Notes: generated from the sequence alone by a model not told the origin. Shown: positions 1 to 64,000, counted from the stretch's first letter. The stretch is 64,000 nucleotides of DNA from an uncultured Gemmatimonadales bacterium (GCA_963748815.1 CAVVKJ010000010.1:608001-672000); one strand, 5' to 3'. Made by a program: numbers and translations.

Positions 1-996
1 CGATGGAAACAGATTCGGCCGAAGGAAAGTTCCGCCCGCCACGGTCCGCCGAGCTCCAGGACGGCCCCGCTCTGCCCCCGCCGCGCCAACTGGAGGAGCC
101 GATCGGCCCGCGAGGCACCCAGCACGCAGCCGATGCGCCGGGCGGCCGCCCGAAGGAGGGTCGCCGCGAGCGCGGAATCATAGGTGGCCAGCGGGAGCGC
201 GGCAACGGAAATCCGTTCCGCGGCGCGCTGCGGGTCGAGGCCAGGCAGGGCGTCGAGCGCGGCGTCCCAGGCGAGGCGGTCCACCGCCGCGTGGCGGGCA
301 AGCCGGAGGATCCGGTCGCTGGTGCCCGGCGCACGCTCGGCGAGCGTCGGCAGCAGTACGGTGCGCACCCACGACCGTTCGTGCACCGGATCGAGGTTGG
401 CGGGATCCGCCCATCCCGCGATGCCCTTCGACTCGAGCCAGGCTGACCAATTCCGCCTTCCGAAACCCGAGGAGGGGCCGCAACCGGCGGCCCTGTCGCG
501 GGAGCATCCCCGAGAGTCCGGCGACGCCGCTGCCACCGAGGACGCGCAGCAGGACCGTCTCGACCTGATCGTCGGCGTGGTGCGCCAGCACGATGGCATC
601 CGCTCCCTCCGAACGCCGGGCCTGCCGGAGCCAGCCGTGGCGCGCGGTGCGGGCGGCGGTTTCGGTGGCGGCCACGCCAAGCTCGAGGCGGCCCACGACC
701 GCCGCGAGTCCGAGGCGCCCGGCAGCATCGACGACCTGGCGAGCCACCCCGGCGCTGTCGGGGTGAATGCCGTGGTCGACGTGGGCCACGACCAGCTCCA
801 TCTGGTGCGCGTCACGGGTGTCGTACAGGAGGTGGAGGAGGGCCATGGAATCGGGGCCGCCGGAGACCGCGACCAGGACACGCCGCCATTCGCGCGGGAC
901 ATCCAACGCCAGCCAGGCGCGTCGGAAGCGCCCGGCGAAGTCGTCGGGTGCGTGCACCGGTACGTCGGTCTGGCGTGGGGATTCGGGGGCGGCCAT
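1..996 (-). CDS. tilS: tRNA(Ile)-lysidine synthetase; runs off the window; apparent frameshift near 441
   Basis: AVSGGPDS PP-loop, AHVDHG and LAHHADDQVET motifs. After ELVS the natural continuation WLESKGIAGWADPANLD..ERSWVR is in another frame. Confidence 0.9.
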
Positions 997-1037
997 GGAG
1001 GGAAAGTAGCCTCTGGACGGTCTCGCGGAAGGCGCCG

Positions 1038-2105
1038 TCAGTTGCCGTACCGGTGGACCACCTCACCTTGGGCGTTGAGGACGGCGATCACCGACCCGCC
1101 GGACTCGCGGTACCCGAAGACCTTCACGCTGCCGGGCGTGGTCTGTTGCGGAAGCGGCACCCGCAGCAGCCACCGTTGCACGATCCAGCCGCCACCGGGA
1201 AGTAGGGCGAATGTCAGCACCCCGCCGGCCGTGGTGCCGCGGGCCCATTTCGGCAGGCGGGTGTAGGAAAAGGCGAGCCGCCGCAGTTGCGCCGATTTCT
1301 GGTCGAGCCAGAGCGTGCCCCGGATGTCCACCCGCGCGTCGCGCGCTCCCGGTTCGAAGGCCAGGCCGACCCAGTCGGCAGGCTCCCCTTCTCCAGGCGG
1401 CACGGTCCAGAAGCAGTGCCCCGCGAAGAACGGCTCCGACAGGAGAAACTCCGGGTCGGGGCCGTACCAGGTCGGGCCATCCACCAAGTCATCGAGGTTC
1501 TCGACGAACCCGACCGCGAGGAGGGTGTCGGGTGACGGGGCGCGCACCGGCCACGAACTGATGTTCAGTTCGTTCAACTCCATCACGTTGGTGACGTTGC
1601 CGATGCGGTCGATGTTGCGGTTCTCCAGCGCGGTCTCGAACCGGTAGGACCGCGACCGCACCGTCTGCGCGGTGATCTCGAGGGCGGTGCCGGCCTGGAG
1701 CCAGAGCGCCGAGGAGAGGGTGTCACCCCGGGCCCGGTCGCCGCACATCGAGGTGCCGGCCACGGCGATTTCCGGGAGCGCGACGGGCGCGCCGGCCAGC
1801 CGCAGCGTCCGGTCGACCGACTCCCCCGCCGGGAGCCGCAGGTCGGAGTCGAAGGGGAGGTACCCGATGCGGAGCACCCGCAGACGATAGGCGCCGGCCG
1901 CCGGCGCACGAAGCGCGAACCGTCCCTCGTCGCCGGTCACCACCTGGGCGACGCGCTTGCCGGAGGGATTCTCCAGGACGACGAGCGCGCCGACGACGGG
2001 GACGTCCGAGTCCGCCTCGAGCAGGCGGCCGCGGACGCCCTGGGCACGGAGGGCGCCGATCGGAATGAGCAGGAGAACCAGGAGCGGGATTAACCGGGAT
2101 GCCAT
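1038..2105 (-). CDS. Secreted protein with N-terminal carboxypeptidase-regulatory-like (transthyretin-like) domain, paralogue 1
   Basis: Signal peptide ending LRAQ, then VRGRLL..PVVGALVVL..TGDEGRF..AGAYRLRVLRIGY; C-terminal domain shared with the next two ORFs. Confidence 0.75.
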   Translation of the reverse strand: MASRLIPLLVLLLIPIGALRAQGVRGRLLEADSDVPVVGALVVLENPSGKRVAQVVTGDEGRFALRAPAAGAYRLRVLRIGYLPFDSDLRLPAGESVDRTLRLAGAPVALPEIAVAGTSMCGDRARGDTLSSALWLQAGTALEITAQTVRSRSYRFETALENRNIDRIGNVTNVMELNELNISSWPVRAPSPDTLLAVGFVENLDDLVDGPTWYGPDPEFLLSEPFFAGHCFWTVPPGEGEPADWVGLAFEPGARDARVDIRGTLWLDQKSAQLRRLAFSYTRLPKWARGTTAGGVLTFALLPGGGWIVQRWLLRVPLPQQTTPGSVKVFGYRESGGSVIAVLNAQGEVVHRYGN

Positions 2106-2177
2106 GAGGACCAACCTGTCAGGCGGACGGCGCGAATTCAACTCGGCGGGTCGCCGTGCTGACCAAACTCGCGCGGG

Positions 2178-3263
2178 TTACTCGCCGAACCGCACCACCA
2201 CCTCGCGCGAGGGGCTTTGGACCTGGTAGACGTACCCTGAATACTGCCAGTAACTCCATCGACTCCCCTTCCTGTCGGCTCCCGCCGGGTGGCGCCAGTT
2301 CCAGCTCTGGGCAAACCACCCTCCCGCGGGAAGCTGCACCAGGTCGACCCACCCGCCCGCATCGAGGCCGCGCGCCCATTCGGGAAGGTCCGAGTACGCC
2401 CACTCCAGTCGGCGCGGCTCGAGCGAAGCGCGATCCAGCCAGATTACACCCTGCACTGCCGATCCGCCTGGGCTGCCTGGATCCGCCGGACGATACGCGA
2501 TGCCGATCCAGTCGTGGTGTGTCGAGTCCGCCCAGGAGAGAATCGGCGCCGCGCCCGGGCCCACAGGGCGAAGGCAATAGGCGTCGAGGAACGCCTCGGC
2601 GAGGAAGAAGCCCGGGTCCGGCCCAAGCCAGTCGGGAAATTGATTGCGACTCTGGCCATTCCGTATGAAATCATCCGGCTTCCAAGGGTCACCGCCCGGA
2701 GCCCAGATCGGCCAGGGATCGGAATATTCGCGGTCGCCCTGCCGGGGGCGCGGCACCGCGGGCGGCATCCACCCCTCCGTCTTGGCGTAGGCCTGGAAGT
2801 AGTACCGGCTCCGCAAGACCGGCATTGCGGTCAGGCTCAGGCCGATGCGTGCCTGCTGCCAGAGCAGGGCCACATCAGGATCCTCCAGGGCCGACTTGCC
2901 GCACACAAATTCAGTCGCGGGGCCGATGGTGGGCGACACGACGCGTGAGCCGGTCGGCGTGAGGACCAGGCTGACGCCCTGGCCATCGGATAGCTCCCCA
3001 CGCATCTGCGACACGGTGTATCCAATGCGCTGAATCTGCAGCAGGTAGCGCCCCGCCCCAGGAGCTCCGAGCGTCAACGCACCCGTTGCGTCGCTCGCGC
3101 CCGAGGCGACCTCGGCGTTCGCCGAGTCCGTCATGACCACGAAGGCGCCGACGATGGGCACCGTCGTGTCAGGTTGCACCAGGCGCAGGTTCAGAGTCTG
3201 GGCGTGCAGGCCGCCCGCCAGTGCGAGGAGCGCCGGGAGCGGCCGCAGGGAGCGGCAGGTCAT
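2178..3263 (-). CDS. Secreted carboxypeptidase-regulatory-like domain protein, paralogue 2
   Basis: ATG at 3263 overlaps the upstream stop (ATGA); signal peptide; PIVGAFV..GRYLLQIQRIGY; shared motifs GPDPGFFLAEAF and YSDLPEWARG. Confidence 0.7.
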   Translation of the reverse strand: MTCRSLRPLPALLALAGGLHAQTLNLRLVQPDTTVPIVGAFVVMTDSANAEVASGASDATGALTLGAPGAGRYLLQIQRIGYTVSQMRGELSDGQGVSLVLTPTGSRVVSPTIGPATEFVCGKSALEDPDVALLWQQARIGLSLTAMPVLRSRYYFQAYAKTEGWMPPAVPRPRQGDREYSDPWPIWAPGGDPWKPDDFIRNGQSRNQFPDWLGPDPGFFLAEAFLDAYCLRPVGPGAAPILSWADSTHHDWIGIAYRPADPGSPGGSAVQGVIWLDRASLEPRRLEWAYSDLPEWARGLDAGGWVDLVQLPAGGWFAQSWNWRHPAGADRKGSRWSYWQYSGYVYQVQSPSREVVVRFGE

Positions 3264-4222
3264 CGGTACCGATACTCCACGAGGACCTCGCCAGAGGTAT
3301 CCAAGACTCGGAGAACTTCGCCACCCCGGATCAGGGTCCGCGCGATGCCGGAGGTGTACCGGTCCGGATCCACCCTGGGCACGGGGGTCTTCATGATCCA
3401 CTGGCGAGGAAAGGCGGCACCATCCGCCAGACCGGAGAGATCCACGCGCCCCCCGGCGAACGACCCGGCGGCCCACCTCCCGCCGCCGGTCGGGCCCCTG
3501 GCCCAGCTCGGCAGGTTCAGGTACCGCCACTCAATCACGCGCAGCTCCGCCGACTGCGGGTCGAACCAGAGGACACCGCGGATCAGGTTGCGCGGGCCGG
3601 AATCTTCCGGCCGGAACTCCAGCCCAACCCAGCCGTCCGGCACGGCGGGATAGTACCAGGCGAGGACCGGCGTCACATCTGAATCGACCACTCGGAAGCA
3701 GAACTGGTCGGCGAATTCTCCAGAAAGGAAGAACGCGACATCCGGTCCGTAGAACGTGGGCCCGTTCCAGGTGTCTTCCGCGTTGGCAACGAATCCGGAA
3801 ATGCGCAGCGACTCGGGGGGCGGGGGCGCTATCGGCCAGGCGGTGAGTGCGTTCTCCTCCGTCCCGGGGAAGGGACGCTGGGCCCAGTAGGCATGGGACC
3901 CAAAGTACCCCTCGGGGTCGTACAACCACCAGGCGTTGGCGGCGTACTGGTAACCCCCGCTGGCAAGCGATCGGTCGACGGCTTCGAGAGTGTGGCGCGC
4001 CCGTGCGGAGAGTAATGCGAGTTCCGGATTTGCCGACGCCTCGGCCCCGCAGGCCCATTTTCCCTGGTGGTCCACAATGGACAGTACGACATCGCTGCCG
4101 GGGACCTCGGCGGCTTGTGCCCGCAGACCACAAGGAATGAGTAGGACGAACAGAACACACACACCGCGATGGGATCGCATAAAACTCAATGTGAGGAGTT
4201 GCGGTGAGGAGCGCAAGTTCAT
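3260..4222 (-). CDS. Secreted protein, paralogue 3 (lacks most of the N-terminal domain)
   Basis: Shared motifs YGPDVAFFLSGEF..FCF and GVLWFDPQSAELR..YLNLPSWARG; start at 4222 or 4180. Confidence 0.65.
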   Translation of the reverse strand: MNLRSSPQLLTLSFMRSHRGVCVLFVLLIPCGLRAQAAEVPGSDVVLSIVDHQGKWACGAEASANPELALLSARARHTLEAVDRSLASGGYQYAANAWWLYDPEGYFGSHAYWAQRPFPGTEENALTAWPIAPPPPESLRISGFVANAEDTWNGPTFYGPDVAFFLSGEFADQFCFRVVDSDVTPVLAWYYPAVPDGWVGLEFRPEDSGPRNLIRGVLWFDPQSAELRVIEWRYLNLPSWARGPTGGGRWAAGSFAGGRVDLSGLADGAAFPRQWIMKTPVPRVDPDRYTSGIARTLIRGGEVLRVLDTSGEVLVEYRYR

Positions 4223-5181
4223 CGCGCCGGAGCGGAGACGAATCCCTTCCCCGTCGGCGACCACCGCCACTTCACCGCCCGCCCCTCGAGGTGCACTCCC
4301 CCGATCCATCGATCCACTCCGTTGACTTCCACGTGGTCGAACCGGCCCGCCAGCGCGTCGCCGCCGGCCAGGGTGAGTTCGAGTTCCTTCCGCTCGCGAC
4401 CCCGATACCGGATCGGCGGGACCGTGGCCTCGGCGAGGCGGGACACCTGCCATCCAAAGACGAGGTCGCCCAGGAACTCCGCCTCCTCCCGCTCGAGATG
4501 CGCGGCGCGGAAGAGTTTCCCGAACGGGAGGGGGCCATCGGCGAGGGCGCGAAGGATCTGCCGTTCCGTGCGGGAGAGGCCATCCGCCGTTCCGGGATAC
4601 TCCTCCAGCATCCGTGTGAGCGCGCCGGAAAGATGCGGGAGCGACGATTGGGGGATCAGGGCGCGGTCGGCCAGTGCGGCCGGATCGGGCGACCGGAACT
4701 CCCGCCAGGTGGTTGCCGCGAGGCCCAGCACCACGGGGGTCACCTCGCGCCGAGCCGCAAAGAGTTCGCGCATCCGCGGCGCCGATTGCATCCCCAGAAA
4801 CTCGCCGGGGTTGATGAGCGACAGGCGCACCGGCCCCGTGTCGGTCGCGGAAAACCAGTCGAGGACCTGCAGTAGTTGCAACTGGTCGTAGAGGTCGTGT
4901 TCGAACCAGAGCACGACTTCGGCGTACGCCCGAAAGCCGGAGAGCATCGCGTCGCGCCACCGAAGCCGGGGGAGCGCCTGGGCCGGGTCGTCCCAGCCCG
5001 CCCCTCCGATGAACGCCGCCCGCACCGCCGTCAGGTCGTCGAGCGAGAGTCCCGCCGGGACCGGCCCCTCGTGCAGCACATCGCGCCAGGGGAGCACGCT
5101 ACCGCCGACGCCCGACTCGAGGATGCGCTCGGCGGCCGCGTCACCATTCGTGATGTGCAGTCGTTCAGGGCTCGCGGGCAT
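4219..5181 (-). CDS. DUF1835-like protein
   Basis: LHITNGD..LPWRDVLHEGPVP and VVLWFEHDLYDQLQL motifs. Confidence 0.75.
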   Translation of the reverse strand: MPASPERLHITNGDAAAERILESGVGGSVLPWRDVLHEGPVPAGLSLDDLTAVRAAFIGGAGWDDPAQALPRLRWRDAMLSGFRAYAEVVLWFEHDLYDQLQLLQVLDWFSATDTGPVRLSLINPGEFLGMQSAPRMRELFAARREVTPVVLGLAATTWREFRSPDPAALADRALIPQSSLPHLSGALTRMLEEYPGTADGLSRTERQILRALADGPLPFGKLFRAAHLEREEAEFLGDLVFGWQVSRLAEATVPPIRYRGRERKELELTLAGGDALAGRFDHVEVNGVDRWIGGVHLEGRAVKWRWSPTGKGFVSAPAR

Positions 5182-5701
5182 ACAGGCCGTCGAATGCCGT
5201 CGTCCAGGTGGCGCCGCCGTCAGTCGAGGACTCCCAGTGCTGGCGCACCTTCCCGTCGACCAGCGGCGTCCAGGTGACCCTCTCCGAAGTGATGACACCT
5301 GGCTGACCGGGGGTGCCGTGCGCCCCCCAGAGGACCATCTCCTTGCCCACCAGCTTGCCCTTCAATTCGAGGAGGTTTCCGCCGGCGTCCATCCATACCT
5401 GCCGCCAGGTGCTGTCGGCGGCGTTCCACATGTTCAGGCTGGTGCCGTCCCCGCCGTTCGAGCTCCGCCAGTGCTCCTGCAGCACGCACCCGCCCAGGAG
5501 CGATTCGATCCGGTTGGTGCCGGCCAGCTTCCCCTTCGGGGTGGTCACCGACCAGGCACCAATCCAGAAGTCGAACTGGCGATATTCCGGCGCGACGCAG
5601 CCCTGCTGGCCCTGGGCGTGGGCAGGCGGCGCTGCAACGAGGATGAGGAGGAGTCCGGGCAGGAACAGGAGACGGCGGACGAGAAACGGGACAGCTGGCA
5701 T
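5165..5701 (-). CDS. Secreted hypothetical protein (DUF1579-like beta-barrel)
   Basis: Signal peptide; QFDFWIGAW, WRQVWMD and STDGGATW motifs. Confidence 0.65.
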   Translation of the reverse strand: MPAVPFLVRRLLFLPGLLLILVAAPPAHAQGQQGCVAPEYRQFDFWIGAWSVTTPKGKLAGTNRIESLLGGCVLQEHWRSSNGGDGTSLNMWNAADSTWRQVWMDAGGNLLELKGKLVGKEMVLWGAHGTPGQPGVITSERVTWTPLVDGKVRQHWESSTDGGATWTTAFDGLYAREP

Positions 5702-5778
5702 GGGCGGCTCGTTCGTAGGGAGGGATGAGGGGGACTCCCTCCCCTACGCGCGCCAGGGAACCGCGGTTTCCTGCCTGG

Positions 5779-6111
5779 TCACCACTCTCCGCGGCGCTTC
5801 CGTCGCAGGTAGACGTACCAGACGCTCAGGAAGCTGCCGGCGTTGCCGACGAAGGTCCCGAGGTTCACGAGGGCCCACCCGACATTGGGCGTCTCGGCGT
5901 GGAACCCCGAGGCAGCGATCACGAGGCCAACCAGCTGAAATCCGCAGAACCAGAGGAGGGCGATCAGGAAGGAGCGGCGCCGGACGGCGTCCGCCTTGAG
6001 ATCGGCCGCCTGTCGCCGCGAATGGAAGACGGGATCGTCTTCCGCACGCGGCGGCCGGCGGGGCGTCGCTACTTCTTGGCGTAAACGCTGGTCTTGCCGG
6101 TCTTGTCCCAC
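5779..6111 (-). CDS. Small membrane protein; start uncertain
   Basis: Two hydrophobic segments; same strand as its neighbours. Confidence 0.5.
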   Translation of the reverse strand: MGQDRQDQRLRQEVATPRRPPRAEDDPVFHSRRQAADLKADAVRRRSFLIALLWFCGFQLVGLVIAASGFHAETPNVGWALVNLGTFVGNAGSFLSVWYVYLRRKRRGEW

Positions 6112-6539
6112 GACATCACGTCATAGTGTTGGACCGGACTGCCGGGCATTCCCGGCGAACCGGTCGGCATCCCGGCCACCCCGATCCCGGCGATCTTCGG
6201 TTGCTCCTTCAGCATCCGGCTGATCGCGTCGGCCGGCACGTGGCCCTCGATGACGTATCCGCCGACGACCGCTGTGTGGCAGGTCTGGATGGCGCGCGGC
6301 ACCCCCGAGGCGGCCTTGATTTCGCTCAAGTCGTCCATGTCGACCGTCTTGACCTCAAACCCGTTTGCCTTCAGATAGTCCACCCAGAGCTGGCAGCATC
6401 CACAGGAAGGGGACTTGTACACCGTGATGGTCGAACTGACCGCAGGTGCGGCCGGTGGCGCCGGGCGGTTCGCGGCGGCGCCAAGCGCGACCACCGCGAC
6501 GAGGGCGCCGATGGCGGGGACGATCCGGGAGAATCTCAT
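6069..6539 (-). CDS. DUF411 family periplasmic metal-binding protein
   Basis: VYKSPSCGCC..W, CHTAVVGGYVIEGHVPA and GMPTGSPGM motifs. Confidence 0.85.
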   Translation of the reverse strand: MRFSRIVPAIGALVAVVALGAAANRPAPPAAPAVSSTITVYKSPSCGCCQLWVDYLKANGFEVKTVDMDDLSEIKAASGVPRAIQTCHTAVVGGYVIEGHVPADAISRMLKEQPKIAGIGVAGMPTGSPGMPGSPVQHYDVMSWDKTGKTSVYAKK

Positions 6540-6568
6540 GACAACCTCACATCCTTGTAATCGAAGGG

Positions 6569-6697
6569 CTAACGCGTCGACTCGCGGCTCTCGGCGTCGC
6601 GGCGATGCCACTCGAACACCATCCCCCGGAAGAGCAAGAAGCCGAAACACCAGACGGCGACGGCGACGATGACCGGCCCGTAGAACGTGACGGACAT
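6569..6697 (-). CDS. 42-aa single-TM small protein (not in ORF track)
   Basis: MSVTFYGPVIVAVAVWCFGFLLFRGMVFEWHRRDAESRESTR*, preceded by AGGGGA; fills an intergenic gap. Confidence 0.55.
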   Translation of the reverse strand: MSVTFYGPVIVAVAVWCFGFLLFRGMVFEWHRRDAESRESTR

Positions 6698-6740
6698 GGA
6701 GATCCCCTGGAGTAAGAGCGGACTTCAGATACTAACAAAC

Positions 6741-7217
6741 TCACCCGCCCTCGGCCAGCGCCTGGAGCGCCGAGAGGTGTTCCTCAAGCAATTCGGAAGT
6801 CACCGCCTCCACCTTCCGGCGCGGGATCACCGTGCCGAGCGCGAGTCCGTGGACCGACGCCTGACAGATGACCTCGGTGGCCCGGCGCCCCCCGTTGGTG
6901 AAGGCATACCCGATATCGAGCTGGAAGAGCGAGTGGTGCACCACGACCGCCAGCCGGGACGGGGCGTCGAATACCGTCACTTCGCCCCGGCACGCCGAGG
7001 GAACGAGCCCGATCTTCACCCGCTGCACGAAGGTCGCGCCGAGCGCGAATCCCCCCGGGCCGCCGTCGGGCGCCTTCACGCTCCTGAGGCCGTGCACCCA
7101 TTGCATCAGGGCGTCCGGCTCCTCCACCAGTCGCCAGACGCGGTCCCGCGGGGCGGCGATCAGCACCCGGTGTTCCAGCTGGTGCGCCCCGGAGGATGCG
7201 GCCCGTCCAGCGGTCAC
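6741..7217 (-). CDS. SRPBCC family protein
   Basis: IAAPRDRVWRLVEEPD..QW START-like N-terminus. Confidence 0.7.
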   Translation of the reverse strand: MTAGRAASSGAHQLEHRVLIAAPRDRVWRLVEEPDALMQWVHGLRSVKAPDGGPGGFALGATFVQRVKIGLVPSACRGEVTVFDAPSRLAVVVHHSLFQLDIGYAFTNGGRRATEVICQASVHGLALGTVIPRRKVEAVTSELLEEHLSALQALAEGG

Positions 7218-7477
7218 AGCGACCGGCGGATACGGGCGAACCCGTCGCGAATCTCTTCGCCGAGCAGCTTCGCCGCCGCGCCGACATCCTCCATCACGTC
7301 GCCGGCCTCGTCGCCTGCCTTGTCAAGCCGACCGCGCAGCTCCGCAATCCGCCCCTCCAGCTTATCCCACTCCTCGCGCGCCTCGGCCTTGCCGAGGTGC
7401 ACCCGCACCTTCAACTCGTCTCGCTCCTGCTCGAGCTTCGCCAGCATCTCGGTCAGGCGCTCGCGCATCGTGGTCAT
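7214..7477 (-). CDS. Conserved coiled-coil hypothetical protein
   Basis: LEQERDELKVRVHLGKAEAREEWDKLE..EIRDGFARIR; RBS GAGGA upstream. Confidence 0.7.
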   Translation of the reverse strand: MTTMRERLTEMLAKLEQERDELKVRVHLGKAEAREEWDKLEGRIAELRGRLDKAGDEAGDVMEDVGAAAKLLGEEIRDGFARIRRSL

Positions 7478-7504
7478 TGATCCGTCCTCGTGGTCAGGGT
7501 GTCT

Positions 7505-10500
7505 TCACGACCCCGGCGTCGCCGGGGCCGCCTCGAAAATGAGCAGCCACCCCCGTCCCGGCGCAACCGGAATGGGGTCGTAGGGACCGAAGCTGGCCGC
7601 GGACTGGTACCCAGGCAGCTCGGGCGCGACGATCCGGGCGCTGGCCGGGTCGAGCCCCAGCCGGGTCCAGTCCACGGCAAGACGCACCCGCGCGGTGTCC
7701 GGCGCCCAGCTCGCCACCGCCACAATGCTCCGGCCCTCGCCCTGGTATACCGTCGCGAGCACGTCGGGCCGGCCGGTGCGCACCGGGGACCCCGGCACCC
7801 ACCACCCGATCATCCGGGTGCGCTGGATCTCATAGGTGTCCCAGAATTTCCAGAGTTCCCGCGGGTCTCCCGACCAGGGAAGCCGGTTGGTCATGCCGAA
7901 GAGCATGCCGCGCCAGGGATTCCCGCCGCCCTCCAGCATCTCGCCCATCAGGCCGAAGGGAATGCCCGACATCTCGACCAGCCAGTATGCCGGCGAAGAA
8001 TCGTAGTCGAAATACTCGCCGAACCAGAGCCGGTCGATGAAGGGGAAGTGCTCGAGATAGAGGTTCGCGCTGCTGGCGAAGCCGTCGCGCGGGTTGTACT
8101 GGTTGGCGGAGTGCAGGTCGATGAGCGGCGCTGGGCGGCCGCGGGTCAGCGCCTTCCGGACCCGGACCATGATGCTCCGGTCGAAGGCGACGTCGTCGAT
8201 GTAGAGGCCATCGATCCCGATGTTCTCCACCAGCCAGTCCAGCCCCTCCACGTAGAAGTTGTGCCACCGGGAGATGCCGGTGTTGACCACCGCGGCATCC
8301 CGGATCCGCGGGACATACCAGCCGCCGATGTAGTTGCCGTCGAGATGTTCCTGCAGCCACGACGCCCCGCCCCCAGGGCCCGGGGCGATGACTTCCGTGC
8401 CGAGGCTCCGGAGCGCGGGCATTTCCGGCGCGTGGTTGGTCAGCTCGCGCACCGTGTAGTAGATCTTGACCCGCATCCCCATGGCGTGCGCGCTGTCCAC
8501 GTACGCCTTCATGGCGTCGGGACGGAGGAAGGGGTAGTTGATGAACGGGTTGATGGCCGTCGCGTGGTGCACGTTGACGGTGTTGGCCCCCATCTTCGCG
8601 ATCGAATCCAGCGGCACGTAGGAGTGGAAGTACCGCGTGGCCCACTGCGCCCCGGTCTCGAGCGGGTGGAACGGCGTCAGCAGGAGGCGGAAGTCATAGT
8701 GCTGCACCTCGCCGGCTGCCATCGTGCGGGCGCCGCTGTAGCAGACCACCGAATAGAGCTCCCGCCGGGCACGCAGCCGGCATCCCCCCCGCCCCGCGTT
8801 GGCCCAGGAAGCCGGCATCACGAGGGGTTTCGACAGGTAGAAGTTGGTGTTGAGCGGCCGGCTGTACTGATCGTCCTTGAGGCTGAACTGCACCCCGGCG
8901 TTCACGTCGCCCAGCCAGGCGCCGTCCTGGTTGTGCGTCACCTCCCAGACCCAGTCGAGGGAGTCGGGGCGCGCGCCGCCCTTGTAGCCGAGGCCCATCA
9001 GGTAGCGCGCCGCCTCGGGGCGGAGCGGGATCTCGAGGCGGATGTCCTGCAGGGCGAGGGCGGTGTCGGCGGTGAGGGCCACGGCAAATTCGGCGTTTCC
9101 GTCGAATGCGAGACTGCCGGTGACGCTCATCCGGAGCGCGGAGGCGGCAGCACTCGACTCCCACACGATGACGCCGGTGTCGTGCTCGACGACGCGCGTG
9201 CCGGTCGGTGTCCACGCCAGGTCGCGGCCATCGGCGCCGACCGCCGTGAGCTGGACCGGGCCGGCGAGCACCTCCCGGGATGATTCGCCGATCGAGGTCA
9301 TTTCGACGGTAAAGAAGCTGCGGATGGAGGTGGGCAGCCCGTTCCGGCCGATGACCAGCTTGCGACCCAGCACGCCGAGGGTGTCGCCTCGGCGGGAAAC
9401 CGGGGTGTACGGAGGGACGAGGCCGTGGTCTTCCTCGAGCCGCGAATCGAGCCAGGCGAGGCGTGCCAGGCGCCACGGTTCGTCCGCGCCGGCGTTCCGG
9501 ATCGTATCCGGTCCGACGCTGATCGTGACGGCTACGGGCACCGCCGGGAGGCCGGCGGCGGAGACGGTCGCCGTCCCGCGGTAGTCGCCGGGGCGCGCGT
9601 CGCGCGGGACCTGCACCCCGCACCAGAGCGGCTCGATCCGCCCGAGGGGGACGTCGACCTGCGTCGTGAAGTCCCTCCCCTGCCAGTCGACGCCCCCCTG
9701 GTTGAAGCAACGGAGGGCGGCGGCGGGAATGCTGCCGGCGGTCCCCGATAGCTGGGTGAAGGTGACGCGGACATCGCTCATCGGTTGCCGCGCGGCCCAG
9801 ATTCCGAGCTGGAGCGCGTAGAACTCGCCGCGGGCCGCGCTCCCGGAGATGGAGGGCGGACCAGTGCGATTGACCCAGCGCTGCGGGAGGTCGGCTGGCA
9901 TCACGATCGGGTGGGTCCGTTCCTCCGGAAAGACCAGGAACGGGCTGCCTGGAGAGCGGGCAAGCAGTTGCGCGGTCTCGGTGGCGGTCGCAATGACCTG
10001 CATGGGGTAGAACGAGTCCAGGGTGTCCGCCGCCTCGAAGGCGACGAGTCGGGCCTGGGGAAGTCGAGTGATCGCCCCCGGATCGAAGAGCCCTAGCCAC
10101 GTCGAGGAGGCCGTCGAGTCCGGACCGGGATAGGTGAGCTTCGGGTAGCTCGAAGTGACCGTGCCGGTGTAGCGGAGATAGTAGACGTAGTACTCGCCGG
10201 GGCCGCTGGTCGGCTCGAAGGCGATGTCGCCGGCCTCGCGGTCGATGGACCCGCGAAGGACATTCATGACCCGTTGGCCGGATTGCGCATCGACCACCCA
10301 GATGTCCTTCTGCACTGGATGGGCGTCGGGACGCCGCCAGGGGAGGTGGGCCCAGACGGCGGGCGCGGCCCCGGACACTGCTACCACCGCCCGGTGGTTG
10401 CCGAAGGAGTCCGCCGTCCACTGGCCGATCCGGTACGGAGCGGATTGCGCCGCCGCCGGGTGCGCCGTGACGACCATGACGGCCAGTGCCACCAGGGAGG

Positions 10501-10543
10501 GCTGCATCCAGAACTGCCGTAGTGGCCGCATCGAGTTCCTCAT
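7505..10543 (-). CDS. Large secreted glycoside-hydrolase-like protein (DUF6067/GH123-like)
   Basis: About 1000 aa with signal peptide; NVHHATAINPFINYPF, KIYYTVREL and IDGLYIDD motifs; ATGA overlap at 10543. Confidence 0.7.
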   Translation of the reverse strand: MRNSMRPLRQFWMQPSLVALAVMVVTAHPAAAQSAPYRIGQWTADSFGNHRAVVAVSGAAPAVWAHLPWRRPDAHPVQKDIWVVDAQSGQRVMNVLRGSIDREAGDIAFEPTSGPGEYYVYYLRYTGTVTSSYPKLTYPGPDSTASSTWLGLFDPGAITRLPQARLVAFEAADTLDSFYPMQVIATATETAQLLARSPGSPFLVFPEERTHPIVMPADLPQRWVNRTGPPSISGSAARGEFYALQLGIWAARQPMSDVRVTFTQLSGTAGSIPAAALRCFNQGGVDWQGRDFTTQVDVPLGRIEPLWCGVQVPRDARPGDYRGTATVSAAGLPAVPVAVTISVGPDTIRNAGADEPWRLARLAWLDSRLEEDHGLVPPYTPVSRRGDTLGVLGRKLVIGRNGLPTSIRSFFTVEMTSIGESSREVLAGPVQLTAVGADGRDLAWTPTGTRVVEHDTGVIVWESSAAASALRMSVTGSLAFDGNAEFAVALTADTALALQDIRLEIPLRPEAARYLMGLGYKGGARPDSLDWVWEVTHNQDGAWLGDVNAGVQFSLKDDQYSRPLNTNFYLSKPLVMPASWANAGRGGCRLRARRELYSVVCYSGARTMAAGEVQHYDFRLLLTPFHPLETGAQWATRYFHSYVPLDSIAKMGANTVNVHHATAINPFINYPFLRPDAMKAYVDSAHAMGMRVKIYYTVRELTNHAPEMPALRSLGTEVIAPGPGGGASWLQEHLDGNYIGGWYVPRIRDAAVVNTGISRWHNFYVEGLDWLVENIGIDGLYIDDVAFDRSIMVRVRKALTRGRPAPLIDLHSANQYNPRDGFASSANLYLEHFPFIDRLWFGEYFDYDSSPAYWLVEMSGIPFGLMGEMLEGGGNPWRGMLFGMTNRLPWSGDPRELWKFWDTYEIQRTRMIGWWVPGSPVRTGRPDVLATVYQGEGRSIVAVASWAPDTARVRLAVDWTRLGLDPASARIVAPELPGYQSAASFGPYDPIPVAPGRGWLLIFEAAPATPGS

Positions 10544-11427
10544 CCGCAAATGGCCGCCCGGGTGGACCACCGCGCACGGAAGGCCCCGCTCACGGTGTCG
10601 CTGGCGAAGTGAAGTTGGTAGGAGCCCAGGAGGGCGCCGTCCGGATCGGTGGCCTCGAAGGCCACCCACCCCCGGTTGGTGGTTGCGCATTCGCCGCCGG
10701 AGAGGCAGCGAACCGAGATCCCCGAGCCCGCCTCCATGCGACCCAGTTCAATCCGGCGGGCCGAGAGCCGTGACCCGGGCTCGTAGATGATCAGTTGCAG
10801 GTAGGGAAGCGGAGGGGGAAGTCGCTCGTCCGGGGAATCCGACAGGAAGATCGACGTGGCGGAACCGTCCCAGGGGGCACAGTCCGCCACGGCGACCCCT
10901 GGTGACGGAGGACCGGCGACGCCGGGCTGCGCATCCAGTGGGTTCCGCCGGACAATCGACGCGTTGAGAACGCCGGCAAACGAGACCCAGGCGAGATAGG
11001 GAACCAGGAGCCACCCGGCCACCGGCCGAACCCGGCCGAAGGCGATGACGGTCCCGAGGATGACGACCCACAGGACCACGAGATCAGCCAGCGCGAGGTC
11101 CGGCCGATGCCAGTGAAAGAAGAGCCAGGACCAGAGGGCGTTTAAAGCGAGCTGCAGGCCGAAAAGGAAGAACCCGACCCTGCCAGACCGGGTTCGGCGG
11201 CCTTCCCACGCGGTGGCAGCGGCAACTCCCATGAGGACATACAGAGTTGTCCACACTGGCCCGAAGACCCAGGAGGGGGGATTCCATGTCGGCTTGTTCA
11301 GGGAGGCATACCACTCACCCGGCGCCGCAGCCAGGCCGCCAACGGCGCCGGCGAGCAGCGCAATCACCACCCAGACCAGCAAAGTAACCGGTCTTCTGCG
11401 AGGTAAACCTCCCGCCGATTCATCCAT
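10540..11427 (-). CDS. tspO: TspO/MBR family protein with C-terminal extension
   Basis: WYASLNKPTWNPPSWVFGPVWTTLY, QLALNALWSWLFF and LVPYLAWVSFA motifs. Confidence 0.85.
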   Translation of the reverse strand: MDESAGGLPRRRPVTLLVWVVIALLAGAVGGLAAAPGEWYASLNKPTWNPPSWVFGPVWTTLYVLMGVAAATAWEGRRTRSGRVGFFLFGLQLALNALWSWLFFHWHRPDLALADLVVLWVVILGTVIAFGRVRPVAGWLLVPYLAWVSFAGVLNASIVRRNPLDAQPGVAGPPSPGVAVADCAPWDGSATSIFLSDSPDERLPPPLPYLQLIIYEPGSRLSARRIELGRMEAGSGISVRCLSGGECATTNRGWVAFEATDPDGALLGSYQLHFASDTVSGAFRARWSTRAAICG

Positions 11428-11602
11428 GTATACAAAGACTCCAATACTTTAGAAATAAGATACTTAGCGTATGCCACATGAAGTGATTTATCACTATCAC
11501 ACCCGGCGCGGTGCCCCTCGAGAACGCCCACTTGTCACGCCCGCAGCGGTTTCCCCGGCTCGCGCGTAATAAGCAGGTCACTCACCCGATCACGGAGGCA
11601 CC

Positions 11603-12025
11603 ATGCGGTTCAGAAGCATCGCTTCGGCAGCAGTCCTGGCTCTCGGACTCGCCGCCGCCCCCACCCTCTCAGCCCAGAATCCCACCCCCCCACCCTCGGG
11701 CGGACAGGGACAGCGCGGCAGCGGCCGGATGCAGGCCATGGCGCTCCAGGGCATCACCCTGACCGCCGCCCAGCAGGCGAAGGTCGACTCCATCACCGCC
11801 AAGACCCGCGCCCAGATGCCTGCGATGACCCCCGGCACCCCGCCCAGCGACGCCGACCGCCAGAAGATGATGACCCTGTCCCAGGCCTCGATCAAGGAAG
11901 TCCGCGGGGTCCTGACGCCCGACCAGCAGGCGATCTATGACAAGAACGTCGCCCAGATGCAGCAGATGATGCAGCAGCGGATGCAGGGTGGTCCGCCGCC
12001 CGCGGCGCCGGCCAATCCTGAATAA
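11603..12025 (+). CDS. Spy/CpxP-like periplasmic protein
   Basis: Signal peptide; two LTxxQ motifs (LTAAQQ, LTPDQQ); RBS GGAGG. Confidence 0.7.
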   Translation: MRFRSIASAAVLALGLAAAPTLSAQNPTPPPSGGQGQRGSGRMQAMALQGITLTAAQQAKVDSITAKTRAQMPAMTPGTPPSDADRQKMMTLSQASIKEVRGVLTPDQQAIYDKNVAQMQQMMQQRMQGGPPPAAPANPE

Positions 12026-12031
12026 CCTGGG

Positions 12032-12265
12032 CTAGTCGCCCGGCTTCATCCGGAACTGAAGCGCCCCGGACGGGCAGCGGCGGACCTGTTCCGCCACTCG
12101 CTCGGCCGGGGCGTTTTCCGGGCGAATCCAGCGCTTCAACTTCACGTCGAAGACGGCAGGCAGTCCGCGCACGCAATCCCCCGCATGAATACAGACATTC
12201 GGATCGAACGTGACGACGATGTCGTCGCTCTCGTACGATTGCAGCCGCTTCGGCATCCCGCTCAC
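12032..12265 (-). CDS. YjdI-like divergent 4Fe-4S mono-cluster protein
   Basis: [24 protein letters not shown] motif. Confidence 0.8.
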
Positions 12266-12930
12266 CTCCAGGTGGTTACGTCCGCCAGGGACTTGCGCAC
12301 TATGTCGGGCACCCTGGCGTCCGCCGCGGGAAACCCGACGACTAGCAGCAGCATCGCCTTCTCGCGTGCCGGTCGCCCGAGCAGCTCGTTCAGGAAGCCC
12401 ATCGGGCTCGGCGTATGGGTGAGGGTGACGAGCCCCGCGTGATGCAGGGCCGCGATGAGGATGCCCATCGCGATCCCCACCGACTCCTGCACATAGTAGT
12501 GCGTGACCCGGGTGCCGTCGGGCCTGACCCCGTACCGCTCGGCGAAGACGGCGATCAGCGCCGGGGCCACGTCAAGGTAGGCCTTGTGCTCGTCGGTCCC
12601 GAGCGGCGCCAGCGCCTCGAGCCACTCGGCCGGGGCCGTGGCGTAAAACTCCCGTTCTTCCCGCTCCGCCGCCTCCCGAATCCGGTGCCGCAGCGCGGGC
12701 TCCCGCACCACGACAAAATGCCAGGGCTGAATGTTGGCGCCGCTTGGCGCGGTGGCCGCCGCGCGCAGGCAATCCTCGAGCACGCCGTGGGGAATGGGCC
12801 GGTCGCTGAACTGACGGACGGTGCGGCGGCGCGCGAGCTCCTCCGCGAATTCCCGTCCCCGCGCCTGCATTTCCTGCGGCTCCAGCGGGCGCCAGGTGGT
12901 CAACGGCACAAATCGCGGTTCGGAACCCAC
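12262..12930 (-). CDS. Nitroreductase family, iodotyrosine-deiodinase-like
   Basis: [27 protein letters not shown] and LTHTPSPM motifs. Confidence 0.8.
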
Positions 12931-13301
12931 TAGGCGGTCTCCGCCTTGAACGCAGGATTTTCGATCACCCCGAGGATGTTTCCGAAGGGGTCGCGCACGG
13001 CACCGATTCGCACCCCGTGGTCCTCGACCGCCTCGAATGCCGTCGCCCCCAGCTCGATCAGGCGCGCCCAGGCGCCGTCCGCGTTGGTCACTCCCCAGTA
13101 GGCGATGCCCGCCGGCGGCCGGACCAGTTCGGCTCCCTCCTCGGGGATCAGGCCAAGCTCGTAGCCCCCGACGTCGAATCCGACGTAGTACGGCTCGTCA
13201 AAGTAGGGGCCGTGGCCGAGGACTTCCCCGTACCAGGCTTTGGCGGCCGCAAGATCAGACACGGAGTAGATCGCGGTCCGGAGTCCAAGAAAGTGCTTCA
13301 T
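12930..13301 (-). CDS. VOC/glyoxalase family protein
   Basis: [29 protein letters not shown] and DPFGN motifs. Confidence 0.85.
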
Positions 13302-13343
13302 CGGTCGTGCCCCCCTGCCGAACGCCCGCCGGCGGGGCGCGGC

Positions 13344-14063
13344 TCAGTGATCGATGCCGAACATGGCGAGGTACTGGCGCACCTCGCCCAGGACGAAGTT
13401 CTGCCGAGCCACCATGTCGCGAAGGGGAATCTCCGCCACCTGTTGCGTCGAATCGGTCGTCCAGAGGATGAGCGTCGTGTCCCGGAACAGATACTGTGAG
13501 ACCGGGCCCCGCACGACCGCCAGCCGCCCCTCGACGAAATAGTACTCCGTCTGGCCGTCCATCACACCGGCGTCGTTCGGTTCGGTGGCGGCCAGCTTGA
13601 GCGCGCGGCCACTGTCCGCCCAGAGGGTCAGGATGCGGGGCTTCCACCCGCGCTGCTCCGGCTGGAGCCGTCGGGTCTGGGGCTCGACGGTGGCGATGAG
13701 CGCATCGACGGAATCTGCGATGTCTCGTGCCCGATCGGGACTCGGCGCCGAGTCGGCCTCGGGGATCGACGCCTGGCTGGTGCAGGCGCTGACCAGCACC
13801 GTCCCGCTTCGGGTCAGCAACGCCTCGTTGCCCTCCAGGTGCACGCTGTAGCGCCCGTCGCCGTACCTGACCCCCGAGGCCACCCGCTCCGGATACAGCC
13901 GAACGACGCGGTTCGGGGGGAGGTGCAGTTCGCCGAATCGGGGACCCGTGGCCAACACGATCGAGTCCCCACCCGGGCAACGATAGGTGGTCGTGGGGAG
14001 GGGCGGCGAGCAGGCCGCAACGGACAGGAGGGCGGCGGCCAGCAAAAACCGGAGGGGCGACAG
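13344..14063 (-). CDS. Lipoprotein with MliC-like domain plus unknown C-terminal domain; start approximate
   Basis: Lipobox VAAC; YRC..ASGVRY..EGNEALL..C matches the MliC pattern. Confidence 0.6.
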   Translation of the reverse strand: MSPLRFLLAAALLSVAACSPPLPTTTYRCPGGDSIVLATGPRFGELHLPPNRVVRLYPERVASGVRYGDGRYSVHLEGNEALLTRSGTVLVSACTSQASIPEADSAPSPDRARDIADSVDALIATVEPQTRRLQPEQRGWKPRILTLWADSGRALKLAATEPNDAGVMDGQTEYYFVEGRLAVVRGPVSQYLFRDTTLILWTTDSTQQVAEIPLRDMVARQNFVLGEVRQYLAMFGIDH

Positions 14064-14159
14064 AGGTCCTCCAGTGTGCGAAGCGGGTGGGAGGCCGGAT
14101 ACCTTTCGGAAGATCACGCCCCGCAGGCGGGGCGGCAAGGACTGAATTGGAGGCACGCC

Positions 14160-15509
14160 ATGCGCCGATCGCTCGCCCTGATACTGCTCCTGGGCATCGC
14201 TGCCGCCCCCCTCGCGGCGCAGACACCCGAGCCGGGGGCGGCCGTCCGGATTCGGGGCATCATCGAGTCGGTGTCGGCCGCCCGGCTGGAATCCACGGTC
14301 CGGACGCTCGTCGGTTTCGGGACCCGCCATACGCTGAGCGACACCCTCTCCCCCACGCGAGGCATCGGGGCCGCCCGGCGCTGGGTCCGCGCCGAGTTCG
14401 AGCGCATCTCCCTCGATTGCGGCGGGTGCCTCGAGGTGCTGGATGTCTCGGAAATCTACGCGGGCCTTCCCCGGGTCCCGGGGCCAACCAACGTCGTCAA
14501 CATCATCGCCATCCAGCGAGGCACGTCGGACCCCGATCGCTATGTGCTCCTCAGCGGCGACATCGACAGCCGGGTGTCCGACATCATGAACGCCGTGGAC
14601 TCCAGCCCCGGCGCCAACGACAACGCGACCGGCGTGGCCGCCGTGCTGGAATCGGCCCGGGTGCTTTCCGCGCACCAGTTTCGCGGCTCAATCGTCTACG
14701 CCGCCCTTTCGGGGGAGGAGAACGGCCTCCTGGGCGGGCAGACCCTCGCCGCGCTGGCCGTCGAACGCGGGTGGCGGCTGACGGCGGTCCTCAACAACGA
14801 CATGATCGGCAACGTCCACGGTGTCGACGGCGTCCACGACACCACCACGGTGCGGGTCTTCTCGGAGGGCACCTCCCCGACGGAAAGCGACTCTGCCCGC
14901 CGCGCGCGCCGATACACCGGCGGCGAGGTGGACGGCGCCTCGCGCCAGCTGGCGCGCTACATCAAGGACGTCGGCGACGGGTACCTCCCTTCCCTCGACG
15001 TCTGGTTGATCTACCGGCTGGATCGATTCGGCCGCGGTGGACATCACCGGCCCTTCGCCGACCTCGGCTTTCCGGCGGTCCGCGTGATGGAGGCGCATGA
15101 GAACTATGCGCGTCAGCACCAGGATATCCGCATGGAAGGGGGCGTGGCCTACGGGGACGTGATCGAGGAGATCGACTTCCACTACGCGCGCAAGGTGACG
15201 GCGCTGGACGCGGCCGTTCTGGCGTCCCTCTCGTGGGCGCCGGCCGCGCCGCAGGGGGTCCGCCTTCGCGGGGCGGTCCAGCCGGCGGCCACCCTCAGCT
15301 GGTCGCCTCCCGCGGACTCCGGCTCCGTGGCGGGGTACCGTGTCTACTGGCGGCGGACGGACGCGCCCACCTGGGACCACTGGAAGGACGTCGGAACGAC
15401 GACCAGCTACCGCTTCGATGGTCTGGTCGTGGACAACTGGTTCTTCGGCGTGGCGAGCGTGAGCTCCGACGGGTTCACCAGTGTCGTGGCCGTCTCCGGT
15501 TCGGAGTGA
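14160..15509 (+). CDS. M28 family aminopeptidase with C-terminal FN3-like domain
   Basis: PGANDNATG, SGEENGLLG, LNNDMIG, RGGHHRPF motifs; signal peptide; RBS GGAGG. Confidence 0.85.
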   Translation: MRRSLALILLLGIAAAPLAAQTPEPGAAVRIRGIIESVSAARLESTVRTLVGFGTRHTLSDTLSPTRGIGAARRWVRAEFERISLDCGGCLEVLDVSEIYAGLPRVPGPTNVVNIIAIQRGTSDPDRYVLLSGDIDSRVSDIMNAVDSSPGANDNATGVAAVLESARVLSAHQFRGSIVYAALSGEENGLLGGQTLAALAVERGWRLTAVLNNDMIGNVHGVDGVHDTTTVRVFSEGTSPTESDSARRARRYTGGEVDGASRQLARYIKDVGDGYLPSLDVWLIYRLDRFGRGGHHRPFADLGFPAVRVMEAHENYARQHQDIRMEGGVAYGDVIEEIDFHYARKVTALDAAVLASLSWAPAAPQGVRLRGAVQPAATLSWSPPADSGSVAGYRVYWRRTDAPTWDHWKDVGTTTSYRFDGLVVDNWFFGVASVSSDGFTSVVAVSGSE

Positions 15510-15521
15510 GCCTGCCGCCCG

Positions 15522-15968
15522 TCAATCCTCCGGGTACGCGGCGTCGAGGATCACGTCGATCTGTCCGACGCTCTCGTCGAGGCTGAAGGTGACCGTCCAC
15601 TGCCCCGGCGTGCCGTTCAGCGTGCGGTCGTCCAGTTCGTAGAGGAGCTTCCCGTTGTACACCTCGGCGCCGTCGGCGTCGGAAATGATCAGCAGGGTGG
15701 TCCCGTGGGGCATGAAGCTCAGGTGCTGAATGGCGGCGTAGGTGCCCGGGTTGTGCCACGCGTACGTCAGCGTGGTGGTGACGTTCTGGATGTTATCGGC
15801 AGTCAGCTCGAAGTGGCCGACGAGGTTGGTCACCGTGACGTGGTTGTCGGGTCCCAGGGTCTCGGACGGGTTGCTGCACCCGGACGTTGCGGCCAGGGCG
15901 AGGGCCGAGGCGACGAGGACACGCCACTGTCTGGTCATGATGCGGCTCCTGCGCAAGATCGGGATCAT
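15522..15968 (-). CDS. Hypothetical lipoprotein
   Basis: Hydrophobic leader ending TSGC; ATGA overlap with upstream gene. Confidence 0.6.
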   Translation of the reverse strand: MIPILRRSRIMTRQWRVLVASALALAATSGCSNPSETLGPDNHVTVTNLVGHFELTADNIQNVTTTLTYAWHNPGTYAAIQHLSFMPHGTTLLIISDADGAEVYNGKLLYELDDRTLNGTPGQWTVTFSLDESVGQIDVILDAAYPED

Positions 15969-17458
15969 TGCGGCACCGAGGGCAGCGCGGTGCTGACGAA
16001 GGCACGGAGGAAGCCGGCGTCCTGGGCGACGTCGGGCTGGTTGTTGTAGTCGCTGGTGCGCGAATACCGGGTGACGCTGGCGCCGAGGCCGAGGCGCTTC
16101 GTCAGCCAGTAGCGCGCCTCGAAACTCAGTGCATCCTGAAAGTGGGCCGACTTCGATCCGTCAATCGTGTGAATCCAGAGGCCGAGATAGGACAGGCTGG
16201 CCTGCAGGTGGCGCTTGTAGAACAGGTTGCCGCTGAGGAGCGCGCCGAGCCCGGGTCCGTAGTCGTAGTTGCGGCCCTCGAGTGTCGTGTAGTAGTCGGA
16301 CTGGGTCGCGCCGATGATGATCCCGTCGAACATGACGTTGGTCTGCGCCCACCAGTCCGTCCCCTCCTCGCCGAAGGTCGAGACCACTCCCGCCAGCACG
16401 CTCTGCCCGCCGTACTCGACGGCGGGGTTGGCGAAATAATCGTACTCCATCATGAGCGAAAACTGGTGACGGCCCGACGACCCGAGGGGCCAGGCCGCGA
16501 TGCTGCCGCGCGCCGAGAGCCGGTTGAGCACCCGGCCGCTGTCGGGCGGCGGGCCCGCGATCTCGGCCGCCAGCGCGAAATACGAGAACGGCTTCTTCGC
16601 CAGGTCCTTCACGGGATCCCCGTAGGCCAGCTTGAGGCCGACGTCCCACTGGTCGAGACCTGACTCGACGCTGTCGACCGAGAACTCGTTCACCGTCCGC
16701 CGGTAGCCCAGGTCGAGCACGCCGAAGATCCGGCTGGGGCGCCAGTCGGCGGGGTTGGCGGCCACCCGACCGGACTCGCCCCGGACCAGCCGGTTGAAGC
16801 CCCCCAGCGGATTGAGGAAGAAGCCACCGATTTCGCGCCAGACCCGCTCGCTGCCGGTGGCGGTGTTGTCGAGCGTCAGATTGGAGAGGCGAAAGAAGGT
16901 CTCGCCGAGCACGATGCCGCCGAAACTGGTATTGAGCAGGTCGTTCGGCGCCGGCGCCCAGGCCTCACCAGCGATTTCCCACATCGCGCTCCCCACGAAC
17001 GGCCAGGCGAACGACTCCCAGAAGCTGTACCCGTTGCTGCGCGCGGCGTTGAAATAGAAGTTGCCGTGGTAGGGGTGCGCGAACTGGTTGTTCATGAACT
17101 GGTTGTCGTCCCATTGCCAGGGATACACCAGGTTGTTCTTGATGCTTTGCGCGGAGACCTCGGCCCAGACCTCACCCCGCAGCCCCGAATTGATTCCGTG
17201 CGGGATCACCTGCACCAGCATCAGTTCGCCGAACGCCGCCCAGAACCGCTTGGGCGGGTTGCAGTCAGGGCACGGCAGCGTGTCTCGCGCGGGCGCGGCG
17301 GCGGAATCGGCCGGGTAGAGCCAAGTTGGCAAGGTGGAACGCGGCACCGCCTGCTGGGCCGCGACGGCAAGGCTGGACGCGGGGCGTGGCCCCTGCCCGA
17401 AGGCGGCGCCGGCGCCGAGCAACAGTAATCCCGTGGCAAGTCCGAGGGTCCGTCTCAT
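15965..17458 (-). CDS. DUF3943 domain outer-membrane protein, paralogue 1
   Basis: WQWDDNQFMNNQFAHPYHG..ARSNG..WE..PAPND motif; beta-strand-rich C-terminus. Confidence 0.8.
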   Translation of the reverse strand: MRRTLGLATGLLLLGAGAAFGQGPRPASSLAVAAQQAVPRSTLPTWLYPADSAAAPARDTLPCPDCNPPKRFWAAFGELMLVQVIPHGINSGLRGEVWAEVSAQSIKNNLVYPWQWDDNQFMNNQFAHPYHGNFYFNAARSNGYSFWESFAWPFVGSAMWEIAGEAWAPAPNDLLNTSFGGIVLGETFFRLSNLTLDNTATGSERVWREIGGFFLNPLGGFNRLVRGESGRVAANPADWRPSRIFGVLDLGYRRTVNEFSVDSVESGLDQWDVGLKLAYGDPVKDLAKKPFSYFALAAEIAGPPPDSGRVLNRLSARGSIAAWPLGSSGRHQFSLMMEYDYFANPAVEYGGQSVLAGVVSTFGEEGTDWWAQTNVMFDGIIIGATQSDYYTTLEGRNYDYGPGLGALLSGNLFYKRHLQASLSYLGLWIHTIDGSKSAHFQDALSFEARYWLTKRLGLGASVTRYSRTSDYNNQPDVAQDAGFLRAFVSTALPSVPQ

Positions 17459-17498
17459 CCGATCCCGCCGCAGGTAAAGGTACACAACCGCGCGCCGC

Positions 17499-18962
17499 TC
17501 ACCGCGGCAGCCCCGGGAAGGCGGCGCTCGCGAAGGCGCGGATGAAATCGGCCGATTCGACCACATTGTCGAGGCCGGCGTAATCGCTTCGCCGATTATA
17601 ATTCGCATAACTGACGCCGAGCCCGAGCGACCGGGTGAACCAGTACCGGCCTTCGGCGAGCAGCGCGTCCTGGTAGTGCGACGATTCGACGCCGTCGATC
17701 GTGTGAATCCAGAGCCCCGTATAGGCCGCCGAGACCATGACCCGGCTCTTGTAGAGGAACCGCGCGCTCAGGATCGTCCCGAGGCCGGGGCCGTAGTCGT
17801 AGTTGCGGCCTTCGATGGCCGTGTAGTAGTCCGACTGCGTCGCACCGAGCAGCACACCATTGAAGAGGAAGTTCAACTGCCCCCACCAGGTCGTGCCGGG
17901 CGCCCCGAGCGTGGAGACCAGTCCGGCCTGCACGCTTTGCCCACCGTAGACGAAGGCCGGATTGTTAAAATAGTCATACTCGAGGAGCAGGGCGACCTGG
18001 TGCTTGCCGCTTTGTCCCAGCGCCCACGCGGCGAGGTTTCCGCGGGCGCTGACCTGGCTGATGACCCCGCTCTCGTTCGGGCCAGCCAGGTCGGCACGCA
18101 GGGCAAAGTGGGAAAAGGGGGCGTGGTTGAGGTCAGTGACCGGGCTGCCGTACGACAGACTGAAGGTCGCGTTCCACTGGCTGACCGTCTCCTGCCCTTC
18201 CCCCTCGGCGCCCGCGTCGGTGGTTTGCCGGTAGCCGAGGTCCATCAGGCCGAACATCGCCTTGGGGCGCCAGTCCGGCGGATTGGCGCTGACCCGGCCC
18301 GTCTCACCACGCACCAGCCGGTTGAGTCCGCTGATCGGATCGAGAATCCCGCTCGCCACCTCGCGCCAGACGCGCGCCCCGCCGGTCGTGGTGTTGTCCA
18401 GGGGGAGCCGCGACAGTCGGTAGAGGGTCTCCCCGAGGATGACCCCGCCGACGCTCGTGGTCACGAAGTCGTTCGGCGCCGGGGCCCACGCCTCGAAAAA
18501 CAGCTCCCACATCAGGCTCCCGGCCACGGGCCAGAGGCTCGACTGCCAGAAGTTGTAGCCATTGGTGCGGGCCGAGTTGTAGTACAGGCTCCCGTGATAG
18601 GGATGCGCCCACTGGTTGTTGCTGAACATGTTGTCGTCCCACTGCCACGGATACACCAGGTTGTTCCGCCAGGTGGTCGGCGACACCCGCGCCCACACCT
18701 CCTGCCGATAGAGGTTGTTGATGCCATAGGGGAGCAGCTGGACGAACATCAGGTCGGCGACGCCGAACCAGAATCGCTTCGGCGGGTGGCATTCGGGGCA
18801 CGGGAGGGTATCGGCGGGCGTCACGGGGCGCGCCCCGGACCACTCGACCCCCGCCGGTGGAAGCGCGGGTAAGGTCGAGGGCGAGGCCGGACCCTGCGCC
18901 TCGGCGGGGCCGACGGCGACGACCAGCGCGAACGCCAGGGCACATCCCGCGTGGTTCTGCAT
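17499..18962 (-). CDS. DUF3943 domain outer-membrane protein, paralogue 2
   Basis: WQWDDNMFSNNQWAHPYHG motif; collinear with neighbours. Confidence 0.8.
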   Translation of the reverse strand: MQNHAGCALAFALVVAVGPAEAQGPASPSTLPALPPAGVEWSGARPVTPADTLPCPECHPPKRFWFGVADLMFVQLLPYGINNLYRQEVWARVSPTTWRNNLVYPWQWDDNMFSNNQWAHPYHGSLYYNSARTNGYNFWQSSLWPVAGSLMWELFFEAWAPAPNDFVTTSVGGVILGETLYRLSRLPLDNTTTGGARVWREVASGILDPISGLNRLVRGETGRVSANPPDWRPKAMFGLMDLGYRQTTDAGAEGEGQETVSQWNATFSLSYGSPVTDLNHAPFSHFALRADLAGPNESGVISQVSARGNLAAWALGQSGKHQVALLLEYDYFNNPAFVYGGQSVQAGLVSTLGAPGTTWWGQLNFLFNGVLLGATQSDYYTAIEGRNYDYGPGLGTILSARFLYKSRVMVSAAYTGLWIHTIDGVESSHYQDALLAEGRYWFTRSLGLGVSYANYNRRSDYAGLDNVVESADFIRAFASAAFPGLPR

Positions 18963-19017
18963 GGCGAACCGCCGTTCTGCGCGATGCTTCGTTGACCGAC
19001 GACCTGCGTCTCCCCGC

Positions 19018-20532
19018 TCAGGGGAGTGGCAATCCGGGGAAGGCGCTCGAGATGAAGAAGCGCAGGAATCTCGCCGATTGCGCGACGTCCGGCTGGTTCT
19101 CGTAGTCGCTGTGGCGGGTGTATCCGGTGTAACTCAGCCCAACTCCGACCTTGCGGTTGGCCCAGTAGCGGGCCTCGATCAACAGCGCGTCCTGGTAGTG
19201 GGCCGACTCCGTGCCTTCGATCGTGTGCAACCAAAGACCCGTGAAGCCGACGGTGCCCTGCAGGCGGTTCTTGTAGAGGATGCGCCCCGCAAAGAGGCCC
19301 CCCACGCCGGGCCCATAATCATAGTCCCGTCCCTCGACGGACTTGTAGTAGTCGGACTGGACCGCGCCGAGGAGGACGCCGTTGGCAAGGATCTGGGTCT
19401 GCCCCCACCAGGTTTGCCCCGGCTTGCCAATCCTGCTCACCACGCCGATCTGGGCGCTCTGGCCGCTGTACTCAAAGGCGGGGTTATTGAAGTAGTCGTA
19501 CTCCAGGCTGAGCGCCAGCTGGTGGCGCCGCTTCGCGCCCAGCGGCCAGGCGGCGAGGCTGCCGCGCGCGCTGAGCTGGTTGATCAACCCCTCGTTGCCC
19601 GGACCGGCCAGGTCGGCGCGGATGGCGAAATAGGAGAACGGCTTGCGGGACAGGTCCTTGACCGGGTCGCCGTAGGAGAGGAGAAAGGTCGCGTTCCACT
19701 GGTTCGACCCGGTCTCGATGTTCCCGCTCGCGATCGACTGCACGGTCCGGCGGTACCCCACGTCCAGCAGTCCGAGGATAGCACTCGGATGCCAATCAGC
19801 GGGATTTGCGCTGACCCTGTGCGTCTCCCCCCGGACGAGTCGATTGAACCCACCGACGGGATTGAGCACCGCCGCTCCGATTTCCCGCCACACCCGTTCG
19901 CTGCCGGTCGCCTCGTTGTCGAGAACGAGCCGTGAAATCCGGTACAGCGACTCGCCGAGGACCGCCCCCCCGACCACGGTATTGACCACGTCATTGGGCG
20001 CGGGCGCCCACGCCTCGAAGAAGTACTCCCACATCAGGCTGCCCCCGAGCGACCAGGCGGAGGAGGCCCAGAAGTCGTACCCGTTGGTGCGGCCGGAATT
20101 GAAGTAGAGGTTTCCCTGGTACGGGTGCGCGAACTGGTTGTTCTGGAAGTCGTTGTCGTCCCACTGCCAGGGGTAGCTGAAGTTGTTGGCCCAGGTTTGC
20201 GGGCTGACCCTGGCCCACTCCTCCTTCGTGACGAAGTTGCTGACCGAAAACGGGATCAGCTGCACAATGAAGACGTTGCCGACGCCCATCCAGAAGTTCT
20301 TGGGGGGACGGCAGTCGGGGCATGGCAGCGAATCGACGCGCGGCACCACCGCCTGGTCCGGGGTGGACAACCCCAGCAGCGCCGGGCTGATCGGCTGGGG
20401 GCCGGCAATGCGCATCGTGCCGGGCGGCGCCGTCTCGACAGGGCCGGTGCCCTGCGCCAACCCGCGCGCAGGCGCCAGCACGCCGGCGAGAACCGCCAGG
20501 GAAAGCGACAGGCGTACGACGGCGAGGCGCAG
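19018..20532 (-). CDS. DUF3943 domain outer-membrane protein, paralogue 3; start approximate
   Basis: WQWDDNDFQNNQFAHPYQG motif; signal peptide lies just downstream of the msrA stop. Confidence 0.75.
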   Translation of the reverse strand: MRLAVVRLSLSLAVLAGVLAPARGLAQGTGPVETAPPGTMRIAGPQPISPALLGLSTPDQAVVPRVDSLPCPDCRPPKNFWMGVGNVFIVQLIPFSVSNFVTKEEWARVSPQTWANNFSYPWQWDDNDFQNNQFAHPYQGNLYFNSGRTNGYDFWASSAWSLGGSLMWEYFFEAWAPAPNDVVNTVVGGAVLGESLYRISRLVLDNEATGSERVWREIGAAVLNPVGGFNRLVRGETHRVSANPADWHPSAILGLLDVGYRRTVQSIASGNIETGSNQWNATFLLSYGDPVKDLSRKPFSYFAIRADLAGPGNEGLINQLSARGSLAAWPLGAKRRHQLALSLEYDYFNNPAFEYSGQSAQIGVVSRIGKPGQTWWGQTQILANGVLLGAVQSDYYKSVEGRDYDYGPGVGGLFAGRILYKNRLQGTVGFTGLWLHTIEGTESAHYQDALLIEARYWANRKVGVGLSYTGYTRHSDYENQPDVAQSARFLRFFISSAFPGLPLP

Positions 20533-20534
20533 CG

Positions 20535-21071
20535 CTACGCCCGCAGTCGATCGAGGTGTGATTTTCGAAGCGCCGCAACCTTGGGCGCGATGACCAGCTG
20601 GCAGTACCGCTGGTCGGCATTCCGCCGGTAGTAGCCCTGGTGGCCCGGTTCCGCCGCATAGAAGACGGACAGCGGGGCAACCTCCGTCACGATCGGGTCG
20701 GGCCACAGCCCCTCGCCGCCGAAGCGCCGGATGACCTCCTCGGCGGTCGCACGCTGCGCAGACGACTGGGTGAGGATGATCGACCGATACTGGGTGCCGA
20801 CGTCGGCGCCCTGCCGATTCGGTGTGGTGGGATCATGCATCGAGAAGAAGACCTCGAGCAGGTCGCGGTACGAAATGACCGCAGGATCGAAGGCGACCTG
20901 CACGACTTCCGCATGGCCGGTCCGGCCACCGCAGATCTGCTCGTAGGTGGGGTGCTCCACCGCCCCACCCGCGTAGCCCGACACGACCCGCTCCACCCCT
21001 CGCAGCTGCTCGAAGACCGCTTCGAGGCACCAGAAACAGCCGCCGCCGAAAGTCGCCAATTCCATCGTCAT
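20535..21071 (-). CDS. msrA: Peptide-methionine (S)-S-oxide reductase
   Basis: GGCFWC, GHAEVVQ, HDPTT.NRQG.DVGTQYRS motifs. Confidence 0.95.
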   Translation of the reverse strand: MTMELATFGGGCFWCLEAVFEQLRGVERVVSGYAGGAVEHPTYEQICGGRTGHAEVVQVAFDPAVISYRDLLEVFFSMHDPTTPNRQGADVGTQYRSIILTQSSAQRATAEEVIRRFGGEGLWPDPIVTEVAPLSVFYAAEPGHQGYYRRNADQRYCQLVIAPKVAALRKSHLDRLRA

Positions 21072-21769
21072 TTCCACACCCTCGGCAGGAGCGCGCCGGT
21101 GCGCGCGCGATACGCTCCCCATTCGGGATACCTCGACAAGGACGCCTCCTTCGCGAGCATGTTGGGAACGAACTCCACTCCCCAGATCGTGAGCAGGATG
21201 GCCCACGCCGCCCAGTGGCCGACCAGAACCGCGTAGGATCCGTACAGCATCATCTCGCCGAGATAGTTCGGGTGCCGGACGTGGCGAAACATCCCGTCAG
21301 TGATCAGCCCGCCGCGGGCGCGGAGTGTAAAGGTTTTCTGTGCATCGGCGGCCGTCATCAGGAAGAGCCCGAGCGTGTGGAGCGCCACAGCAGCAGCCAT
21401 GACACCGGGCGATGTCGGGGGATGGCCCCGTCCCGACAGCAACAGCCACGGCAGCACCCAGTAGGGCGCCAGCCCGAGCACGAAGGCCGCCGCTCCCCCG
21501 CCCCAGGTGACCCGCCGCTGCCAGTTCGCGTCGGGAAAGGCGAGGTCCTTCGCGACCCAGCAGATCCCGTAGCTGCCGTAGAGCGCCAGGTAGACCCAGG
21601 CCACGCCGGACCAGGCGCCGTACCACCACATCAGGAGGGCGACGAACGGAAGCGAACCCAACTTCTGCGCGTTGATGACCCACGCCAGCTTCAGCACCCG
21701 CGGCCCGCCGAGAAGGTCGGAACTCAGGTAGCGGTTGGCGCGGTGCAGCCAGGCGGCCCAGGTCGGCAT
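21068..21769 (-). CDS. Membrane protein, DUF1295/steroid 5-alpha-reductase/ICMT-like
   Basis: Multiple TMs; LITDGMFRHVRHPNYLGE motif. Confidence 0.75.
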   Translation of the reverse strand: MPTWAAWLHRANRYLSSDLLGGPRVLKLAWVINAQKLGSLPFVALLMWWYGAWSGVAWVYLALYGSYGICWVAKDLAFPDANWQRRVTWGGGAAAFVLGLAPYWVLPWLLLSGRGHPPTSPGVMAAAVALHTLGLFLMTAADAQKTFTLRARGGLITDGMFRHVRHPNYLGEMMLYGSYAVLVGHWAAWAILLTIWGVEFVPNMLAKEASLSRYPEWGAYRARTGALLPRVWK

Positions 21770-21774
21770 GCCGC

Positions 21775-23109
21775 CTAGCCCTTCGGCACCGGGTGCACGA
21801 AGCGCCGCAACAGCCAGAACGCCGGTACCGACACGGCCAGCACGCCGAGCCCGAGCAGCGCGTGCTCCGGATCACTCCAGACCACGCCCACGAGGAAGAC
21901 GACGGCGATGGCCACGGCGAGGCCGGTGGTCCAGGGGTAACCCCACGCCCGGTACGGACGATGACGCGTGGGATCGGTCACCCGAAGCCGGAACAGCGCG
22001 AGGAAACAGATCAGGTAGTTCAACACGATGAACACCGAGAGGGTCGCGATGACGGCGTTGAAGGTGCCGGAGAGCAGGAAGAAGAACGCCACACCGGTCG
22101 AGAGCAGCAGGGCGGTGGTGGGCGTGCCCCCGCTGTTCACCCGCACCGCGTTCACGGGGAAGAGCCGATCGCGGCTGAGCGAGAAGACGATCCGGCTCGA
22201 CGCCAGGAACACCGTGTTGATGGTCCCGAGGATCGAGATGATCATCAGGACTCGCAGCACCGTATCGCCTGCCGGGCCGAGGAGGCGCTCGGCGGCGGTC
22301 GCCATCACGAACGGGTCGCCCGCCATGCCGGGGACGGTGAAGAGCCGGACGAACGCGACGTTCAACAGCAGGTAGAGCGCCGTGATGAGCCCGAGACCCA
22401 TGAAGATGGCGCGGGGAATCTCACGCCCGGGGTTCTTGAATTCCTCGCCCCCGTAGATCGGGTAGTAGTAGCCGTCGAAGGTGAAGATGACACCCTGCAT
22501 CGCGAGGATGATGGCCGCGAGCATCGGGAGATCGGATCGCGGCGCCGTCACGGCCTCGGACGCAGCGGGCAGGAAGAAGATCCCGCCTACGAGGAGGACG
22601 AGGGCGACCGCCTTGAGGCCCGTCGTCACGAGCTGAATCCCCGCCCCGGTCCGGATGCCACGCCACTGGGAGACGACGAAGGCCAGGAGGATGGCCGATG
22701 CTACCGCGAGCGACCGCCCCGCCAGCAACGGGAGGACCGCCCCGCTGTACTCGCCGATCAGGAGACCGAGGGCGGCCATCGAGGCGCATTGCTGGAGCCA
22801 GTCGTTGTACCCCACGAGAAAGGCGGGATAGTCCCCGAAGGCGCGGCGGGCCCACGGATAGACGCCGCCGGCGCCTGGGTCCATCGCGCCGTGTTCGGCG
22901 TACGCCGTCGCCCCCAGGAAGGCGAAGGCGGCCCCGGCGATCCAGGCGCCGAAGAACAGCACCGGCGTCGGGAGAAGGGCCGCCACGTCGCCGGGGGTGC
23001 GGAGGATCCCGCCGCCGACCACCGCACCGATGGCGATGGCCAGCCCGAAGGCGAGACCGAGCACCCGCAGCAGGCCCTTGGCGGGCGTGGGTTCGACCTC
23101 GGATGTCAT
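21775..23109 (-). CDS. APC family amino-acid permease
   Basis: IGAVVGGGI, AYAE..P..GG.Y and EEFKNPGREIPRAI motifs; about 12 TMs. Confidence 0.85.
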   Translation of the reverse strand: MTSEVEPTPAKGLLRVLGLAFGLAIAIGAVVGGGILRTPGDVAALLPTPVLFFGAWIAGAAFAFLGATAYAEHGAMDPGAGGVYPWARRAFGDYPAFLVGYNDWLQQCASMAALGLLIGEYSGAVLPLLAGRSLAVASAILLAFVVSQWRGIRTGAGIQLVTTGLKAVALVLLVGGIFFLPAASEAVTAPRSDLPMLAAIILAMQGVIFTFDGYYYPIYGGEEFKNPGREIPRAIFMGLGLITALYLLLNVAFVRLFTVPGMAGDPFVMATAAERLLGPAGDTVLRVLMIISILGTINTVFLASSRIVFSLSRDRLFPVNAVRVNSGGTPTTALLLSTGVAFFFLLSGTFNAVIATLSVFIVLNYLICFLALFRLRVTDPTRHRPYRAWGYPWTTGLAVAIAVVFLVGVVWSDPEHALLGLGVLAVSVPAFWLLRRFVHPVPKG

Positions 23110-23729
23110 GACGGTCTCGATTCGGCTCGGAGGAGGTCGTGCGTGTCGGCGAAGAATTCGGGTCGCCGCGCCATGTCCCTTCGGTACAGGCTGCGCAGGT
23201 ATGCCACGTCCGCAGGGGCATCGCCAGTCGGGGTGAACGGGGGCAGCGTCAATCCGATGGTGCGGGTGGACCAGTCGAAGGTGACGGGCACGATGGGCAC
23301 GCCCGCCGCCGCGGCGATTCGGTGGAAGCCCGTCTTCCAGTGCTCGATGTATTTCCTCGTCCCTTCGGGGGCGACGGCCAGCACAAAGGTCGGTGCCCGT
23401 TCCATGCCCCGCAGCACCCCGTCGATGATCCCGTCCGGCCTGGAGCGATCGACCGGAATCCCGCCCAGGGCGCGAAGCAGCCAGCCCACCGGCCCGACGA
23501 AAAGGGTGTGTTTCCCCAGCCACTGGGCGCGGAGGCCCAGCGCAAATTTCGCGGCGAGCCCGACGAAGAAGTCCCAGTTGGACGTATGCGGCGCGACGAT
23601 GAGGATGAACCGGGGGAGGGGCGGCAGGGCCCCGACCATCCGCCATCCCATCAGGCGAAGCGCCACCCGGCCGACAGAAACGAGGGGGCCGTGCCCCCCG
23701 AAGGGCAGGCGTGCGGGGGTCGACGTCAC
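23106..23729 (-). CDS. Lysophospholipid acyltransferase family protein
   Basis: [15 protein letters not shown] and PEGTR motifs. Confidence 0.85.
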
Positions 23730-24823
23730 TTGGGCGACGCCTGCCGGGCGCCGAACGCTTCCCACCCCGCCGGCGCGGGGTCGGGATAGCGGCAGGTCTG
23801 ACAGGTGCGGCGGAGCGCGGAGAGGCCGCGGAGCGTCACGTCCGGGGAGAGAAACCCGTCGCGGAGCGGCTCCTCACGCAGGAGGTCGGTGCTCAGGTAC
23901 TTCTTGTTGTCGTCGGCAAACACCGTGGCAACCACAGCCGCCCCGCCGAGGGCCTCCTGTGCCAGCAGGGCCGCGAGGAAGTTGGCGCCGGAGGAGATCC
24001 CCACGCCGAGCCCCAGTCCCGTGGCCAGCTTCTGGGCCATCAGGATGGCGTCGCCATCGTCGATGGCGAGAATGTCGTCGAGCTGGTCGAGTTCGACGAT
24101 GGCAGGGATGAATTCGTCTGAAATGCCCTGGATGCGGTGCTGCCCGACCTTGTGACCGGTGGACATCGTCGGCGAGTTGGACGGCTCGACCGGATGCAGC
24201 TTGATGCCGGGGACCTCTCCGCGCAGATACGCGCCCGCGCCCATGATGGTGCCCCCGGTGCCGACCCCGGCGACGAACGCCGCCGGTACCAGCTCCCAGG
24301 CCGCCAATTGCCCGAGAATTTCCGGGCCAGTGGTCTGGAAGTGGGCGTCGCAGTTGTCGCGGTTGGAGAACTGCCTCGGCAGGAAGGCGCCGGGGGTCTT
24401 GCGCGCGAGCGCCTCGGCCATCTCGATGCTCCCGAGGAAGCCCCCCTCCTCGCGACTGACGAGCACGATGCTCGCCCCGAGACTGCGAATCAGGTTGATC
24501 CGCTCGCTGCTCATCCAGGCGGGCATGAAGATCGTGACCGGATGCCCGAGGGCCCGGCCGATGGCCGCGAAGGCGATGCCGGTGTTGCCGCTGGTGGCTT
24601 CCACGATGAGCGCGCCCGGCTGCAGCGCCCCGGTGGCGTACCCCTGCCGGAGGATGTGGATCGCCATGCGATCCTTGATGCTTCCGGAGAGGTTCAGGTG
24701 CTCGGCCTTGGCGTGAATGACGCGACGGGAACCCTGAAAGGTGAACTCGATCGCGAGCAACGGCGTGTTGCCGACAAGGCTGGAAAGCCCGCGGAGTCGC
24801 TCCTGCGGCTGTCGGTCGGTCAT
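23726..24823 (-). CDS. cysK: Cysteine synthase family PLP enzyme
   Basis: [29 protein letters not shown] and HRIQGI motifs. Confidence 0.85.
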
Positions 24824-24836
24824 GCAAGGCTCCGGT

Positions 24837-25010
24837 TTACGGCCTGGATGAGGCGTAGGCGGAGACGAGGATGAGGGTCGCAATCGGGCCAATGAAGAGC
24901 GAAAAGAGCCCCCAGAGAAGACCGCTCTTTCCCTTGGTCTGTGCCAGGCCTGCGTTGAGGAGGGCCAGTGTCCCCCAGCCGACGGCATATCCGCTGCTCA
25001 CGTATTCCAT
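24837..25010 (-). CDS. Small two-TM hypothetical protein
   Basis: [41 protein letters not shown]. Confidence 0.65.
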
Positions 25011-25187
25011 GTCACGCTCCGTGAAGGGCTGTCCAAGGCCGGCACTGGCGGCGACGGCCATATGCCTGTCAGGCACAAACTTACCCAATTCCGGGCCGGG
25101 GGTCACGCACGGGGGAGCGGGGGGCGCGCGGCTTCACTCCGGCTCGCAATCGGGGTACAATCCACCCATCCCGCACCTGAGGGCCGC

Positions 25188-26669
25188 ATGCCGCGCCGAG
25201 CCTTCCCGCTTGCCGTATTGATCACGGTCGCCCTCGCCTCCGGCGCCTGCCGCGGTGAGACGGACAAGTCGGAGCCACCGGCGGAGGAAGCGTCCGCGCT
25301 CGAGGTTCCTGGCGACTCGGCGCTTCGGGCGTTGACGATCACCCGGCATGGGGACCTCGATACCATGCGGGCGTACCACCGGATCCGCATCCTGGTGGCG
25401 CCGAGCCGGACCCAGTATTTCGTGGACGAGGGCACGCCGCGCGGGCTCGCCGTGGACGCGGCCGCCCTCTTCGAGAAGAGCCTCAACCAGCACCTGCGCA
25501 CCGGGCGGCAGCCGATCCATGTCGTCTTGCTCCCGGTTCGTCACGACGAACTGTTGCCCGCGCTGCTCGCGGGCCGAGGCGACATCGTCGCCTCGGCATT
25601 GACCATCACGCCGGAGCGGCTGGCGGTGGCGGACTTCTCGCAGCCGACCGTCTCGAACGTCTCGGAAATCGTCGTCACCGGCCCGGCCTCGCCCCAACTC
25701 GATTCCCTCGAAGACCTGGCGGGGAAGGAGGTCTACGTCCGGCGCTCCTCGGCGTACTACGAGAGCCTGGAGACGCTCAACGAGCGCTTCAAGCGCCGGG
25801 GCCTGGCACCGGTGCGGCTCCGGGCGGCCCCCGAGGCCCTCGAGGACGAAGATCTGCTCGAAATGCTCAACGCCGGCCTGGTCCAGATCGTCGTCATGAA
25901 CGACCTCCTCGCCAATTTCTGGCAGCAGGTGCTCCCTGAGATCACCCCGCGCCCCGCGCTCGTGGTGAAGTCGGGCGCCGACATCGCGTGGATGTTCCGG
26001 AAGGACAGCCCGCAGCTGAAGGCGGAGATCAACCGGTTCCTCGCGGAATATCCGGCCGGTTCCGCGACCCGCAACACGATCCTGCACCGCTACCTGAGGG
26101 GCACCAAGTACGTGACGAACGCCTCCGCGGAGTCGGAGATGCGCAAGTTTCAGGCGGTGGTGGAGCTGTTCAAGAAGTACGGCGCGCAATACGACCTCGA
26201 CTTCCTCCTGGTGCTGGCGCAGGGCTACCAGGAGTCCCGGCTCGACCAGGAGGCCCGGAGCCAGGTCGGGGCGGTGGGCGTCATGCAGGTCATGCCGGCC
26301 ACCGGGCAGTCGCTGGGCGTCGGGGACATTCACCAGCTGGAGCCGAACATTCATGCGGGAGTGAAGTACATCCGCACCCTGATGGACGAGCACTTCGCGA
26401 ACGACTCGCTGGACGACTTCAACCGGACCCTGTTCGCCTTCGCGGCGTACAACGCGGGGCCGGCCCGGGTCGCCGGGCTGCGGCGGAAGGCCGCGGCCCG
26501 CGGGCTCGACCCGAATACGTGGCTGCGCAATGTCGAATACGTTGCGGCGCAGGAGATCGGCCGGGAGACGGTCACCTATGTCGCCAATATCTACAAGTAC
26601 TACGTCGCCTACACGCTGGTCATGGAGCAGGACGCCGAGCGAGAAGCGGCGCTGAAGGCACACCGCTAA
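25188..26669 (+). CDS. mltF: MltF-like lytic transglycosylase (substrate-binding plus SLT domains)
   Basis: Lipobox SGAC; QGYQES catalytic Glu, GVMQVM, AAYNAG and ETVTYV motifs. Confidence 0.85.
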   Translation: MPRRAFPLAVLITVALASGACRGETDKSEPPAEEASALEVPGDSALRALTITRHGDLDTMRAYHRIRILVAPSRTQYFVDEGTPRGLAVDAAALFEKSLNQHLRTGRQPIHVVLLPVRHDELLPALLAGRGDIVASALTITPERLAVADFSQPTVSNVSEIVVTGPASPQLDSLEDLAGKEVYVRRSSAYYESLETLNERFKRRGLAPVRLRAAPEALEDEDLLEMLNAGLVQIVVMNDLLANFWQQVLPEITPRPALVVKSGADIAWMFRKDSPQLKAEINRFLAEYPAGSATRNTILHRYLRGTKYVTNASAESEMRKFQAVVELFKKYGAQYDLDFLLVLAQGYQESRLDQEARSQVGAVGVMQVMPATGQSLGVGDIHQLEPNIHAGVKYIRTLMDEHFANDSLDDFNRTLFAFAAYNAGPARVAGLRRKAAARGLDPNTWLRNVEYVAAQEIGRETVTYVANIYKYYVAYTLVMEQDAEREAALKAHR

Positions 26670-26686
26670 CCGACCCGGAGTCATTG

Positions 26687-27517
26687 ATGCTGACCTTGCT
26701 GCCCCTGCTGGCCTCCGCCGTCCTCGCGACCGACACCGTCCTCGTGTCCCCGGCCTGGCTGTCGTCACATCTCGGCGAGCCCGGCGTCCTCGTGGTGCAC
26801 GTCGACCGGAACCGCGCCGCCTACGACGCCGGGCACATCGAGGGAAGCGTCTACCTGCCGCTCTCGTCGATCGTCGTCGAGCGGGACGGGATCCCGACGG
26901 AACTCCCGCCGGTCGCCCAGCTCGATTCCGTCCTCGAGGCGGTCGGCATCGGCGACCGCACCAGGGTGATCATCACCGGCGATCCGCTGGCCGCGGCGCG
27001 ACTCTTCTTCACCCTCGACTACCTCGGACATTCGTACCAGGCGGCGCTGCTCGACGGGGGGACGGCGATGTGGGTGGAAGGAGGATGGCCGGTCAACAGC
27101 GCGGCGGTCCCCGCGCGCCGAGGGACGCTGACCCCTGATCCGCAACCGGAACTCGTGGTCAGTGCCGAGTGGGTGAAGAGCCATCTGCAGAGCGCTGAGG
27201 TCGTGTTGCTCGATGCGCGGACCAAGTCCGATTTCGCCGCCGGGCACATTCCCGGGGCTCGCAACATCCCGTGGGACATGACGCAGGAGGGGAGCCCGCC
27301 GGTCTTGCAGAGCGCGCCCTGGCTCATGGGGCTCTTCCACGGCGCAGGCGTCCCGCCGGGATCGCAGGTCGTGACCTATTGTCGGTCGGGGATGCAGGCG
27401 AGCTTTCTCTACTTCGTGGCGCGGTACCTGGGATATGAGACGAAGATGTACGACGGCTCGATGGCGGAGTGGACGAAGCTGGCGGGGGCGCCGATCGAGA
27501 CGGGTGTGCCGGAATAG
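26687..27517 (+). CDS. Tandem rhodanese sulfurtransferase
   Basis: YDAGHIEG, GHIPGA, YCRSG and YDGSMAEW motifs. Confidence 0.85.
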   Translation: MLTLLPLLASAVLATDTVLVSPAWLSSHLGEPGVLVVHVDRNRAAYDAGHIEGSVYLPLSSIVVERDGIPTELPPVAQLDSVLEAVGIGDRTRVIITGDPLAAARLFFTLDYLGHSYQAALLDGGTAMWVEGGWPVNSAAVPARRGTLTPDPQPELVVSAEWVKSHLQSAEVVLLDARTKSDFAAGHIPGARNIPWDMTQEGSPPVLQSAPWLMGLFHGAGVPPGSQVVTYCRSGMQASFLYFVARYLGYETKMYDGSMAEWTKLAGAPIETGVPE

Positions 27518-27558
27518 ATCGGCCCCGCGCGTCAATCACCGCAGTCGACGGGGGCTCA

Positions 27559-28710
27559 ATGCCGTGTTGTTCGGGTCACTCAGCTGCCCGCTTTCGCGGC
27601 GCCACTGGCCTCGCCGCCGCGGCGCTGGTCCTGGGCGCGTGCGCCAGCGTCCCGACGCAGTCAGCCAGTATGCAGGCATCTCCCAACGTCACGGTCTCCG
27701 CCTCCAGGCTCCAGCTCCAGGTGTTCGAATTGGGACGCGCCGTCTCGGCGTTGATCGAGGAGGCGGCGGACAGTATCGAGGACTCGTCAACCGATCCGGT
27801 CGTCCGCCGGACCGCACTGCTGTGGAAAGTGTCGGGCATCCCTCTCGTCCAGGAGGCGGCGCTCCGCATTGATCCGCTGGTGGCCGGAGTCGATCTCGTG
27901 GCGCTGACGATGCAGCAGCTGGACTATTTCACGACCGGCGCAGGCCGTGACGCGTTCGGCCCTCAGCAGTTCATCGCCGTCGCGGCGGCGCGTGAATCCG
28001 AACGGCTGGCGATCGCGCTCGCCAAGGCGAGCGTGCGGAGCGGCACCTACCGGCCGCAGTTCGAGGCGAACGTCCGGCAGTGGGCGGCCGACCACCCGAT
28101 GCATGGCCCAACGCTCACGCGGGCCTCCGTCCTCAATTCGGAGTGGGAGGCGCTCGGCATCAGCACGGAATCACTGCAGGCCACCATCGCCAACGTCGAT
28201 CGAACGCTCGTGAACATCACCTACCGCCTGAGCTACCTGAATGAGACGCTGGCCGCGCAGGCGCGCTGGAACGCCGAGCTGGCGCTGGGTGACGTCCTCG
28301 TCGCACCCCAGAGCGAATCGATCTACTCCACCTTCACCTCGGCTCTCGGGTCGGTTGGCATGTTCGCCGACAGCGTACCGCTGCAGCAGGTGCTCGATCA
28401 GGAGCGGCTCGCGCTGATGGCGGATGTGGACCGCCAGCGCGTCCTCGCCTTCGAGGACGTCGCCGCCCAGGTCAGCATCCTGCGGGCCGCGCTGACCTCC
28501 GAGCGGGAAGCGCTCATGGCCGAGGTCGCCGAGGAGCGTGTGGCGATCTTTGCCTCCGCCGACACGCTCGCGGCACGCTCGATCATCCAGTCGGAGGCCG
28601 TGTTGCGGCGGCTGGTGCTGCAGATCGTCGCGGGAGCCCTGGTCGTGGTCCTGGCGCTGCTGGGGTGTGGAATGATCCTGATCAAGCGATGGAAGACAGC
28701 GACAGCCTAG
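27559..28710 (+). CDS. Hypothetical lipoprotein with helical body and C-terminal TM
   Basis: Lipobox LGAC; IEEAADSI motif; C-terminal hydrophobic anchor. Confidence 0.65.
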   Translation: MPCCSGHSAARFRGATGLAAAALVLGACASVPTQSASMQASPNVTVSASRLQLQVFELGRAVSALIEEAADSIEDSSTDPVVRRTALLWKVSGIPLVQEAALRIDPLVAGVDLVALTMQQLDYFTTGAGRDAFGPQQFIAVAAARESERLAIALAKASVRSGTYRPQFEANVRQWAADHPMHGPTLTRASVLNSEWEALGISTESLQATIANVDRTLVNITYRLSYLNETLAAQARWNAELALGDVLVAPQSESIYSTFTSALGSVGMFADSVPLQQVLDQERLALMADVDRQRVLAFEDVAAQVSILRAALTSEREALMAEVAEERVAIFASADTLAARSIIQSEAVLRRLVLQIVAGALVVVLALLGCGMILIKRWKTATA

Positions 28711-28845
28711 GGGCGGGACTCGAGCCGCCGGCCGAGGCCCAAAAGAAAGGCCCCCTTTCGGGGGCATAGCAGGGGCGGGACTCGACGCGAAGCGCGGGGC
28801 CCTGACTTCGGGGAGTGGAACGACCATAGCAGGGGCGGGACTCGA
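28709..28845. repeat. Three spaced copies of the tRNA-Met 3' end
   Basis: AGGGGCGGGACTCGA at 28709, 28771 and 28831; copies 2 and 3 share CATAGCAGGGGCGGGACTCGA. Confidence 0.85.
28741..28765 (-). terminator. Intrinsic terminator (probable original tRNA-Met terminator)
   Basis: Minus strand reads GCCCCC-GAAA-GGGGGC followed by CTTTCTTTT. Confidence 0.7.
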
Positions 28846-28870
28846 ACCCGCGACCCCGGCATTATGAGTG
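28826..28870. repeat. att site: displaced 3' half of tRNA-Met
   Basis: 45 bp identical to 35190-35234; spans the anticodon loop to the discriminator base. Confidence 0.95.
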
Positions 28871-29190
28871 ACAGATGGCCGGGGCACGAGTAACCCCGAC
28901 CTCCTCTCCATCCCATACAGAGTCCAACTCAAGTCCATCAGACCACACCAGCCATTCTTCAGCTGGTGGTTCAGGCGATCCCGGCACGAGTGCCGGGGCC
29001 GGATCGCGCAGTCGTACCGTTGAGCTGCGGCGCTGGAATGTGCGCGGCAAGCATGGCGAGAAGCCGCGCAGAAGCCCGTCAGAGCCACGGAACTCGGCTG
29101 ACGCACCGACACGGGCCGCGAAGGAGCCGCAGGCTCCCCGTGGGCCCGCAGGGCACACGGAAGCGAACTCCGAAGGAGAGAGCGTCGAGA

Positions 29191-29217
29191 CGGGGCCGAA
29201 GGCCCCGCCCCTTGATA
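29191..29217 (+). other. Putative double-strand origin (dso) of rolling-circle replication
   Basis: Hairpin CGGGGCC-GAA-GGCCCCG followed by CTTGATA, the pC194/phiX174-type nick motif, directly upstream of rep. Confidence 0.7.
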
Positions 29218-29282
29218 CGTTAGCAGAACTCGACCACAACCAATCTGCCAAGAGCAAGGAAAAGCTTGCCAAACGGGCCAAG

Positions 29283-30125
29283 ATGAAGAACATCACGGTC
29301 CCAATTGCCATCGGGCTTGCGGAACTCAGGACGCCTCTCGAGAAGAGCTATCGCAACACCTTCTACTGTGCCGGGCTGTTGGTCCAGGATAGGGATGGTA
29401 AGCTGCGGGGGCTATTTTGCGGCAATCGTTGGTGCTTGGTCTGTAGCCGGGTACGGAGTGCCAGGGGGATCGACAGATACATTCCGGTCATTTCCGCCTG
29501 GTCGGACCCGCAGTTCGTTACCCTGACCTTGCCCAATGTTCAAGCCGCTGAACTGGCCGCGACCATTGCCCAGATGCTCCGTGACATACTTGCAATTGGC
29601 AGAGCGATCAAGCGGACAGACAAACTGCCCTTGCAGGCGTTGCGGAAGTTGGAATGCACCTACAACGCACAAGTAGGATCCTATCACCCCCATTTTCATC
29701 TCGTGGTAGGGGGAAGAAAAGTCGCTGAGGCGATGGTTAGGAGATGGCTGGCGCTCCACCCTGATGCATCTCCCGCCGCACAAGATATCCGGCCATGCGA
29801 CCTGAACTCCATGAAGGAGATGTTCAAATACTTCACCAAACTACTTGCCAAGGACTCCGGTGCGGAAACCCGCCGTTCCGTTGCTCCGCTCCATGCGCTG
29901 GACGTGATCTTCACTGCGATAAAGGGGAAGCGCGTCTTTCAGCCGATGGGATTTAAGGTGAACGTCCCCCCGGCTCAGGACGACAACGCTGAAATCGGGC
30001 AACTGTCAGGTACCGTCTCACCAACGCGTCGGGGAGAAAAGGTGGCTTGGGAGTGGGTCCAGGGTCTACACGACTGGATAGACCTTGAGACAGGCGATGC
30101 GTTGTCCGGCTTCGAGGGAGTGTGA
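29283..30125 (+). CDS. rep: Rolling-circle replication initiator (Rep_1/pC194-like HUH endonuclease); frame is open from 28875, so the true start may be upstream
   Basis: CGNRWCLVC Zn motif; motif I FVTLTLPN; motif II YHPHFHLVV; motif III EMFKYFTK. Confidence 0.88.
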   Translation: MKNITVPIAIGLAELRTPLEKSYRNTFYCAGLLVQDRDGKLRGLFCGNRWCLVCSRVRSARGIDRYIPVISAWSDPQFVTLTLPNVQAAELAATIAQMLRDILAIGRAIKRTDKLPLQALRKLECTYNAQVGSYHPHFHLVVGGRKVAEAMVRRWLALHPDASPAAQDIRPCDLNSMKEMFKYFTKLLAKDSGAETRRSVAPLHALDVIFTAIKGKRVFQPMGFKVNVPPAQDDNAEIGQLSGTVSPTRRGEKVAWEWVQGLHDWIDLETGDALSGFEGV

Positions 30126-30205
30126 CTCGCGCTGCAGGCTTCCCAGCAGCCACTTCCGTATTGGCTACAACCTTGAGCCCCATCCATACGTTGCCGTGGA
30201 ACGCA

Positions 30206-30919
30206 TCATTTTTGGCGAAAGTGATCTTCGCGGTATTTTGAGAAGTAGTACAGTACTGATCGTTCCGCTATGTCCTTCATTACATCCGCCATTTCGGCAA
30301 CGGTCCACTTCTCCGGCCTGAAATAGAAACTGCCACGATTGAACTTTCCGGCCTCCTCATTGTGCAGATATGTCGTATTCAACTTGCCAAACATGGCCAT
30401 CGTACTGACTCGGTCCAGAATCGACGAGTCCGCTTCAAAATCGCAACCGTAGCCGAAGCACACGAAAGGGAAGATACTTTCGCGCATGAGTGCTGCTCGA
30501 AGCCCAACAAGGTTCTTCCCCAGACGCTCTATCGCGTTTCCTCTTGCCTGCTTCTGAAGCCCTTCCTTTTCGCGAAGATCGTTTGTTCCCTGGTTTTTTA
30601 CTTCAGCAATCAGGAGAGGGTACGACAATGAGTCGCCCGGCTTTCCTTTCATGTAGAGGAAACCACCATCTGGACGAATCGAACTCGTGTCGAAATGGTA
30701 GTGGAAGGTCACATCAGGGTAACTCTGCCTGAGCTCGGCAACGATGTTCTTTAGGTACCACTGACTTTCATGGACTAGGCCAATGCGCTGTCCGAACTTG
30801 GCGTCGAGATGTGCGATCACAATCGCCAATGCTCTCATGACATCAGACTCTTGCTTCTTCGATGTCGTATTGATGACCGTGCCGGCCCGCTGAGTTCTGA
30901 GTTGGTGCTTGCGCGCCAT
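30206..30919 (-). CDS. EcoRI-family type II restriction endonuclease
   Basis: SIRPDGG, IAEVKNQG and GNAIER parallel the EcoRI PD..EAK and NAIER motifs; RBS GGAGG. Confidence 0.85.
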   Translation of the reverse strand: MARKHQLRTQRAGTVINTTSKKQESDVMRALAIVIAHLDAKFGQRIGLVHESQWYLKNIVAELRQSYPDVTFHYHFDTSSIRPDGGFLYMKGKPGDSLSYPLLIAEVKNQGTNDLREKEGLQKQARGNAIERLGKNLVGLRAALMRESIFPFVCFGYGCDFEADSSILDRVSTMAMFGKLNTTYLHNEEAGKFNRGSFYFRPEKWTVAEMADVMKDIAERSVLYYFSKYREDHFRQK

Positions 30920-30923
30920 TCCC

Positions 30924-32108
30924 CTACCTCCGCTCCACCAAGAACAACTGCTCGGTGACATGGATTGAACGATTTGTAAAGTTCCTACTGCCCCTGAACG
31001 CGTTATAGCGAGTTTCGAGCACCTCCACCGTCCCGATTTCGCTGAGCATCGCCCTCATGGCTTCAGGTGAGATGAAGCCTTCATTGTTGAAGGAAATTAG
31101 TAGGTAGGGTGCATCGATTGAATGAAGCAAGCCCTCCAACAGTTTGGGCGACTTTGCCTTGACGTTGTAGCCGGATCGCCTCCAGTCCTGTGGGATACCG
31201 GACACCCGGCTGACTTGAGATGGTTCCTCATAAGCTACCAGCAGGTTGAGCATGAAATAATTTGAGCCGTACGGATGCTGGTTATACGGTGGGTCGATGT
31301 ATGCTAGATCGAGACCTTTAAGGAGGGGCGCCAACTCATTCGTGTCGCGTTGGAACACCTCATAATCACACTCGAAATTGCTGAGCACCGGCACATCGAG
31401 CTTGACCTCCCCCGTGATTCTGACGAGTGCGTCCGACCCACTACCCCCAAACTGGCCTATCTGCGTTTCACGATTCTTGTAGAAACCCTTGAATACGCCG
31501 GCAGTGTTGGCGTGAATTGAGGCACGGCTCAGGAGTGGGCCTAGGATAAGGTCCCTCATCTTCATCGGAGCTGAGTCAATCAGCCGCCGAAAGTTGTCGA
31601 GGCGACGCGCATTATCATTTGTGTAGAATACCCGGTCATCTTTGGTGATTGCCTCCTCATTCGCCGGTGAGTACAGGGTTTCAATAAACCCCTTCGGGAA
31701 AGGCTCGCTCAAGACGCGATCATTGAAGTCGTCGATCATTTCAGTCAGTGCAACTTGGTCGACCTCGCTTCGATTACTCAGGTAACAGCGCGATATGACC
31801 GCAGCGTAGTCCTCCATGTCGTTACACACTATGGACGAGGAGTGCGCCTTGAAATAGCGCGACACAACCCCAGACCCGCTAAACGCATCAAAGACGCGAA
31901 GCTTCGATTTTTTCAACCGATGCTTCACTCGCTCCACGGCAGTCCCGATCTGTCCGAGCAGGGCCCGCTTGTTGCCGATATAGGTCAACAGTTGGCGTGC
32001 CAGGTAGTCCGGATTCTCCGCACTTGAGTCCTGTGGCCACAGCACCGACTGTTGGCTTGAAATTGAAGCGTCGAGGATTCGGCGCATTTCGGCTGACGAC
32101 TCATCCAT
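30924..32108 (-). CDS. N6-adenine DNA methyltransferase (alpha class, D12-type)
   Basis: TYIGNKR, motif I DAFSGSGVVS, motif IV YIDPPYNQHPY. Confidence 0.9.
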   Translation of the reverse strand: MDESSAEMRRILDASISSQQSVLWPQDSSAENPDYLARQLLTYIGNKRALLGQIGTAVERVKHRLKKSKLRVFDAFSGSGVVSRYFKAHSSSIVCNDMEDYAAVISRCYLSNRSEVDQVALTEMIDDFNDRVLSEPFPKGFIETLYSPANEEAITKDDRVFYTNDNARRLDNFRRLIDSAPMKMRDLILGPLLSRASIHANTAGVFKGFYKNRETQIGQFGGSGSDALVRITGEVKLDVPVLSNFECDYEVFQRDTNELAPLLKGLDLAYIDPPYNQHPYGSNYFMLNLLVAYEEPSQVSRVSGIPQDWRRSGYNVKAKSPKLLEGLLHSIDAPYLLISFNNEGFISPEAMRAMLSEIGTVEVLETRYNAFRGSRNFTNRSIHVTEQLFLVERR

Positions 32109-32174
32109 CAATGACCCCTTGCATGCTATCAGATGCCATGGGTTGCTTGGTTCCACCGCATTCGAAAGGGCGCT

Positions 32175-32582
32175 TCAACCGACCACAGGTTGTCGGAGTT
32201 GCACCACCACATGCGCTGCCAATGCAGCGTAGGCTAGCGCCAAGAACACGAGCTTCAGGCGGAAGAGTCGATAGGGCCAGGTATCGAGGGAGGCTGGCTT
32301 GTGATACTCCCCTTCAATCGTGCCGGTCTCGGTATGTTGAGCTTTCTCTTGGGCCAGAAGCCAATTCCGCTGACCTACGGCAGCAAGCAGTGCCTGGGCC
32401 AAGTCGGAGCCGAAGAACAGGAATACGCTGAGAAGAGCCCAGAGTGCAGTTGGTGGAAACCTGCCATCTGCACTGCGAAAGATCCAACATATCGCCGCTG
32501 CGCCGAAGGCGAGTCGCCGAGTGAGCTCCGTGATGTCACGCGTATAATCTCGGTAATGGCCCCATGCCTCGGCGTTCTTCAT
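32175..32582 (-). CDS. Hypothetical 3-TM membrane protein
   Basis: 135-aa ORF with three hydrophobic segments, upstream of the MTase on the same strand. Confidence 0.7.
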   Translation of the reverse strand: MKNAEAWGHYRDYTRDITELTRRLAFGAAAICWIFRSADGRFPPTALWALLSVFLFFGSDLAQALLAAVGQRNWLLAQEKAQHTETGTIEGEYHKPASLDTWPYRLFRLKLVFLALAYAALAAHVVVQLRQPVVG

Positions 32583-32704
32583 GGCTTTGTTGGAGGAGTA
32601 GACCTCGTCCCTGGATTCCCCGTAGGTGCCGGTTTCCTGGGAGGAACCGATGGCGCAGGCGTGGTGGGCTTTGGCTGCTTGTCAATCGGGGCCGTATAAC
32701 TCAA
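32579..32704 (-). CDS. 41-aa proline-rich peptide (not in ORF track)
   Basis: GGGAGG then TTG start; (M)SYTAPIDKQPKPTTPAPSVPPRKPAPTGNPGTRSTPPTKP*; ATGA overlap with the next gene. Confidence 0.45.
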   Translation of the reverse strand: MSYTAPIDKQPKPTTPAPSVPPRKPAPTGNPGTRSTPPTKP

Positions 32705-32894
32705 TGGACACGCCCTCCCAGTTCCCAACGCATTGGTTCCCATCCGGCACGGCTCTTTGATCCAAAGTTCAACAATCCCTAGGCAGATCGCAAGTGCAAA
32801 TAAATGCGAGAGTTCCGAGGCTCAGCGACCTCGGGGAGGCCCATCGTCCGAGGGTCACCAACTTCGGCCAGAGTGTCCACCGAAAGACACGCTC

Positions 32895-32938
32895 TTGACA
32901 AGCTGAACACGCGGTTTAAGATATATTTAACCTTAAAC
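32895..32938 (+). promoter_or_regulatory. Sigma70-type promoter with overlapping inverted-repeat operator
   Basis: TTGACA-N16-TAAGAT; GTTTAAG (32914)-N11-CTTAAAC (32932). Confidence 0.65.
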
Positions 32939-32951
32939 AAAGCATAAGCCC

Positions 32952-33293
32952 ATGAGCTATTCCCAGCCGGACATGATCCGCGTCAGAGCGGCGATCGAAC
33001 GGGGACTGAAGGTGGAGTTCTGGTGGACCGGGCTTCCTGGCGAACGAGGAGCGAAAGTGGTCAAGGTCGATGAGCATGGCATGCGGTGGACGCTAGACAT
33101 AGAGGCTACGCACTGGGTCACTCAGAAGATTGCGGCAGGGCTGCTAGGAGTGAGTGTCGTCACAATCAACAAATGGGTCCGTGAGGGAGTATTCCCGAAC
33201 AAGAAGATCAGGCGTGGGGTGTCCGTGATTCCGATTCGAGAGGTGGAGAAACTCGCCAATTCGCGTGGCCTCTTCTTGCGAAGCAAACAATAG
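32952..33293 (+). CDS. Helix-turn-helix DNA-binding protein (MerR/Xis-like C-terminal HTH)
   Basis: VTQKIAAGLLGVSVVTINKWVREG motif. Confidence 0.75.
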   Translation: MSYSQPDMIRVRAAIERGLKVEFWWTGLPGERGAKVVKVDEHGMRWTLDIEATHWVTQKIAAGLLGVSVVTINKWVREGVFPNKKIRRGVSVIPIREVEKLANSRGLFLRSKQ

Positions 33294-33340
33294 TCATCAA
33301 CAGGCCTAAATGGACTACGGCCAGAAGGGAGGTGATATGA

Positions 33341-33478
33341 GTGCCGACGAAAACTGAGTTGGAAGCCCAAAACGATGAACTTCGCGAACGGCTGGAAGCA
33401 GCCCGTGAGATCATCGATGACGCCCTCGGTCTCGAAGATGAGGACGACGACGACGACGAAGACGAAGACGACGACTGA
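33341..33478 (+). CDS. 45-aa highly acidic small protein (not in ORF track)
   Basis: RBS GGGAGGTG, GTG start; MPTKTELEAQNDELRERLEAAREIIDDALGLEDEDDDDDEDEDDD*. Confidence 0.65.
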   Translation: MPTKTELEAQNDELRERLEAAREIIDDALGLEDEDDDDDEDEDDD

Positions 33479-33590
33479 ATACGACAACGGGCTGCAACCG
33501 CTTAGCCATGGTGGCTTCGCAATTGCAACCCGCTCAACCTGCTGAACCGAGACACTGCGCCAACAGTGCCTCGGAGGGTACTGATTACTT

Positions 33591-33812
33591 ATGCCTTCCA
33601 ATATGGATTCCATCGCCGTCCCTGACAAGGCCCAAGGGGCTCTCCTCTCAGTTCGGGACGCTGCTTCCTATCTGAAGATGTCCGAGGGATGGCTCTCACA
33701 GAGCGACATCCCCTTTGTTCGGCTTGGTCGCAGTCGGCGTTACCGTCTGGTCGACCTCGATTCGCACATCGAGCAAAATCTTTCCCACCGACCAATACGG
33801 GGGCCCCGATGA
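33591..33812 (+). CDS. xis: Excisionase-like HTH protein
   Basis: LLSVRDAASYLKMS..IPFVRLGRSRRYRLVDL motif; ATGA overlap with the integrase. Confidence 0.8.
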   Translation: MPSNMDSIAVPDKAQGALLSVRDAASYLKMSEGWLSQSDIPFVRLGRSRRYRLVDLDSHIEQNLSHRPIRGPR

Positions 33813-34915
33813 GCAGCATCTATGTGCGCGGCAAGACCTGGTACGTCGCTGTCCCTACACGATCTGGGAAGTGGACGAAGTGGTCGACGGGCAGCCGCGA
33901 CAAGGCGATGGCGCAGCGGATGGCCCGGATGATTGACGACTTCGGCCCGAAGGGACAACGCGCCTGGGTCTTCTTGGATGCCGTATCCACCGGCCAACTG
34001 CCAGTGGCAGCGTTGTATGACGCGTACTCGGCCCGCCAGCTCGACCAGCTGAAGGAGGAGCTGACCGATGTTGACCTGGAGCCATACGTGGACAAGTGGT
34101 TGAAGGCCATCGAGAGCAACGTGGCAGTCGACACGATCCAGCATTACGGGCTATATGCGCGCTCACTATTCCGAGAGGGTACCCGCTTTCCGAGGTCAGC
34201 GCTCCGACACGAGAGGATCGTCGAGTGGCTCGGATCACGAAAGGTGGGTCGCTCCACCAAGCGGAAGTACCACGCCGCGCTGAGCAGTTTCTGTGAACAC
34301 CTGAAGGGGATCGGTATCCTTCAGCGGAATCCGATGCGGGACGTGAAGGCACCGTCCCCTGCCCCGGCCCGAATGAGCTACTTGAACCAGACAGACGTGG
34401 AGCGATTGATCGCTGCCCAGGCGCATCCCTACAACGTCCTTTCTACGCTGGTCCATGGCACCGGTATGGAGCTTTCGGTGGCATTGGGACTCAAGAAACG
34501 GGACATCGACCCTGTCCGACGAGAGATCCGAGCCAAGGGCACTAAGACCAAGTATCGGGACCGGCACGCGACTGTCGTCGATTGGGCCTGGCCGACCATT
34601 GAGCGTCATGCCGCCTTGCTAACTCCCAATGCGCCGCTCTTTCCAGGGATCAATCGCTGGACAGCCAGCGACAAGCACCGTGAGGCGTGCCTCGCTCTTG
34701 GGCTGGAGAATTATCAGCTCAAGGACTCCAGGCACACCTACGCCGTGAGGGCCATCCGTGGAGGCGCATCCTTTGAGTTTGTGGCTCGGCAATTGGGCCA
34801 TGCGGACACGACCATGGCGGTGAAGGTGTATGGACGATTCACCCCAACGGACAGTGAAAGGACCGATTGGGAGGAGAACGCAAGAGCCCAAGATGCCGCC
34901 AGAGCGCAGGCGTAA
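33809..34915 (+). CDS. int: Tyrosine recombinase/integrase
   Basis: Core-binding region STKRKYHAALSSF..RNP; SRHTYA; QLGHADTTMAVKVY with catalytic Tyr; adjacent to att/tRNA. Confidence 0.9.
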   Translation: MSSIYVRGKTWYVAVPTRSGKWTKWSTGSRDKAMAQRMARMIDDFGPKGQRAWVFLDAVSTGQLPVAALYDAYSARQLDQLKEELTDVDLEPYVDKWLKAIESNVAVDTIQHYGLYARSLFREGTRFPRSALRHERIVEWLGSRKVGRSTKRKYHAALSSFCEHLKGIGILQRNPMRDVKAPSPAPARMSYLNQTDVERLIAAQAHPYNVLSTLVHGTGMELSVALGLKKRDIDPVRREIRAKGTKTKYRDRHATVVDWAWPTIERHAALLTPNAPLFPGINRWTASDKHREACLALGLENYQLKDSRHTYAVRAIRGGASFEFVARQLGHADTTMAVKVYGRFTPTDSERTDWEENARAQDAARAQA

Positions 34916-34954
34916 CCAACTTCCTCCCCGGAGTTTCCCTTCGCAATTAGTACG

Positions 34955-35033
34955 AAAAGTCCGTGGAAAAAGTCCGGTAATTGCCCGGCAAAAGTCCGTC
35001 TAGCGATTTTGAAAAGTCCGGTGAAAAAGTCCG
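34955..35033 (+). repeat. Five direct 9-bp repeats AAAAGTCCG
   Basis: Copies start at 34955, 34968, 34990, 35012 and 35025. Confidence 0.85.
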
Positions 35034-35120
35034 TCAGGGCACTATTCCCCGGTTTACCACGCAGTGAGGGCAGGATGCCGATACTCGCAAAGCTTTGCAA
35101 TTCTTCAGCTCTTGGTACAC

Positions 35121-35154
35121 AAAAAACGGAAGCCCCTTCAGACTTCGAAGGGGC
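35121..35154 (-). terminator. Intrinsic terminator downstream of tRNA-Met, inside the element
   Basis: Minus strand reads GCCCCTTC-N7-GAAGGGGC then TTCCGTTTTTT. Confidence 0.7.
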
Positions 35155-35190
35155 ATCTCGTAACTCTTTGGCAATCATGAACCTACACGA

Positions 35191-35264
35191 TAGCAGGGGC
35201 GGGACTCGAACCCGCGACCCCGGCATTATGAGTGCCGTGCTCTAACCACCTGAGCTACCCTGCC
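35191..35264 (-). tRNA. tRNA with CAT anticodon (probably elongator Met; Ile2 not excluded); CCA not encoded
   Basis: GGCAGGGTAGCTCAGGTGGTTAGAGCACGGCACTCATAATGCCGGGGTCGCGGGTTCGAGTCCCGCCCCTGCTA folds as a cloverleaf. Confidence 0.93.
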
Positions 35265-35358
35265 AACAACAACAACTTGGGACTGAGGACTGAGCGTACG
35301 GGCACGCCGCGGCGTGCCCCGTACAGCGCGGCAATCCTAGCCGCGCGCGAGCCGGATA

Positions 35359-37721
<2,363 letters not shown>

Positions 37722-37725
<4 letters not shown>

Positions 37726-38687
37726 GCGAAGTGATCATGCCCGGAAAGCGCGACTGGTACCCCGGCGAAGGTGGCCGCGACGCCCGTCCCCCGCCGAATC
37801 CGGCCGATCCGCGTGAGCACCGTGCCGGTGTCCTGCTGGAACCGCCGGGCCTCGAGGTCGTCGAATCCCTTGGGCAGCGCGGCCAGGAGTTCGTAGTCTT
37901 CCCCGCCTCGCGCGGCAAAGGCCTGCACGGCGTCGCCCCGCGCGAGGGCGCAGGCCACCGCGTCGGGATGCACCGGGATCTGTTCCAGGTCGATCTCCAC
38001 CCGAACCTCCGACGCCGCCGCGAGGTGTCCGGCGTCTCCGCCGAGGCCGTCCGAAACGTCCAGCATCGCGTGGGCGCCATGCGCGGCCAGCCACCGCCCT
38101 TCGGCAATCCTCGGGACAGGATGCGCGAATCGCTCCCGTGCCCCCTGGGCCGGTTCGCTGCCTGACTCCCAGGCGTGGAGTGCGGCGCGCGCGCCGCCGA
38201 GGGTGCCCGTCACCCAGAGCACATCGCCGGGCCGCGCCTCGGAACGGCCGACTGGCCGCGCGGAACGGCCGACCACGGTGACGTCGGCCACCCATACGGG
38301 AGAGCGGGAAAGATCGCCGCCGAGGACCCGCCCACCCACGGCGGCAACCGCGGCGCCCACGCCGCGCATCAGGGCGACCAGATCGTCGGATGAGGCGTCG
38401 CGGGGGGCGCCGACGCTCGCGGTCAGCCCCACGACCTCGGCACCGGCCGCGGCCAGGTCGGAAAGCGCGGACGAGGCGGCCCGCCATCCGATCTCCTCGA
38501 GCGTGAGCCAGTCGCGGCGGAAGTGGACGCCTTCGACGCTCATGTCCGTGCTCAGCACGACTTCGCCGAACCCCGGTGGCAGGACGGCGCAGTCGTTGCC
38601 CAGCCCGGCAGCCGCGGGACCGAGCGCCGCCGCGATGGCCCGGATGCGCTCGAATTCTGCGCCGCCCCCCAGTGGAATGTCGGTCAC
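37722..38687 (-). CDS. thiL: Thiamine-phosphate kinase
   Basis: GNDCA, EGVHFR, SDLAAAG, DVSDGL and GGEDYEL motifs. Confidence 0.92.
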
Positions 38688-40279
38688 GGCCGAATCTCGG
38701 CGAGGCGGAAGCGGACCAGCCCGGCGGTCGTCGCGACCCAGAGGTAATCCACGTCGATGGCCAGATCGAGCGGGAGCCCCGGCAGGTCGCCACCCACGCC
38801 GAGGGGGCGGACCGGCGTGCCCTCCAGGCGGGTCCAGCCGACGCCGAGGTCGCCAGCCACCCAGAGCCCGTCCCCGTCGACGATGAGCCGCCGGAGCGGG
38901 CCCACCACGCCGGAAATCGGCGCGCCGAGCACCCAGCGAGCCTCGCCCGGCACCCTCCAGACGAACTGATCACTCGTGACCCCCACGAGTGTGTCGCCCA
39001 TCCAGGCGAAGTCGTAGATGGTACGCCCGAAGGCCGCCGATTCCTCGACCGACGCGGGCAGGAACAGGCTGGGTCGGTCTGCGAGGGCTCCGCGGGGGCC
39101 ATTCGGGGTGCCGACCCACACGGTATCGGGACCGATGGCCACGGCGCCGACCGAGCCGGCGTAGTCTGGCGCGAGCCGCTCTCCGCCGGTGGTATCGACA
39201 AATCGGGCCAACCCCCGCTGGGTCCCGGCGACCACCACGCCCCGTCGCGTGGCCAGCGCCGTTACCCGCCGGTCGGGGAGTCCGGACGTCTCCGTGTAGG
39301 CGGCAAACTCGGTCGGGTTCTCCGAGTCGAACCGGAGCAGGCCACCATCGGTAGCGGCCCAGACCGCCGGACCGACGCCGATCAGCCGGCGTCCGCGCGT
39401 GAACGGAAGCCCCGTGGCTGACGGCCCGGCAAAGACCCTGAACTCCGTGAGGTCGCTCGCCACGAAGTTGAGCGCGGAGGGCGCCGTCTCGCCCCGATCG
39501 GTCAGGGCCCACACGCCGCCCGGCACGGCGTAGAGCGCGCCGACGACCGATCCCGGAAGTCCAAAGGTGAGCCGCTGCGGAACCACCATGCCGTCGGGTA
39601 CGAAGAGCGCGCCGACGCCATCGCTGCCGAGATACCAGCCGAGGTTGTCGAACGATCGTGCCGCGGACGTCAGGCGGGCGTTTCGAAGCGAGGGATCGAG
39701 CAGGAACGCCGATGCGCTGCCACCGAGCGCCGGGTTCGAGGCGATGGCCTGCGCCACGGTGGCCGGCCGGACCGGCCGGATCGGGGGCGCGGAGGGAAAG
39801 GCGTTGAATCCGCCACGTGGCACCTTCGCCCAACCCGAGGCGGTTCGCAGGAAGAGTCCGTCATAGGGCGCGGCGAGATCGAAGGCAAAGTCGAGAAGCC
39901 GGCCGTCGGCATCTCCACGCTCCCAGATGCGCAGGTCCGGCTGGAAATGCACCCAGCCGTCGACGGTCGCGAGCCAGAGGCTGTTATCGAGCGGATCGAT
40001 CATGCCCGCCGTGACTCGCTCAAGCGCGCCCGCGACCGGCGGGTCGTACGGGCCGTCCCAGCGGCGGAGCAACGGGCTCCACGAGAGAACCGCGTCCGGG
40101 GAGACCACGAACACCCGCTCAGGCCCGGCGGCGACGGCCCGGATACGGGTCCAATCCCCGATGACCACCCGGTCTCCGGGCCGCCAGTTCCGCGACACCT
40201 GGGCGGGGAGCACGGACACGACGCCGCAGAGCAGGAGCGAGAGGGAGGAGGTCAAGCGCATGGGGGTAAGGTACCGCAT
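38684..40279 (-). CDS. Secreted beta-propeller hypothetical protein
   Basis: Signal peptide; repeated xWxAT/GT..G blades. Confidence 0.65.
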   Translation of the reverse strand: MRYLTPMRLTSSLSLLLCGVVSVLPAQVSRNWRPGDRVVIGDWTRIRAVAAGPERVFVVSPDAVLSWSPLLRRWDGPYDPPVAGALERVTAGMIDPLDNSLWLATVDGWVHFQPDLRIWERGDADGRLLDFAFDLAAPYDGLFLRTASGWAKVPRGGFNAFPSAPPIRPVRPATVAQAIASNPALGGSASAFLLDPSLRNARLTSAARSFDNLGWYLGSDGVGALFVPDGMVVPQRLTFGLPGSVVGALYAVPGGVWALTDRGETAPSALNFVASDLTEFRVFAGPSATGLPFTRGRRLIGVGPAVWAATDGGLLRFDSENPTEFAAYTETSGLPDRRVTALATRRGVVVAGTQRGLARFVDTTGGERLAPDYAGSVGAVAIGPDTVWVGTPNGPRGALADRPSLFLPASVEESAAFGRTIYDFAWMGDTLVGVTSDQFVWRVPGEARWVLGAPISGVVGPLRRLIVDGDGLWVAGDLGVGWTRLEGTPVRPLGVGGDLPGLPLDLAIDVDYLWVATTAGLVRFRLAEIRP

Positions 40280-40306
40280 TCGTGGACGGCCGGCGCCGAG
40301 CCCTGC

Positions 40307-41866
40307 TCAGGCTCGGGGTCGCTCGAGTTCCAGCAGAATCGGCGGGGTGACACGCGGTGGACTGCTGCGAAGCAGCGTCCAGGCGCGCCAGAGATCAGGG
40401 AGGGCGTTCACGACGTCCATCGGCCGCATCGCCCGCGCGGTGTGCCGTCGCGCGGCCAGCTCCCCCGCCCGGCCGAGCGCCTGGGCGGCGAAGGCGGCGG
40501 CGCGATCTCCCGGCAGCCCCGCGCCGAGCATCGCCCCGCAAATGCCCGCCAGGAGGTCTCCGCTGCCACCGGTGGCCAGCCCCGGCCCGCCCGCCCCGAT
40601 GGTGCGGGACGCATGCCCGGCGCGAGCCACCACGGATGGAACCCCCTTCAGGAGCACCGTGGCGCCGGTCTCGGCTGCGGCAGACTCGGCGGCCCCCCAG
40701 GGGTCGGTGTCCAGCGACCCGGCCAGATGCGGAAAGAGGGAGCGAAACTCGCCGGGATGCGGAGTCAGGACGAGGTCGCGGCCTGCGGCGATTTCCCGTA
40801 GCCGGGGGAGCGCACCCTGGAACGCGGCGAGCCCATCGGCGTCCAGCACGGCGGCGCGGCAACCGTGGAGCACCGCAGCGACCAGCTCGACGGCTCCCGC
40901 CGCCCTTCCGAGCCCCGGGCCGACGATCACGGCGTCTGCCGCGCGCACCAGGGCGAGCAGTTCATCCCCTGGCGGACCGTCGAGGGGGTGGGCGCGGAAC
41001 TGCAGGTCCGGCTCCGCCCCCGCCAGGGCCGCGACGGTTTCCCCGGGGCCCACGGCGTAGACGAGCCCCGCCCCGGAGGCAAACGCGGCCCGCCCCGCCA
41101 TCCGCAACGCCCCGCTCATGCCGGTGTTGCCACCGACCACCACCACCCGGCCCCGGTCGCCCTTGTGTGCACGAGCCGGGAACGGCGTCAGCCATTCGGC
41201 GGCCAGCGCATCGGTCATCAGCACCGGCCACGAGGGATCCACGGCGGGCAGCCCGATGTCGATGACGACCACATCTCCCACCTCGTCACGGGCGAGGAGG
41301 TGCCCCCGCCGAGGCGCGCCGAAGGTGATCGAAAGTTCGGCGCCCGCGGGGCCCCAGGCCGCGCCGGTGAGCAAGTCGACACCCGTCGGCCCATCAAGCG
41401 CAATCATCGGCACGCGCAAGTCGCGGAGGCGTTCCATCAGGGCGGCGGCCGGCCCACGCGGAGCCCCGGACGCGCCGGTGCCGAGCACGGCGTCCACCGC
41501 AAGCGCCACGGTCGGCCATGGGCCGTCGGGCGACACCTGCCGGACGCCCTCGGCGAGGGCGATATCGCGAACCTGCGCGTTGAGGGAGGAAGGTGCGCCG
41601 GGAAGCGGCGCGACCCAGACGGGGATGTCGTGCGTGTGCAGGGTGCGGGCGAGGACCCATCCGTCGCCACCGTTGTTGCCGGTTCCCGAGGCGACCAGGA
41701 CGCCGCCGGACAGCGAAGGCCCGAACCGGGCCGCGATGACCGCCGCGCACCCCCGGCCCGCGGCGTCCATCAGCGTCGCGACCGCGATGCCTGCCGCCTC
41801 GGCACGGCGGTCCCACTCGGCGGATTGCTCGGGGGTGAGTACGGGGATGTGCATTATCAATTCCAC
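40307..41866 (-). CDS. nnr: Bifunctional NAD(P)HX epimerase/dehydratase
   Basis: GNNGGDG, HKGDRG, TPHPGEF and LATGGSGD motifs. Confidence 0.92.
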   Translation of the reverse strand: MELIMHIPVLTPEQSAEWDRRAEAAGIAVATLMDAAGRGCAAVIAARFGPSLSGGVLVASGTGNNGGDGWVLARTLHTHDIPVWVAPLPGAPSSLNAQVRDIALAEGVRQVSPDGPWPTVALAVDAVLGTGASGAPRGPAAALMERLRDLRVPMIALDGPTGVDLLTGAAWGPAGAELSITFGAPRRGHLLARDEVGDVVVIDIGLPAVDPSWPVLMTDALAAEWLTPFPARAHKGDRGRVVVVGGNTGMSGALRMAGRAAFASGAGLVYAVGPGETVAALAGAEPDLQFRAHPLDGPPGDELLALVRAADAVIVGPGLGRAAGAVELVAAVLHGCRAAVLDADGLAAFQGALPRLREIAAGRDLVLTPHPGEFRSLFPHLAGSLDTDPWGAAESAAAETGATVLLKGVPSVVARAGHASRTIGAGGPGLATGGSGDLLAGICGAMLGAGLPGDRAAAFAAQALGRAGELAARRHTARAMRPMDVVNALPDLWRAWTLLRSSPPRVTPPILLELERPRA

Positions 41867-41868
41867 AG

Positions 41869-41939
41869 GAGGACGTGGGGCCGGCCATCAGAGCCTGCCA
41901 TCGCGCACCGTCACCCAAAGGCAACGGCCCCACGTCCTC
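41869..41939. repeat. 15-bp perfect inverted repeat, intergenic
   Basis: GAGGACGTGGGGCCG..N41..CGGCCCCACGTCCTC. Confidence 0.75.
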
Positions 41940-41946
41940 AGGCCCC

Positions 41947-42141
41947 CTACTTGAATGACTGACCTATGACCCGGCCGAACGAAATCTCACCGTTGTCGAT
42001 CCGCAGGTTGAACCCGCATTCCGGATTGGTGCAGACCCAGGCCTTGTAGGTGATCGGCGCACCCTCACGGCCGTAATCGGAGAGCGGGATCAGCTTTCCA
42101 TTGGCGCACTTCTGACATGCCGGCCAGTCTTTCCCTTCCAT
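41947..42141 (-). CDS. Small zinc-ribbon protein
   Basis: CQKC..CTNPEC; RBS GGGAGG. Confidence 0.75.
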   Translation of the reverse strand: MEGKDWPACQKCANGKLIPLSDYGREGAPITYKAWVCTNPECGFNLRIDNGEISFGRVIGQSFK

Positions 42142-42155
42142 GAGCCCCTCCCAGG

Positions 42156-42554
42156 CTAGGTCTCGACCTGCTCCGACGCGGCGCCCTTCCAGACGTACCC
42201 CGTCCGAAACGCCTCCGCGAAGTCGTACACATCGATGAAGTCCGCGGCGGAATCACCGGGCTGCGCCACGAGCAGCCCCGCCTCCACCAGCGCGAACACC
42301 ACGCGGCCCACCGCGTCGGTGGAGGTGATGCCCCAGTGCGCGAGCACCGACGGCGCGAGCAGCCCGAACTGCTCCCAGGCGAGATCGCGGCAGGCCCAGG
42401 CGACCTCGGTGCCGGCGAGATGCCGGCGCGCCGGCAACCGGGACTGCACATGCTCGATGGCGCCGAGCACGAAGAGATAGGCCCGTTCGTCGAACTGCCC
42501 GCCCCGCGAGCGGATGCGGGTCAGCACGTCGGCGACGAACGTGAGGTCGTTCAC
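42156..42554 (-). CDS. Minf_1886-like conserved protein
   Basis: AYLFVL..RHL.G.E..FGLLA..VL.HWGI..D.G..VF.LV pattern. Confidence 0.75.
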
Positions 42555-43810
42555 GCGCGCTCGACCTGGTAGAGCGGGAAGGCGCGGGCCAGCGCCTCGA
42601 CGTCGCCCCGCACCTTCTCGATCGTCGCGTCGTCCTGCCCGACGATTACCCGGTCGATCAGGGTGGCGATGCGCTTCATCTCGGCCGTGCCCATGCCCCG
42701 CGTCGTGAGCGCCGGCGTGCCGAGCCGGATGCCGCTGGTCACGAACGGCGACTGCGGGTCGTCCGGAATCGTGTTCTTGTTGACGGTGATGCCCGCGCGG
42801 TCGAGCAGCTGCTCGGCGAGCTTGCCCGTCAGCCCCTTGGGACGGAGGTCCACGAGCATCAGGTGCGAATCCGTGCCGCCGGAGACGATGTCGAACCCGC
42901 GGCCCTGCAGCGCGACGGCGAGGGTCTTGGCGTTCTCGACCACCTTGCGCGCATAGACCCGGAAGCCGGGCTCCAGCACCTCGCCGAAGGCGACCGCCTT
43001 GGCGGCGATGACGTGCATCAGCGGGCCGCCCTGGTGCCCGGGAAAGACCGACTTGTCCACCTGCTTGGCGAGCGCCTCGCCGCAGAGGATCATCCCGCCG
43101 CGCGGGCCGCGGAGCGTCTTGTGCGTGGTGCTGGTGGTGACGTCGGCGTGCGGCACCGGCGAGGGATAGACGCCGCCGGCCACGAGCCCCGAGAAGTGGG
43201 ACATGTCGACCAGCAGGAACGCCTCGATTTCGTCCGCGATGCTCCGAAACGCCTCGAAGTCGATGATCCGGGCATAGGCGCTGCCGCCCGCGATGATCAG
43301 CTTGGGGCGCTCGCGCCGGGCCTGGTCGCGCACCGCGTCGTAGTCGATGAGCCCGGTGGCGGGGTCCACGCCGTACTGGACCGCACGGAAGATCATCCCG
43401 CTGTGGTTGACCGACGCGCCGTGCGTCAGGTGCCCGCCATGCGGCAGGGACATGCCCATCAGGAGATCGCCCGGCGCAATGAGGGCCATGTACGCCGCGA
43501 GGTTGGCCTGCGCACCGCTGTGCGGCTGCACGTTGGCGTGGCCCGCGCCGAAGATCCGCTTGGCCCGCTCGATGGCCAGCCGCTCAACTTCGTCCACCAC
43601 CTCGCACCCGCCGTAGTACCGGCGCCCGGGGTACCCTTCGGCGTACTTGTTGGTCAGCGGCGTGCCCATCGCGTCGATAACGGCCCGGCTCGCGAAGTTC
43701 TCACTGGCGATCAGCTCCAGGCCGTCCCGCTGGCGGCGCAGCTCGCGGTCCACGATCGCGGCAACGGCCGGGTCGGCCTCCCGCAGGCCGGCGGTATTGT
43801 GGCGACTCAC
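42551..43810 (-). CDS. glyA: Serine hydroxymethyltransferase
   Basis: [15 protein letters not shown] and [12 protein letters not shown] motifs. Confidence 0.97.
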
Positions 43811-44253
43811 GTCCCCTCCCCTTCCTCGATCTTGGCGACCCGACGACTGTGCCGGCCACCGGCGAACGGCGTCGCGAGCCAGCGCTTGAGAATGTCCACG
43901 CTCTCGTCCTCGCTCAGGCAGCGCGCCGGCAGGACGAGCACATTGGAATCGTTGTGCTCCCGCGAGAGCTCCGCGACCTCCGGATTCCACGCCACCGCCG
44001 CCCGCACGCCATGGTGCCGGTTGGCGGCATAGGACATTCCGAGCCCGGTTCCGCAGAGCAGGATGCCGCGCTGCACCTCGCCGCGTTCCACCTTCTCCGC
44101 GAGCGGGTGGGCAAAGTCAGGATAGTCGACCGACTCGGTGCTGTCGGTGCCCATGTCGAGCGGCGCGTACCCGAGCGCGGTCAACTCGCGCTTGAGCCGC
44201 TCCTTGAGCTCGACGCCGGCGTGGTCGGATGCGATGGGGATGATTTCTGGCAT
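43807..44253 (-). CDS. rpiB: Ribose 5-phosphate isomerase B
   Basis: SDHAG, VDYPD, CGTGLG, HNDSN and GGRH motifs. Confidence 0.95.
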
Positions 44254-44266
44254 GTAGGGCAACATA

Positions 44267-44327
44267 GCGGGGACGCGGGGACGCGGGGAAGCGGGAAAGC
44301 CCCCTCCCCGCTTCCCCGCTTTCCCGC
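44267..44327. repeat. Inverted arrays of 8-mer tandem repeats (GCGGGGAM / YTCCCCGC)
   Basis: Four 8-mers followed by three complementary 8-mers; could form a hairpin between the Leu dehydrogenase gene and rpiB. Confidence 0.7.
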
Positions 44328-45389
<1,062 letters not shown>

Positions 45390-45456
45390 GGCGGCGCTCA
45401 CTGGGAAATGGCGGTTGAAGGACGGGCGCGGAAGGTCCGGCCGGTCGTCGATGGCG

Positions 45457-46359
45457 TCACTTGGTGTACTCGTAGAACCCGCGGCCGCTCTTCCGGCCGA
45501 GGTGCCCCGCCGCGACCATGCGGCGGAGCAACGGACAGGCCCGGTACTTGTCGTCTCCCAGGCCTCGATGCAGCACTTCCAGGATGGCGAGGCAGACGTC
45601 CAGCCGATGAAGCGGACCCCGATGCAGCACTTCCAGGATGGCGAGGCAGACGTCCAGCCCGATGAAGTCGGCCAGGGCCAGCGGCCCCATCGGATGGGCC
45701 ATCCCCAGCTTCATCACCGTGTCGATCGACTCGGGCGTGGCCACTCCCTCCATCACGCAGAAGATCGCCTCGTTGATCATCGGCATCAGCACCCGGTTGG
45801 ACACGAACCCGGGATAGTCGTTCACCTCGACCGGCGTCTTGCCGAGCGATCGCGAAGTTTCCATCGTCCACTCGGCGGTCGCATCGGTGGTCGAATGGCC
45901 CCGGATGACCTCGACGAGCTGCATGACCGGCACCGGATTCATGAAGTGCATCCCGATGACCTGGCCGGGGCGCCTGGTGCGCGCGGCAATTTCGGTGATG
46001 GAGATGGAACTGGTGTTGGTGGCGAGGATCGCCTCGGGCTTCGCGATCCGGTCGAGCTGTTCGAAGAGGGCAAACTTGATGTCGGGCCTCTCGGAGGCCG
46101 CCTCGACCACGACATCGGCCGCGGCGGCCGCCTCGAGGGACAGGTGCCCGGCAATGCGGCCCATCACCTCGTCGGCGTGCGCCGCCGTCAGCGTCCCTTT
46201 CTTGACCTGCCGGTCCAGGTTGCCCCGGATGGTGGCCAGGCCCCGGTCCAGCGCCGGTTGGGCCACGTCGATGAGGGCCACCTGCCAGCCGTGCTGTGAA
46301 AAGACGTGGGCAATGCCGTTCCCCATGGTCCCGGCTCCCACGACCGCTGCGCGCTTCAT
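45457..46359 (-). CDS. hbd: 3-hydroxybutyryl-CoA dehydrogenase (contains a 54-bp internal duplication)
   Basis: [25 protein letters not shown] and HPMGP motifs. Confidence 0.93.
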
Positions 46360-47243
46360 GCCGCCCCCTCCCCCTTCGGTATCCAGCGTGACACGAGAAT
46401 GATGGCGCCGATCGTGGCCACCGAGGCCAGGATCCCGCCTTCCGGGCCGAAGGCGCCGCCGCTGACCCACGCGGGCCCGCCCGGATTGTACTCGAGCAGC
46501 GGAATCGCGAGCGGCAGCCCGCTGACCGGAGCGCCGAGCGCCGCGAGCGAGAGGTTCCACCCGAGGTGCGCCCCCCACGCGGCCCAGATTCCGCCCGGAC
46601 TGAAGAACACCGCGCCGAGCAGCATCCCCGCGAGGCTGATGTTGGCCAGTCCCAGCAGGGTGGCGTCCGGGTTGCCCAGGTGCGCGAGCCCGAACAGCAG
46701 GGAGGTGGCCACGACCGCCTGCCACCGGCCGATGACTCCCGCCAGCAGGACCAGCGGCACCCCGCGAAAGATGATCTCCTCGCTCAGCGCCGGGAGGCTG
46801 AGTGCCGCGGCGGTCAGGCCGGCGGAGCGGAGCCAGCCGAGGAAAGTCCCTTCCCCGGTCGTCCAGCTCGCGCCGGCGACCGCCAGCCCGAGCACCATGG
46901 CCAGCGCCGCGGAGGCGCCCCCGACACCGAAGCCGCGACCGAACCACCGCCCCCGGGGCGCCGTTCCCGCCCAGCGGAGTTCCTCCCAGGTCCGGCCCAC
47001 GACCCGGTGGCCGATGTGATAGGTCGCGATGCCGAAGCCGACGATCAATCCAGCGCCCTGCACCATCGCCTGCAGGAGTCCCGCGGCGCCGAACCAGTTC
47101 GGGTCGACCTCCCCCGTGACCACCGCGCCAATCCCGACCGCGGCCACGAGTCCAATCGCGAACCCTTCTACGCCAAAGGCGATCGACCAGCCGATCGCCT
47201 TGAGCACGCCCTTCCAGCCGCTGCCGATTTCGCGGCGACTCAA
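46356..47243 (-). CDS. CPBP (Abi/CAAX) family intramembrane metalloprotease
   Basis: EEIIFRG, FGLAH and HLGWN motifs. Confidence 0.88.
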
Positions 47244-47809
47244 AGCAGCGTGGCCAGCTTCGGTGAAATCCGTGACACCAGCGCCGCCGCAAGCGTTGCC
47301 TTGATGAGGCCCATCGGCAGGAACGGCAGCGAGCCCAGGGCAAAGGCCGTCGCCGGATCACCGGTGAGGATGGCCAGCTGCGCGACGCCGCCGGCGTGGA
47401 TGATCACCAGGCCGAGGAACGCACCCAGGAGCGCGCGTCCAAACCCGCCGCGCCGGGCGACGCTTCCCATGATCAGGGCGGCCACCGGAAAGGCGAGAAG
47501 GTATCCGCCGGTCGGGCCGAGGAGCCACGCGATGCCGGACGCGCCGCCCGAGAAGACCGGCAGGCCGGCAATGCCGAGGCCGAGGTACGCGATGAGCGCC
47601 GCGACGCCGGCTACGGGGCCCAGCAATCCGCCGACCGTCAGCACCGCCAGGTCCTGCAGGGTGACAGGCACCGGCGTCATGGGCAGCGGGATGCGCACCT
47701 GCGCGGCCACGGCCACGACGAGGGCCCCGATCGCGATGGCGAGGACGCGACGTCCGGTGGACGACACGGGAGCGGCGACGAGGGCCGGCGTTTCGGTCTG
47801 GCTGATCAC
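47240..47809 (-). CDS. bioY: Biotin transporter BioY
   Basis: [16 protein letters not shown] and GPTGGYL motifs. Confidence 0.92.
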
Positions 47810-48993
47810 ATTGCCTCCACGCTGAGCGCCACGGCGTTGCCGCCACCGAGGCAAAGGGTTGCGAGACCTGTCCCGACGCCGCGGTCCTTCATGGCGTAGA
47901 GCAAGGTGGTGAGTACCCGGGCACCGGAGGCGCCGATCGGGTGGCCGAGGGCCACCGCGCCGCCCCGGACGTTGACGCGGCTCCAGTCCCAGCCGAGGGC
48001 CCGGCCGTCGGCCAGCGCCTGCACGGCGAAGGCCTCGTTGGCCTCGATCAGGCCGTAGTTGCCGATGGTGGCCCCGGTCTTCTTCATGAGGTTCTGCACG
48101 GCCAGGATCGGGGCGAAGAAGAGGTCCTTCGGGTCGCCGCCGCCGGTGGCGTAGCCCGTCACCCGCGCGAGCGGCTTCAGGCCGTTCGCCTTGGCGAAGG
48201 CGAGGGAGGTGACGACCAGCGCGCTGGCGCCGTCGTTGAGGCCGGGCGCGTTCCCCGCGGTGACGCTGCCGTCCTTCTGGAATACCGGCTTGAGTTTGGC
48301 CAGCGCTTCGAGGTTGGTGTCCTTGCGGGGCGACTCGTCGGTGTCGACGATGGTCGGGCCCTTGCGGCCCGGAATCTCGACCGGCACGATCTCCGCCTTG
48401 AACTCCCCCGCCTCGATGGCGGCGACGGCCTTCTGGTGGCTCTCGAAGGCGAACCGGTCCTGGTCCTCACGCGAGATACCGGCCTTGGTGGCGGTGTACT
48501 CGGCGTAGACACCCATGTGGTTGTCGCCGAAGCTGTCCCAGAGGCCGTCGTGGATCATCCCGTCGACCATCGTCTGGTTGCCCGCCTTGATGCCGTTCCG
48601 CATGCCGTACACGTAATGCGGCGACGCCGACATCGCCTCCTGGCCGCCCGCCACGACGCACTGCGCGTCGCCCGCCTTGATGGATTGGGCGGCGAGCATG
48701 ACCGCCTTCAAGCCGGACCCGCAGACCTTGTTGATGGTCAACGCGGGCACGGCGCCGGGGACGCCGGCGTGGATCATCGCCTGGCGGGCGGTGGCCTGCC
48801 CGGCGCCCCCCTGGAGGACATGGCCCATGATGACCTCGTCCACGGCGCCGGGATCGACGCCGGCGCGCTTCAGCGCCTCCCGAATGACGACGGCCCCGAG
48901 TTGCGGGGCCGACAGGGACGACAGGCCACCGAGATAGCGGCCAATGGGGGTGCGGACGGCGGAGACAAGGACGGGGGTCGTGGAATCGCTCAC
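47806..48993 (-). CDS. atoB: Acetyl-CoA C-acetyltransferase (thiolase)
   Basis: [19 protein letters not shown] and CLGGG motifs. Confidence 0.93.
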
Positions 48994-49065
48994 GGTGCAT
49001 CCGAAAGTTGAAGAAATCGCAGTCCCAAAGATACTCGCCGAGTCAACGCTCCGCGAGGTGAGGGG

Positions 49066-51003
49066 CTAGCCCGCCATCCCGAGCGCCCGTGATCGAATCT
49101 CGTCCGACACGCGCGAGAGAAACTCCCCCACCGCCACCACCTCCTGCTTGTTCCCCGCCCCGCGCACGCGGATGGCCACCGTATCGGCGTCGGCCTCGCG
49201 CTGCCCCACCACCGCCATGTACGGCACCTTGCCGACCTCGCCCTCCCGGATCCGGTAGTTGAGGGTCGAGTTCCCGGCGCTCAGCGTCGCCCGGATCGCC
49301 GGCCGCCCGGAGCCGCGCCACCACCTTCGCCGCCGCCTCGGCCTGCTCGTCGGAAATCGGGAGCACCCGCACCTGCTCCGGCGACAGCCAGAGCGGGAAG
49401 GCGCCCGGCGAAGTGCTCGATGAGGATGGCGATGAACCGCTCGAACGAACCGCACATGGCGCGGTGGATGACGACCGGCCGGTGCTCGGCGTTGTCCTCG
49501 CCCACGTAGCTCAGGTCGAACCGCTCCGGCGCCGCGTAGTCGAGCTGGATGGTGCCCAGCTGCCACTTCCGTCCGATCGAGTCCGACACGTCGAAGTCGA
49601 TCTTCGGCCCGTAGAAGGCGCCGTCGCCCGCCTTCAGCTCGTAGGGCAGCCCGGTGGCCTCGAGCGCGGCACGGAGCGCGCGCCTCCGCGCGGTCCCACA
49701 TCTCGTCGTCGCCGATCCGCTGCTCCGGCCGGGTCGCGAACTTGAGCGTCGCCGTCAGCCCGAACGTCGCGTAGTACCTCGAGGATCATCTGGACGAGGC
49801 GCTGCACCTCGCCCGCGATCTGGTCGGTCCGGCAGGTAGATGTGGCAGTCGTCCTGCTGGAACTGCCGCACGCGCGTCAGCCCGGAGAGCGCGCCCGTGA
49901 CCTCGTTGCGGTGCAGCACGTCGAACGTGGAGTAGCGCACCGGCAGCTCGCGGTACGAGTGCTTCTCGCATGCCGTACAGCAGGTGGTGGACGGGCAGTT
50001 CATCGGCTTCAGGGAGAAGTCGTGCTCGCCCGATCTCGTTGTCGAGCACGAGGAACATGTTCTCGTGGTACTTGCCCCAGTGCCCCGACCGCTCCCAGAG
50101 CCTCTTGTTGTAGAGCAGCGGGGTCTTGATCTCCTGGTAGTCGGCCCGCTGCTGCAGCTCGCGGATGAAGTCGTTCAGCGCGTTGTAGATCGTCGTGCCC
50201 CGGTCGGTCCAGAAGGCGGCGCCGGGGGACGACGGATGGAACATGAAGAGGTCGAGCTCCTTGCCGAGCCGGCGGTGGTCGCGCTTCCGCGCCTCCTCGA
50301 GCCGGTGGAGGTGCGCCGCGAGGTCCTCCTTCTTGAAGCACGCCGTGCCGTAGATCCGCTGCAGCATCTGGCGGCGCTCGTCGCCGCGCCAGTACGCGCC
50401 GGCGCCGTGCAGCAGCTTGAAGTGCTTGAGGCGGCCGGTCGACGGGATGTGCGGGCCCGCGGCAGAGGTCCTGGAAGGGTCCGTCGGTGTAGACGGTGAT
50501 CACCTCGTCGTCGCCGAGCTCGCTGATGCGCTCCAGCTTCAGCGGGTCGTCCGCGAAACGGCGGTTGGCCTCGGCGCGGTCCACCACCTCGCGGCGGAAC
50601 GGGTGATCCCGTCCACCACCTCGGCCATCTTCTGCTCGATGGCGGCGAGGTCCTCGGGCGTGAAGGGGCGCGGGACGTCGAAGTCGTAGTAGAAGCCGTC
50701 CTCGATCGGCGGGCCGAACCCGATGCCGGCGCCGGGAAAGAGCTCCCGCACCGCCGTCGCCATGATGTGCGCGGTGCTGTGGCGGAGCAGCTCGAGCGAA
50801 TCGGCGTCGCGCTCGGTGAGGACGGCAAACGCGGCGTCCCGCTCGATGGGCCGGTCGAGGTCCCAGACCACCCCGTCCACCCGTGCCGCGAGGGCGGCCT
50901 TGGCCAGCCCCGGGCCGATCAGCTGGGCCACCTCGCGGCTCGTGGTGCCCGCGGGGACTTCGCGCACGGAGTCGTCGGGCAGGGTCAGGCGGATCTGCGT
51001 CAT
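49066..51003 (-). CDS. thrS: Threonine--tRNA ligase, broken by many frameshifts in this sequence
   Basis: TGS domain, [38 protein letters not shown] and QLGTIQLD found in successive frames. Confidence 0.9.
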
Positions 51004-51152
51004 GGGGAGGTGTCCTGCATGATCGGCGTCACGATCGGGTCGGCGTGAGGGGCGTAGCGAAAGTAGAGGACGATCCCGCCGAGGATCAGGAGCGCCACGA
51101 AGAGCCAGCGAGCCAGTTCGCGGCCGGGAATCCGGGTGCGTTCGTCGGCCAT
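51000..51152 (-). CDS. 50-aa single-TM protein coupled to thrS (not in ORF track)
   Basis: [54 protein letters not shown] overlap with the thrS start. Confidence 0.65.
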
Positions 51153-51251
51153 GAGACACCCCGGGAACGAGGGGAGACGATACCTGCGACTTCGCGAGTG
51201 AACGTGTTAACTTAACGCGTCTTAGCCAATATTTGCACAAGGAGCACGCGC

Positions 51252-51677
51252 GTGAAGCGGGAGCGTCTGAGCACGGCGGAAACGCTGGGCTGGTCGGTGG
51301 TCGGTTTCGGGGCGGGACTCGCCGGCGGACTCTGGGCGGCCGGCTGGCTCGGCCGGGTGACCCGCGGGCGCCTGGCCGATGAGGTGCGTTCCATCCGCAC
51401 GCCCGGGGCCACCTCCGCGGTCGCGCTGGCCGGCGCGGTCGAGGCCGCCCTGCAGGCCGACCCGGCGCTGGCCCCGCACGGCCTCACGGCGGTGCCCGTG
51501 ACCCGGGGCACGGTGGAGCTCTGCGGCTGGGTGCCCGACCGGCGCACCCGCGCGCGCGCCGTCCGGCTGGCGGCGCTGGTCGACGGCCTCGACGACCTCA
51601 TCAACAGCATCCTGGTTCGCGGCGAGGACGACTTCGTCGTTCCCACCGAACTGACCCTCGAAGGCCGGTCCGCATGA
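51252..51677 (+). CDS. BON domain protein with N-terminal TM
   Basis: AL.ADP.L..GTVELCG.V..A..V.G...L.N.I BON pattern; RBS AAGGAG. Confidence 0.75.
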
Positions 51678-54360
51678 CCACCGAGCTCGCGCCGCAGTAC
51701 CAGCCCGGCGACATCGAGAAGGCGCTCTACCAGTGGTGGAGCGACCAGGACCTCTTCTCCCCCCGCCCGGGCGGTCCGTCCTACGTGATCATGATGCCGC
51801 CGCCCAACGTGACGGACCGGCTGCACATGGGCCACGGCCTCAACAACACCATCCAGGACGCCGCCATCCGGTTCGAGCGGATGCGGGGGCGCGACGTGCT
51901 CTGGCTCCCCGGCACCGACCACGCCGGCATCGCCACCCAGAATGTCGTGGAACGGGTCCTGACCTCCGAGGGGAAGACGCGGTTCGACCTCGGCCGCGAG
52001 GCGTTCGTGCAGCGGGTCTGGGACCACGTGCACCGGACGGGCGCCACGATCCTCGAGCAGCTGAAGGCGATCGGCGCCAGCTGCGACTGGAACCGGACCT
52101 ATTTCACGCTCGATGACGGGCTGTCGCGGGCGGTGCGTGAGGTGTTCGTACGCCTCCACGAGAAGGACCTGATCTACCGCGGCAACTACATCATCAACTG
52201 GTGCCCCCGCTGCCTGACCGCCCTCTCGAACGAGGAAGCGGAAAAGGAGGAGGAGGACGGGCACCTCTGGCACCTCCGGTATCCGCTCAACGACGGCCGG
52301 CACCTCACCGTGGCCACGACGCGCCCCGAAACGATGCTGGGCGACACCGCCGTGGCGGTGCATCCCGCGGACACCCGGTACGCGGCCCTCGTGGGCAGCA
52401 CCATCCGGCTCCCGCTGGTAGACCGGGACATTCCGATCGTCGCCGACGACGAGATCGATCCGGCGTTCGGCACTGGCGCGGTCAAGGTGACCCCGGCGCA
52501 CGATCCGCTCGACTTCGAGATCGGGAAACGGCACGGCCTGGAAGCGCTCAACGTCCTGACCCCCGACGCCCACATCAACGAGAACGCGCCGGCCCGTTTC
52601 CAGGGGCTGACCCGGGAAGCGGCACGCAAGCAGGTCGTGCGTGAGTTCGACGCGCTGGGGTTGCTGGAAAAGGTGGAGCCGCACCACCACGCCGTCGGTC
52701 ACTGCTACCGGTGCGGTACCGTCGTCGAGCCACGGCTCTCGGAGCAGTGGTTCGTCCGGATGGCACCGCTCGCCGCCCCGGCCCTGCAGGCGTATAAAGA
52801 CGGCGACGTCCGGTTCATCCCGGAGCGCCGCGGCACCGAGTACGCGCAGTGGATGGAGGGGATTCGCGACTGGTGCATTTCGCGCCAGCTCTGGTGGGGC
52901 CATCGGATCCCGGTCTGGTACTGTGACTCGCCGGGCTGCGAGCGGACCACGGTTTCCCGCACCGACCTGTCCGCCTGCCCCGGGTGCGGCGGTGCGGTGC
53001 GCCAGGACGAGGACGTCCTCGACACCTGGTTCTCCTCCTGGCTGGTGCCCTTCTCGAGCCTCGGCTGGCCCGAGCGAGACAGCGGACCTGAAGCGGTTCT
53101 ACCCCGGCGACACGCTGGTGACCGCCCCCGAGATCCTGTTCTTCTGGGTGGCGCGGATGATCATGGCCGGCCTGGAGTTCCAGGGGAAGGTGCCCGTTCC
53201 ACACCGTGTACCTCCACGGCACGGTGCGCGACACCCAGCACCGCAAGATGTCCAAGTCGCTGGGCAACGGAATCGACCCGCTGGAGGTGATCGAGCGGTA
53301 CGGCGCCGACGCCCTGCGGTACACGGTGATCTCGGGCATGGCCGTCGGGACCGACCTGATCCTCGACCCCGCCGACCTCGAGTCGTCGTTCGCCGCGGGC
53401 CGGAACTTCGCCAACAAGCTCTGGAACGCCGGCCGGTTCGCGCTCGGCACCCTCGACGGCCCGACCCGGCCCCTCGCGGGCCAGTACCCGGACGTGATTC
53501 GGCGCGAGGAACTCACCCTCCCCGATCGGTGGATCATCGCCCGCTGCGACGCGACGGTGCGCGCCGCCACCGAGGCGTTCGAGCGGTTCCGGCTCAACGA
53601 CGCCGCCGCCGCGGTGTATCGCTTCCTCTGGAGCGACCTGGCCGACTGGTACATCGAGCAGGCCAAGCCGCGGCTCTACAACCAGCAGCCCGGCGGCGAC
53701 GTGGCCCGCGCGGTGCTCGCCCAGACCTTTGACGTGGCGCTGCGGCTGCTGCATCCGGTCATGCCGTTCGTGACCGAAACGCTCTGGAAGCGGCTCCCGG
53801 GCCGGCAGGATGCCGATTCGATTTCGGTGGCGCCCTGGCCGCGCCCCGATGACCGCGCGACGGACGACGATGCGCTGGCGCACTTCGAGGAAGTGCAGCG
53901 CATCATCACGAGCCTGCGCCAGTTGCGGGCGGACGCCGGGGTACACCCCGGCGAGCAGGCCACCGGTTCGATCACGACGGCCACCGCGGCCACCGCCGCC
54001 CGCCTCTCCGGCCAGCGCGAGACCATCACCCGCCTGACCAAGGTCACCGTCGATGCCGTCGTGGTCCGGAGCGCCGATGGCTCGTCAGGCGAGGCCCTCA
54101 AGACCGCGGTGCTCCCCGACGGCGTCGAGGTGTCGATCGCGTTGAGTGCGGCCGACCGCGAGCGCGAATGCGCGCGGCTGGCCAAGGAGGAGGCGCACCT
54201 CCGGCAGCTCGTCGCGGCGCAGGAAAAGAAGCTCGGCAACGAGCAATTCGTGGCGCGGGCCCCCGCCGCCGTCGTCGAGGGAGAGCGCCAGAAGCTCGCC
54301 ACCTGGTCGGAACAGGCGGACGCGCTCGGCGAGAACCGCCGCCGCCTGGGTTGTGCATGA
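51674..54360 (+). CDS. valS: Valine--tRNA ligase (two apparent frameshifts near 53070 and 53194)
   Basis: [22 protein letters not shown] and KMSKS motifs; C-terminal coiled coil. Confidence 0.93.
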
Positions 54361-55634
54361 CCGGGCGCCGCCTGGCGGGAGCGATCCTGGCGCTCGCCAT
54401 CGCGGCGTGCGCCAAGATGGAACCCCCGCCGGGCGGCCCCCCTGACCTCGTTCCCCCCGGGTTGATCGCCACCGTTCCGGAATCACTCACCGTCCTGCCC
54501 GAGTTTTCCGGAGACGTCGAGTTCCTCTTCAACGAGACCGTCTCCGAAGGCGGCAGCCCGAACATGGGCCTCGGCACCGGCGACCTTGAAAAGCTCGTCA
54601 TCCTCTCGCCGAGCGAGAAGGTGCCCAAGGTCCGGTGGAAACGGAGCCGCGTCACCGTCCGACCGGCGGAGGGCTGGCAACCAAACACCGTCTACCGCGT
54701 GCAACTCCTGCCCGGCGTGATGGACATCCGGCGCAACCGCTTCGACAGTACCCGGGTCGTCACCTTCACCACCGGCGCCCCGCTTCCCGAGTTGCACCTG
54801 ACCGGCCAGGTCTGGGATTGGACCACCGGCCGCCCCGCCCCGCGCGCCCTCGTCATTGCCGTGCTCCTCCCCGACAGCCTGCGGTACCGGATGATGGCCG
54901 ACAGCGCGGGCAAGTTCGACTTCGGCCCGCTGCCGGCAGGCGACTACCTCGTCTACGGCGCCATCGACCAGAATAGGAACGCCCGGCTCGACCGCCGGGA
55001 GGCGTGGGACTCCCTTCCTGTGCCGCGCGACAGCACCGCGGTCCCGGAACTGTGGGCCTTTCCGCACGACTCTGTCGGGCCACGGCTCTCGAAGGCCGAG
55101 GTGAAGGACTCGCTGTCCGCCACCCTGACCTTCAGCCAGCCGCTCGACCCCACCCAGCAGTTTGCGCCGGGCACGGTTCGCGTCGTCCTCCTCCCCGATT
55201 CGACCGTCGTCGAGGTGCTCTCGCTGCTGCCCAAGGCGGAACACGACTCGCTGTACCGTCCCCCGCCGCCACCGCCCGACACGACGGTGCCCGAAGCGCC
55301 GGCGCCGCCAAAGAAGGCCGTCGTCCCACCCGTCGTTGCGGACAGCGTGAAGCCGTCGCGGTCGCCCCTGTACACCTCCCTGGTGCTGCGGGTGGCCGCG
55401 GCCTGGAACCCAAAATCCACCTACGTGATTGAGATCGACTCGCTCCGAAACGCGAACGGCGCCCCGGCGGACATCCGCGGGCCGCTGGAGGTGCCGGAGG
55501 TGAAGGTCGACTCGACCGCCGTCGCCGCGGATTCCGCGGCAGCACTTCGCGATTCGATGCCGACGCCGCCGGATTCCGCCGCCCCGCCCACGCCGCCGGG
55601 GGACTCCCTCCCGCCGAAGCCGCCGGCTCGATGA
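54357..55634 (+). CDS. Ig-like (Big_5) domain lipoprotein
   Basis: Lipobox AAC then PPPGGP.D..PP; F.FNE.V pattern. Confidence 0.75.
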   Translation: MTGRRLAGAILALAIAACAKMEPPPGGPPDLVPPGLIATVPESLTVLPEFSGDVEFLFNETVSEGGSPNMGLGTGDLEKLVILSPSEKVPKVRWKRSRVTVRPAEGWQPNTVYRVQLLPGVMDIRRNRFDSTRVVTFTTGAPLPELHLTGQVWDWTTGRPAPRALVIAVLLPDSLRYRMMADSAGKFDFGPLPAGDYLVYGAIDQNRNARLDRREAWDSLPVPRDSTAVPELWAFPHDSVGPRLSKAEVKDSLSATLTFSQPLDPTQQFAPGTVRVVLLPDSTVVEVLSLLPKAEHDSLYRPPPPPPDTTVPEAPAPPKKAVVPPVVADSVKPSRSPLYTSLVLRVAAAWNPKSTYVIEIDSLRNANGAPADIRGPLEVPEVKVDSTAVAADSAAALRDSMPTPPDSAAPPTPPGDSLPPKPPAR

Positions 55635-57004
55635 ACGACGACCCGCGCCGACGGCTGCCGTCGGTGGACCGGGTGCTGCAGGAGCCCGCCGTCCGCCGGC
55701 TCCTCGAGTCGGTTCCCCGGAGCGTGGTCGTCGCCGCCGCCCGCGAAGCGGTGGCGATCGCGCGCGAGGGCCGCGGAGACCCGCCGGAGGATTGGGGCGC
55801 GGAGGTCGAGGAACGGGCGACACGCATCGGCCGGCGGTCGCTCCAGCCGGTGCTCAATGCCACCGGCGTCGTCCTGCACACAAACCTCGGCCGAGCCCCG
55901 CTGGCCCGGACGGCGCTGGAAGCGGTTGCTGCCGTCGCCTCGGGATACAGCTCCCTGGAGTTTGATCTCGAGGCCGGCGTGCGCGGACATCGGACGGACC
56001 ACGGGCGTCGCCTCCTCGCGGAGTTGACTGGCGCGGAGGATGCGCTCGTGGTCAACAACGCCGCCTCCGCGCTGGTCGTCGCGCTCAACACCGTGGCCGC
56101 CGGAACGGAAGTCGTGATTTCGCGAGGGGAACTGGTGGAGATCGGCGGCTCGTTCCGCATCCCCGACATCCTGGCGAAGAGCGGTGCGCGGCTCCGCGAG
56201 GTCGGCACCACCAACCGGACCCATCTCGACGACTACCGCGGCGCACTCGGGCCGGCCACCGGCGCCATCCTCAAGGTCCATCAGTCGAATTTCGGTCAGT
56301 CGGGTTTTGTCCACTCCCCCGCCGGCCCGGAGCTGGCCCGACTCGCACAGGAGCACGGGCTGCCCCTGCTGCACGACATCGGCAGCGGGCTGCTCGCCGA
56401 TCTCACCGCGTTCGGGCTGGACACGGAGCCCCGGGTGCCGACCGCGGTCGCCGAGGGCGCCGACCTGGTCATCTTTTCGGGAGACAAGCTCCTCGGCGGC
56501 CCGCAGGCCGGGTGCCTCGTCGGCAAGGCGGCGTTGCTCGCGCGCTGCCGGGCCAATCCCTTCGCCCGCGCGGCGCGCGCGGACAAGATGACCTTCGCCG
56601 CGCTCGAGGCGACCCTCGAACTCTATCGCGATCCCGAGCTGGCCCTTCGCGAGATTCCGGTCCTGACCATGCTGACACTGACCGGCGACGAGCTGGCGCG
56701 TCGAGCACAGGCGCTGGCGTCTTCGATTCACACTCACTTCCCCGCTTCCCCGCTTCCCCGCCTTGTCACCGGTTCGTCGGCGACTGGCGGCGGCTCCTTT
56801 CCGACAGCCGAGCTGCCGACCACGCTCGTGGTCCTCGACCCCGGCCCGCGCGGCGCGGATGCCCTCGCACTCGCGCTTCGCCTCGGCGACCCGGCCGTCG
56901 TGGCCCGGGTGGAGAACGGAGCGGTCGTCCTCGACCCCCGGACACTTCCGGAGGGCTGCTTCCCCGAATTGGCAGCGGCAATCGCGAGAGCAGTTCAGGA
57001 ATGA
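55631..57004 (+). CDS. selA: L-seryl-tRNA(Sec) selenium transferase
   Basis: NATGVVLHTNLGRAP, SRGELVEIGGSFR and FSGDKLLGGPQAG motifs. Confidence 0.95.
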   Translation: MNDDPRRRLPSVDRVLQEPAVRRLLESVPRSVVVAAAREAVAIAREGRGDPPEDWGAEVEERATRIGRRSLQPVLNATGVVLHTNLGRAPLARTALEAVAAVASGYSSLEFDLEAGVRGHRTDHGRRLLAELTGAEDALVVNNAASALVVALNTVAAGTEVVISRGELVEIGGSFRIPDILAKSGARLREVGTTNRTHLDDYRGALGPATGAILKVHQSNFGQSGFVHSPAGPELARLAQEHGLPLLHDIGSGLLADLTAFGLDTEPRVPTAVAEGADLVIFSGDKLLGGPQAGCLVGKAALLARCRANPFARAARADKMTFAALEATLELYRDPELALREIPVLTMLTLTGDELARRAQALASSIHTHFPASPLPRLVTGSSATGGGSFPTAELPTTLVVLDPGPRGADALALALRLGDPAVVARVENGAVVLDPRTLPEGCFPELAAAIARAVQE

Positions 57005-57603
57005 CCAACCGCCCGCCCGCAGGCCTCCCCGCTTTCCCGCTTCCCCGCCGGGCAGCCTTCATCGACCGCGACGGCACCCTCGTCAACGATCCCGGTTTCC
57101 AGCGCGATCCCTCCACGGTCGAGCTCCTGCCGGGTGCCGCCGCGGCGGTGGCGCGGCTGAACGCGGCGGGGGTCGCGGTCATCGTCGTCACCAACCAGTC
57201 GGGAATCGCCCGGGGACTCATCACGCCGGCGGAGTATGCCGCCGTCGAGCGGGCCATCACCACGCGATTCGCCGAGCAGGGCGCGCGGCTCGACGCGACC
57301 TATCACTGCCCGCACTATCCCGACATCGGCGGCCCCTGCGACTGCCGCAAGCCGGGCACCCTGCTCTACCGGCGGGCCGCGGAGGAGTGGCAGATCGACC
57401 TCGCCGCCAGCTGGGGGGTCGGCGACCGCGTTTCGGACCTCGAGCCGGTGCTCGCCCTCGGCGGGCGGGGCCTCCTGGTGCGGACCGGAGCGGGACGAAA
57501 GCACGAATCGGCGGCCAGGGCGGCGGCGTACCCGGTGGTGGAGGATCTCTCGGCGGCCGTGGACCTGATCTTGGGCGGGATCCCGCCGAACGGCACCCCC
57601 TAG
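57001..57603 (+). CDS. gmhB: HAD-IIIA phosphatase (heptose bisphosphate phosphatase-like)
   Basis: DRDGTL, TNQSGIARG and CPH..CDCRKP motifs. Confidence 0.85.
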   Translation: MTNRPPAGLPAFPLPRRAAFIDRDGTLVNDPGFQRDPSTVELLPGAAAAVARLNAAGVAVIVVTNQSGIARGLITPAEYAAVERAITTRFAEQGARLDATYHCPHYPDIGGPCDCRKPGTLLYRRAAEEWQIDLAASWGVGDRVSDLEPVLALGGRGLLVRTGAGRKHESAARAAAYPVVEDLSAAVDLILGGIPPNGTP

Positions 57604-57637
57604 GGAGGGAGGGGGTCCCCCCTTACTTTTCAGGGTT

Positions 57638-58231
57638 ATGTCGTATCGCGTGGCGGTCTGTGTTTCGGGCGGGGGCAGCAACCTGCAGGCGCTGCTCGAT
57701 CAGCTCCAGGGGGACGCGCCAGCGCGGGTCGTGCTGGTGCTGAGCAACCGGGCGGAGGCGGGCGGGTTGGAGCGGGCGCGCCGGGCGGGTGTCCCGGCCG
57801 AAGTCCTCGCCGACCCGGCCGACGCTTCGGAGTGGATTACCCGGCTGGGCCGTCGGGATGTGGACCTCCTGGTGCTCGCCGGGTACCTGAAGCTGGTGCC
57901 GCCTGGCGTGGTGCAGAAGTTTGCGGGCCGGATCGTGAACGTGCACCCGGCCCTCCTGCCTGCGTTCGGCGGGCCGGGGATGTACGGAACCCGGGTGCAC
58001 GAGGCGGTCATCGCCAGCGGCGTCCTGGAATCCGGCCCGACCGTGCACCTGGTGGACGAGGTGTACGACCGGGGAGCGATCCTGGCGCAGCGCCGGGTCC
58101 CGGTGCTGCCGGGCGACACGCCGGCGGCGCTGGCGGCGCGGGTGCTGGCGGAGGAACATCGCCTCCTGCCGGAGGTGGTCCTGGCGGCGGCGCGGGCCGG
58201 ACGCCCGGTCGCGGTGTCGAACACGGATTGA
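57638..58231 (+). CDS. purN: Phosphoribosylglycinamide formyltransferase
   Basis: SGGGSNLQA, NVHPALLP and HLVDEVYD motifs. Confidence 0.95.
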   Translation: MSYRVAVCVSGGGSNLQALLDQLQGDAPARVVLVLSNRAEAGGLERARRAGVPAEVLADPADASEWITRLGRRDVDLLVLAGYLKLVPPGVVQKFAGRIVNVHPALLPAFGGPGMYGTRVHEAVIASGVLESGPTVHLVDEVYDRGAILAQRRVPVLPGDTPAALAARVLAEEHRLLPEVVLAAARAGRPVAVSNTD

Positions 58232-58261
58232 TTCAGCAGTCGGATTCTACCTGGGAGTACC

Positions 58262-59791
58262 ATGCCGAGGGCATTGCTTTCTGTCAGTGACAAGCGGGGC
58301 GTCGTCGCCTTCGCGCAGGGCCTGGTGCAGTTGGGGTGGGACATCGTCTCCACCGGCGGGACGGCGGCGGCGCTGAAGGCGGCGGGCGTCCCGGTGCAAT
58401 CGGTGGAGTCGATCACGAACTTCCCCGAGATGCTCGACGGGCGCGTCAAGACGCTCCACCCGATGGTGCACGGCGGCCTGCTTGGGCGCCGCGACAACCC
58501 GGTCCACCTCCGCGCCATGGACGAGCACGGCATCACGCCGATCGACCTGGTGGCGGTGAACCTCTACCCCTTCCGCGCCACCATTTCGCAGCCGGACGTC
58601 TCGTTCGAGGACGCGATCGAGAACATCGACATCGGCGGGCCGTCGATGCTCCGCTCGGCGGCCAAGAACCACGAGTTTGTCCTCCCGGTGGTGGAACCGT
58701 CGGACTACCCGGAAGTCCTCGCCCTGCTCCGCGCCGGGGAGATTCCGCAGCAGACGCGCCGCGCGTACGCCGCGAAGGTCTTTGCCCATACCGCCGACTA
58801 CGACACCGCCATTGCCGGCTATCTCACCCCGCGCGAGGAAGGGCTCCCCGCCCGCCTCGGCGGATCGCTCGAGCGGATGGCCTCGCTCCGGTATGGCGAG
58901 AACCCGCAGCAGCGGGCGGCGCTGTATGTCACGGAGGAGCCGCGTGGCATCCGGGACCTGACGCAGCGCCAGGGGAAGGAACTCTCCTTCAACAACATCC
59001 TCGACCTCGACGGCGCCATGGCCGCCGTGGCGCCGTGGACCAACCGGCCGGCCTGCGCCGTCATCAAGCACACCACGCCCTGCGGGCTGGCCGTCGGCCC
59101 GTCGGCGCTGGAGGCGTGGCGGAAGGCGGTGGCCACCGACCCGCAGTCGGCCTTCGGCGGCGTGGTCGCGTTCAACACCGTCGTCTGTCGGGCCACCGCC
59201 GAAGCGATGGTGGGGATGTTCCTCGAAGTGATCGTGGCCCCCTCCTTCCATGAGGAGGCGCTCAAGATCCTGGCCACCAAGAAGAACTTGCGGGTCATCG
59301 AGCTTCCGGTCAGTCACGGCGAGCAGGGACTCGACTACAAGTGCGTGCGCGGCGGGTTCCTCGTGCAGGATCGCTTCCAGTTCGATCCCTCCGAGGAGGC
59401 CTGGCGCGTCCCGACGGTGCGGCATCCCACGGAGAAGGAGTGGGGCGACCTCCGGTTCGGATGGGCCGGGGTGGCGGCGGTGAAGTCGAACGCGATCATG
59501 CTGGTCCGGGACGAGGCCGCGATCGGGATCGGCGCCGGCCAGATGAGCCGGGTGGACGCGTCGTTTCTCGCGGTGCACAAGGCGCGGCAGCAGGGGCACG
59601 AGCCGCGGGGCGCCGTCCTCGCGAGCGACGGGTTCTTCCCCTTCCCCGACGGCGTGGAAGCGGCGGCGGAAGCCGGCGTGACCGCCATCATCCAGCCGGG
59701 CGGGTCGGTCAAGGATGACGACGTGATCGCCGCGGCAGACCGGCTCGGCCTCGCGATGGTGCTCACCGGTTCGCGGCAGTTCAGGCACTAA
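58262..59791 (+). CDS. purH: Bifunctional AICAR transformylase/IMP cyclohydrolase
   Basis: ALLSVSDK, GRVKTLHP, IDIGG, LRYGENP and SDGFFPF motifs. Confidence 0.97.
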   Translation: MPRALLSVSDKRGVVAFAQGLVQLGWDIVSTGGTAAALKAAGVPVQSVESITNFPEMLDGRVKTLHPMVHGGLLGRRDNPVHLRAMDEHGITPIDLVAVNLYPFRATISQPDVSFEDAIENIDIGGPSMLRSAAKNHEFVLPVVEPSDYPEVLALLRAGEIPQQTRRAYAAKVFAHTADYDTAIAGYLTPREEGLPARLGGSLERMASLRYGENPQQRAALYVTEEPRGIRDLTQRQGKELSFNNILDLDGAMAAVAPWTNRPACAVIKHTTPCGLAVGPSALEAWRKAVATDPQSAFGGVVAFNTVVCRATAEAMVGMFLEVIVAPSFHEEALKILATKKNLRVIELPVSHGEQGLDYKCVRGGFLVQDRFQFDPSEEAWRVPTVRHPTEKEWGDLRFGWAGVAAVKSNAIMLVRDEAAIGIGAGQMSRVDASFLAVHKARQQGHEPRGAVLASDGFFPFPDGVEAAAEAGVTAIIQPGGSVKDDDVIAAADRLGLAMVLTGSRQFRH

Positions 59792-59801
59792 CGGAGACTT
59801 C

Positions 59802-61964
59802 GTGACGAACAGCAAACCCGCGACCCCGTACCGCTGGGCCGCCCTCGTCGGGCTGGCAGTCTTCGGCATCTACATTGCCACCCTCGCCCCGACGACCGCC
59901 TTCTGGGACACCTCCGAGTACATCGCCGCGGCGAAGGTGCTCGGCATTCCCCATCCGCCGGGCAACCCGCTCTTCGTGATCCTCGCCCACACCTGGGGAT
60001 TGCTCCCGCTGGCCGGCGAGTACGCCAAGCGGATCAACCTCTTCGCCGCCTTCACGAGTGCGGCCTCGGCGGCGCTCTGGTTCCTCATCGCCGAGCGCTG
60101 GCTTCGCGAGATCGTGCCGGTCCGCTGGGGCCGCCTCCTCGCCGCGGCCGCCGGGACGCTGGTCTCCGCCACCTCGTGGACCGTCTGGAACCAGTCGGCG
60201 GTCAACGAGAAGGTGTACACGGTGTCGCTGCTCTCGATGGCGCTGGTCACCTGGCTCGCCGTGCACTGGGGCGACGACGACCCCGGCCCGCACCGCGACC
60301 GGTGGGTCATCCTGATCGCCTACATCATCGCGCTCTCCACCACCAACCACCTGATGGGGCTGCTCGCGGCGCCGGCGGTCGCGATCTACATCCTCTGGAC
60401 CGACTGGAAGGTGGTCACGCGCCCCTGGGTCGTGGTGGGCGTCATCACCGCCGTCCTCGTGGGCGTGTCGCTCAACTATCTCTTCCTCCCGATTCGGGCC
60501 GGGCTGTTCCCCCCGATCAACGAAGGGGAGCCGGTCGGCTTCTTCAGCCAGGCGCTGATGGACGTCATCAACCGGGTCCAGTACGCCAAGCCGCCGGTCC
60601 TCGACCGGCAGGCGGACCTCCTCTCCCAGTACGGGAACTACCTGCAGTATTTCCGCTGGCAGTTTGCCCGTGACTGGGGCAGCGCCGCCGGGGCCGCCGC
60701 GGCGCTCTTCGCGATGCTCGGCCTGTACGGCCTCTGGGAGTTGATCCGCCGCGACAAGCGCGCGGGCTTCGCGGCGCTCGCCATGTTCGGCACCCTGACG
60801 GTGGCGCTGGTGTTCTACCTCAACTTCAAGTACGGCTTCTCGATGCACCTCGAGCGGGACATCCCGCGCGAGGTGCGTGAGCGCGACTACTTCTTCATGG
60901 GGTCGTTCTCCTACTTCGGCGTGCTGGTCGCACTCGGGCTCGGCGCGCTCTATCGGGGCATCGCCGACTCCCTGGCCGTCCGGATCCCTGATGCGAAACG
61001 ATGGCTCTTCGCGTCTCCCATCTTCCTGGTCGCCCTGATTCCGCTGGCCGGCAACCACGCCTCCGCGACGCGAGCCAACGAGTACCTGGCCCGGGACCTC
61101 GCCATCGACATGCTGGAGTCGCTCGAGCCGTACGGCATCCTCATCACCGCGGGCGACAACGACACCTTTCCGCTCTGGTTCGCGCAGGAAGTCCTCGGTG
61201 TCCGGCCGGACGTGACGCTGGCGAACCTCTCGCTGATGAACACCCGCTGGCATCTCCGGCAGCTGCAGCGCCGGGAGACGCCGGAGTTCGACCCCGCCAG
61301 CGCGGCCCGCGTCTGGCGACCCGGCCCCGCCGAGACCGGCATCGCGCTGGCGGACAGCGCGGCCGGGGCTCCGGCCGCGGCCTGGCCTCGCCCCGACGGG
61401 TCCGTCTTCCAGAGCTTCTCGGCGGCGCAGATGGACAGCCTGCCGGAGGCGATCGCGGTCAAGAAGGGCACGGGCCTCCGGGTGGACAGCCTCGTGATCG
61501 CGTTCGGCCAGGAATACCTCACGCTGCAGGACATCGCCACCGTGGCGCTGATCCGCGACAACCTGGGCAAGCGGCCGATTTACTTCAGCTGGAGCGACGG
61601 CAACTACCCCGACGGCGTCCTCGGCCTGACAGAGTACCTCCTCACCACGGGGCTCGTCCGCAAGGTGATGCCGAAGCCGATCAAGGAGGGCAACGGCATC
61701 GTGCTGTCGAAGACCCTCGGCTTCGTGGACCTCGAAGTCACCCGGAAGCTGCTCTGGGAGACGTACCACTGGCCGAGCGCCACGCGCAGCCGCGAGCGGG
61801 GCTGGGTCGACGTCCCCTCGTCCTCGATCCTCCAGCTGTACGGGATCATCTATCGCGAAACCGGGGTCATCCTGCGGTCGGAGGGCCTGGTGGACGAAGC
61901 GGCCCGGGCCGACTCCATCTCGGTCATGGTGCAGCAGAACATCATGCGGGGAGAACGAAACTAG
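59802..61964 (+). CDS. DUF2723 (TMEM260-like GT-C) membrane protein
   Basis: FWDTSEYI..LGIPHPPG, EVRERDYFF and GDNDTFPLW motifs. Confidence 0.85.
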   Translation: MTNSKPATPYRWAALVGLAVFGIYIATLAPTTAFWDTSEYIAAAKVLGIPHPPGNPLFVILAHTWGLLPLAGEYAKRINLFAAFTSAASAALWFLIAERWLREIVPVRWGRLLAAAAGTLVSATSWTVWNQSAVNEKVYTVSLLSMALVTWLAVHWGDDDPGPHRDRWVILIAYIIALSTTNHLMGLLAAPAVAIYILWTDWKVVTRPWVVVGVITAVLVGVSLNYLFLPIRAGLFPPINEGEPVGFFSQALMDVINRVQYAKPPVLDRQADLLSQYGNYLQYFRWQFARDWGSAAGAAAALFAMLGLYGLWELIRRDKRAGFAALAMFGTLTVALVFYLNFKYGFSMHLERDIPREVRERDYFFMGSFSYFGVLVALGLGALYRGIADSLAVRIPDAKRWLFASPIFLVALIPLAGNHASATRANEYLARDLAIDMLESLEPYGILITAGDNDTFPLWFAQEVLGVRPDVTLANLSLMNTRWHLRQLQRRETPEFDPASAARVWRPGPAETGIALADSAAGAPAAAWPRPDGSVFQSFSAAQMDSLPEAIAVKKGTGLRVDSLVIAFGQEYLTLQDIATVALIRDNLGKRPIYFSWSDGNYPDGVLGLTEYLLTTGLVRKVMPKPIKEGNGIVLSKTLGFVDLEVTRKLLWETYHWPSATRSRERGWVDVPSSSILQLYGIIYRETGVILRSEGLVDEAARADSISVMVQQNIMRGERN

Positions 61965-61979
61965 GGACACACCGCGTTC

Positions 61980-62063
61980 GTCATTGCGAGGCCGCGCGGC
62001 GGCTGGAGCAACCTTGGACCGAGCTTGCTTCGTCGGCCCCGCCCGGGGCCTCCTCGCAATGAC
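61980..62063. repeat. REP-like palindromic element
   Basis: GTCATTGCGAGG..CCTCGCAATGAC 12-bp perfect inverted repeat. Confidence 0.7.
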
Positions 62064-62082
62064 ACAACGTGGTGCCTGGCGA

Positions 62083-62169
62083 GGCGTGGTGGCCGAGTGG
62101 TTTAAGGCAGCGGTCTTGAAAACCGCCGAACCGGAAACGGTTCCGTGAGTTCGAATCTCACCCACGCCG
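62083..62169 (+). tRNA. tRNA-Ser(TGA)
   Basis: Acceptor GGCGTGG/CCACGCC; anticodon arm GCGGT-CTTGAAA-ACCGC; long variable arm. Confidence 0.95.
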
Positions 62170-62192
62170 TGGTGGCTGACGGGCCAACGAGA

Positions 62193-62244
62193 AAGGGCGG
62201 GAAGGACAGACCGGGCATTCCCGGTCGTCCCTCCCGCCCTTCTT
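62193..62244. terminator. Long hairpin between convergent genes (probable terminator)
   Basis: AAGGGCGGGAAGGAC..GACCGGG-CATT-CCCGGTC..GTCCCTCCCGCCCTT. Confidence 0.6.
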
Positions 62245-62265
62245 CGCGCCGGACTGCCTGAGGGG

Positions 62266-62880
62266 CTAGCGGCGCCCCATGAACGACAGGCCGACGCTGA
62301 GGTACTGGTACGACCCCGACTCGCCGCCGATGTACTTGCCGGCGTTGGCGGGATAGTTGTACTTGCCGAAGACGGCGATCTCGGTCTGCGATCCCTTGTT
62401 CAGGATGAACCCGAGTTCCGGGGCGAACCCCATGATCCAGTTGCTGGTCTCGACCGTGCCCGGGCCGATGTCCATCAGCTGCTTCATGTAGTACACACCG
62501 AGCCCGAGGCCGATGTAGGTCTGGACCCGGCCGCCCGCCTTGCTGTAGAGGTGCCCGGTCACCAGCAGCGGGAAGACGTTCATCGAGCGATACTGCTCGC
62601 CCGAGACGGTGCCGCCGGGAAAGTAGATCGCGTCGGTGGTGCTCTCGTAGAACGCGGTGTAGCCCAGCGAGACGCCGACGGTCACGTTCGGGTTGATGAA
62701 GCGGCGGCCCTCGACCGAGACGCCGATCCAGCTGTCGTTGCCGATGAAGTTCTCGGAGAGGTCGCCGGCGGGATTGGCCCAGGAGTAGGTCAGGCCGCCG
62801 AGGACCTGCGCGGAGGCGGGCGCGACCCCGGCCAGGCCGAGGGCGATGACGAGCATCGCGGCGCGGAGACGGGGGGTCAT
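62266..62880 (-). CDS. OmpW/OmpA-like outer-membrane beta-barrel
   Basis: Signal peptide; alternating beta strands; YIGLGLG motif. Confidence 0.75.
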   Translation of the reverse strand: MTPRLRAAMLVIALGLAGVAPASAQVLGGLTYSWANPAGDLSENFIGNDSWIGVSVEGRRFINPNVTVGVSLGYTAFYESTTDAIYFPGGTVSGEQYRSMNVFPLLVTGHLYSKAGGRVQTYIGLGLGVYYMKQLMDIGPGTVETSNWIMGFAPELGFILNKGSQTEIAVFGKYNYPANAGKYIGGESGSYQYLSVGLSFMGRR

Positions 62881-63512
62881 GGGTTCACCCGGAAGATGTA
62901 GAGGGATTGGGCGAAGGCCTGGTCGATGCCGTCGATGATGTCGTTGGCGAGCGCCGAGCCGGAACTCCCGGACACCACGCCGTTGATGCCGGCGAGCCAC
63001 ATCACCGGCGGCCGCGTCACGACGGGCGGAACGCCGCCGGTGAGGTCGGCCATCGGGATCAGGATGGTGCCGGTGCTGTAGGTGTACCCCACGACGTCGG
63101 TCGGATAGTCCGGAATCCAGCCGCTGCAGACCCAGGGATACCAGTCCTCCCAGACCGCGCACCAGTCCTCGATGGAAATGTCGTAGTTGTCCTTGAGGGT
63201 CACGACCGGGTTGAGCGAGAGGTCGGCCGTGGCGGGATCCATGACCCGGGTGTACCCGCGGACCGTCATATTCGCGGCGGTGCGGGCGACAATCAGGCTG
63301 TCGTAGACGTGGCTGATGTTGTCGGTGCCGCCGAGATGGACAACGGTGTCCGGCATGTAGAAGGTGACAGCCGAGTCGAAGGCAAACAGGGTGTCATAAA
63401 TGGTGGTGACCGACGCGTAGACGTTCGGCTGGCTGGCACGTTCGGGATAACAGGCGGCGAGCCCTGCCCCGACCGCCATCACAAGCCCGGTCGCCCGCAA
63501 GAACTTGCGCAT
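62877..63512 (-). CDS. DUF4136-like lipoprotein
   Basis: Lipobox LAACYP; YSTGTILI.M.D and GIDQAFAQS motifs. Confidence 0.75.
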   Translation of the reverse strand: MRKFLRATGLVMAVGAGLAACYPERASQPNVYASVTTIYDTLFAFDSAVTFYMPDTVVHLGGTDNISHVYDSLIVARTAANMTVRGYTRVMDPATADLSLNPVVTLKDNYDISIEDWCAVWEDWYPWVCSGWIPDYPTDVVGYTYSTGTILIPMADLTGGVPPVVTRPPVMWLAGINGVVSGSSGSALANDIIDGIDQAFAQSLYIFRVNP

Positions 63513-63638
63513 CAATGGCTCCGTAAGTGGTGGAAGGTGACCGAAAGATACCCATATGACGCCGGGGGAACCACCCGGCGCACACCGCGCACTCGGGGTT
63601 GCGTAAACCCTTCCCCGGTGGCAGTTTCCTCGCGCGTT

Positions 63639-63730
63639 GGAGCGGTGGCCGAGTGGCTGAAGGCATCGGTTTGCTAAACCGACATAGGGGTCTAAAGCTT
63701 CTATCGGGGGTTCGAATCCCCCCCGCTCCG
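63639..63730 (+). tRNA. tRNA-Ser(GCT)
   Basis: Acceptor GGAGCGG/CCGCTCC; anticodon arm TCGGT-TTGCTAA-ACCGA; long variable arm. Confidence 0.95.
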
Positions 63731-63818
63731 TGCAGCACGAAACGAGGACTGGGGACTGAGGACTGAGGGCATCCCCCTCGCCGATCTCAGTCGCCAGTCC
63801 TCCGTCCTTTTCTGGTGA

Positions 63819-64000
<182 letters not shown>

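Follow-up and report, generated by a model that had tools for sequence, protein, structure and literature searches.

The window analysed here, a stretch of 64,000 nucleotides from an uncultured Gemmatimonadales bacterium, carries a segment of about 6.4 kb in which an integrase, a rolling-circle replication initiator and a type II restriction-modification (R-M) pair lie together. This raises the question of what kind of mobile element the segment is and how it could be maintained and spread. Our answer is that it is quite probably a plasmid-like mobile element with a type II R-M system, integrated in a tRNA-Met gene. Its excision in circular form is likely, and rolling-circle replication is predicted for it.

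Boundaries and gene content of the element

The mobile element is seated in tRNA-Met(CAT) and, as a sequence-only reading of the locus had proposed, exact 45-bp direct repeats are present at both ends. The att repeat extends to 48 nt with one mismatch, the spacing between the copies is 6,364 nt, and the GC content is 52-62% inside the element versus 64-76% in the flanks. The features of the ends are as follows.

28709..28825, no strand: host array of about 60-nt units, outside the element (repeat families D1/D2)
28826..28870, no strand: att repeat at the rep end, the duplicated 3' part of tRNA-Met
28955..28973, + strand: left arm-type repeat pair, predicted Int arm-binding sites, two TGGTWCA-like copies 12 nt apart
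34954..35033, + strand: AAAAGTCCG-type direct repeats behind int (family D3)
35101..35119, + strand: right arm-type repeat pair (families D4/D12; pattern scan)
35132..35154, - strand: terminator-like hairpin behind the tRNA, supplied by the element (consensus match alone)
35189..35265, - strand: tRNA-Met(CAT), the integration target, which lies downstream of eno-ftsB and contains the right att copy
35190..35234, no strand: att repeat at the int end, which supplies the 3' portion of the complete tRNA

The att identity among aligned elements ends at the anticodon loop, which is likely the crossover point of integration. A degenerate version of the 3' end of tRNA-Met opens each unit of the host array, and loci of the same genus have similar arrays with varying copy number. 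The left arm-type repeats are kept in all six aligned elements (alignment and pattern scan), and a degenerate first copy is common to the left and right pairs. Repeats resembling the AAAAGTCCG type were also observed in two relatives (L041 and L029) and in a relic in genome G016; these are possible accessory-factor sites.

Eight proteins are encoded by the element: Rep_1, REase, MTase, a 135-aa membrane protein, an HTH protein, a 45-aa acidic protein, Xis and Int. The genes that had been recognized earlier (int, xis, an HTH gene, an HUH Rep with its origin motif and an R-M pair) were confirmed by Pfam and PADLOC matches and by the motif CTTGATA at 29211-29217. That reading had overlooked the 135-aa protein, the conserved 45-aa acidic gene, the arm-type repeats of the left and right arms and the lack of Arg-I in the integrase. 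Searches of the eight proteins against Pfam, PHROGs and NCBIfam gave no match to relaxase, T4SS or capsid families, as the earlier reading had stated, and among the same proteins there was no canonical MOB family or TcpA, no FtsK-SpoIIIE transfer protein and no primase, the replication gene being Rep_1. A weak small-terminase match of the HTH protein (E 8e-6) is confined to the HTH stretch. The sole full FtsK match of the host sits on contig C14, outside the element.

Empty site and related elements

The empty site for which a search had been suggested was found in a congener (G002), in which the gene on the left and the flank on the right are those seen here, joined at a single 46-nt att. Related elements of 5-11 kb occur at the same tRNA-Met, complete or partial (L041, L066, L031, L172, L063, L029/L040 and L065), or at tRNA-Leu, tRNA-Ile and tRNA-Pro (L058, L175, L056, L253, L254 and L059), and the suggested search for Int and Rep homologues showed that the two are found together at tRNA genes, with cargo that varies. 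The family has a fixed layout: att, origin and rep at one end, a swappable cargo in the middle, and HTH, acidic protein, xis, int and att at the other end. PF01446 was matched in 13 of 401 genomes of the phylum, in 8 of which it belongs to an integrase-bearing element located at a tRNA, one of the 8 being split over two contigs and one having no found far boundary. For the top Rep and Int homologues, 13 coincidences in longest-contig size were counted, versus 1.6 with jittered values, and one Rep-Int pairing was confirmed from neighbouring accessions. Int occurs in 26 of the 401 genomes, mostly with no Rep in the stretch examined; the pairing of Rep and Int is not obligatory. Decayed relatives exist as well, with a truncated Rep (L031 and L140), frameshifts (L063 and L058), loss of Rep (L171) or a relic (G016).

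Contigs from a run of another study (X1) span most of 28841-33284 at 96-99% identity. Of 30 listed coding differences, which are a selected subset and in which the int ones pool related elements, 21 are synonymous, versus 24% of possible changes. The differences listed for Rep in X1 are three, one synonymous and two Met/Ile, and these do not indicate selection on Rep. The near-identical copy and the synonymous excess would count toward recent activity. The host flanks are little covered in X1, and the element is little covered in runs X2, X3, X4 and X6; such holes prove nothing and are counted as proof neither of a different host nor of empty sites.

Rep and its predicted origin

28875..30125, + strand: rep, HUH initiator of the Rep_1/pC194 family (PF01446, E 6e-12, above cut-off)
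29123..29217, + strand: predicted double-strand origin, with three GC-rich hairpins and, after them, the CTTGATA nick motif

Rep carries the Rep_1 domain alone, and its residues H273, H275, E315, Y319 and K322 are invariant in 29 sequences. The nick motif is near-invariant in 79 loci, and in 76 of them it is located within rep and in its frame; the locus search selected for the motif (80 of 90 rep matches had it) but not for its frame or for the conservation downstream of it. The origin hairpins gave a fold z of -3.2, and pair changes are seen across six elements. The open frame of rep begins at 28875, the folded part of the structure model begins near 29241 (residue 123), and the gene actually starts no further downstream than the nick motif. 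Folding of the intergenic stretches gave nothing specific as a single-strand origin. The fold search with the Rep model returned no solved structure at E <= 0.001, and parvoviral and geminiviral HUH domains were among its weak rows only.

Small circular plasmids have Reps of the same subfamily. More distant relatives are often on 2-7 kb contigs with terminal repeats, and one is on a 15-kb circular IMG/VR contig (L136), where no integrase was detected. In a quick tree of 98 rows, with many open forks and long outgroups, the tRNA-Met Reps form one group of 24 rows (SH-aLRT 87) containing no circular-contig row, and other integrated Reps are placed elsewhere. Rep_1 plasmids may have been captured repeatedly.

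The function of Rep could also be read in another way, which we consider unlikely: the segment would be an integrative mobilizable element (IME) whose Rep_1 is mainly a relaxase, whose origin is an oriT and which is moved by a helper conjugation system. According to the excerpted text of two papers, the Rep_1 initiators of pC194, pBS42 and pHP13 are relaxases for ICEBs1 (PMC5714925, PMC5704250), and the latter, as excerpted, reports relaxases resembling rolling-circle initiators in 118 of 144 streptococcal IMEs; furthermore, VirB4 occurs in 5 of 301 genomes of the phylum. However, the known cases need the coupling protein TcpA (PMC5704250, same excerpt), which the element does not encode, neither VirB4 nor T4CP was detected in the host genome G000 (86% complete), and relatives of this Rep appear as replication genes of small circles. 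Relaxase activity is compatible with the plasmid-like reading, as a second role of Rep.

Restriction-modification pair and other cargo

30206..30919, - strand: EcoRI-family type II REase, 237 aa (PF02963, E 5e-11; PADLOC REase_II)
30924..32108, - strand: D12-class N6-adenine MTase (PF02086, E 2e-20; PADLOC MTase_II, E 7e-109; alternative start 32156)
32175..32582, - strand: 135-aa hydrophobic membrane protein, cargo, upstream of the MTase

The R-M system is of type II, with separate adjacent REase and MTase genes whose motifs are intact, and the PDGG..EVK motif of the REase aligns to EcoRI. The REase start was placed at 30919, which is not the longest-ORF start; its best 120 homologues are 76-83% identical. 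The same R-M pair is present on a Paracoccus plasmid. RAATTY, derived by analogy and post hoc as a candidate recognition site, was observed 0 times versus 4.8 expected; it was rejected, being outside the top 8 of 288 motifs here and outside the top 10 in five related loci. For the 135-aa protein no Pfam, PADLOC or PHROG match was obtained; unnamed Atlas clusters were hit at 0.95 and a Pycsar-TM-like one at 0.79, the latter as a lead only. PADLOC defence matches (R-M, Gabija, PDC-S32, PDC-M48B or PD-T4-9) were found in 9 of 12 scanned relatives, with mostly different cargo, and the cargo of the family is dominated by defence genes.

The sequence-only reading had classed the segment as an integrative rolling-circle plasmid or a satellite-like element. 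The first term fits the layout; the second found no backing, for neither a helper nor an element-type IMG/VR match was found. It is in our view improbable that the segment is a minimalist phage satellite which, like PICMIs, depends on a specific helper phage for induction and packaging. Its size and defence cargo do resemble those of PICMIs as described in excerpts of PMC10803314, and the integrase family is also found in tailed phages, but the element has no primase and no fis site, the att-plus-arm junction pattern has 0 matches in IMG/VR, two IMG/VR Rep loci gave no integrase match, and the host genome, which is incomplete, yielded neither Terminase_6N nor Zot.

Predicted excision genes and the probably displaced arginine of the integrase

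32895..32922, + strand: sigma-70-like promoter match preceding the HTH-acidic-xis-int run (10/12 consensus matches)
32952..33293, + strand: HTH_17-type regulator, 113 aa, also in related elements
33341..33478, + strand: 45-aa acidic protein, a short helix and an Asp/Glu tail
33591..33812, + strand: predicted excisionase (xis), 73 aa, overlapping the int start (HTH_17, E 8e-7)
33809..34915, + strand: three-domain tyrosine integrase, 368 aa (Phage_integrase, E 6e-8)

Sigma-70-like sites number five in the region, versus 2.7 expected. Homologues of the acidic protein are at the matching position in four relatives (L066, L029, L171 and L174), and the Atlas gave no usable lead for it. The excisionase match of Xis to TIGR01764 falls below the cut-off.

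The integrase model (pLDDT 93.5) was aligned with residues 13-356 of lambda Int (Z 18.9, rmsd 8.9-9.3 over 316-318 residues); the protein has the lambda-Int fold, with the catalytic Lys, Arg-II, His-III and Tyr present. At box I, E221 aligns gap-free to the R of TGxRxxE (Arg-I). This column holds Glu in 118 and Asp in 2 of 120 homologues, the His-II position holds Arg (52), Lys (40) or His (28), and K246, R250, R252, R308, H331 and Y341 are invariant in the family. At least 179 matches to the family were counted. All seven IMG/VR integrases have Glu or Asp at Arg-I, and three of them are near a large terminase; the IMG/VR search with the Int of the element as single query gave no match, and the search of 11 genomes with the Int alignment gave none either and is uninformative. 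Since Glu or Asp occupies Arg-I in 120 of 120 homologues and R250 and R252 are invariant, the catalytic arginine has likely been relocated, as in IntDOT (PMC8138268). E221 would then replace Arg-I and an invariant downstream arginine would take over its job, with R250 as the first candidate and R252 as the second.

That the segment is instead a grounded island, its integrase dead from the Arg-I loss and its DNA held by R-M addiction, is very improbable. In its favour, most substitutions of Cre Arg173 abolish activity (PMC2943603, as excerpted) and decayed relatives exist. Against it, the Arg-I substitution is family-wide alongside the six invariant residues and extends to phage integrases, neither the att sites nor the arm repeats are damaged, a nearly identical copy is present in another study's run, and IntCTnDOT sets a precedent for a relocated arginine.

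Proposed life cycle

We propose that the plasmid-like element would excise as a circle via its own integrase and Xis, Int recombining at the anticodon loop with the use of arm sites on both arms. Rep would nick CTTGATA inside rep and copy the circle by rolling circle, which would let it survive division and transfer, and the cargo would protect against phage and may punish loss. As the element has no transfer genes, it would pass between cells passively. Our first guess for the route is phage transduction, at somewhat below an even chance; a ride on a rare conjugative helper, for which Rep would serve as the relaxase, is guessed to be clearly less likely, and DNA uptake or vesicles slightly less likely again. 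Among the joints listed for contigs of 7 distinct runs (12 listed), no 35189-to-28871 joint was present, and no free circle of the element was seen; because contigs break at the 45-nt repeat, this is evidence neither way. The runs listed as containing the element included no RNA data set.

No named match for the element and no description of such a family were found in the literature searched, in line with the earlier suggestion of an undescribed family; the general architecture is already known from IMEs with rolling-circle initiators and from integrated pCRESS plasmids. We suggest tentatively, as a proposal somewhat more apt to fail than to hold, that the element is the type member of an undescribed Gemmatimonadota family of integrative rolling-circle defence shuttles, that this family originated when small Rep_1 plasmids were captured, more than once, by an integrase clade that is shared with phages and has a rewired active site (Glu in place of Arg-I, catalysis by an arginine of the beta2-beta3 loop), and that the cargo slot of the family acts as a hotspot in which new anti-phage genes, such as that of the 135-aa membrane protein, collect. 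If this is true, a phylum with few described mobile elements gains a compact Int-att-Rep module and possible vector, the cargo slot, in which many defence genes, some of them unnamed, are found, becomes useful for discovery, the relocated arginine of tyrosine recombinases gains a further simple test case, and it becomes testable how integrative elements with a replication initiator but without transfer genes move between cells.

Comparison with known systems

The element resembles the non-canonical IMEs of Streptococcus in its integrase/excision module, its rolling-circle-type initiator, the lack of a T4SS and, in some of them, a type II R-M system (excerpts of PMC5704250 and PMC5357655). The module is its own, consisting of int, xis and the 45-bp repeats, with the empty site in G002. 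The relaxase families named in these excerpts are MobT, Rep_2, PHA00330 and Viral_Rep, with Rep_1 discussed there for plasmids only; in contrast to these IMEs, the element lacks TcpA and has a Gram-negative host. With actinomycete ICEs of the pSAM2 type it shares tRNA integration, Int and Xis, a rolling-circle Rep and the pC194-type nick motif CTTGAT, whereas it has no FtsK/Tra, carries Rep_1 rather than RepSA/RepAM, is smaller and bears defence cargo (PMC2440964).

Integrated pCRESS plasmids are likewise HUH-Rep plasmids integrated site-specifically between att repeats, without virion genes (PMC6668415), but their Reps have a helicase domain. The pC194/pUB110 family shares Rep_1 (PF01446), the HUH and catalytic Tyr motifs and CTTGATA with hairpins; here, Rep is coupled to an integrase, is less than 31% identical to the best 40 PLSDB matches listed, and contains CTTGATA inside its frame, while in one staphylococcal plasmid checked the motif lies 205-254 nt upstream of the annotated rep. 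PICMI satellites are similar in size (about 6 kb), minimal core and defence hotspot including R-M, but require int, alpA and a primase and are located at fis (PMC10803314, as excerpted), whereas here an HUH Rep is present and the integration site is tRNA-Met beside ftsB-eno.

Unlike canonical tyrosine recombinases, the integrase has neither Arg-I in box I nor a canonical His-II. By description, it is similar to the IntCTnDOT and IntDes subgroups, known from Bacteroides-type elements (CTnDOT, NBU1/2) and Desulfovibrio, which are integrases with an arm-binding domain whose first catalytic arginine is missing or shifted, a downstream arginine substituting in IntDOT (PMC8138268); it differs from them in having an acidic residue at Arg-I and two invariant arginines past the catalytic Lys.

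The element and its tRNA-Met site

The 45-bp att repeats at tRNA-Met proposed in the sequence-only reading proved real: all 45 bases are identical between 28826-28870 and 35190-35234, and the second (right) copy lies within tRNA-Met(CAT). The 6.3 kb between the repeats has a GC content of 52-62% versus 64-76% in the neighbourhood, and the element, present as one copy in the assembly of its genome (G000), is real and apparently intact. The host is probably a member of the Gemmatimonadota, judging from named records that share its tRNA-Met-ftsB neighbourhood and hold the closest Rep, and from the sources named for Int homologues. Within the element, rep (Rep_1 family) comes first; it is followed by the genes of an EcoRI-family REase and a D12 MTase, both read from the opposite strand, then by that of a membrane protein (135 aa), and last by an HTH gene, the gene of an acidic 45-aa protein, xis and int. 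The acidic gene (33341-33478, between the HTH gene and xis) encodes a tiny Asp/Glu-tailed protein kept in the comparison loci L066, L029, L171 and L174; that it acts as a DNA mimic or anti-repressor is speculation, and no lead for it was found in the Atlas.

Loci from 15 of the 16 same-genus genomes were surveyed, of which 14 contained tRNA-Met. An unpublished genome, G030, enters only the tally of this survey and supports none of the conclusions drawn here. An empty attB, by which the insertion was to be checked, exists in the congener G002, where the same left gene and right flank are joined through a single att. A related element occupies tRNA-Met in G009, G016 holds a relic with a right arm and a C-terminal Rep scrap, one contig terminates at tRNA-Met, and at the remaining 11 loci no Int match was found in up to 1.5 kb of each. 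A variable array of units of about 60 nt lies 3' of tRNA-Met in the window (28709-28825) and in L002-L014; the tRNA 3' end recurs in degenerate form at the start of each unit, which is followed by a hairpin. The two units separating the relic from the tRNA in G016 suggest that units are added beside the tRNA, or are used as secondary att sites. In L066, the att copies (183-230 and 7947-7990) disagree at several sites of the tRNA 3' half. Such mismatches would be expected of an element that had come from a host whose tRNA-Met is different; directly past the tRNA there is another integrase belonging to the same family.

Family and layout

Among 401 genomes of the phylum, Rep was matched in 7, Int in 26 and PF01446 in 13. 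In eight of the 13 PF01446 genomes (G000, G033, G078, G229, G259, G417, G418 and G419; the G033 element is divided between two contigs and the far boundary in G229 was not found), Rep lies inside an integrase-bearing element at a tRNA, so that the search proposed earlier, for Int and Rep together at tRNA loci with other cargo, found both. In the other five, Rep stands beside a resolvase-like ORF, is IS-broken, is on a short contig, or is weak. Bounded elements whose Rep is complete or partial measure 5.2-11.4 kb, and one remnant measures 1.9 kb, coinciding named and handle loci being entered once each. The layout of the tRNA-Met elements is constant: the origin and rep lie at a distance of about 0.4 kb from one att, and xis-int lies at the opposite att. 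Rep/Int pairings mix: L056 and L253 carry another integrase, L254 and L059 carry canonical integrases, and the Reps of L172 and L175 belong to another Rep_1 subfamily.

The integrase of L056 (16672-17913) and L253 (7744-8907) is divergent and is paired with Rep_1 at tRNA-Ile; that of L056 has no NCBIfam/Pfam match and no recognisable TGxR box. Remnants at tRNA-Met lacking Rep or Int carry non-defence genes, an ABC permease in L171:11396-16898 and a sulfotransferase in L140:8813-10704. In L251:10709-17388, a Rep_1 of another subfamily adjoins a resolvase-like gene, seen as an ORF only, and an R-M methyltransferase, and no tRNA was found within the 20 kb fetched.

Rep and its predicted origin

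The Cys cluster, HUH (H273, H275) and ExxxY of Rep are kept across 29 aligned homologues. The motif CTTGATA, of which CTTGAT is given as the pC194-family nick site in PMC2440964, occurs upstream of rep in 80 of 90 rep matches. At 79 distinct loci, which are kin rather than independent samples, it hardly varies at any of the three codon positions, a pattern that points to constraint at the DNA level. At 76 of the 79 it is in frame with Rep and no stop codon intervenes, the spacings differing by multiples of three, and low-GC loci typically have an ATG 8-34 codons 5' of it. The AlphaFold model of Rep is ordered from residue 123, ahead of the first ATG past CTTGATA; taken with the reading frame, this places the predicted origin most likely inside the 5' end of rep. 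Ahead of the motif lie three hairpins (fold z -3.2); several of their base pairs differ in both partners between the six elements compared, and a decayed copy pairs poorly.

More distant Reps are often encoded on contigs of 2-7 kb that bear either terminal repeats or tandem copies, consistent with free plasmids. The circular viral contig L136 (IMG/VR, 14,969 nt, 70-nt terminal repeat) encodes a Rep of the same subfamily at 41% identity, also with an in-frame CTTGATA. These small and circular contigs favour an initiator over a dedicated relaxase; Rep_1 proteins can act as both.

An integrase with an acidic Arg-I position

The model of the 368-aa Int (pLDDT 93.5) aligns to full-length lambda Int, with the arm-binding domain included (Z 18.9, rmsd ~9), in agreement with the TGGTWCA-like repeats that occur in pairs on the two arms as predicted arm sites. 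With up to two mismatches, the 3.16-Mb genome contains 59 occurrences of the paired pattern; two of these pairs are separated from the att cores by about 85 and 70 nt.

Box I of Int reads TGMELSV, and E221 stands gap-free opposite the catalytic arginine (Arg-I) of XerA, Brujita Int and the host Xer proteins. In all 120 homologues listed, this column is acidic (Glu in 118, Asp in 2), and K246, R250, R252, D306, R308, H331 and Y341 are invariant. Seven IMG/VR integrases, three of them near a large terminase, also have an acidic residue here; one has A and T in place of R250 and R252 and another has T in place of R252, and either shifted alignment or genuine exceptions may account for this. According to PMC2943603, the conservation of Arg-I among tyrosine recombinases is 91%, and in Cre the residue is nearly essential. 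PMC8138268 describes its loss or shift in IntDes and in IntCTnDOT, the latter using a downstream arginine instead. Since R252 aligns to the arginine normally present in the Xer 'KER' motif, R250 would be the first candidate for a relocated arginine.

Defence cargo

Recognisable defence cargo was present in 9 of 12 other elements scanned, using heuristically chosen ORFs (72 of 153 listed); none was recognised among the scanned ORFs of L056, L058 and L254.

Defence cargo of related elements, by comparison locus
L041: MmeI-like IIG R-M, PDC-S42
L066: type II MTase, GmrSD-like gene
L063: PDC-S32/AbiJ, HNH
L031: Gabija
L029: BglII R-M
L172: XhoI R-M
L175: XamI R-M
L253: MTase, TIR, PDC-M48B
L059 (Adhaeribacter): PD-T4-9 genes

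Relatives of the window's REase, 76-83% identical to it, make up at least 120 clusters, a number of which carry names from other phyla, and the REase-MTase pair is also present on a Paracoccus plasmid; the cargo thus travels widely. Secreted- or lipoprotein-like ORFs, one a subtilase, lie near rep or interrupt it in L031:10013-12113 and L172:9383-11218. Across G000, AAGCTT, TACGTA, AACGTT, TAGCTA and AGCGCT occur at 0.38-0.49 of expectation; GAATTC, at 1.06, is not avoided.

Signs of recent movement and proposed mechanism

Seven contigs of sequencing run X1, which belongs to another study, are 96-99% identical to the element and together span most of 28841-33284; contigs of the Int region show 89-95%. 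One X1 contig has a different flank at att, resembling the repeat unit of a congener. Of 30 listed coding differences, a subset uninformative for Rep, 21 are synonymous versus 24% of possible changes. In runs X2 and X7, fragments of the host flank occur alongside short fragments identical to the element. No circle junction was found among the run contigs compared, which break at the att repeat.

With structure, empty site, family and cargo turnover observed, the following cycle may be proposed. Xis would direct excision, with crossover at the anticodon loop; copying would proceed by rolling circle from the CTTGATA nick motif; and reintegration would restore the tRNA and bring a terminator. The cargo would serve defence and addiction, and cell-to-cell transfer would be passive. 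VirB4 was detected in 5 of 301 phylum genomes and was not found in the incomplete genome G000, and on this ground we lean towards transduction as the transfer route.

Comparison with known systems

No paper on this element family or its integrase signature was found in the literature searched, where subscription journals are thinly covered. The family may thus be undescribed, as suggested, but its general kind is known: HUH-Rep plasmids that are integrated and have no virion genes have already been published (PMC6668415). The element can be likened to an actinomycete ICE (AICE, pSAM2 type) without Tra, or to an integrative mobilizable element with a rolling-circle initiator; it belongs neither to the AICEs nor to the minimal phage satellites known as PICMI, and may be an integrative mobilizable element. 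Most worth pursuing are its rewired integrase site and its defence cargo slot.
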